Of a stretch of 32,748 bases of DNA, positions 1 through 32,748 are shown in pieces. Numbering within the stretch: the stretch's first letter is position 1; the number at the start of each line of letters is the position of its first letter. The notes under the pieces are model-generated. The model did no database searches and was not told where the DNA came from. It saw only the letters and a list, made by a program, of their open reading frames with translations. Source of the stretch: a virus (taxonomy: Duplodnaviria; Caudoviricetes); IMG/VR virus record IMGVR_UViG_3300044723_001797, positions 1-32,748 of that record, one strand, 5' to 3'. Both the position numbers and the translations under genes were made by a program.

Positions 1-23
1 CACGATAAACACAGGAGGCCGAT

Positions 24-272
24 ATGGCACTTACAGAAGAAACAGTACAAGACAAAATAGAGATCGTAGGCGACTTCAAGCACGTTCAGGTGCGTACAGC
101 CACGGTCATCAAGCGTGACGGTGTAGAGATCAGCCGATCATTCTCACGCCATGTCGTCGCACCAGATGCAGACATCACAGGTGAAAGCACAGAGGTGCAA
201 GCCATCTGTAACGCAGTACACACACAAGCGGTTAAGGATGCTTACGCCGCACACTTAGCAGCACAGGAGTAA
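24..272 (+). CDS. Conserved phage protein downstream of tail fibre (possible fibre chaperone/accessory)
   Basis: AGGAGG RBS; VQVRTATVIKRDGVEISRSFSRHVVAP pattern recalled from small ORFs following marine phage fibres. Confidence 0.75.
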   Translation: MALTEETVQDKIEIVGDFKHVQVRTATVIKRDGVEISRSFSRHVVAPDADITGESTEVQAICNAVHTQAVKDAYAAHLAAQE

Positions 273-276
273 TACA

Positions 277-588
277 ATGGCTGTAACATTCACTTGGTCA
301 GTACCAATGACAGAACGTAACTTGGCAGACGGTGGGATTACTGTAATCCACTGGCGTTGCACAGGCGTAGACGGTGATTACTCTGCGTCTAGCTATGGCA
401 CAACTAGCCACACACCAGATGCGGATGCGGATGGTTTCATTGCTTACGATAACGTAACGGAAGCTAACTGCATTGCATGGGCGCAAGCCGAAGCAAACCA
501 AGCGGATGTTGAGGCGGCAATTGCTGCTAAGATTGAAGCTGACAAAACCCCAACCAGCGCAGCGGGAGTACCGTGGGCGGCTGAGTAA
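277..588 (+). CDS. Conserved tail-fibre-associated hypothetical protein
   Basis: AGGAG RBS; TWS..ER...VIHWRC...FIAYDNVTE...GVPW pattern typical of marine phage post-fibre ORFs. Confidence 0.75.
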   Translation: MAVTFTWSVPMTERNLADGGITVIHWRCTGVDGDYSASSYGTTSHTPDADADGFIAYDNVTEANCIAWAQAEANQADVEAAIAAKIEADKTPTSAAGVPWAAE

Positions 589-606
589 CACAGAAAGGAA
601 ATCAAC

Positions 607-831
607 ATGACTGAAGAAAAAAAGGTCATTACGATTGACGATGTAGAATATACCGAAGATCAGCTAACAGACGAAGCAAAGGCTTGTATTAATCACATTG
701 GTTCTTTGGATCAAAAGATTGCAAGCTCACAGTTTAATTTAACGCAGCTTCAAGTTGGTCGTCAGGCATTTATGGATCGATTAAAAGAGCAGTTAGACAA
801 TGGACAAACGGACAGTGCAGTCGGCACATGA
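607..831 (+). CDS. Small coiled-coil protein (DUF6447-like by recall)
   Basis: AAGGA RBS; ITIDDVEY..DQLTDEAK followed by heptad repeats. Confidence 0.7.
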   Translation: MTEEKKVITIDDVEYTEDQLTDEAKACINHIGSLDQKIASSQFNLTQLQVGRQAFMDRLKEQLDNGQTDSAVGT

Positions 832-991
832 TCGCATAGATCAAATAGAAAAGCAGTTGGTTGCAATGAAAACTGAAATGGACATTCAGTTTCGTGACTT
901 GTTTAACCGCGTCAAACGTCTTGAAGCTATTATGATAGGTTCATCCGCAACAGTTATTGTATTGCTGTTAAGGTTGATAACGACAGGATGA
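800..991 (+). CDS. Coiled-coil protein with C-terminal TM helix (XhlA/holin-like)
   Basis: AHDRIDQIEKQ coiled coil, then hydrophobic AIMIGSSATVIVLLL. Confidence 0.7.
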   Translation: MDKRTVQSAHDRIDQIEKQLVAMKTEMDIQFRDLFNRVKRLEAIMIGSSATVIVLLLRLITTG

Positions 992-995
992 TGAC

Positions 996-1463
996 ATGGC
1001 TATACTTGAGAGCATTGCGGCTGCGAATGCCGCTTATTCGGTTATCCGTCAGGCTCTTGGGAATGGCAAGGAAACTGCGGGGCTTATCGGCGCGGTCGGT
1101 AAGTTCCTTTCTGCGGAAGAAGATGTAAAAGAAGCAATCAACAAGAAGAAAGCAAGCCCGATCACAATGATTACGGGTAGCTCTGAAGGTGATTGGGAAG
1201 AATTTCAGCACTTAGAAAACCTAAGACAAAAGCGGCAAGAATTGGAAAGCTACTGCCGCTTGTATGCGCCCCCTGGCACATGGGATCGATGGCAGCAATG
1301 GCAAGCTGAAGCTAGGAAGCAGAGACAAGCAGCTAAGAAAGCGGCTGAGAAAGCCAGAGAAGAGCGTATGGAGCTATTAGCTACAGTTGCTGGGGTTGGC
1401 ATGGCTGTGATCATTGTGGTTCTCTGCATTTATTATTTGGGTATCTACATGGGAAAGTGGTAA
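996..1463 (+). CDS. Membrane-anchored hypothetical protein of the lysis region
   Basis: AGGA RBS; charged helical core, C-terminal TM segment. Confidence 0.75.
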   Translation: MAILESIAAANAAYSVIRQALGNGKETAGLIGAVGKFLSAEEDVKEAINKKKASPITMITGSSEGDWEEFQHLENLRQKRQELESYCRLYAPPGTWDRWQQWQAEARKQRQAAKKAAEKAREERMELLATVAGVGMAVIIVVLCIYYLGIYMGKW

Positions 1464-1552
1464 AGTACACAGTTTTGGACAAAAACGGAAAAGTGGTTAT
1501 AATAACCTCAAACAAAAGGATAGCAGAGTATTATGCCAGCAACAGTAATTGA
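1457..1552 (+). CDS. 31-aa small protein not in ORF track (MVKYTVLDKNGKVVIITSNKRIAEYYASNSN)
   Basis: GTG at 1457 to TGA at 1550-1552; fills the gap and overlaps both neighbours. Confidence 0.55.
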   Translation: MVKYTVLDKNGKVVIITSNKRIAEYYASNSN

Positions 1553-1745
1553 TGAATACAAAATATTCCCACGGCTGATGATGCTAGTGGTTACTATTTT
1601 AACTTACCAAAGCGTACACTGGTACATGTCTTTGCCTGATCCCAGCAATGGACAGGCTGGTTTGGTTTCAGTTTGCATGGGCGCACTAACAGGTTGCTTT
1701 GGAATCTGGATGAACAAAGAAGCTAAGACGGATCGCGGCGCATGA
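1533..1745 (+). CDS. Two-TM holin-like protein
   Basis: Two hydrophobic helices, charged C-terminus, position in lysis cassette. Confidence 0.65.
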   Translation: MPATVIDEYKIFPRLMMLVVTILTYQSVHWYMSLPDPSNGQAGLVSVCMGALTGCFGIWMNKEAKTDRGA

Positions 1746-2086
1746 TTGGTCAAATAGTATCAGCAATTGGTGGCCTTGCTACATCATACATTGATGGCAA
1801 GACAGCCATTCAAAAAGCAAACGCAGAGATTAAACTCAAGCAAGCCACTGGCGAAATGGATTGGGAACAAGCTGCAATCGAAGCCAGTAAAGACAGTTGG
1901 AAAGACGAGCTTTGGACAATAGTTTTCGTTTTAATTTTGGTCGCCAACTTCATCCCTTCTATGCAAGAGACAATGGCACAAGGGTTTGCTAATCTGGAGA
2001 CAACACCACTATGGGTACAATGGGGTATGTACGCTTCAATAGCGGCATCGTTTGGAATCCGCACGATGAGAGGGTTAAAGAAATGA
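1742..2086 (+). CDS. Holin (3TM, GTA-holin-like)
   Basis: ATGA overlap; SKDSWKDELWT and ASFGIR motifs; directly upstream of endolysin. Confidence 0.75.
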   Translation: MIGQIVSAIGGLATSYIDGKTAIQKANAEIKLKQATGEMDWEQAAIEASKDSWKDELWTIVFVLILVANFIPSMQETMAQGFANLETTPLWVQWGMYASIAASFGIRTMRGLKK

Positions 2087-2544
2087 GTTACAAACTAGGC
2101 AAGCGCAGCCTGTCAAAACTAGAAGGTGTTGATGAACGCATGGTTGCTGTCATTAAGTATGCCATTGGCGTTAGCAAGCAAGACTTCTCTGTGATTTGTG
2201 GTCTGCGTACCATTGAAGAACAACGCGCATTGGTAGCCAAGGGTGCAAGCCAAACTATGAAGTCAAAGCACTTAGATGGTATTGCCGTTGACCTTATGGC
2301 CTATGTAGATGGGGGCCGTTGGGAACTGAATCTTTACGACGAGATTGCTGATGCAATGGCAGAAGCAGCACACGCAGTTGATGTTCCAATTCGTTGGGGT
2401 GCAGCTTGGAATATTCCTGATATTGGCAAGTGGCGTATGGACGGAAGCACATGTGAAGATGCTATGAATCATTACATTGATACGCGCCGAGGCGAAGGTC
2501 GTCGCCCCTTTATTGATGCGCCTCACTTTGAGTTGATGGTCTAA
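2083..2544 (+). CDS. Endolysin, M15 family L-Ala-D-Glu peptidase
   Basis: SKHLDGIAVD (SxHxxGxAxD) and DAPHFEL zinc motifs; start reassigned to ATG 2083, which overlaps the holin stop. Confidence 0.92.
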   Translation: MSYKLGKRSLSKLEGVDERMVAVIKYAIGVSKQDFSVICGLRTIEEQRALVAKGASQTMKSKHLDGIAVDLMAYVDGGRWELNLYDEIADAMAEAAHAVDVPIRWGAAWNIPDIGKWRMDGSTCEDAMNHYIDTRRGEGRRPFIDAPHFELMV

Positions 2545-2734
2545 GTTTAGGTCGTATTGACGCTGAGATTCTACCAGTATCAGTACAGTAAAGATCAGCG
2601 GGTAGCACGTTAGATATTTCTTCGGCTGCTCGCACCAACTGGTAACATTTATCTGCACTGTTAGTTAAAATTTGGCTAGTCATTTCATAGCCATTTAGCA
2701 TGTAAACAATACTAAAAATATAATAAGTTGCCAT
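2510..2734 (-). CDS. Small secreted/membrane protein
   Basis: GAGAGG RBS before ATG 2734; hydrophobic N-terminus, two Cys, C-terminal SIRPKLRP. Confidence 0.6.
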   Translation of the reverse strand: MATYYIFSIVYMLNGYEMTSQILTNSADKCYQLVRAAEEISNVLPADLYCTDTGRISASIRPKLRPSTQSEAHQ

Positions 2735-2831
2735 TGTATTTGCCTCTCTGTTTGATAAATTGCTGCAGTGGGCAGTGGCGTCCAAGCCAGCAGCTATAGT
2801 CCGACCATTTACATAGCACTGCCCACACGAA

Positions 2832-3023
2832 TTAACCTAAACCTTTACGCTTTTTGTATTGCTCATAGGTTTCGCCGTATTGTGGGCGACCACCTTTCAT
2901 AGCGTTAAGTTTAGATGTGCCATCATACGAAAGATTCTTTAGTTCTTTGCGTGTGGCACGTTCATACTCGGCAAGAAGTTTCATCTTCTTACCTAATGTC
3001 AATTCGTCGTTCATTGTCTTCAT
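2832..3023 (-). CDS. Hypothetical basic protein
   Basis: Tiles with neighbours in the early arm; start may be 3014. Confidence 0.6.
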   Translation of the reverse strand: MKTMNDELTLGKKMKLLAEYERATRKELKNLSYDGTSKLNAMKGGRPQYGETYEQYKKRKGLG

Positions 3024-3588
3024 AAAGTTCTACCATCTTATCAAAGATTTGCGTTGCATTATGTTTCTCACACCACATGGTTCTGGCTGCGCGAGAGTTT
3101 GTTACTGTAGCAAACAACTGTAACTTAGCAATGCGCCCTTGCCTAAACAGGTGATCTAAGTCTCGACCCGCTGTTGCAGTTTGCATCCTATAGTTATGTT
3201 TTGTTTCTATTTCTTCGACCAGTTCTTGCGTTGTGTAAATCTCCATGGGGTATGCATTGAGATGATCGCACATCCATTGAACAACTTCCGCATGTGTCGG
3301 CTCTTTAATTACAGGTGCTTGTTTTTCTTTGTGCCTGTAATTTTTAAGAAGGTGTCTGAACGGCCCATCAGGATCGTACACCATATTCACACGAAGCTTT
3401 ACGCGCTGACCTTCTATGTTTGGAATCAGTTCTGCTACAACCTGATCCCCCTTTTGTGGATTGTTTTCCAAGATAACATGCGGTGGAATAAATACTTCTT
3501 CCGCTGTTTCAATCACACGTGCGAATCCAAATTTTCTTTCGTCGTCACACACCACATTTGTTATGTATATTTCTTTGATCTGACCCAT
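2989..3588 (-). CDS. Cold-shock/OB-fold-like N-terminus plus possible winged-helix C-terminus
   Basis: KFGFA and EVFIPP resemble RNP1/RNP2; AAGGAG RBS. Confidence 0.6.
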   Translation of the reverse strand: MGQIKEIYITNVVCDDERKFGFARVIETAEEVFIPPHVILENNPQKGDQVVAELIPNIEGQRVKLRVNMVYDPDGPFRHLLKNYRHKEKQAPVIKEPTHAEVVQWMCDHLNAYPMEIYTTQELVEEIETKHNYRMQTATAGRDLDHLFRQGRIAKLQLFATVTNSRAARTMWCEKHNATQIFDKMVELYEDNERRIDIR

Positions 3589-3787
3589 TGGTCTTTACTC
3601 CTTGTTTGATCACAGGCCAGTGAATGTTATTCAACTGTATAAACCTGTTAAGAACTTGCAACGTCACTCCTAATTCTGCTGCTGCTTCTGTTTGGGTAAT
3701 ACGGCTACGAGCAAGTGCCTCAACTTGCTCGATACGTTCACGCTTTTGGCGTTCCCGCAAACCGTACCATTTAGAATGGGATGGCAT
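3545..3787 (-). CDS. HTH DNA-binding protein
   Basis: TQTEAAAELGVTLQVLNRF HTH; start moved to ATG 3787, which overlaps the end of the SSB gene. Confidence 0.7.
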   Translation of the reverse strand: MPSHSKWYGLRERQKRERIEQVEALARSRITQTEAAAELGVTLQVLNRFIQLNNIHWPVIKQGVKTNGSDQRNIHNKCGV

Positions 3788-4301
3788 CGTCCAACTTTTC
3801 TTCTGCTGCTGGCGCACCAGTTTTCTCTGAGATTTGCAGAGACATATAGTTGTTGCCATCTTTCTCACGCTTCCAACCTGCGATACGCATGTTCTTGTTG
3901 GTTGCGTAATCTTCTACTGGCCCTGCGTAATCAGGCCGTGCAGGGTTGTCGCCTTTATCTTCTTCGAACAAGACTGCAACCTTCTGGTACACCTCGACCA
4001 GACGCTTACCGTTTTTGGTTTCATCTGCCACCAAGACAACCTTGCGATCATTACCTTCGATGTTCATCTTGCCTTGCAAGATCATACGCATAGTATCGAA
4101 TGGCTTGAACGCTGCGCCTGAGTTAGTGTTATCATAATCTGCCATGCTTCTGGCTCCTGTATTAAAGTGTTTCTGTGCAGCCCTTAGTCTACTGTGGTGA
4201 CTTCTGGACTTGTCCTTTCTGTGACCACAAGATTGCCCTGCCTTGGCTGCACACTTCGGGCAGGGAACCTGTTGAACCATTTCCTGAGTGACAGTTACCA
4301 T
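3771..4301 (-). CDS. ssDNA-binding protein (DUF736-like) with in-frame N-terminal zinc finger; internal start at 4145
   Basis: NPARPDYAG, IAGW, YMSLQISE and acidic DDAIPF tail; CPKC..C..H N-terminus; GGAG before ATG 4145. Confidence 0.8.
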   Translation of the reverse strand: MVTVTQEMVQQVPCPKCAAKAGQSCGHRKDKSRSHHSRLRAAQKHFNTGARSMADYDNTNSGAAFKPFDTMRMILQGKMNIEGNDRKVVLVADETKNGKRLVEVYQKVAVLFEEDKGDNPARPDYAGPVEDYATNKNMRIAGWKREKDGNNYMSLQISEKTGAPAAEEKLDDAIPF

Positions 4302-4747
4302 CCGCCTTTGGGCTGACCACTATCAGCGGCGTACTTGTTACCGTCCATTTCACCAAGGAACACATCAGCATTACATCCAATGTGCGACAGTGCTTTGGTC
4401 AAGCCATCGGTCACTGCCATCTTTGGTGCGTCTTCGTTCATGCGATTCTTTGCCATATCGTAGAACTTACGACAGCCAGTAAACGGCCCGAACGCATGTT
4501 GATTATCTGTGTGCCACACTGTGACATGTGCAAATACTGCCATGTCACCATTGGCTGTGGTCACAGTTTCTACTGTGGAATCCCAACCCCAACCCAAACC
4601 GATTGGCCCAAAGTGTTCAGTCATCATCCGCACTTGATACTGTGGATCAATGGCTGTAAATGAGCGCGAACCAAAGCTCACTTTCTTTAAATATTTCGGG
4701 TCTGATTTGGACAGTGAATTCCATATTGCTAAGTTTTCTTTTGACAT
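4295..4747 (-). CDS. Rad52/Sak-like single-strand annealing protein
   Basis: TEHFGPIGLGWG and EDAPKMAVTDGLTKALSHIG..ADVF motifs; lies between exonuclease and SSB. Confidence 0.82.
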   Translation of the reverse strand: MSKENLAIWNSLSKSDPKYLKKVSFGSRSFTAIDPQYQVRMMTEHFGPIGLGWGWDSTVETVTTANGDMAVFAHVTVWHTDNQHAFGPFTGCRKFYDMAKNRMNEDAPKMAVTDGLTKALSHIGCNADVFLGEMDGNKYAADSGQPKGGW

Positions 4748-4762
4748 CTTATATCTCCTTTA

Positions 4763-5536
4763 TTAGATGCGTTTAGTTATTCTAAGACTGCCGCGCTTAT
4801 CGCGCTTGATGGTTAAGTATTCGCAGAACACCTCACGTTCATCGTCACCAACCATATTCTTCAGGTCTTTCTTTGTACGCTCATGTATCTTTGCCGCTTC
4901 CATGTGATTGATGTAATCGGCTGACAAGCTTACAAAATGATTGTCTTGCGATGCATCACGCACCACCATGTTATCAATTGGTATGCTTGCTATGTCTACC
5001 TTGGGTACATCAAAGCCAATAGGTTCACGATCCTCGACAACGTGTCGCCAAAAATCACCAATGACCGCTAGCATATTGACAATGTAGTTGGTGTCTTTCT
5101 GGACATGTACGCTTTCCCACTTGCTGTTACCAAAGATGACAGAGAGGTAAGCACCATGCGTTGCGTTGGCTAACCACATGTAAAGCTGTAGCTGTGGCAT
5201 GTATCGTTCTATCACACCATCCATATCATTAAATGCATTGGTGTGCTTTGCTTCAACAACAGCATCATCTAGCATTGCATCCAGTGTACCTTTGATTGGT
5301 ATGCCACTGTCAGTGTTGCGCTCAATCTCAAACTGATGATTGCGCAGCACAACATTACGCTCTTGCTCGAACCACTTGAGATTAAAATCTTCTGTGTGGA
5401 TACCCATCTGTACGGCTAGGTTGCGGCTCAAATCTTCGGGCTGTGTGCGCCCTGTTTTGATGCACCATAGGTCGTACCATTCTCCTCGCATGATGGCAGT
5501 TGCATCACTGCCACCGATAAAGCCTTGTCTGTTCAT
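4763..5536 (-). CDS. YqaJ/lambda-exonuclease-like recombination nuclease
   Basis: RQGFIGGSD, GTLD...EAKH, YMPQLQLYM motifs. Confidence 0.92.
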   Translation of the reverse strand: MNRQGFIGGSDATAIMRGEWYDLWCIKTGRTQPEDLSRNLAVQMGIHTEDFNLKWFEQERNVVLRNHQFEIERNTDSGIPIKGTLDAMLDDAVVEAKHTNAFNDMDGVIERYMPQLQLYMWLANATHGAYLSVIFGNSKWESVHVQKDTNYIVNMLAVIGDFWRHVVEDREPIGFDVPKVDIASIPIDNMVVRDASQDNHFVSLSADYINHMEAAKIHERTKKDLKNMVGDDEREVFCEYLTIKRDKRGSLRITKRI

Positions 5537-5567
5537 AGTTTTTTCTCCTCTATAAAAACTACTATCA

Positions 5568-6050
5568 TCATTTGTTTATAGGTGCAAGATATTTTGCAAA
5601 GTCTTCGTCAGAAACTATGCCAGTATCTATCACCTGTTGTCGCCACCTTGAGTTGGGATCAAGTAAATAGTCAGGGATTGGCTCACCACGCAACACACGC
5701 CGTGCATAAATGATGTCAGTCTTGTCGGCTGCGTAGTTTACAGTGACATTGGGAACTGCAATCGCACGACTGTAATCTTTCACAGCTTCAATGGTTGCAT
5801 TGATAAATGTCTTGATCGAAGGCCACGCTCGCGCTCCATGGTTGGCGCGGACGTGTCCATCGACCTTGATAAGAGTTTGATCAAGATCAACTTGCTCGAA
5901 CTGAGATGGTATCTTGTTGTTAATGTCATTAACAATAAGCTGCATCTCCTCTCGTAGAGTTTCATCATCCATCCCTGCGGGTGGTGTGTAACGCTTAAGA
6001 AGTTTTACTAACCATGTACCAATGGTACGCTGTCGATCTTCTAATTTCAT
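5568..6050 (-). CDS. Hypothetical protein, possibly helicase-loader-like
   Basis: ATGA-coupled to the initiator (lambda P position); RAWPSIKTF motif; function inferred from position. Confidence 0.55.
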   Translation of the reverse strand: MKLEDRQRTIGTWLVKLLKRYTPPAGMDDETLREEMQLIVNDINNKIPSQFEQVDLDQTLIKVDGHVRANHGARAWPSIKTFINATIEAVKDYSRAIAVPNVTVNYAADKTDIIYARRVLRGEPIPDYLLDPNSRWRQQVIDTGIVSDEDFAKYLAPINK

Positions 6051-6712
6051 GACTTATCCTCTATTTGCCCTGGCATATCCCACACTAAGATTTCTTTCAG
6101 ACGATCTGTGTTTGTCGTTGCCTGTGGTGCAACGTCATCGATGTCATCATCCCAACGCTCACCGTTAAGCCACGTTGTCGGGTGCGGAATATATTGTTTT
6201 TCCTTCCCCTCGACTGCGGCTGCAAACTTCTTGACAGCATCAATGATTGTATGTGGTTTTTCTTTGCTGCAAGCTTTCTTGAAAGCCAGACGCGCATGAC
6301 CCTTGGCAACTTTTCTTGGGTACAAATCCCAGAACTCGTCGAAGGGTAGTGTCTGTGTGACACCCGAAGGTAATATATATTCTTCTAAGTTAATTATATT
6401 ATTACCTTTGTGTGTCTGTGTGACACTAGTTTGCTTTACCATTGGTTCCTCCTTAACAATTGTGAATTGATATAAGCTTGGGCGACCCTTGCCGCCCGAG
6501 TATCTTTCAATGATCTGATGTTCTACACACCAGTTCAACGCACGAATAACGGATGATCTGGACATGCACCCAAGCTTGGTCAACCGTTCGATGCTTGGGT
6601 AGCATGTCCCAGATGATCCAGTATGATCCGCTAAGATACATAAAATTAGCTTAATTTGTGCGTTAGGTACTTGCCAATGCAGTACTTCACGTAGTAATAA
6701 TTCATTATACAA
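6047..6712 (-). CDS. Phage replication initiator with N-terminal winged HTH
   Basis: KLILCILADH...CYPSIERL...SRSSVIRAL and C-terminal FDEFWDLYPRK...HPTTWLNGERWDD; TTG start with GAGG 7 nt upstream. Confidence 0.85.
   Translation of the reverse strand: MYNELLLREVLHWQVPNAQIKLILCILADHTGSSGTCYPSIERLTKLGCMSRSSVIRALNWCVEHQIIERYSGGKGRPSLYQFTIVKEEPMVKQTSVTQTHKGNNIINLEEYILPSGVTQTLPFDEFWDLYPRKVAKGHARLAFKKACSKEKPHTIIDAVKKFAAAVEGKEKQYIPHPTTWLNGERWDDDIDDVAPQATTNTDRLKEILVWDMPGQIEDKS
6349..6426. promoter_or_regulatory. Putative replication origin inside the initiator gene
   Basis: Two identical GTGTCTGTGTGACAC (6349-6363, 6412-6426) flanking an AT-rich core. Confidence 0.7.
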
Positions 6713-6750
6713 ACGAAAGCCTCATTCGTTTTTACCCATATACTCCTTAC

Positions 6751-6791
6751 TAGGGTCGGCTATCTCCTCTTTGCGCCGACCCTAATTTTTT
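6751..6791 (+). terminator. Intrinsic terminator antisense to the early operon
   Basis: TAGGGTCGGC/GCCGACCCTA 10-bp stem followed by ATTTTTT on +. Confidence 0.65.
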
Positions 6792-6794
6792 CCC

Positions 6795-7010
6795 TCAAGC
6801 TTCAATTGTACTTGCTTTGAAATAATATGTCACACGTTTTCCATTAACTTCTCGGACATATTTATCTATGGGATAGCCTGATTGTTTAAGTTCGAACACA
6901 CGCGCAGCCAATCGCATTGTGCCAATCATATTCAACGCATCGATAGGTGTAAGGTGTGTACCCTGATCTAAGATGTTTTTAATCATCTGATTCTGTGTCT
7001 CTGTTTGCAT
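6795..7010 (-). CDS. Small winged-HTH protein
   Basis: LTPIDALNMIGTMRLAARVFELKQSGYPI motif. Confidence 0.8.
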   Translation of the reverse strand: MQTETQNQMIKNILDQGTHLTPIDALNMIGTMRLAARVFELKQSGYPIDKYVREVNGKRVTYYFKASTIEA

Positions 7011-7326
7011 CTGTATCTCCTAACAATTCTGCAAATAGTTCTGCTGGCATGATTACGATTGTCTGCGGCTTGCCAGTTTTCCGCTTGTAGATTGCCATGT
7101 CACGCCCTTCTAAAACTGTGAACGGACTTGGGAATCCTGACTTATCTCTATACTTTACTTCAGTTACCACATGTCGTCCGTCCAGTGTGGCGTGGATGTC
7201 TCCTGACCACTCGCCTCCGAGCGATCCTGAGAGCGGGACTCGCTTGGCAGGGATGCCGATTGAGTTGAGCCACTCTGTAATTTTTCTTTCGTGGTAACTT
7301 CCCTTTGACTTATTTTTGTTTGCCAT
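6979..7326 (-). CDS. Holliday junction resolvase (Hjc-like PD-(D/E)xK)
   Basis: KSKGSYHER, RVPLSG...GDI...EVK motifs. Confidence 0.82.
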   Translation of the reverse strand: MANKNKSKGSYHERKITEWLNSIGIPAKRVPLSGSLGGEWSGDIHATLDGRHVVTEVKYRDKSGFPSPFTVLEGRDMAIYKRKTGKPQTIVIMPAELFAELLGDTDANRDTESDD

Positions 7327-7490
7327 CGATCTGCCTCATAACAATCTAAACATATGGTGTGGTATTTAGCAGGTTTGATCCCTGCCAAAACTTGAACAAA
7401 GTATTCTGATTCAAGTTCACACGCATCACATTGATACGTTGTTCTGTTCAGAACCTTTCGGGCAGACTTTGATCTCAACGCCAAGTGCAT
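7164..7490 (-). CDS. Small zinc-finger protein
   Basis: CDAC...CLDC fills the gap 7327-7425; C-terminus overlaps the resolvase; start uncertain. Confidence 0.5.
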   Translation of the reverse strand: MHLALRSKSARKVLNRTTYQCDACELESEYFVQVLAGIKPAKYHTICLDCYEADRWQTKISQREVTTKEKLQSGSTQSASLPSESRSQDRSEASGQETSTPHWTDDMW

Positions 7491-7695
7491 CTAACCAGCA
7501 CGTCAACATGAACCCTGATGGCACACGTTTGTACTGCTCCCATTTGTGAACTAAAGAAGTTGTACACCCAATCATATCGGCTAATGTTTCTTGTGAATAT
7601 CCAAGATCATTACGCCTTTCGACAAGAGCAGTGACCATCAGACTATAGCTGTCGGTCACTTCAGTTTCCTTCGAATAGTTTTCAAAGGTAGTCAT
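7426..7695 (-). CDS. XRE-family HTH regulator
   Basis: RRNDLGYSQETLADMIGCTTSLVHKWE..RVPS. Confidence 0.88.
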   Translation of the reverse strand: MTTFENYSKETEVTDSYSLMVTALVERRNDLGYSQETLADMIGCTTSLVHKWEQYKRVPSGFMLTCWLDALGVEIKVCPKGSEQNNVSM

Positions 7696-7913
7696 AACTG
7701 TCTCTTGTTTTTCCTACTTCGGGTGCGCCCTTCTTTAATCAATTGAATCATATTGGCAACTTTTACTGCCGTATCAAAACTGATCGCGGTCTTGCCTTGA
7801 ACAGTTCGATAGTAAGTTGACGGTGGAACCCCTGCTCGAACAAATATCTTAAGCAGGGGTACATCTACATCTGCTGCTAACTCTTGCAGTTGATTAAAGT
7901 AACTCTTTAACAT
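7692..7913 (-). CDS. Cro/CI-like HTH regulator
   Basis: RAGVPPSTYYRTVQGKT; ATG 7913 preferred over the GTG at 7931. Confidence 0.7.
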   Translation of the reverse strand: MLKSYFNQLQELAADVDVPLLKIFVRAGVPPSTYYRTVQGKTAISFDTAVKVANMIQLIKEGRTRSRKNKRQL

Positions 7914-7931
7914 ACTGCATTCGTGCAACAC

Positions 7932-8105
7932 CTAGTCTACTAAGTCAAGATCAGGATCGAATTCGATCTCTCCGTACCCACCGCAGTTGGTACAATCATC
8001 TTGATATTCTTCTGTACTAGGCGGGGTGTCTCTCGACACCCACGGCTCTGGTCGCCACCTGATAACGTTACCGTTACCGTTACATTCAGGACATGCTTTT
8101 AACAT
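7932..8105 (-). CDS. DnaJ-type zinc-finger small protein
   Basis: CPECNGNG...CTNCGGYG; GGAGG before ATG 8105. Confidence 0.75.
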   Translation of the reverse strand: MLKACPECNGNGNVIRWRPEPWVSRDTPPSTEEYQDDCTNCGGYGEIEFDPDLDLVD

Positions 8106-8106
8106 G

Positions 8107-8307
8107 CTAACCTCCAAATTCTTTTACCCATTCTTCTTTGGTAACGCCTGTTATAAGAAACTCGCGTTGCCATTTATCAAGATGTGGCATGGCATGTTGA
8201 ATTAGTCTGCCACTTTCCCAATCTTCGATTTGTTCTTTTGTTATTGGCAATTCCATTTCATTGGTCTTGCCACTTAACATGCTTTGCTTTTGCACAAACA
8301 TAATCAA
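8107..8307 (-). CDS. Conserved hypothetical phage protein
   Basis: LIQHAMPHL...REFLITG motif; ATGA-type overlap with upstream gene. Confidence 0.75.
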   Translation of the reverse strand: MIMFVQKQSMLSGKTNEMELPITKEQIEDWESGRLIQHAMPHLDKWQREFLITGVTKEEWVKEFGG

Positions 8308-8684
8308 TCCATCCTCACTACTAAATGCTTACGCTCTAAACCTTGGGGGATTGCAACAAATCCATACGGATAAATATATGCAGTCCCAAGCTTTGTTTCG
8401 ATGCTTGCATATGGATGCATGTCTGGGTCTTCTGGATACTGCTTGATCCCTTCATCAGTAATGACTGCTTTGTCACTTGCTCTGCTGCGCAAGTCACCAA
8501 AGCCATATTGATCTTGAAGGAAATCAACTAACGATCCTGTGCCAATGAACACATTGAACTGTTGAATCCATAGCTGGACAAATCCACATGCCTCACGCAG
8601 CCAAGCTTCATCCACATCAGGATACGCTTTAGTATTGTAAACAATCGGTGGATTGTATGTTTCATAATCAACTAGGAATGTCAT
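8304..8684 (-). CDS. Hypothetical early protein
   Basis: GAGGAG RBS; tiles with neighbours. Confidence 0.75.
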   Translation of the reverse strand: MTFLVDYETYNPPIVYNTKAYPDVDEAWLREACGFVQLWIQQFNVFIGTGSLVDFLQDQYGFGDLRSRASDKAVITDEGIKQYPEDPDMHPYASIETKLGTAYIYPYGFVAIPQGLERKHLVVRMD

Positions 8685-8877
8685 CGTTTATCTCCTCTAA
8701 TGACGATTGATATCTTTCTTCCCAATTCTGGGTTGCTCTACGCACAAACTTGTCACGATCAAACCGTGGATTTGTATGCTTAAGTTTATCTGCTAACTCT
8801 TGAATGCCATTTGCCCACGGTAACATGGGTGCAATCTCGTCAGCAAAGAACTCATAGTGCTGTCTTGTTAGTCGCAT
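8668..8877 (-). CDS. Conserved hypothetical phage protein
   Basis: GGAGG RBS; TRQHYEFFA...NPRFDRDKF motif. Confidence 0.78.
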   Translation of the reverse strand: MRLTRQHYEFFADEIAPMLPWANGIQELADKLKHTNPRFDRDKFVRRATQNWEERYQSSLEEINDDIPS

Positions 8878-9071
8878 TTAAGTACCTCCTCTAACTTAGA
8901 CTCTGCGATCTGCAATTCTTTTGCATGCTTCTTGATCTTGCGTTTCATTAGCTTTGCCTTGGCGGCAAGCTCAGCCAAGTCTTCTTCGATGTGCTTGATA
9001 GCAAGCGAATGTTGCTGAACCAAAGCACGACACTTCAATTCTTCGACAACTTTTACAAACGATGTAGTCAT
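8868..9071 (-). CDS. Coiled-coil hypothetical protein
   Basis: GAGGAG before ATG 9071; heptad pattern. Confidence 0.7.
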   Translation of the reverse strand: MTTSFVKVVEELKCRALVQQHSLAIKHIEEDLAELAAKAKLMKRKIKKHAKELQIAESKLEEVLKCD

Positions 9072-9102
9072 TCTATTCTCCTCAGTTATAGAACATTTAC
9101 TA

Positions 9103-9131
9103 TAAGTACATTGTTTTTTGCATTGATGCAA
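9103..9131 (-). promoter_or_regulatory. Putative sigma70 early promoter with overlapping palindrome
   Basis: TTGCAT-N17-TACTTA on -; TTGCAT-TG-ATGCAA at 9118-9131. Confidence 0.5.
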
Positions 9132-9145
9132 GTATTATTCCAACA

Positions 9146-9346
9146 CTATGTGTGAACTTCGATAGTAAATTCTATCTCGCCACCCATCATCTCTTTCACA
9201 ATGTCTTTGATGCTTTCGATTTGAGATTCAGTGAACTGTCCCTCTTCATCAATCACATTTTGTTCGTTTAACTTTCGCGCATCAAGCTCACTAATAACTT
9301 CTTGCTTGATGATTGTGCGTAACGCTTCAACTAATTTATCTGACAT
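9146..9346 (-). CDS. Small acidic hypothetical protein
   Basis: GGAGG before ATG 9346. Confidence 0.7.
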   Translation of the reverse strand: MSDKLVEALRTIIKQEVISELDARKLNEQNVIDEEGQFTESQIESIKDIVKEMMGGEIEFTIEVHT

Positions 9347-9480
9347 TTGTTCCTCCATGATTCAGATTCATCGGTAATTAAATAGCGATCTACTTACCGA
9401 CACACACGCGACTAAACCCGCCGAGTGTTAAAAGCTCTAACCTTTAACCACTCGTTACGAATCAGTGCGCAACTAGTAAG

Positions 9481-9550
9481 GGGGTCAAGGGAATCATTCC
9501 CTTGTGGGTCAAGGGCAAAGCCCTTGTGGGGTGTGGGGCGAAGCCCCACG
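9481..9550 (+). repeat. Three tandem perfect GC-rich hairpins with 3-nt loops
   Basis: CAAGGGAA-TCA-TTCCCTTG, CAAGGGC-AAA-GCCCTTG, GTGGGGC-GAA-GCCCCAC. Confidence 0.85.
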
Positions 9551-9587
9551 AAAAAATTTGAGGGCAGCCAAGGCCACCCTCATTTTT
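9551..9587 (-). terminator. Intrinsic terminator after the 190-aa gene
   Basis: TGAGGGTGGC-CTTG-GCTGCCCTCA (G-U pairs on -) followed by AATTTTTT. Confidence 0.75.
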
Positions 9588-9604
9588 CCTATGTTTGTTA
9601 GTTA

Positions 9605-10177
9605 TTACTTACGCGCTTCGGCTAGTTTCGCCTTACGCGCTTCGCGGTCTTGCTTCGTCGCTTTTTTGGCAGACGTTTCCGCTCGTGCGTTTGTCTCTTG
9701 CGGCATCCAAGGGATATATTCGCGACCGCTCACTGCCTCGTACATCTGACCAAACGCTGATATAAATGCCTCAAGGGTGATCTTTGCGTGTTTGCGCTCA
9801 AGCTCGTATGCCAACGCTTCGTCAACATTCTTGCCCGCGATCTCTGTACCATCGTCAAGCTTATCTGCGGCATTGGTGCGCTCTTTCGCTTCGGCATACT
9901 GTGCCTGAACGCCAAGGGCAACTTCCTGATTGTTGCGGTTGATCCATGTGCGCTGCGTGTGAAGCTTGCGATATGCTACATCTGCAATCCCTTTCAGGAT
10001 CATACCCTGTTCGCTCCACAAAGTGTTGCGTCCAGTGTCGTCGGTTTCTGTTAGGAACGCGCCAACCATTGCCGCCAGTTGCATTGCTGACACTGATCCA
10101 TTGTGCGCGTCTTCCAATGCGCGCTCTGCTTGTGTTAGTTCTTTTGCTTGTTCCGCTTTGAATGTGGTCATAGACAT
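9605..10177 (-). CDS. 190-aa helical protein, first gene of the early arm
   Basis: AGGAG before ATG 10177; the upstream 55 codons of the tracked ORF run through structured DNA. Confidence 0.8.
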   Translation of the reverse strand: MSMTTFKAEQAKELTQAERALEDAHNGSVSAMQLAAMVGAFLTETDDTGRNTLWSEQGMILKGIADVAYRKLHTQRTWINRNNQEVALGVQAQYAEAKERTNAADKLDDGTEIAGKNVDEALAYELERKHAKITLEAFISAFGQMYEAVSGREYIPWMPQETNARAETSAKKATKQDREARKAKLAEARK

Positions 10178-10285
10178 TTGATATACTCCTATAATAGTCT
10201 TGTTTTCATACATTCGTGACATACCCAATTCTGGGTACTTACTTGATTTAGTACTCACCACCCACGCCATTTGTTTGGGGCGTAA

Positions 10286-10403
10286 GTGCCTCGGTGAGTA
10301 AGCCACCAGACGCTCAGGCATGGTTCCAGAGTCAATACGCAACTACGTCCGTGTTGACTCTGGGTTCTGCCTGACGCGACGCAGGGGTGTCTCTCCGAGG
10401 CAC
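10286..10403. other. Long imperfect hairpin (Frpo/ssi-like element or ncRNA)
   Basis: Nested stems 10286-10294/10395-10403, 10314-10320/10368-10374, 10326-10339/10350-10363. Confidence 0.65.
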
Positions 10404-10563
10404 GCGACGTTCCTAACAAATACAACTCACAACTATTACTCATTATCCCGCCATAGGGGGTCACAGGGGGACAGGGCAATGTCCCCCTCGCGTCAGGGAT
10501 GGAAGCCCGCAAGGGCCAAGACCTGAAGGGGCTTGGTTCACGACAGCCCGCTCGGACGCCCAA

Positions 10564-10599
10564 TTGTGCGTTGACAAAGGGTATAATAACGATGCTATC
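10564..10599 (+). promoter_or_regulatory. Putative late promoter, copy 1 (upstream of terS)
   Basis: TTGTGCGTTG-N20-GCTA; includes TTGACA. Confidence 0.65.
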
Positions 10600-10640
10600 A
10601 ATGGGGGGAGAGAGGGAGAGGGGGGCTAACGGAGACACAT

Positions 10641-11018
10641 ATGAACAACGTAGCAACACGAAAACTAACCCCAAAGCAAATAGCATTGGTTGATGTGATG
10701 GTAGCAGAAGGGCTGAACACAAGCCAAGCTGCGATCCGTGCAGGGTACGCCGAGGGCAAAGCTGGATACGTAACCGCACACAAAGCACTGAAACAACCAC
10801 ATGTGCAACAGTATATGATGCAACGGATTCAAGAGAGCCTTGGAGTCAATGCTACTCTAGCCGCAGCGCGTGTGATGCAGCTTGCGCAGGGGGCAAGATC
10901 AGAGCACGTTCAGCTGGAAGCCGCCAAGGATATTCTAGACAGAGCGGGGTTCAAACCGATAGATCGATCGCAGGTGCAAGTTGCTGGGGACATCAAGGTG
11001 AGCATTGACTTGGGATAG
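10641..11018 (+). CDS. terS: Terminase small subunit
   Basis: LTPKQ...SQAAIRAGY HTH and AAKDILDRAG motif; GGAG RBS. Confidence 0.85.
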   Translation: MNNVATRKLTPKQIALVDVMVAEGLNTSQAAIRAGYAEGKAGYVTAHKALKQPHVQQYMMQRIQESLGVNATLAAARVMQLAQGARSEHVQLEAAKDILDRAGFKPIDRSQVQVAGDIKVSIDLG

Positions 11019-11194
11019 GGGGCAGGGGTCAAAAACTGCCGACCGAAATGTTGCTAGTAGTCCCTTACTCGCATTTTTCCTGAAAACAATTTGTGTGTAG
11101 CTTGAAAATATTTTTTAGTGTAGGGGTCGAAATATGCAGAAGGTAAATGTTCAGAAGATCGTTGATAAGTGGAGTAAGGTAAAGGAGGCTTCCC

Positions 11195-11500
11195 GTGGCG
11201 AAAACACCAGCGTGGACACGCAAGGAGGGCAAGAACCCGAAGGGGGGATTGAACGCAAAGGGTCGAGCGAGTTACAAGGGCGGGACGTTAAAGGCGCCAG
11301 TAAAGTCGGGCGACAATCCGAGAAGGGCAAGCTTTCTGGCACGGATGGGAAACATGCGGGGTCCAGAGCGGGACGCAAAGGGAAAGCCGACACGGTTGCT
11401 TCTAAGTCTAAAAGCGTGGGGAGCGTCAAGCAAGGCGGACGCAAAGGCAAAGGCAAGGGCGATAAGTCGTAGGAACAAAGCCAAGAAGGAGAGAGCATAA
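11195..11500 (+). CDS. Basic conserved phage protein (DUF6321-like by recall)
   Basis: GGAGG + GTG; KEGKNPKGGLNAKGR...RRASFLARM motif. Confidence 0.85.
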   Translation: MAKTPAWTRKEGKNPKGGLNAKGRASYKGGTLKAPVKSGDNPRRASFLARMGNMRGPERDAKGKPTRLLLSLKAWGASSKADAKAKARAISRRNKAKKERA

Positions 11501-11637
11501 TGCCTATGGGAAAGGGAACTTACGGTTCTAAGGTGGGCAGACCGCCTAAGAAGAAGAAAACTTTACTGACTGCAAAGCAGAAAACGTTACCCCCTTCTTT
11601 GCAAAAAAAGATTCTAAAGGGTAAGAAGAATGCCTAG
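11500..11637 (+). CDS. 45-aa basic protein not in ORF track (MPMGKGTYGSKVGRPPKKKK...)
   Basis: TAATG coupling, AAGGAG RBS, AT-hook-like GRPPK. Confidence 0.8.
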   Translation: MPMGKGTYGSKVGRPPKKKKTLLTAKQKTLPPSLQKKILKGKKNA

Positions 11638-11890
11638 AGGATCGGGAACCCCAACGAGTTTAATGTCTGCTCGTGCTGGCGCAAAGCAGGTAGAGATTAA
11701 GAACATGAGTCGTACAAATGCTGTTGGGCAGATACGCAATATGTTAAAGCTGTATAGCAAGCAGGGATTGAAGTTGGCTGACATGGAGCCTGAGTCTAAG
11801 GAGCTAAAGAAAGCTCGCGCTGACTTTAAGAAAATGTCTGCTTCTTTGTTAAAGAACGCAAACAAACTGGGGAATAAAGAGTTTCCATGA
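11630..11890 (+). CDS. Basic hypothetical protein
   Basis: Overlaps both neighbours. Confidence 0.7.
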   Translation: MPRGSGTPTSLMSARAGAKQVEIKNMSRTNAVGQIRNMLKLYSKQGLKLADMEPESKELKKARADFKKMSASLLKNANKLGNKEFP

Positions 11891-12057
11891 GTACGGTTAA
11901 TAAGGCTGGCAACTATACTAAGCCTGAAATGCGTAAAAGTTTGTTTCGCAAGATAAAGGCTAAGGCGACTCACGGAACTAAGGCAGGTCAGTGGTCGGCA
12001 AGGAAAGCGCAGCTATTGGCTAAAGAATACAAAGCGCGTGGTGGTGGCTATCGATGA
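11887..12057 (+). CDS. 56-aa basic protein not in ORF track (DUF5872 N-half-like)
   Basis: MSTVNKAGNYTKPEMRK...AGQWSARKAQLLAKEYKARGGGYR; ATGA overlaps at both ends. Confidence 0.85.
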   Translation: MSTVNKAGNYTKPEMRKSLFRKIKAKATHGTKAGQWSARKAQLLAKEYKARGGGYR

Positions 12058-12290
12058 AAGCTTCGCAGAAGTCTTTACTTAATTGGGGTAAGCAGAAATG
12101 GCGCACCAAGTCTGGAAAAAAGTCTAGTGAAACTGGTGAGCGTTACCTTCCTAGCAAGGCTATTGCTGCTCTTAGTGATTCTGAATATGCAGCTACAACC
12201 AGAGCTAAACGAAAGGGTAAGAAGGCAGGTAAGCAGTTTGTGGCTCAACCGAAAAAGATTGCTCGGAAAGTAAGGCAGTACAGAACATGA
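12054..12290 (+). CDS. Basic protein (DUF5872 C-half-like)
   Basis: SLLNWGKQKWRTKSG..ERYLP..EYAATTRAKR..QFVAQP. Confidence 0.85.
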   Translation: MKASQKSLLNWGKQKWRTKSGKKSSETGERYLPSKAIAALSDSEYAATTRAKRKGKKAGKQFVAQPKKIARKVRQYRT

Positions 12291-12487
12291 GTTTTGTAAA
12301 CACGTTGAAGCAAGAAGAACTTACGATGCTACGCCGCATTGTTAAGAACATTCACTTTCAGTACTTTGATCAAAAGCATGGTAAGTCGTTTGTGACCAAC
12401 AAGATGCTAGACAATATTATTGAAAACATTGGTGCCGAAGCTGCTGAAAAGATGATTCGTAGTGGTGTTGATAAGGGATTAAGATAA
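12287..12487 (+). CDS. Hypothetical protein
   Basis: ATGA and TAATG coupling with neighbours. Confidence 0.75.
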   Translation: MSFVNTLKQEELTMLRRIVKNIHFQYFDQKHGKSFVTNKMLDNIIENIGAEAAEKMIRSGVDKGLR

Positions 12488-12855
12488 TGTTTAAAGGACA
12501 AAAGCCAATGCAGGGAGCGGGGCCGCTTCCAAAAGATGTAACAGGCAAAGTACCTGCGTGGTTGCGCCGAGCTTTAAAAAAAGGAACGCCTTTACATAAA
12601 GAATCGGGAGCTATCCATACAAGATCAACAGAAATTGATGGTAAAGAAATTTTATATCCAACAGTAAGAATTATAAATGGCAAAGCAGTTGATCTTACCA
12701 AAGAGTCTGGCAACACTAAAGATTTTGATGTTGCTTTAGAATATGCCAAAAGAAAAAAAGATTATATTGTTGTTGAAGGCGGGCCTCGCGCAGCTACGCT
12801 TCTTTCGCGTAGGCTGAGCAAAAAGGTAGGTCGCGTACAAGGGTCTAATGATTGA
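12487..12855 (+). CDS. Hypothetical protein
   Basis: TAATG coupling; overlaps terL start. Confidence 0.7.
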   Translation: MFKGQKPMQGAGPLPKDVTGKVPAWLRRALKKGTPLHKESGAIHTRSTEIDGKEILYPTVRIINGKAVDLTKESGNTKDFDVALEYAKRKKDYIVVEGGPRAATLLSRRLSKKVGRVQGSND

Positions 12856-14371
12856 TTTTAAGTACAAGCCTGATGGTGAAGTGCTAAAGTCCTTTATGAA
12901 GGACGAAACTTTTTTCCGTGGTATTAGGGGGCCAGTTGGTAGTGGTAAATCTGTTGGGTGTTGTGTCGAAGTTTTTCGTAGAGCGTTGGAACAGAAGAAA
13001 GGGCCAGACGGGGTTAGAAAATCTCGATGGGCCATCATCCGAAACACTAACCCACAGCTACGAACTACAACTATTAAGACATGGCTTGACTGGTTCCCCG
13101 AAACAAACTGGGGAAAGTTCACATGGTCGGTTCCATATACGCACCATATTAAGAAAGGTGACATCGATCTTGAGGTCATCTTCTTAGCTTTAGATAGACC
13201 CGAGGATGTGAAAAAACTTTTGTCTTTGGAACTTACTGGCATCTGGATCAACGAGGCCAGAGAGATTCCGAAGTCTATCATCGATGCTTGCACCATGCGT
13301 GTTGGTCGTTTTCCTTCTATGAAAGATGGTGGGCCAAGTTGGACAGGTGTTATTGCTGATACCAACGCGCCAGAAGAAGATCACTGGTGGCCTATTATGT
13401 CTGGTGAGGTTCCGATTCCAGATCATATTCCGCGTGAACAGGCTAAAATGCTAGTTAAGCCAGACAATTGGCAGTTCTTTACGCAACCTGCGGGTATGAA
13501 AGAAGTGCGCAATGAAGATGGTGAAATACAAGACTACGCGCCGAATGACGATGCGGAAAACCGAAGACACATGATGGAGTCGTATTATCCTAATCTTATA
13601 CGCGGTAAAACAAAAAGCTGGATTGATGTTTATGTAATGAATAGGCTTGGAACTATCCAAGATGGGAAACCTATTTATCCAATGTTTGCGCCTGATGTGC
13701 ATATAGCTAAAGAAGAAATTGCAGTGGCTGCTAACGCTCCATTGTATGTTGGCTTGGACTTTGGCCTTACCCCTGCTGCCACGCTTGGGCAGAAAGTCCG
13801 AGGTCGCTGGTTGGTTCAGTCAGAGATTGTTGCGTTCGATATGGGCATCGTGCGCTTTGCAGAAGTTCTACGAGAGGAAATAGCTACACGCTTTTCTCAG
13901 TGTTCTGATGTGTATATCTATGGCGATCCCGCTGGTGACTTTAGAGCGCAGACTGATGAATCCACTCCCTTTCACATTCTGCGCGGCGCGGGCTTGCGGG
14001 CTTACCCTGCTCCGAGTAACTCCGTTGACCTTCGATTGGAATCCGTCTGCTCCCAGTTAGGAAAGATGATTGAAGGAAAGCCCGCGTTTTTAATTGATCG
14101 TCGTTGCCAGCAACTAATTAAGGGCTTTGAAGGCGGCTATCAGTATAAACGGATGGAAGTTAGCGGCGAAAGATATGCAGACAAACCAGATAAAAATATG
14201 TATTCACATATACATGATGCGCTGCAATACATGATGTTGGGTGCTGGTGAGGGTCGAGCGTTAATGAATAGTCAGAAACCTGCGCGTCCTGTTGTAGCTG
14301 GTCGTAACTTTGATGTATTTAAAAAACACAACACACGGCAAAGACGTCAAGGATTTTGGGCCAGAATGTAA
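12848..14371 (+). CDS. terL: Terminase large subunit
   Basis: Walker A GPVGSGKS, Walker B GIWINE, nuclease motifs GLDFG and HIHDALQY. Confidence 0.96.
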   Translation: MIDFKYKPDGEVLKSFMKDETFFRGIRGPVGSGKSVGCCVEVFRRALEQKKGPDGVRKSRWAIIRNTNPQLRTTTIKTWLDWFPETNWGKFTWSVPYTHHIKKGDIDLEVIFLALDRPEDVKKLLSLELTGIWINEAREIPKSIIDACTMRVGRFPSMKDGGPSWTGVIADTNAPEEDHWWPIMSGEVPIPDHIPREQAKMLVKPDNWQFFTQPAGMKEVRNEDGEIQDYAPNDDAENRRHMMESYYPNLIRGKTKSWIDVYVMNRLGTIQDGKPIYPMFAPDVHIAKEEIAVAANAPLYVGLDFGLTPAATLGQKVRGRWLVQSEIVAFDMGIVRFAEVLREEIATRFSQCSDVYIYGDPAGDFRAQTDESTPFHILRGAGLRAYPAPSNSVDLRLESVCSQLGKMIEGKPAFLIDRRCQQLIKGFEGGYQYKRMEVSGERYADKPDKNMYSHIHDALQYMMLGAGEGRALMNSQKPARPVVAGRNFDVFKKHNTRQRRQGFWARM

Positions 14372-14372
14372 A

Positions 14373-14405
14373 TTGTGCGTTGCATTTTTAGTTCTTCTCT
14401 GCTTT
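14373..14405 (+). promoter_or_regulatory. Putative late promoter, copy 2 (portal operon)
   Basis: TTGTGCGTTG-N18-GCTT in the intergenic gap. Confidence 0.65.
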
Positions 14406-14430
14406 TGGGGAATTAACCTAGGAGATTATT

Positions 14431-14952
14431 ATGTGTTTCAAGCGTAGAAAAAAAGCGGCTCCAGCTGAACCAGTAGAAGAACCAAAGGTAGAAGAACCAA
14501 AGGTAGAACAAGCCCCAACTAGTGAGGCGGCTACTGTTGTAGAAAAAGCGCCAACTTTGTCTGAGCAAATAGAATCTGATAAAGAACGTATTGAAGAAAT
14601 ACAAAAGCAAGCTGAAGCACCTGCTAAATCTATTGAAGAACAGCAAAAAGAATTATTTGTTGATGCATCATTAGCAAAGGTTGCTGCTGAAAAAGAGCTT
14701 GAAGAACAACGCCTAAAACAGCTTGAGAAAGAACGTCAGCAAGCTGCAAGTGAAGCACAAATTCGTGAACGTCAACGCAAGCAAAAAATCCGTCAAGAAG
14801 AAAGAGCTAAATCTTTGTTGAAGACTGATGCAGCTGATAAAGAGCCTTCTGCTGCTGTTCAACGTAGAAGATCATTACGATCAGGTCGTGGGCGTAGAAG
14901 TTTGCTATCATCAGTAGCAGGTGGAATGGGTTTCTATAGTAGGTTTATATAA
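14431..14952 (+). CDS. Pre-portal protein (possible virion assembly protein)
   Basis: AGGAG RBS; MCF start, low-complexity/coiled middle, GRRSLL C-terminus; TAATG-coupled to portal. Confidence 0.7.
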   Translation: MCFKRRKKAAPAEPVEEPKVEEPKVEQAPTSEAATVVEKAPTLSEQIESDKERIEEIQKQAEAPAKSIEEQQKELFVDASLAKVAAEKELEEQRLKQLEKERQQAASEAQIRERQRKQKIRQEERAKSLLKTDAADKEPSAAVQRRRSLRSGRGRRSLLSSVAGGMGFYSRFI

Positions 14953-16490
14953 TGATTCTTGATCCAATTGCTAAAAATTATCTTGGCCGCTATGAAAAAG
15001 CAAAATCAAAACGTACAAATTTTGTAGATGTATTTGAAGAATGCTATGAATATGCATTGCCTCAACGTGAATCATTTTACTATGAAGTATCAGGTCAGCG
15101 TAGAGATGATAAAATCTTTGACTCTACTGCTGTTGTTGGAGTCCAAGAGTTTGCAAGTAGATTGCAATCAGGTTTAGTTCCAAACTTTGCAAGATGGGCA
15201 GACCTTACAGCGGGATCAGAAGTTCCTAAAGAAGAACGTGATTCTGTTAATAATGATTTAGATGAAGTTACTGAATATGTATTTGAAGTTATTCAGAACT
15301 CTAACTTTGCACAGGAAGTGCATGAGTCATTTATGGACTTGGCAGTTGGTACTGGCGTTTTGGTTTGTGAAGAAGGTGATGCGATAAATCCTATCCGTTT
15401 TTCTGCAATACCATTACCACATGTTATTCTTGATACTGGCCCAGATGATCGTATTGACCATGTGTTTCGTGAGCGTAAGAACATACGTTATGATCAGTTA
15501 AAAATTATGTATCCAAAGGGTACATTTAATGATGAATTGCTTTCCTTAATGGCAAATCAAAATGATCAAACAACAACAGTTCTTGAAGTTGTGTGTCGTG
15601 ATTATTCTCAATTAAATCAGGAAGCATATCTACATTACGCAATTTGTATGACTACAAAGTCAATTATTATGAAGCGCGATATGAAAGGTGTTGGTTCCAA
15701 TCCATTTATTTGTTTCCGTTGGTCTAAGTGTGCGGGTGAAGTTTATGGGCGTGGGCCTTTGTTTAATGCCTTGTCTGATATTAAAACAGTAAACCTTACT
15801 GTTGAGATGATCCTTGAAAATGCGCAAATGGCTATCTCTGGTATCTATCAGATGGAAGATGATGGCGTTATTAACGTAGATACAATCAATCTTGTTCCAG
15901 GGACAATTATTCCAAAGGCGATGGGATCGGCGGGCTTGCAACCTATACAAGCGGCGGGCCGCTTCGATGTTGCGCAACTACAGATTGATCGCGCTCAAAC
16001 TGCTATCAAAAAACATTTGTATAGTGAAATGTTAGGCGACCCTAACAGAACACCTGCGTCTGCTACAGAAGTTGCAGAGCGAATGGCTGACTTGTCTCGC
16101 CGTATTGGTTCTGCATTTGGTAGATTGCAAATCGAGCTAGTTCAGCCAGTGTTACAGCGTGTTATTTATATTCTTAAGAAACAGGGTCGCATTGAAGTTC
16201 CGACTATTAATGGTCGTGAGGTGAAAATTAAATCTATATCTCCGCTGGCACAGGCACAAGCTAACCAAGATATTTCTGCTGTATCTCGTTTTTTAGAACT
16301 TGCTCAATCAGCATTTGGCCCAGAGGCTATGCAGATATTAATCAACTCGGAAATGACTGCTGCATATTTGGCTAAAAAGTTTGGCGTTCCTGATTCTTTA
16401 ATACGAGATGAAGAAGAACGAAAAGAAATAGTTGCATTAATGCAGCAAATGCAGCAAGTTGAGGCACAAGCACCGCAACCAATGGAGTAA
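14952..16490 (+). CDS. Portal / head-tail connector (T7 gp8-like)
   Basis: 512 aa; FDSTA...LQSGL, RWSK..GEVYGRGP, SATEVAER, ISPLAQAQ motifs. Confidence 0.95.
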   Translation: MILDPIAKNYLGRYEKAKSKRTNFVDVFEECYEYALPQRESFYYEVSGQRRDDKIFDSTAVVGVQEFASRLQSGLVPNFARWADLTAGSEVPKEERDSVNNDLDEVTEYVFEVIQNSNFAQEVHESFMDLAVGTGVLVCEEGDAINPIRFSAIPLPHVILDTGPDDRIDHVFRERKNIRYDQLKIMYPKGTFNDELLSLMANQNDQTTTVLEVVCRDYSQLNQEAYLHYAICMTTKSIIMKRDMKGVGSNPFICFRWSKCAGEVYGRGPLFNALSDIKTVNLTVEMILENAQMAISGIYQMEDDGVINVDTINLVPGTIIPKAMGSAGLQPIQAAGRFDVAQLQIDRAQTAIKKHLYSEMLGDPNRTPASATEVAERMADLSRRIGSAFGRLQIELVQPVLQRVIYILKKQGRIEVPTINGREVKIKSISPLAQAQANQDISAVSRFLELAQSAFGPEAMQILINSEMTAAYLAKKFGVPDSLIRDEEERKEIVALMQQMQQVEAQAPQPME

Positions 16491-16493
16491 TGC

Positions 16494-16766
16494 TTGAGCC
16501 AGAAAATTAATGTGGGCATCGATGGAATTAATCGTCCACAAGATAAAGATCGTGAGATCAGTGAAAATATAGCAACACTGTTTGGTTCTGTAACAGGAAA
16601 TGCTGTGTTGAAGTATTTAAGGTCAATTACAATTGAAATGGTTCACGGCCCTAATGTGACGACAGAAGAACTGCGTCATATGGAAGGGCAGCGATATATT
16701 GTTGGGTTGATCGAAAACAGAATGAATCATGCACATAAGGTAAAGAATGATGGAACAAGAAGTTGA
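16494..16766 (+). CDS. Small post-portal protein (Bbp19-like by recall)
   Basis: LFGSVTGNAVLKYL...EGQRYIV motif; TTG start after GGAG. Confidence 0.8.
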   Translation: MSQKINVGIDGINRPQDKDREISENIATLFGSVTGNAVLKYLRSITIEMVHGPNVTTEELRHMEGQRYIVGLIENRMNHAHKVKNDGTRS

Positions 16767-17472
16767 GACAGTTGAGACAGTTGAGACAGAAGTTGTTGAC
16801 AACCCTGACAACCCTGACAACCGTCCAGAATGGTTGCCAGAAAAGTTCAATACGCCAGAAGATTTAAGCAAAGCTTATAGTGCTTTATCTTCTAAGCTTG
16901 GCGAAAAAGAAGAAGATATACGCAGTCGCTTGATGGAAGAACTGCAACAACAAGCATCTGAGGGTGTGCCTACAGAAGCAGGTGCCTATGAACTGCCTGA
17001 CTTTGTTGACCCAGAGGAAGCAGTTGGAAATGAAATGCTTCAGGAATGGGCGGAGCATTGTCACAAGAATGGATATACACATGAAGAATTCCAAAAAGGA
17101 ATTGAGATGTATATGAATGGCATGGGGCCAGAGCCAGACTTGGAGGTTGAATCTAAAAAACTAGGTGACAATGCGGAAGCTAGAATTGAGGCTGCATCAT
17201 TGTTTGCTAATAAGTTTTTCCCAGAAGAAGCTCTACCAGCTATTGAGCGTATGTGTGAAAGTGCTGAAGGTATTATTGCTTTGGAGGCGATTATGTCACA
17301 AATGCAAGACCCAAGTGTTTCGGAGCAAACAAACATTGCGTCTAATCTTAGCGAAATAGAACTTACTGAGATGATGAAAGACCCAAGATACAGCAGTCAT
17401 AATCAAAGAGATCGAAACTATGTTAAAATGATTGATGAAGGCTGGCAGAAACTTTATGCAAGAAGAACTTAA
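16747..17472 (+). CDS. Capsid assembly scaffolding protein (T7 gp9-like)
   Basis: Acidic; RPEWLPEKF..EDLSKAY..L..KL and MMKDPRY motifs. Confidence 0.88.
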   Translation: MMEQEVETVETVETEVVDNPDNPDNRPEWLPEKFNTPEDLSKAYSALSSKLGEKEEDIRSRLMEELQQQASEGVPTEAGAYELPDFVDPEEAVGNEMLQEWAEHCHKNGYTHEEFQKGIEMYMNGMGPEPDLEVESKKLGDNAEARIEAASLFANKFFPEEALPAIERMCESAEGIIALEAIMSQMQDPSVSEQTNIASNLSEIELTEMMKDPRYSSHNQRDRNYVKMIDEGWQKLYARRT

Positions 17473-17977
17473 GATATTATCAAGAGGTGCGTTTTATATG
17501 ACGCCCTTTTGTGACTATCATATTCCAGAGTTTTTAAAAGTTATACACGGAGAAACAATTCGTGAGTTAACAAATTTAGGCCATTTAAATGTTGTTGAGG
17601 CTTTGCAAGAGGTTGTTGAAACCAGTGAAGCTTACATTGTCAAAGATAATAACGGCACAATATTGCTAATATGTGGACTAGTCCATGACGATGAAACTCC
17701 ACAAATGTTCGCCTTGTTTACTAAAAATCTTAAAGACAACTATAAAGCTTTGGTTCGCAGTTCTAGAGCATTAGTATCTTTCTTTGACCAAGTACACCCT
17801 ATGCTAACCATGACTATTTCTGCGCAGTACAATGATATGTTGCAGTGGGCGGCTTGGTTAGGCTTTGAGGCCGTGGGTATGTCACACTACCAAAATACAC
17901 ATTATGTCGAATTTGTGCGTTGCAATTCTATAAAAAATTATGTTTCACATGAAACATCAAGGCCCGTAATGCACTGA
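17456..17977 (+). CDS. GNAT-fold/T7 gp13-like protein
   Basis: LICGL and MLQWAAWLGFE motifs; start uncertain (17432, 17456 or later). Confidence 0.6.
   Translation: MQEELKILSRGAFYMTPFCDYHIPEFLKVIHGETIRELTNLGHLNVVEALQEVVETSEAYIVKDNNGTILLICGLVHDDETPQMFALFTKNLKDNYKALVRSSRALVSFFDQVHPMLTMTISAQYNDMLQWAAWLGFEAVGMSHYQNTHYVEFVRCNSIKNYVSHETSRPVMH
17913..17957 (+). promoter_or_regulatory. Putative late promoter, copy 3 (capsid), with inverted repeat
   Basis: TTGTGCGTTG 17913-17922; ATGTTTCA-CA-TGAAACAT 17940-17957. Confidence 0.6.
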
Positions 17978-18056
17978 GAAGCCCGAAAGGATACCTTCGT
18001 TGATGTGACTGAGCGGATAACCACGATGCTCGAAACAACAACTTAGGAACTGTAAA

Positions 18057-18866
18057 ATGGCTAACACAATTGATGTAGCATTTATTAAGCAGTTTGAAAC
18101 CGATGTGCATCTTGCTTATCAGCGCATGGGTTCTAAATTGCGTAATACTATTCGTTCAACTAACGTAAATGGTTCAGTTGCACGATTCCAAAAAATTGGT
18201 GCAGGTACAGCATCTACTAAATCGCGTAACGGAAATGTTACTGCGATGGAATTAGTACACACCAATGTTGAAGCGACTATGGCTGACTACTATGCAGCGG
18301 AATACATCGACAAACTTGACGAGTTGAAAACAAACATCAACGAGCGTCAAGCTGTCGCTGAATCTGCGGCTGCGGCTCTAGGTCGTAAGACTGATGAAAT
18401 CATCACAACAGCAATGGATGCTGGCGCAAATGCAACAGCAATCCACGATACTGCGTCTGCTCTTGAAAAAGCAGATTTATTGTCACTGTTTGAAACATTT
18501 GGTTCAGCGGATATTCCTGAAGATGGTCAACGCTATCTTGCAATGTCACCTGCTGGTTTTGCCGATCTGTTCAACATCACTGAGTTTGCTTCAAGCGACT
18601 TTGTTGGGCCGCAAAATCTACCATTTGCTGGCGGCATGACAATGAAAGAATTCTTGGGTTTCAAGATTTTCTCAACGTCTGCTGTAGGTGCTGGTAAAAA
18701 CTTTGCGTACCATATGCGCGCAGTTGGTATCGGTGTTAACTCTGATGTTCAAACTGAAATAAACTATGTACCTGAAAAGGTATCACACCTAGCGACATCA
18801 ATGATGTCCATGGGTTCTGTTGTTATTGATGACAACGGTGTTTATGAAGTATTGGATAACAATTGA
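18057..18866 (+). CDS. Major capsid protein
   Basis: FIKQFETDVHLAYQRMGSKLR and AALGRKTDEII motifs; position after scaffold. Confidence 0.93.
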   Translation: MANTIDVAFIKQFETDVHLAYQRMGSKLRNTIRSTNVNGSVARFQKIGAGTASTKSRNGNVTAMELVHTNVEATMADYYAAEYIDKLDELKTNINERQAVAESAAAALGRKTDEIITTAMDAGANATAIHDTASALEKADLLSLFETFGSADIPEDGQRYLAMSPAGFADLFNITEFASSDFVGPQNLPFAGGMTMKEFLGFKIFSTSAVGAGKNFAYHMRAVGIGVNSDVQTEINYVPEKVSHLATSMMSMGSVVIDDNGVYEVLDNN

Positions 18867-18870
18867 TAAT

Positions 18871-18896
18871 GGTTGGGGGCTTCTGCCCCCAATCTT
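18871..18896 (+). terminator. Post-capsid hairpin, probably a leaky terminator
   Basis: GGTTGGGGGC-TTCT-GCCCCCAATC with a very short U-tract. Confidence 0.55.
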
Positions 18897-18952
18897 CCCC
18901 CTTGATTAGGACTCGCACTGCGATAGGGGGATATAAATTTTAAGGATTAGGT

Positions 18953-19546
18953 ATGGCAGTTTCTAGTACACCAGCAAGATCAGCGGTAGATGTTTGCAGC
19001 AGAGCTTTAATCCTTATTGGGGCTGAACCTATTACATCGTTTGATGATGGTAATAATGAAGCTTTGATTGCATCTAACATGTATGAAGATATTGCTAGAG
19101 CCGCTTTGGTTAATTGTCGTTGGCGTTTTGCTACAAATCAGGTTGTTTTAAATAGATTATCAGATGCGCCAACAGGTAGATTTGATTCAGCATATCAGCT
19201 TCCTAGTGGCTGGCTTATGTCTCACGCTGTAACTGTTAATGATTTTCCTATAGAATATCAGACTTATGGTGACAAAATATATTCAAATTCTACGGCATCA
19301 GATGAACTTGTTTTAGATTATACATATAGAGCAAATGAACAAGATTGGCCTTCATACTTTACTGTTGCAGTAGAATACGAACTAGCTATCGTCTTTGCAG
19401 TTGGTCTTGCAAGAGATCAAACACTGGCGCAGCTAATGAGCCAACAAGCTTCCCAAGCTATGGTAAAAGCTAGGTCACTTGATAGTCAGCAGCAAACAAC
19501 TCGCAAACTAACAACCAATAGGTTTATAGCTAATAGGCGTACATAA
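18953..19546 (+). CDS. Tail tubular protein A / adaptor (T7 gp11-like)
   Basis: CSRALILIGAEPITSF, WRFA, AYQLP motifs; size and position. Confidence 0.9.
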   Translation: MAVSSTPARSAVDVCSRALILIGAEPITSFDDGNNEALIASNMYEDIARAALVNCRWRFATNQVVLNRLSDAPTGRFDSAYQLPSGWLMSHAVTVNDFPIEYQTYGDKIYSNSTASDELVLDYTYRANEQDWPSYFTVAVEYELAIVFAVGLARDQTLAQLMSQQASQAMVKARSLDSQQQTTRKLTTNRFIANRRT

Positions 19547-21966
19547 TGCAGAAAGTTAGAGTGCCGCTTACAAACTTTCGTTTTGGTGAAGTAAGCCCTT
19601 CGCTATACTCAAGAACTGATACACAAATTTATAATCAATCTGCTCAAAGAGTTAAAAACTTTTTTCTTAGAGCAGAAGGTGGGGTTATAAAAAGATCAGG
19701 TTTAGAAAACTTGTATCAGTACGATATAACTATTGACTCTACAAAAACGCAGCAAAGCAGATTGCTGCCTTTTGTTTTTTCTGATGATGAGCAATATATT
19801 GTTTCCCTAGAACATCAGCAAATTCGTGTTTTTCAAATAAGCCCTACGACAGGTGACGTATCGCTAATTCAAACTATTACACAAGATGTGGACTCTGCTA
19901 CGCTTCCATTTGACCATGACTACATCCATGAGTATACCTATGCTCAAGCTGGTGATGTTATGTTCATTGCGCATCAGACTTTCTCACCGCAGCAACTAGT
20001 GCGAACTGGACTTACAACTTTTCAAGTTGAGTCATTTTTGTTTGATCAAAATTCATCTGCGACCAAGATTTATCAGCCATACTTTTCGTTTCAAACAGCG
20101 GGTATGACTCTTGATCCATCTGCATCTAGCGGAAATGGTATAACTCTTACAACAAGTTCTGCTTATTGGAATACTGGAACTGTTCTTACTGAAGATGTAG
20201 CCGATGGATCATTGGTAATAAACAATTGGTATATTGTTAAAACTGTAGGTACATCCGATTTTACAACTGTAGGTGCGCATTCAAATGCTGTTGGTCAAGT
20301 ATTTAAAGCGACTGGAACTGGTGATAATACAAAAACTGGAACAGTAGATAATGTTAAGGAGCCGCCACAGATAGGCTCAACTGTTAGATATAATAAAAAC
20401 GAAATAGAAATAACAGATATACAAAGTTCTACTGTAGCAACTGGTGATATTCTTGATGAACTTACAGTTACTTTATTACCAGATTCACTTAAAACAGATC
20501 ATGGCTCTGATAAAGTAGAGGTAACATTAGTAAATCACGGTCTTTCAGAAGGTGATTCATTTACTCTTGCAATTACAGATACTATAGGCGGTATTTCTGT
20601 AAATCAGTTAAACGGTAGTAAGACGGTAACTAAAATCATTGATAATGATAAGTTTACTTTTACTGCTGGTTCTGTTGCAAATGTATCTGAAAGTGGCGGT
20701 GGAACTCCCACACTTACAACACATGCGCCCACTACAACATGGGATGAACAATCATATTCTACGTTAAGAGGGTATCCCGCAGCAGTTACATTCCATGAGA
20801 ATAGATTAGTATTTGCTGGTTCTTTAGCACAACCAGATTCTATTTGGTTTAGTAAAACTGGACACTTTTATAACTTTGATCTTGGTGAAGCATTAGATGA
20901 TCAAGCGATACATATTACTGCTTCTGTTGGTGAGATACAGCAAATACGGCATCTTGTATCTAACCGTGATCTTCAAGTGTTTTCTGCTTCTGCTGAATTT
21001 TATGTTCCAGCATTTCAGAATAGGCCAGTTACACCTCTGACAGCTAACCTGAAAAGGCAAACACCTTATGGCTGTGGATTCCAAAGGCCACAAGCTATAG
21101 ACGGAGCAACATTGTTTGTTCAAAAAGGTGGATCAATTGTCAGGGAATATTTATTTAGTGATGCTGAAGCTGCATATGTTTCTAATCCTATATCTACAGT
21201 TTCATCGCATTTAATTAAAATACCTATAGAAATGAACACATTGTATGGCGCATTATCTCGCGCGGAAAGCTATGTGTTTATTCTAAACAATGATGGAACA
21301 ATAGCTGTATTTAATTCTAATCGTGCTGAACAACGTGCAGGATGGGTAGAATTTACAACGAATGGATTCTTTCATTCTACAATTACTATTGATGATCGTG
21401 TTTTTGCTAATGTTGAATATGACTTAGGTGATGGAACAACCAAAATTATTTTGTGCGAGTTTAACAAAAACTTTAACACTGACATGGCAAAAACTTACAC
21501 AGGCATAGCAGGTGTATTTGATGTATCTTCTGATTTTAATGATGGGGCTACTTTAGATGTAATTGATGGCAACAATTATATTGGTCAATTTACTGTAGCT
21601 AGTGGAAACATAGATGTATCAACAGTAGATAATACTCTAACTAGTGCTGAGATTGGGTATAAGTTTGATATAGAACTTAAAACAAATCCTATTGATGCAA
21701 GTTTAGGTAATGGGCCGATAACTGGTATGCCTAGAGGATTGGGTAGTGTTATTGTTGATTTAAACAGTACGCTATCATGCAGTGTAAATGGAACTGCTCT
21801 TATTATAAGAAACGTAACTGATGATCTTTCTTTGGAGCAGTCAGCATTTACTGGAAAGAAAGAGTTTCGATTGCTTGGATACAATCGTGATCCTCAAATT
21901 ACCATTACGCAAACTGCGCCTCTCGGCTTGCAAGTTAATGGATTAGTAGCGGAGTTAATATTCTAA
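19546..21966 (+). CDS. Tail tubular protein B / nozzle (T7 gp12-like)
   Basis: NF..GEVSP...RTD, GYPAAVTFHENRLVF, WFSKTG motifs; 806 aa. Confidence 0.92.
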   Translation: MQKVRVPLTNFRFGEVSPSLYSRTDTQIYNQSAQRVKNFFLRAEGGVIKRSGLENLYQYDITIDSTKTQQSRLLPFVFSDDEQYIVSLEHQQIRVFQISPTTGDVSLIQTITQDVDSATLPFDHDYIHEYTYAQAGDVMFIAHQTFSPQQLVRTGLTTFQVESFLFDQNSSATKIYQPYFSFQTAGMTLDPSASSGNGITLTTSSAYWNTGTVLTEDVADGSLVINNWYIVKTVGTSDFTTVGAHSNAVGQVFKATGTGDNTKTGTVDNVKEPPQIGSTVRYNKNEIEITDIQSSTVATGDILDELTVTLLPDSLKTDHGSDKVEVTLVNHGLSEGDSFTLAITDTIGGISVNQLNGSKTVTKIIDNDKFTFTAGSVANVSESGGGTPTLTTHAPTTTWDEQSYSTLRGYPAAVTFHENRLVFAGSLAQPDSIWFSKTGHFYNFDLGEALDDQAIHITASVGEIQQIRHLVSNRDLQVFSASAEFYVPAFQNRPVTPLTANLKRQTPYGCGFQRPQAIDGATLFVQKGGSIVREYLFSDAEAAYVSNPISTVSSHLIKIPIEMNTLYGALSRAESYVFILNNDGTIAVFNSNRAEQRAGWVEFTTNGFFHSTITIDDRVFANVEYDLGDGTTKIILCEFNKNFNTDMAKTYTGIAGVFDVSSDFNDGATLDVIDGNNYIGQFTVASGNIDVSTVDNTLTSAEIGYKFDIELKTNPIDASLGNGPITGMPRGLGSVIVDLNSTLSCSVNGTALIIRNVTDDLSLEQSAFTGKKEFRLLGYNRDPQITITQTAPLGLQVNGLVAELIF

Positions 21967-22400
21967 TGGGACTTTCTTTATTTCTTGCTGCTATTGGAAC
22001 TGCTGCTTCAATAAGTGGTCAAATTAAAGCTGGCAAAGCGCAAAAAGTAACTGCTGAACAGCAAGCCAAACAAATGCAAATTGATAAGATTCTTGGTGAG
22101 GCTCAAGCAGATCAGCAAATGGCTGATAGATTTGCAAGCTATGAATATGCAATGTCAGAATCAAACGCTATGTTTCTTGGCGGTATGGAAAGTGCGCAAC
22201 AAGCATTTGAAGCAGGTCAAAGAAAAATCCTTCTTAAAGACGTCGCAACAATAGCAGACATGAAAAGATTACAAAGTGGTCAGGCATCAATTGCAAGCGC
22301 AATAGAAATAAAACGTGGATCGAATGCTCGAAAAGCTTCTTTCTATAATGCGTTAGGCACACTTGGAACTGCTGCATTCCAATATGCTCAAATTAAATAG
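21966..22400 (+). CDS. Internal virion (ejection) protein, gp14-like
   Basis: Hydrophobic N-terminus, Ala/Gln-rich; position after nozzle. Confidence 0.7.
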   Translation: MGLSLFLAAIGTAASISGQIKAGKAQKVTAEQQAKQMQIDKILGEAQADQQMADRFASYEYAMSESNAMFLGGMESAQQAFEAGQRKILLKDVATIADMKRLQSGQASIASAIEIKRGSNARKASFYNALGTLGTAAFQYAQIK

Positions 22401-22408
22401 GATTTGTT

Positions 22409-25400
22409 ATGGCTATCGTAAGACAACAAAGACAAGCGCGACTACAGCGAATCGGCGTTATTAACGTAGATACTGGCGAGTCCGAAGTTTACAAAAGCAT
22501 AGCAAGAGCAGGGCAAAGCTTAGTTCAAAGCGCATTACCTGAACTTCAACAGCAAGCACAAGAGCGTGGTGTAAATGCTGCTAAAGAAGTAAATCGTCAG
22601 AATTTAATTGAGTTTGATGAAGAAGGTAATCCTAAGGCTCTTACTGTGCCTCAAGACTTTGGAACGATTGCAGCTAGAGCATATCAAACTGTTATTGAGC
22701 GTAGATTCAATGAATCTATGACAGAAGAAATCCAAAACAAATCTATTCAATTAGCAAAGAAATATCCAAATCCAGCAACTTATGGTGAACAAATGGCTAA
22801 TTATTTAGCCGCTATGGATAAAGCTGCTGGTGGTCGTTTTGCTGAATATATCTCAAATACTGGTCGCCCTATACTAACAGAAACCCAAGCTAAATTAGAA
22901 ATTTCAGCGGCTAAAGCTAGACTAAAGCAAGCCAAAGTGTCTGCGGGTATAAATCTTTTTAAAGCTACTGAAAAGTATAATGCATCTGTAGCGTTAGCTG
23001 TTACACCTGAATCTATTGCTGAGTTAGAGCAACTTGAACAGGCGGTTGTTTCTGCTGCTGAAGAAAAGTTTGGACTTGACCAGGACTTTGTTGCTTATTC
23101 AAAAGCTTTGAAAAACATTAACTTTGGTCGGGCTGCTGCAAATGTTAATCTTTTAGTTAATTCTTCAAAGAACCTAGCAAAGTCAGATAGGGAAATATTA
23201 GAAGCGGCAATATCTAACAGGCTATTTTTGCCTCAGATAAAAGATGTATCACTAAGAAATACTGTTGCGCAGATTCACAAGCTGGCACCAGAAAAAATGA
23301 ATGAGCTTTCAACTTCGTTTTCTTCTGGGGTTAATGCTTTAGAAAATATTCAATCTGCTTTCGAAAATGAGTGGATGTCAAACAATGATTCTAGATTTGA
23401 TAACCTAGAGTCTACCTCATTTATGAGCGTTGAAGCTGCAATCAATGCTGGGGAAAATATTGTTTCTGATGCTCCTGATGTAGCAAGAGAAGATGCTAGT
23501 AGTAGAGCTTTGAATGTGGTTTCTAAAACATTTAGGAATGTTCTTTCTGATGTTGTAAGCAATGTTCCTTTGGACAACAAAGTGTTAATTAACAACTTGG
23601 AAGCTGCGCTTACACAGGAAGATATTAATGATGTATCCGTGAAAAGCTTACCATCATCAATTCGTAATGATGTTAAATCTTTAATAGAAAATCTAAGCTA
23701 CACTGACCGTCAGGCAATATTAAAAGAAGCTAAAGCTAATCTAAATGCAGATGCTGCCGTTGTTGAATTAGAATTTAATGCTGCGATAGAAGAATTTAAC
23801 AAGAACAAATTAGCATTAAGTCAAAAAGCTGATTTAGAGTTTGCTAATGTAAATGCACGTATTCAGTCAGCACTTGATCTTGGAGCAACTGAACGTGCTG
23901 AAGATATGTATTATGAATTTTTAAATAGTGACTTTGTAGGTAATTTAAGTTTTTCTGCGCAAAAAGAATTTCAAAAGTTAAAAGGTTCTTTTCGCAGCAA
24001 AATATCTACAACTAAAGCGAATATATCTAGAAAATCCGATGCTCAAAAATTTGTTAGTTTGATTGATCAATTGCGAAATGCAAAAGATTTAGGTCGGGCA
24101 ACAGTTATTAGAGATCAAATCAAAAATGCAGCAAACTTAAATGCGCATAATCATAGTTCAGATAAAATTAATAGCTGGCTATCACAAGCTGATAGCTTGC
24201 ATTCTAAGTTTGTTGGTGAAGATCAAGCCAACAAAAAGTTGGTAAATGAAAATGAAGCAAGACTTATTGCAGAACAACTAGAAGACCTCGCTGACAATGG
24301 AGAAGCTATTAATATTAGCCAGCTGAACAATGCAAAAGCTAAAGCTAAAAAGTTATTTGGCTCTAATTTAAATGGGTACTTAGATGTAGAATCTAGCCTA
24401 GAAACTTCTTACGCTCGTTCTGTAGTAACTTCTGTTCATCAAAACTTAATTGATCGAACAAATGGTAAAGGTATTTCTCCTGATCGCTTTACTGTTCTTA
24501 TGTCAATGAGTGAAGAAGATATTTCTAAGCTGGATAAAACAAGTGCGGAATATACAGTTGCTAAACTTCTAAGCAAAGCCAAGAAACCATTTGCTGCAAA
24601 GTCAGAAGTTAGAACGCAGATTAATCAAATTGAAGAACTTAATCGTAAGCTGCACGATGCATTTATGGAAGAATTTAATCTTGCATCAAGTGTAGATCGG
24701 GTTGTGCTGCAAGGCAATCAATCGCCACTAACTGATCTTAAAGCTTATGAAAATGAAAAATACACAAAGATTGCAGGTGTTGAATCTGGTCAGCCAATTA
24801 ACTTTGATAACCCAGAATTGCTTTATAAAGATGGTCAGCAAACGCTATTTGCTCAACAACTTATTGATGATTTAAGTCGTGGCATAATTATTCCACAGCT
24901 TGCAACATACTTGAATCGTGTAGGCACTGTGGGTGCGGTAAATACTGGGAACGCCTTTGCTATATTCCGTATGGGCAGTGGCACAGCTAGATACGGCGAC
25001 AAGTTAAACGTATGGAATATGGATGGCACTGTTACGCTTGATGCCAAACCATTAGCACGATTGGGTGCAGCCATTCTTATGTATGAAGCAGGTCGTGCGC
25101 CATCGCCAGAAGAAGCTTTGCCTATGATTGTGTCTAATGCTCAAGAAGTTGGTGGAGACATTCGCAAGGGCATCGAAGCTGCAATAGACAAAAAGTTAGA
25201 TGTGTGGATCAACGATACCTATTCGGGTGCAGACTTAGCAACCAGAACAAGATTGATGGAAGCTGCACTTTCATTTGGCTACGATGTTACATCCCCCACA
25301 GATTTAAAGAATGCATTAGATGCTTGGGTTGATGTTACCTTTGGCACTGATGATATGGTTATTGGTAATCGTATAAGCGAGGATAAAGTTGTTGGTGCCA

Positions 25401-26077
25401 GAACAAAGTATCTAAATGCAGATGAAATGACAGCAATGGATAACGCTGCATATCAACTTGTTTATGATGCAATACCAGAAGCACAAATACCTGTTCTGTT
25501 TAAAGAAATGACAACGGCTGGCAAAATTTCTCAGGTTGGTAAGTTTCTTGTTCGCTCTAAGATTTCACCATCTTGGGCTTTAAGCGGTGTACCTAATTCT
25601 GCTGAAGTTGAAACTAAAACAATGATTCCATCATTTGAGCTTAGACTGAAAGAATCTCCAGCGGCTAAAGGTATATACTATGTATATGCCAAGACTGATA
25701 TGGGATTGCAGCAACAGTATGGTGCAGATGGTGTTCCCCTTACTTTGGATGCGTTTGATTTTAAGACAAAAGAAGACGCGCATACATTTACAGAAGTGTA
25801 TCAGTCATTTTATAGATCAGCATTGCAGAATGATCCCAATGGCGCAAAGTATGGCAATACAAGTTACATGGAAGCGTTTGGCGAAATGCTTGGCTTGATA
25901 GAGCCAGAGATTACTTATGGCCCATCTCAAGCAACAATAGATGCAGAACGTGCATTAGTATTTTCTAGGTTCCCAGAAAGAATTAATGAAAATCGTGCAG
26001 AGTTTGATCGACTTGTAGAGATTGGTGCAATCTTACCAGAGCATGTCGATGAATTCTTGGAGTATGTAAATGACTGA
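22409..26077 (+). CDS. Large internal virion protein, gp15-like
   Basis: 1222 aa, helical; call based on position. Confidence 0.7.
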   Translation: MAIVRQQRQARLQRIGVINVDTGESEVYKSIARAGQSLVQSALPELQQQAQERGVNAAKEVNRQNLIEFDEEGNPKALTVPQDFGTIAARAYQTVIERRFNESMTEEIQNKSIQLAKKYPNPATYGEQMANYLAAMDKAAGGRFAEYISNTGRPILTETQAKLEISAAKARLKQAKVSAGINLFKATEKYNASVALAVTPESIAELEQLEQAVVSAAEEKFGLDQDFVAYSKALKNINFGRAAANVNLLVNSSKNLAKSDREILEAAISNRLFLPQIKDVSLRNTVAQIHKLAPEKMNELSTSFSSGVNALENIQSAFENEWMSNNDSRFDNLESTSFMSVEAAINAGENIVSDAPDVAREDASSRALNVVSKTFRNVLSDVVSNVPLDNKVLINNLEAALTQEDINDVSVKSLPSSIRNDVKSLIENLSYTDRQAILKEAKANLNADAAVVELEFNAAIEEFNKNKLALSQKADLEFANVNARIQSALDLGATERAEDMYYEFLNSDFVGNLSFSAQKEFQKLKGSFRSKISTTKANISRKSDAQKFVSLIDQLRNAKDLGRATVIRDQIKNAANLNAHNHSSDKINSWLSQADSLHSKFVGEDQANKKLVNENEARLIAEQLEDLADNGEAINISQLNNAKAKAKKLFGSNLNGYLDVESSLETSYARSVVTSVHQNLIDRTNGKGISPDRFTVLMSMSEEDISKLDKTSAEYTVAKLLSKAKKPFAAKSEVRTQINQIEELNRKLHDAFMEEFNLASSVDRVVLQGNQSPLTDLKAYENEKYTKIAGVESGQPINFDNPELLYKDGQQTLFAQQLIDDLSRGIIIPQLATYLNRVGTVGAVNTGNAFAIFRMGSGTARYGDKLNVWNMDGTVTLDAKPLARLGAAILMYEAGRAPSPEEALPMIVSNAQEVGGDIRKGIEAAIDKKLDVWINDTYSGADLATRTRLMEAALSFGYDVTSPTDLKNALDAWVDVTFGTDDMVIGNRISEDKVVGARTKYLNADEMTAMDNAAYQLVYDAIPEAQIPVLFKEMTTAGKISQVGKFLVRSKISPSWALSGVPNSAEVETKTMIPSFELRLKESPAAKGIYYVYAKTDMGLQQQYGADGVPLTLDAFDFKTKEDAHTFTEVYQSFYRSALQNDPNGAKYGNTSYMEAFGEMLGLIEPEITYGPSQATIDAERALVFSRFPERINENRAEFDRLVEIGAILPEHVDEFLEYVND

Positions 26078-29000
26078 TCCCATTTTACAGACACCACCGC
26101 TTGAGCCGTTTTCAAGAAAAACACCAGAAATTGTACGCAATACACCTACATATCCTGAGACTATTCAGGCTCAACTAGAAGAATACTTTGCCGCGCCAGT
26201 AAGTAGTACATTAGCAGAAGCTAGAGGATTACCAGAACGCGATATTGGATTTAATATTACGCAGTATTTATCTGATCGTGGGATTGATCCTCTTAGTCCA
26301 GAAGGTAAACGCATATCTATTTATGGTCTGAATGAAAGTTCAGCCGAGCGCATGTATCAGTTGCACCTTCAAAGCATTAAGAACCAAGAGATTATTGAAA
26401 AAGCAGGGTTTGCAAAAGCATTGGCTGCCGATCCCCTTTTCTTAGCAGAAATAGCGTTTACTGGTGGTGTACTAGCTACAGCGCGTAGGGGTGGTAGAGA
26501 GTTCTTAGAGCAAAGTCTAACAGGTGCATTACGCGCAAGACGCGCAGAATCACTAGCAGTCAAAGGCTTTAGAATTGCTAATGCAGAAGCAGCATTCTTT
26601 GAAGGTACATCTAATGTTCTTAGATTAGCTAATGATCTCGAAGGGCAGACAGAAGCAGACCAAGCAATACTGTCTGCAACTATTAGTCAGCTAACAGCCC
26701 AAGGTATTGCAAGCACTTTGGGTTATGGCATTGGTCGTGTAGCTGATCGCAAACTTAAATCGCCACAGCTAGAATCTGTAGCTACGTCATATCAAACATC
26801 AGTAAATAACTTGCGTGAATTGGCAGAAGCCATCGATGCAAAGCCAAAGAAAACAAACGAAGTCGTTATGGCTGATGCTTTACCAGAGGTAAACGACGAA
26901 GACCTGTTGCTTACTGGTGAATGGTTTACCAATTCAATCTTTTATCGTGCGCTTCCTACGCCTGTTAAGGCAGTCATGGGCGTAAGTAGTAAAGCAACCA
27001 AAGATGTAAAGCTACGCTTCATGCGTTTGGTTAATGATGCTGGCGTTATGTTTAAGCTCAATCAGATTAACAAGTCATTTGGTAAATCTGTTCATCAAGA
27101 AGCTGGTGAACTATCTGGACGCTGGGGTTCAGTTTATAATCAGATTCACGAAATCTGGGGTGAGGTATCTCCAAGCGGTAACTACAATGTTGCTGACATG
27201 CAGATCAGTGACACGATTGAACACATTAAAAAAATTAGAGGTAAAGAAAGTCTTACCTTTGAAGACTTTGGTCGGCATGTGACTGATCTGTATATTAATA
27301 ACAAAACACCACAGACTGATGCGGAAAGCCGTGCGGTAGAAATATTGCGATCTTACTTTGACGAGTGGGACAAGATGCTAAATGACGTTGGATTGCTTGG
27401 CGGTACAGGTACTTTGGTACGCAGACAAGGCAACATCCAAGATCGCATTGGTTCTATGGAAAATGTCTTTGATGACATCATTACATCAAACCGTAATTTT
27501 TTAGAAGAACAGATCACTAAGCTTGATGGTTTCATTGAAACTATGAACAAAACGCAAAAGGCGCGTGGCTTAACTGATGCACAGATTGCGCGGCGTGAAC
27601 AGCTTATAGCTGACAAAACCAAGCTTGCTACAGCATTAGAGCGCACTGGATCGATTCGAAATATCAATGACGCAATTCGTATGATTGATGATTTGGCAGT
27701 AACTCCAAAACAAAAAAGCGCAATTCAAAAACTAGATGCACACATTACAGAAATGAAAGATCGTTTGGATAATGTGAATGCATACCTTGATGGCACTGCG
27801 GTACAGAAAGGTTTGCGTGAAAACTTTTTTCCTAGATATTTTGATCGTCGCAAGATTGCAGCTAACCGCGAAACGTTTGAGCAAATCTTAACAGATCATT
27901 ACATGGAGCAGCCGTTTGTCTGGGGTTGGGATGAAAAGACAAAGCGGTATGTGCGCACCATGCTTGATCCTGATCGTGCATCAGCACAGCGTCGAGCAAA
28001 AAGAACGACTGATGAAATACTAGAGCTTGTTGATGATGATGGTATGGAAGGACTTGCCTACTTTGGTGCGGGTCGTTCTAAGCATTTACTTCATAGGGCG
28101 TTGGACATACCAAACGGCAAAGTACAAGATTTTATGGTAACTGATCTAAAGCAGGTACTTGTTGCGTATAATGAAAAGATGGCACCGAAGTATGCTTTTG
28201 CTCGTCAGTTTCGAACAGATACAGGCGCACCAGCAACCATCGATGATGTAATTGCGCAGAACACCAGAGAAATGCAAAAGGCTGGTGTATCTCAGGCAGA
28301 GATCAATCGCATTAACAAAGAATTTATTGGATCATATGATCGTATTGTTGGTCGTGTATTAACCAAACCTGATGGTGTTACAAGCCGCATGGCTCAGTGG
28401 TTACAGACTGCGGCGCAGTGGACTTATCTTGGCGGTGCGGGTGTTGCTGCGGTAGCTGACTTTTCGAACATCTTTATGGATCACGAAATGAAAACCATAG
28501 CAAAGGGTTTGGCTGCGTTGGCAGACGATAACTCTGTAACTATGGCAAAGAAAGAACTTCAAAAAGCTGGCGATGGCATGGAAGTTATTTCTGGTACATA
28601 TCAAATGAAGTTTATGGAAAGTCTAAGCAGCGATCCATTCCGCAGCGGCTTAACTGATAAGATTAATACTGGATTCTACAAGTTTAACTTGTTGTCTCAA
28701 ATGACCACTATAGCCAAAACTATGGATGGTATGTTTAGAACGCACACAATCATTGAGGCTGCGGAAGCAGTTGGCAATGGAAGCGGTACTAAGTTCCAGA
28801 AAGAGTTTCTTGCGCGGTATAACATTGATCAAGCAATGGCAAAGCGTATTGCTAAACAGCCGTTTGAGAAAACAAAAAACAACTTTATTGTTGGCAACAC
28901 TGATGCTTGGACTGACGAAGAAGCGTTGTCTGCATTTAGGTCTGCCCTAAGAACTGGCGTTATGAACAGAATTATTATGGGTACACCTGCTGACAAGCCA

Positions 29001-29636
29001 TTGGCTATGTCTGGTAAAACATATCTTCCTATGCATATCGCAAGCACATTAGGCATGAAAGAAAGCAAACGTGTTAAGGGTTATGCCGAGATTGAGCATC
29101 CAATGCTTGCGCTGCCGTTTACATTTTATACTTACACTGTGGGCGCATTGAACAAAGTAACAACCAACTATGCGCAGGGTGCGGTTCGCAATCCAGCAGT
29201 ACACTTTGCGGTAGCCATGTTCCTTGGATATAACATTGTTAAGTTCCGTACACCAGAGTTTGCTTGGAATGAAATGGACATAGAAGATAAGATTCTTCGT
29301 GCATTTGATTTTTCTGGACTAGCTGCGCTTTACAGTGACATGTTTTATCGATCACTAGAAATGGGTATGGCGTTTGATATTGAGAACCCATTGCCATTCC
29401 AACCTAAGTTTACAGAAGACCCTGATACAGTAGGGGGTGTTATTTCTGTTTTTGGCGCACCTGCTGACTATGCCTATGGTTTTGTAAAAAGTGGCAGAGA
29501 GTTTGCGCGTGGCGAATACGGTGATGGAACAGAAACATTTGTTCGTCAAATACCGCTAGTTTGGAACATGTTTATTAAAGAACAGATGAATGGAATCAAG
29601 AATGCGTTGGGTGACTTCGCTAGAACCTTTGAGTAA
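26070..29636 (+). CDS. Large internal virion protein, gp16-like
   Basis: 1188 aa; NFFPRYFD and LHRALDIP motifs, hydrophobic C-terminal region; position before fibre. Confidence 0.75.
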   Translation: MTDPILQTPPLEPFSRKTPEIVRNTPTYPETIQAQLEEYFAAPVSSTLAEARGLPERDIGFNITQYLSDRGIDPLSPEGKRISIYGLNESSAERMYQLHLQSIKNQEIIEKAGFAKALAADPLFLAEIAFTGGVLATARRGGREFLEQSLTGALRARRAESLAVKGFRIANAEAAFFEGTSNVLRLANDLEGQTEADQAILSATISQLTAQGIASTLGYGIGRVADRKLKSPQLESVATSYQTSVNNLRELAEAIDAKPKKTNEVVMADALPEVNDEDLLLTGEWFTNSIFYRALPTPVKAVMGVSSKATKDVKLRFMRLVNDAGVMFKLNQINKSFGKSVHQEAGELSGRWGSVYNQIHEIWGEVSPSGNYNVADMQISDTIEHIKKIRGKESLTFEDFGRHVTDLYINNKTPQTDAESRAVEILRSYFDEWDKMLNDVGLLGGTGTLVRRQGNIQDRIGSMENVFDDIITSNRNFLEEQITKLDGFIETMNKTQKARGLTDAQIARREQLIADKTKLATALERTGSIRNINDAIRMIDDLAVTPKQKSAIQKLDAHITEMKDRLDNVNAYLDGTAVQKGLRENFFPRYFDRRKIAANRETFEQILTDHYMEQPFVWGWDEKTKRYVRTMLDPDRASAQRRAKRTTDEILELVDDDGMEGLAYFGAGRSKHLLHRALDIPNGKVQDFMVTDLKQVLVAYNEKMAPKYAFARQFRTDTGAPATIDDVIAQNTREMQKAGVSQAEINRINKEFIGSYDRIVGRVLTKPDGVTSRMAQWLQTAAQWTYLGGAGVAAVADFSNIFMDHEMKTIAKGLAALADDNSVTMAKKELQKAGDGMEVISGTYQMKFMESLSSDPFRSGLTDKINTGFYKFNLLSQMTTIAKTMDGMFRTHTIIEAAEAVGNGSGTKFQKEFLARYNIDQAMAKRIAKQPFEKTKNNFIVGNTDAWTDEEALSAFRSALRTGVMNRIIMGTPADKPLAMSGKTYLPMHIASTLGMKESKRVKGYAEIEHPMLALPFTFYTYTVGALNKVTTNYAQGAVRNPAVHFAVAMFLGYNIVKFRTPEFAWNEMDIEDKILRAFDFSGLAALYSDMFYRSLEMGMAFDIENPLPFQPKFTEDPDTVGGVISVFGAPADYAYGFVKSGREFARGEYGDGTETFVRQIPLVWNMFIKEQMNGIKNALGDFARTFE

Positions 29637-29670
29637 TTGTGCGTTGTTTGGTGTATCTTTCTTAGCTATG
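29637..29670 (+). promoter_or_regulatory. Putative late promoter, copy 4 (tail fibre operon)
   Basis: TTGTGCGTTG-N18-GCTA in the intergenic gap. Confidence 0.65.
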
Positions 29671-29692
29671 CCAGTAAAAAAAGAGGTAAGCT

Positions 29693-32600
29693 ATGACGAT
29701 TAACCTTTCAGATAATAATCCTCGTGTATCCTATAGCGTTGCACAAGGTGTTACGCAGTCTTCATTTACTGTATCATTTGAATTTTTTGATGATGATGAT
29801 CTTAACGTATATGTTGATGGTACTCTTAAAACTTTAACTACAGATTATACGGTAACTGGTGGTGATGGTTCTACTGGTACAGTTACAATGTCAGTTACAG
29901 GGGCTACTGGCGGCTCTACTGTTGTTATTACAAGAGACATTGACTTAGAGCGCACAACGGATTTTCCATCTTCTGGGCCATTTAATATTGGTTCTTTAAA
30001 TACAGAACTTGATCGAATTATAGCTATTACTGCTGATTTAGAAGATCTTGCTGGTCGTGGTGTAAAGCTTGCTGACTTTGATACACAAGCTGCGCTTACT
30101 CTACCTTTAGCTTCTGAACGTGGAAATAAAGTGTTAGCATTTAATGCTGCTGGGGACACTTTGGTTAGCCAAGAGCTAGGCACGTTTAAAGGCGATTGGG
30201 CAGCATCAACTGCGTATGTTGAGCGTGACTTAGTTAAAGATACAACAACAAACAATGTGTTTATTGTTACTTCTGCTCACACATCATCGGGTTCTTTGCC
30301 GCTCACAACAAATACGAATAGTGCCAAGTATGAAAAAATAATTGATATTACCAACCCCCCTGGCGATGTTACGTTTGGCGGCAGTATAACAACATCAAGT
30401 TCTGTAACGGCTGGCAGCTTTGTTATTGGCTCTGCTGATATTAACGAAAACGACTTAGAAGCGATTGACAGCGTTACTGCTGGGACAGTTGCAGCAAGTA
30501 AGGCAGTTGTTGTTGATGTTAACAAAGACATCTCTAGCTTTAGAAACTTAACTGCTACTGGTGACATTACGTTTGGCGGTTTGTCAGATGGCACGATCAC
30601 GGTTACAGCGTTTGTTGATGAAGATAATATGGCATCTGATAGTGCTACGCTGGTGCCTACACAGCAGTCTGTGAAAGCATATGTAGATGCTCAAGTTGCT
30701 ACGGCAGACACACTCACTGAAATTCTAGGTAACGGCAACACCACAAGTGGCGCAAACATCCAGATGACTACAACGGATGAGCTACAATTTAGAGATACAG
30801 CATTGAAAATTAGTTCATCTGCTGATGGGCAGTTAGATATTGATGCTGACACTGAAGTTGAGATTACTGCGCCCACTGTTGATATTAATGCCAGCACAGA
30901 AGTAAACATTAGTGGTGCAGCAAAAATTGGTGGCACCTTAAATATTGATACAATTAATGAGTTAACCACAGACGCTGGAACTACAATCAATTCAACTTTT
31001 ATTGGTAACAATAAGATTGGCATTGGTACAAGTGTTGTAGGCGACACTCAAGTAGCAATTAAAGGTTCTGCTGCTAAATTAAGACTAGAATCTCTAACTG
31101 CTGGAAATCACAATTGGGATATTGGTGTTTCTACAACAAGCCTTCGCATTTACCACCAAGCAACAGGTCAAAACCCTTTTTGGATTGACTCAACTGATAA
31201 TGTTGGCATTGGAACTATAAGCCCATCCACTAAGCTAGATGTAAATGGCACTGTCACGGCAACAGGTGGTGCGTTTACTGGCGATGTATCCTTCGGCGAC
31301 AACGACAAAGCCATCTTCGGCGCAGGGTCTGACCTACAGATTTACCATGATGGGTCTGCGAGTTATATTGATGATCAGGGTGAAGGCCCGCTCAAAATAA
31401 AAGCAACAGACTTTAGAATTAAAAATGCTGCTGATACAAAAAATTATTTAAGAGCAGATGATGGTGGAGCTGTTTCTGTTTACTATGACAACGCCCAAAA
31501 ACTCGCCACCACCAGCACAGGCGTAGACATCACGGGTACTTTGACCAGCGATGGGCTGACTGTGGATGGGAATGTTTCTGTAGGCTCAACAGGTGCTTCA
31601 GATCGTCAAATATATATGGGTTCTGTAGGAAATCTTTATGGTGCTTTAAATACGGATGGCGCTTCAGGTAATTTTAATATTACTTCTGGACATGCAACTA
31701 CTGGCGGTACAGCGTTACAGTTCTATACCGCAAATTCTGGCAGTGAAATACGAAGAACTAGAATTGACACCAACGGCGACATCAGCTTCTACGAGGACAC
31801 AGGCACCACGCCAAAGTTTATCTGGGATGCGAGTGCTGAGAGTTTGGGGATTGGGACGAGTTCGCCTAGCCATACAATCAGTTTGGAAAGCGCTTATCCA
31901 TACATATCGTTTAACGAAACCGATCAAAGCCAAAAGTGGGTTATTGGTGGGGCATCTGGAAACTTTGTTATTTATGATGATACTGATGCAGCAACAAGAC
32001 TTGCTGTAGACGGATCAGGTAATGTGGGCATTGGGACGACTTCGCCTCAACAAGATGTACATGTTCAAAGTACTGGTTCAGCTACTGTTATGGCTGAGAG
32101 AACAGGTCCAAATGCTGGCCTTATAGGTATTTACGGATCAAATAACCCTGCTCTTGTATGGGGTGGCAATACAGATGTTCTAAGGTTTGCTCAAGTTGAT
32201 GATACTTCCCTGACTAACTTTACAGAACGTATGCGCATTGACAGCAGCGGTAACTTGCTGGTGGGTAAGACGAGTGCAACTAATTTTGGCAGTACAGCGG
32301 GATTTGAGGTTCTTAGTGATGGACGCATACTGTCAACAGTATCTGGGGATCAGGCTCTTGCACTTTCTCGCACTTCATCAGACGGATATATTGCAGAGTT
32401 CTACAAAGACACCACCTTTGTGGGGAGTATTAATTCACGAGGTGGCGTTGTATCAAGTATTGTTCTTGATCCTCGAACTGGTGGAGGCGGTTTAGGGGCA
32501 ACAGGGCCAGGGTCTTTATGTGCTACAAACAACACTGGTGCCTCAACTACTGATAACGTACTAGACTTAGGCCACAGCGGTGCAAGGTGGAAAGACGTAT

Positions 32601-32748
32601 ATGTTGGTGGCGGTGTCTACCTCGGCGGCACTGGGTCGGCTAATAAGCTGGATGACTATGAGGAGGGGACTTGGACGCCTGCTATAACTGGCGCATCAAC
32701 CAACCCAAGCGTAACATATACCAATGCTTTTGGAGTATACGTTAAAAC
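29693..32748 (+). CDS. Tail fibre protein (>1018 aa, 3' truncated; absent from ORF track)
   Basis: GAGG + ATG 29693; T7 gp17-like N-terminus (FEFFDDDDLNVYVDG..TDYTV..LNTELD), repeated GIGT.SP units, ends in LDDYEEGTWTP...; no stop found on manual reading. Confidence 0.92.
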   Translation, partial: MTINLSDNNPRVSYSVAQGVTQSSFTVSFEFFDDDDLNVYVDGTLKTLTTDYTVTGGDGSTGTVTMSVTGATGGSTVVITRDIDLERTTDFPSSGPFNIGSLNTELDRIIAITADLEDLAGRGVKLADFDTQAALTLPLASERGNKVLAFNAAGDTLVSQELGTFKGDWAASTAYVERDLVKDTTTNNVFIVTSAHTSSGSLPLTTNTNSAKYEKIIDITNPPGDVTFGGSITTSSSVTAGSFVIGSADINENDLEAIDSVTAGTVAASKAVVVDVNKDISSFRNLTATGDITFGGLSDGTITVTAFVDEDNMASDSATLVPTQQSVKAYVDAQVATADTLTEILGNGNTTSGANIQMTTTDELQFRDTALKISSSADGQLDIDADTEVEITAPTVDINASTEVNISGAAKIGGTLNIDTINELTTDAGTTINSTFIGNNKIGIGTSVVGDTQVAIKGSAAKLRLESLTAGNHNWDIGVSTTSLRIYHQATGQNPFWIDSTDNVGIGTISPSTKLDVNGTVTATGGAFTGDVSFGDNDKAIFGAGSDLQIYHDGSASYIDDQGEGPLKIKATDFRIKNAADTKNYLRADDGGAVSVYYDNAQKLATTSTGVDITGTLTSDGLTVDGNVSVGSTGASDRQIYMGSVGNLYGALNTDGASGNFNITSGHATTGGTALQFYTANSGSEIRRTRIDTNGDISFYEDTGTTPKFIWDASAESLGIGTSSPSHTISLESAYPYISFNETDQSQKWVIGGASGNFVIYDDTDAATRLAVDGSGNVGIGTTSPQQDVHVQSTGSATVMAERTGPNAGLIGIYGSNNPALVWGGNTDVLRFAQVDDTSLTNFTERMRIDSSGNLLVGKTSATNFGSTAGFEVLSDGRILSTVSGDQALALSRTSSDGYIAEFYKDTTFVGSINSRGGVVSSIVLDPRTGGGGLGATGPGSLCATNNTGASTTDNVLDLGHSGARWKDVYVGGGVYLGGTGSANKLDDYEEGTWTPAITGASTNPSVTYTNAFGVYVK

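What the first reader, a model, noticed from the sequence alone, without database searches (positions are those of the whole stretch)
9481..10561. Plasmid leading-region-like ssDNA cassette at the head of the phage early arm
Seen: one monocistronic 190-aa gene with its own RBS and terminator, bracketed by three triloop hairpins (9486-9549), a 118-nt hairpin (10286-10403) and a branched element (10465-10561). The stable loops (GCGAAGC, GCAAAGC, GCAA) and a G-T pair all read best on the + strand, which is the template strand for this gene. Known: conjugative plasmids use folded ssDNA promoters (Frpo) and ssi priming signals to express leading-region anti-defence genes before second-strand synthesis. 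Inference: this dsDNA podophage may expose the + strand here as ssDNA (entry, resection by its exonuclease, or rolling-circle replication) and use it to fire a first gene and prime DNA synthesis. The genome encodes no recognisable primase.
Basis: partly seen in the sequence, partly recalled or inferred. Interest (0 to 1): 0.85.

Follow-up and report, generated by a model that had tools for sequence, protein, structure and literature searches.

The report
Plasmid-style single-strand promoter in phage
In front of its first early gene, this marine double-stranded DNA phage and its relatives carry a conserved fold-back and a branched element also found before anti-restriction genes of conjugative elements; these likely work only when that strand is single-stranded, which would mean the phage starts infection the way an incoming plasmid does.

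Summary
The hairpins, 190-aa gene, RBS and terminator are real. The branched element (10484-10561) matches non-coding DNA in about 3,900 plasmids. In bacterial genomes it lies about 265 nt before ardC, ardA or ssb on their template strand, as here (320 nt), and it is on the coding strand of a microvirus. This scan had already noted that element in another phage. Relatives keep one fast-evolving first-gene family behind a fold-back whose 3' arm holds a paired -35-like hexamer (31 of 44), in one class followed after 17-18 nt by a CATGAC-type -10 that is mismatched to the template arm. Stems covary, and G-T pairs favour the + strand. This is Frpo-like architecture without Frpo sequence. Against: the window's own -10 is poor, loop types show no strand bias across relatives, the triple hairpin is not conserved, lacking a primase proves little, and nothing shows that the strand is single-stranded. 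Best reading: an ssDNA promoter plus an ssDNA (probably priming) signal near the genome end (0.55). New variant of a known kind.

The parts
9486..9549 (+). Element A: three triloop hairpins; resembles non-coding DNA of small plasmids; only the last hairpin recurs in relatives
9551..9582 (-). Intrinsic-terminator-like hairpin and T run of the first gene
   Evidence: similar hairpins after the first gene in many relatives, by eye
9605..10177 (-). First early gene, 190 aa, predicted helical hairpin, fast-evolving family without a known function
10186..10190 (-). Ribosome-binding site AGGAG, 8 nt before the ATG
   Evidence: sequence
10269..10421 (+). Element B: long fold-back, candidate ssDNA promoter; 5' arm would be the template, 3' arm the non-template strand
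10354..10359 (+). -35-like hexamer TTGACT in the 3' arm, fully paired with 10330-10335
10377..10383 (+). -10 position (17-18 nt spacer) in a poorly paired loop; aligns without gaps to CATGAC/TATGAC of relatives but is itself a poor match
10466..10487 (+). Small G-rich triloop hairpin before element C
10484..10561 (+). Element C: branched, covarying element shared with conjugative leading regions, microviruses and other tailed phages; candidate ssDNA priming signal
10571..10599 (+). Probable ordinary sigma70 promoter of terS (TTGACA, 17 nt, GCTATC)
   Evidence: TTGAC at this place in 71 of 71 relatives
10603..10625 (+). Conserved double G tract before terS; possible packaging or end signal (untested)
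   Evidence: 71 of 71 relatives
10641..11018 (+). Terminase small subunit, head of the late arm
   Evidence: PF03592, phrog_51
3771..5536 (-). SSB-like gene, phrog_7838 gene and YqaJ/RecE-like exonuclease: a possible source and handler of ssDNA
6047..6712 (-). Replication initiation protein (phrog_270); no helicase, primase or polymerase detected

Best explanation
The region is a conserved, swappable cassette at the early/late junction of a marine podophage that likely acts when the + strand is single-stranded: the long fold-back would present a -35 and a mismatched -10 to host sigma70 RNA polymerase and so transcribe the first gene, and the branched element would likely let host proteins prime the missing strand. 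Shown: the anatomy, covariation, G-T polarity, homology of element C to conjugative leading regions and a microvirus, and the same spacing as C-hairpin-ardC units. Inferred: promoter activity (about 0.6), priming by C (about 0.5), and that the ssDNA is a 3' overhang made by resection of a genome end near terS soon after entry (about 0.35; otherwise it arises in rolling-circle or recombination intermediates). Copying the strand would switch the promoter off, giving a short pulse of the first protein, which is probably a counter-defence or host-takeover factor (position only, about 0.4).
For: Element C: 3,893 plasmid records, 2,952 of them conjugative. The two examples read lie among ardA, psiB, DUF905 and DUF4942, just 3' of Frpo-like units on the genes' template strand. 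In 80 bacterial loci the nearest 5' gene is on the opposite strand in 50 of 64 with a called gene; 32 of those 50 are ArdC 22, SSB 4, ArdA 3, methylase 2, ParB 1; median distance 265 nt in 30 loci against 320 in the window. C is on the coding strand of microvirus MH572438. C pairs: 94.6% of cells, 10 of 17 pairs compensatory. B upper stem: 97.4% of cells paired, 6 of 21 pairs compensatory, 26 of 189 cells G-T, which pair on + only (9 sequences, about 6 types). TTG[AC] ranks first of 384 motifs in paired 3' arms (31 of 44 loci, median 4). Eleven distinct variants have a 17-18 nt spacer before CATGA(A/C) or TATGAC, under different apical stems. An A lies 19-21 nt after the hexamer in 32 of 39 3' arms but 15 of 39 dsDNA minus-strand readings. 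None of the five -35-like hexamers on the minus strand between terS and the gene has a convincing -10. 59 of 59 relatives with enough DNA have a 127-230 aa gene in this slot.
Against: The window's own -10 position reads CGACGC/GACGCA, not CATGAC. Loop types give no strand bias across relatives, and the fold-energy bias (28 of 41 loci) is confounded by base skew, since a terS control gives 41 of 41. About 8 of the 39 hits pair unrelated elements (my inspection), the loci fall into about five related classes, and the -10 is unclear in several classes. C is upstream of terS on + in only 15 of 41 loci, and lies on the opposite strand in L130/L132 and relative to the early arm in L114/L131/L158. 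The triple hairpin occurs only in the window and its near-twin. The cultured relative Hodr has a 180-nt fold-back but fails my -35 rule. The -35 and -10 are contiguous on +, so they could also be an ordinary rightward promoter. No genome end is mapped and no ssDNA is shown.
Confidence: 0.55

Rival explanations
1. The -35/-10 in the 3' arm is an ordinary dsDNA promoter reading rightward, and B and/or C work as structured RNA (an antisense RNA, a 6S-like polymerase decoy or a terS leader).
For: The boxes are contiguous on + with 17-18 nt spacing; RNA folding is as strong as DNA folding (z -7.6); loop types do not prove DNA across relatives.
Against: The 5' arm lies upstream of such a promoter, would not be in its transcript, yet covaries with it. 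No terminator-like site follows C. C occurs without this hairpin after the terS stop on the other strand and in microviruses. No Rfam family matches.
Confidence: 0.15
2. The hairpins extrude as cruciforms from supercoiled dsDNA, as N4 early promoters do, with no long ssDNA needed.
For: N4 uses supercoil-extruded template hairpins at the first-injected end (PMC4496689, passages). Element A has perfect stems with triloops.
Against: B is long and full of bulges and G-T pairs, which should cost too much for extrusion (own knowledge). No polymerase motif was found in the three largest virion-module proteins tested, and no polymerase family among 54 ORFs.
Confidence: 0.1
3. The fold-back is a 5' leader or attenuator of the minus-strand mRNA made from a conventional upstream promoter.
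For: The minus strand also folds (z -5.3 DNA, -6.7 RNA). Many relatives have a minus-strand TTGACA next to C (by eye).
Against: G-T pairs become A-C mismatches on the minus strand. The window lacks that upstream hexamer and has no good minus-strand promoter.
Confidence: 0.1
4. The elements are packaging, end-processing or recombination signals, or plasmid-derived relics that only mark module-swap boundaries.
For: They lie beside terS and a G tract conserved in 71 of 71 relatives. C is a hub in metagenome assemblies, and a close strain appears to carry another cassette between 9310 and 10490.
Against: Compensatory changes and fixed -35/-10 spacing imply selection; the geometry matches C-hairpin-ardC units.
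Confidence: 0.1

Closest known systems
[quoted passage not shown]
   Same: Long imperfect fold-back on the template strand just upstream of a first gene, with -35 and -10 in the 3' arm. Element C flanks such units in plasmids and appears at the 3' ends of Frpo* 2, 6 and 7 in the supplement of PMC11541004 (by eye).
   Different: No sequence similarity of B to class 1 units. It lies in a tailed dsDNA phage with no oriT or relaxase detected. Classes 2 and 3 were not compared directly. Activity is untested.
ssi signals and complementary-strand origins of ssDNA phages and plasmids
   Same: C is a covarying branched element on the coding strand of a microvirus and on the template strand of plasmid leading genes.
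   Different: C does not match, by eye, the five named Frpo/ssi sequences listed. Its priming protein is unknown, and two searches found no paper on it.
Single-strand origin regions of small MOBV plasmids (pTX14-2, pBSDMV9, pRGI00763)
   Same: Element A matches non-coding hairpin runs 130-200 nt before mobV on the mob sense strand. That these plasmids use rolling-circle replication and have an sso there is recalled.
   Different: Matches are 22-50 nt with E from 4e-5 to 0.8; two E. coli hits are in the opposite orientation to their HTH gene; A is not conserved in phage relatives.
N4 virion-RNA-polymerase hairpin promoters
   Same: Template-strand DNA hairpin driving the earliest gene of a dsDNA phage.
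   Different: N4 uses short extruded hairpins read by its own polymerase; here the hairpin is 150 nt with sigma70-type boxes and no polymerase gene was found.
Pelagibacter phage EXVC031P Hodr (cultured; TerL 63%) and Methylophilales phage MEP301 (TerL 42%)
   Same: Hodr has the same divergent terS/first-gene layout, a homologous first gene (E 5.6e-8 in a 61-sequence set) and a long fold-back.
   Different: Hodr's intergenic region shows no element C by eye, and its fold-back reaches the start codon. MEP301 has another layout.

Membership tests
Frpo class 1 ssDNA promoter | Sequence homology to Frpo/ssi1-3 | tested here: not met
   Profiles of five phage hairpin classes gave no hit in L002/L003, which hold Frpo-like units, nor in 80 bacterial loci; listed plasmid hits cover only element C
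ssDNA promoter (any class) | Long imperfect fold-back on the template strand directly upstream of a first gene | tested here: met
ssDNA promoter (any class) | -35 box rebuilt as duplex in the 3' arm | tested here: met
   31 of 44 loci, top of 384 motifs
ssDNA promoter (any class) | -10 box at promoter spacing in a mismatched zone | tested here: inconclusive
   Met in 11 variants; poor in the window's own copy and unclear in other classes
ssDNA promoter (any class) | Active on ssDNA, silent on dsDNA | not testable with these tools
   needs in vitro transcription
Conjugative leading region | Follows an oriT and is transferred as ssDNA by a relaxase | tested here: not met
   Virus record with virion genes; no relaxase among 54 ORFs
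Conjugative leading region | First gene is anti-defence | tested here: inconclusive
   No family or fold match
ssi / complementary-strand origin (element C) | Lies on the strand that is single-stranded in known ssDNA contexts | tested here: met
   Microvirus coding strand; template strand of ardC/ardA/ssb
ssi / complementary-strand origin (element C) | Rescues an origin-less M13 or primes in vitro | not testable with these tools
   bench assay
sso of rolling-circle plasmids (element A) | Conserved oriented hairpin array | tested here: inconclusive
   Short plasmid matches; not conserved in phage relatives
N4-type hairpin promoter | Phage virion RNA polymerase | tested here: not met
Rfam RNA families | Match at gathering score | tested here: not met
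   Best E 2.2 over 9300-10700

The most novel reading that the evidence does not exclude
Abundant marine tailed dsDNA phages have true plasmid-type leading regions. A genome end near terS enters or is turned into a 3' single-stranded overhang, folds into sigma70 ssDNA promoters that fire a fast-evolving counter-defence gene exactly when host nucleases attack the incoming DNA, and is then re-primed at a signal shared with conjugative elements and microviruses. The same logic recurs in several unrelated podophage lineages.
Probability: 0.33. Interest if true: 0.9.

Novelty: new variant of a known kind. Interest (0 to 1): 0.72.

Why it matters
Host-polymerase ssDNA promoters are described from conjugative elements in the papers read; two searches (listings only) showed none for a tailed dsDNA phage. 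If real, tailed phages expose and use ssDNA at the start of infection, which would tie gene expression to DNA-end processing and point to a new family of first-expressed proteins (117 cluster representatives). A cultured relative (Hodr) and 150-nt synthetic oligonucleotides make it directly testable. Element C also gives a candidate for the unknown priming signal of plasmid leading regions.

Tried and rejected
Rfam: nothing. Loop-type and energy strand tests failed or were confounded. Contig ends: 11 of 80 within 500 nt upstream of terS against 4 of 80 downstream, not usable as a terminus map because C is an assembly hub. Sequencing runs: no RNA holder listed, which is no evidence either way. 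First-gene function: no Pfam, PHROG, PDB-sequence, Atlas or fold match beyond uncharacterised phage proteins and generic helical hairpins; the protein is not strongly acidic (pI 6.0), so an Ocr-like DNA mimic is unlikely. No homolog in plasmids, in annotated phages with one member as query, or in the 80 bacterial loci; a pattern scan of genomes with the broad alignment was not possible. The F plasmid record was not in the collection, so published Frpo sequences came from a supplement. The 'phage' hit to element A (MT839842) looks like a bacterial scaffold and was set aside. My paired -35 rule fits only 3 of 33 bacterial hairpins, though 17 of 30 have a TTGAYG in the 3' arm. The HNH-like gene of a second lineage matched only one uncultured phage record. 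No paper on Hodr was found.

Full report
Setting. The window is a 97% complete, linear virus record with a T7-like virion module, terS and terL on the + strand and an early arm on the - strand. That arm holds a replication initiator, a YqaJ exonuclease, an SSB-like gene and a resolvase; no polymerase, helicase or primase was found among 54 ORFs. The closest annotated terL is that of Pelagibacter phage Hodr (63%). The finding lies at the point where the two arms diverge.

Observation. All described parts exist. The long hairpin B extends to 10269-10421 (DNA z -7.4 on +, -5.3 on -) and is the most stable stretch among 815 + strand windows. The three small hairpins A are perfect stems with the same energy on both strands. 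Element C is weak by energy alone. Rfam has no match.

Element C. A search with 10262-10570 hit 3,893 plasmid records, 2,952 conjugative; the 30 rows listed cover only 10484-10561, at 82%. C alone hit 3,854. In the two plasmids read, C lies among ardA, psiB, DUF905 and DUF4942, with the nearby genes on the opposite strand, just 3' of an Frpo-like unit (compared by eye with Supplementary Table 2 of PMC11541004, read whole). A pattern scan of bacterial genomes stopped at 122 stretches, of which 80 were read. The nearest 5' gene is on the opposite strand in 50 of 64 loci with a called gene, and 32 of those 50 are ArdC, SSB, ArdA, methylase or ParB. In the 30 such loci measured, C lies a median 265 nt from the start codon, and the loci folded show a hairpin in between; the window has 320 nt. 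C is also on the coding strand of a microvirus intergenic region. Its structure holds in 20 sequences: 94.6% of cells paired, 10 of 17 pairs compensatory, 0 of 500 shuffles as high on covariation (related sequences inflate this). Its first side loop is mostly GNA or GNNA on +, types I recall as stable in DNA. Of 52 viral stretches with C, 17 belong to this lineage. Many others, judged by eye from flanking ORFs, are microvirus-like (L116, L160, L163) or other tailed phages where C again sits at the junction of divergent arms.

First gene. Of 588 terS relatives, 80 were kept. All 59 with enough upstream DNA have a 127-230 aa gene with a strong RBS in the same slot. A profile links 46 of 61 slot proteins at E < 1e-3, including Hodr gp22; many of the top hits were in the training set, and 15 short ones only align by eye. 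The profile finds 117 representatives among 1.84 billion proteins. The model is a helical hairpin (pLDDT 82) with matches only to uncharacterised phage proteins and generic coiled coils. Function rests on position and fast divergence alone.

Hairpin B as a promoter. The 41 non-redundant loci mostly show a long fold-back just upstream of the first gene, in about five sequence classes (part of the output was cut and 11 loci were reprinted). In the window's class (19 contigs) the 3' arm reads TTGACA or TTTACC, 17 nt, then CATGAC or TATGAC, and the window aligns without gaps as TTGACT, 17 nt, CGACGC. The upper stem pairs in 97.4% of cells, 6 of 21 pairs are compensatory and 26 of 189 cells are G-T, which pair only on +. 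In the relatives the A at -11 faces a G of the template arm (by eye). Eleven distinct variants keep a 17-18 nt spacer under different apical stems; five further rows with 19-20 nt lie outside the cassette. Over 44 loci, TTG[AC] is the commonest of 384 motifs in paired 3' arms (31 loci, median 4). A looser rule hit 39 of 44 against 114 of 880 shuffles, 11 of 41 gene controls and 7 of 41 terS controls, with about 8 false pairings. Read as dsDNA, the minus strand keeps the -35 but usually lacks an A at the -11 position (15 of 39 against 32 of 39), and in one class a side hairpin is inserted in the spacer. This matches the description of Frpo and classes 1-3 (PMC9849209, PMC12672017, PMC11541004; passages), without sequence similarity to class 1. 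Other phage lineages with C show similar paired hexamers before their first gene (L115, L137, L139, L164; by eye).

Results against. The window's -10 is poor; its B looks like a hybrid of an L085-type upper stem and an L014-type lower stem (by eye). Loop types show no strand bias and the energy bias is confounded. Element A is found only in the window and its near-twin, though its last hairpin plus A/T run recurs in 10 of 41 loci. Its plasmid matches are short: 40 mostly small plasmids, three read lying before mobV and two in the other orientation. C is upstream of terS in only 15 of 41 loci and can lie on the other strand (L130, L132). Hodr fails the -35 rule. Lack of a primase is shared with HTVC010P-type phages (PMC10504331, passages).

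How ssDNA could arise (inference). If packaging starts near terS and runs rightward, as I recall for P22, the cassette lies near the right end of the genome, where 5'-to-3' resection would leave the + strand as the 3' overhang. A copy of C on the - strand just after terS in L130/L132 would fit the other end. Ends are not mapped: MEP301 is only known to be permuted or redundant (PMC8024684, passages), and contig ends are confounded. Rolling-circle or recombination intermediates could supply the same strand later.

Verdict. The cassette works most plausibly like a plasmid leading-region unit (gene, folded promoter, ssDNA signal) but is not a member of Frpo class 1 or of a conjugative leading region. 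Searches for such a unit in tailed phages and for the C sequence showed nothing in their listings; most subscription papers are not in that library, and the supplement of PMC12672017 was not read. New variant of a known kind; interest 0.72.

Noticed in passing
window 10603-10625 and L005-L084: A double G tract 21-26 nt after the terS -35 is present in 71 of 71 relatives; candidate packaging, end or origin signal.
   Followed up: partly
L005-L084, 60-330 nt upstream of terS: A GTGACG-N3-CGTCAC-like palindrome occurs in 44 of 71 relatives but not in the window; possible operator.
   Followed up: no
L132:1201-1252 and L130: Element C lies on the minus strand right after the terS stop, while the + strand hairpin precedes the first gene; the two face away from terS.
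   Followed up: partly
L112:971-1064 and 1437-1526 (Sphingopyxis phage VSN-002): Two copies of element C in opposite orientation in a cultured phage.
   Followed up: no
L104:12196-12376 (Hodr): A 180-nt fold-back whose far arm mirrors the RBS and start codon of the first gene.
   Followed up: partly
window 9310-10490, run X6: Two near-identical contigs stop at 9309 and start at 10490 with another upstream sequence, suggesting the whole cassette is swapped in a close strain; not shown to be one genome.
   Followed up: partly
L167-L243: A recurring hairpin family with TTGACG near its base sits between element C and ardC or ardA in alphaproteobacterial genomes.
   Followed up: partly
L118, L119, L135, L139, L164: A second marine phage lineage has C between its first early gene and an 84-aa basic HNH-like gene.
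   Followed up: partly
window 29636-32748: An open reading frame of over 1,000 aa, tail-fibre-like by eye, runs off the right end.
   Followed up: no
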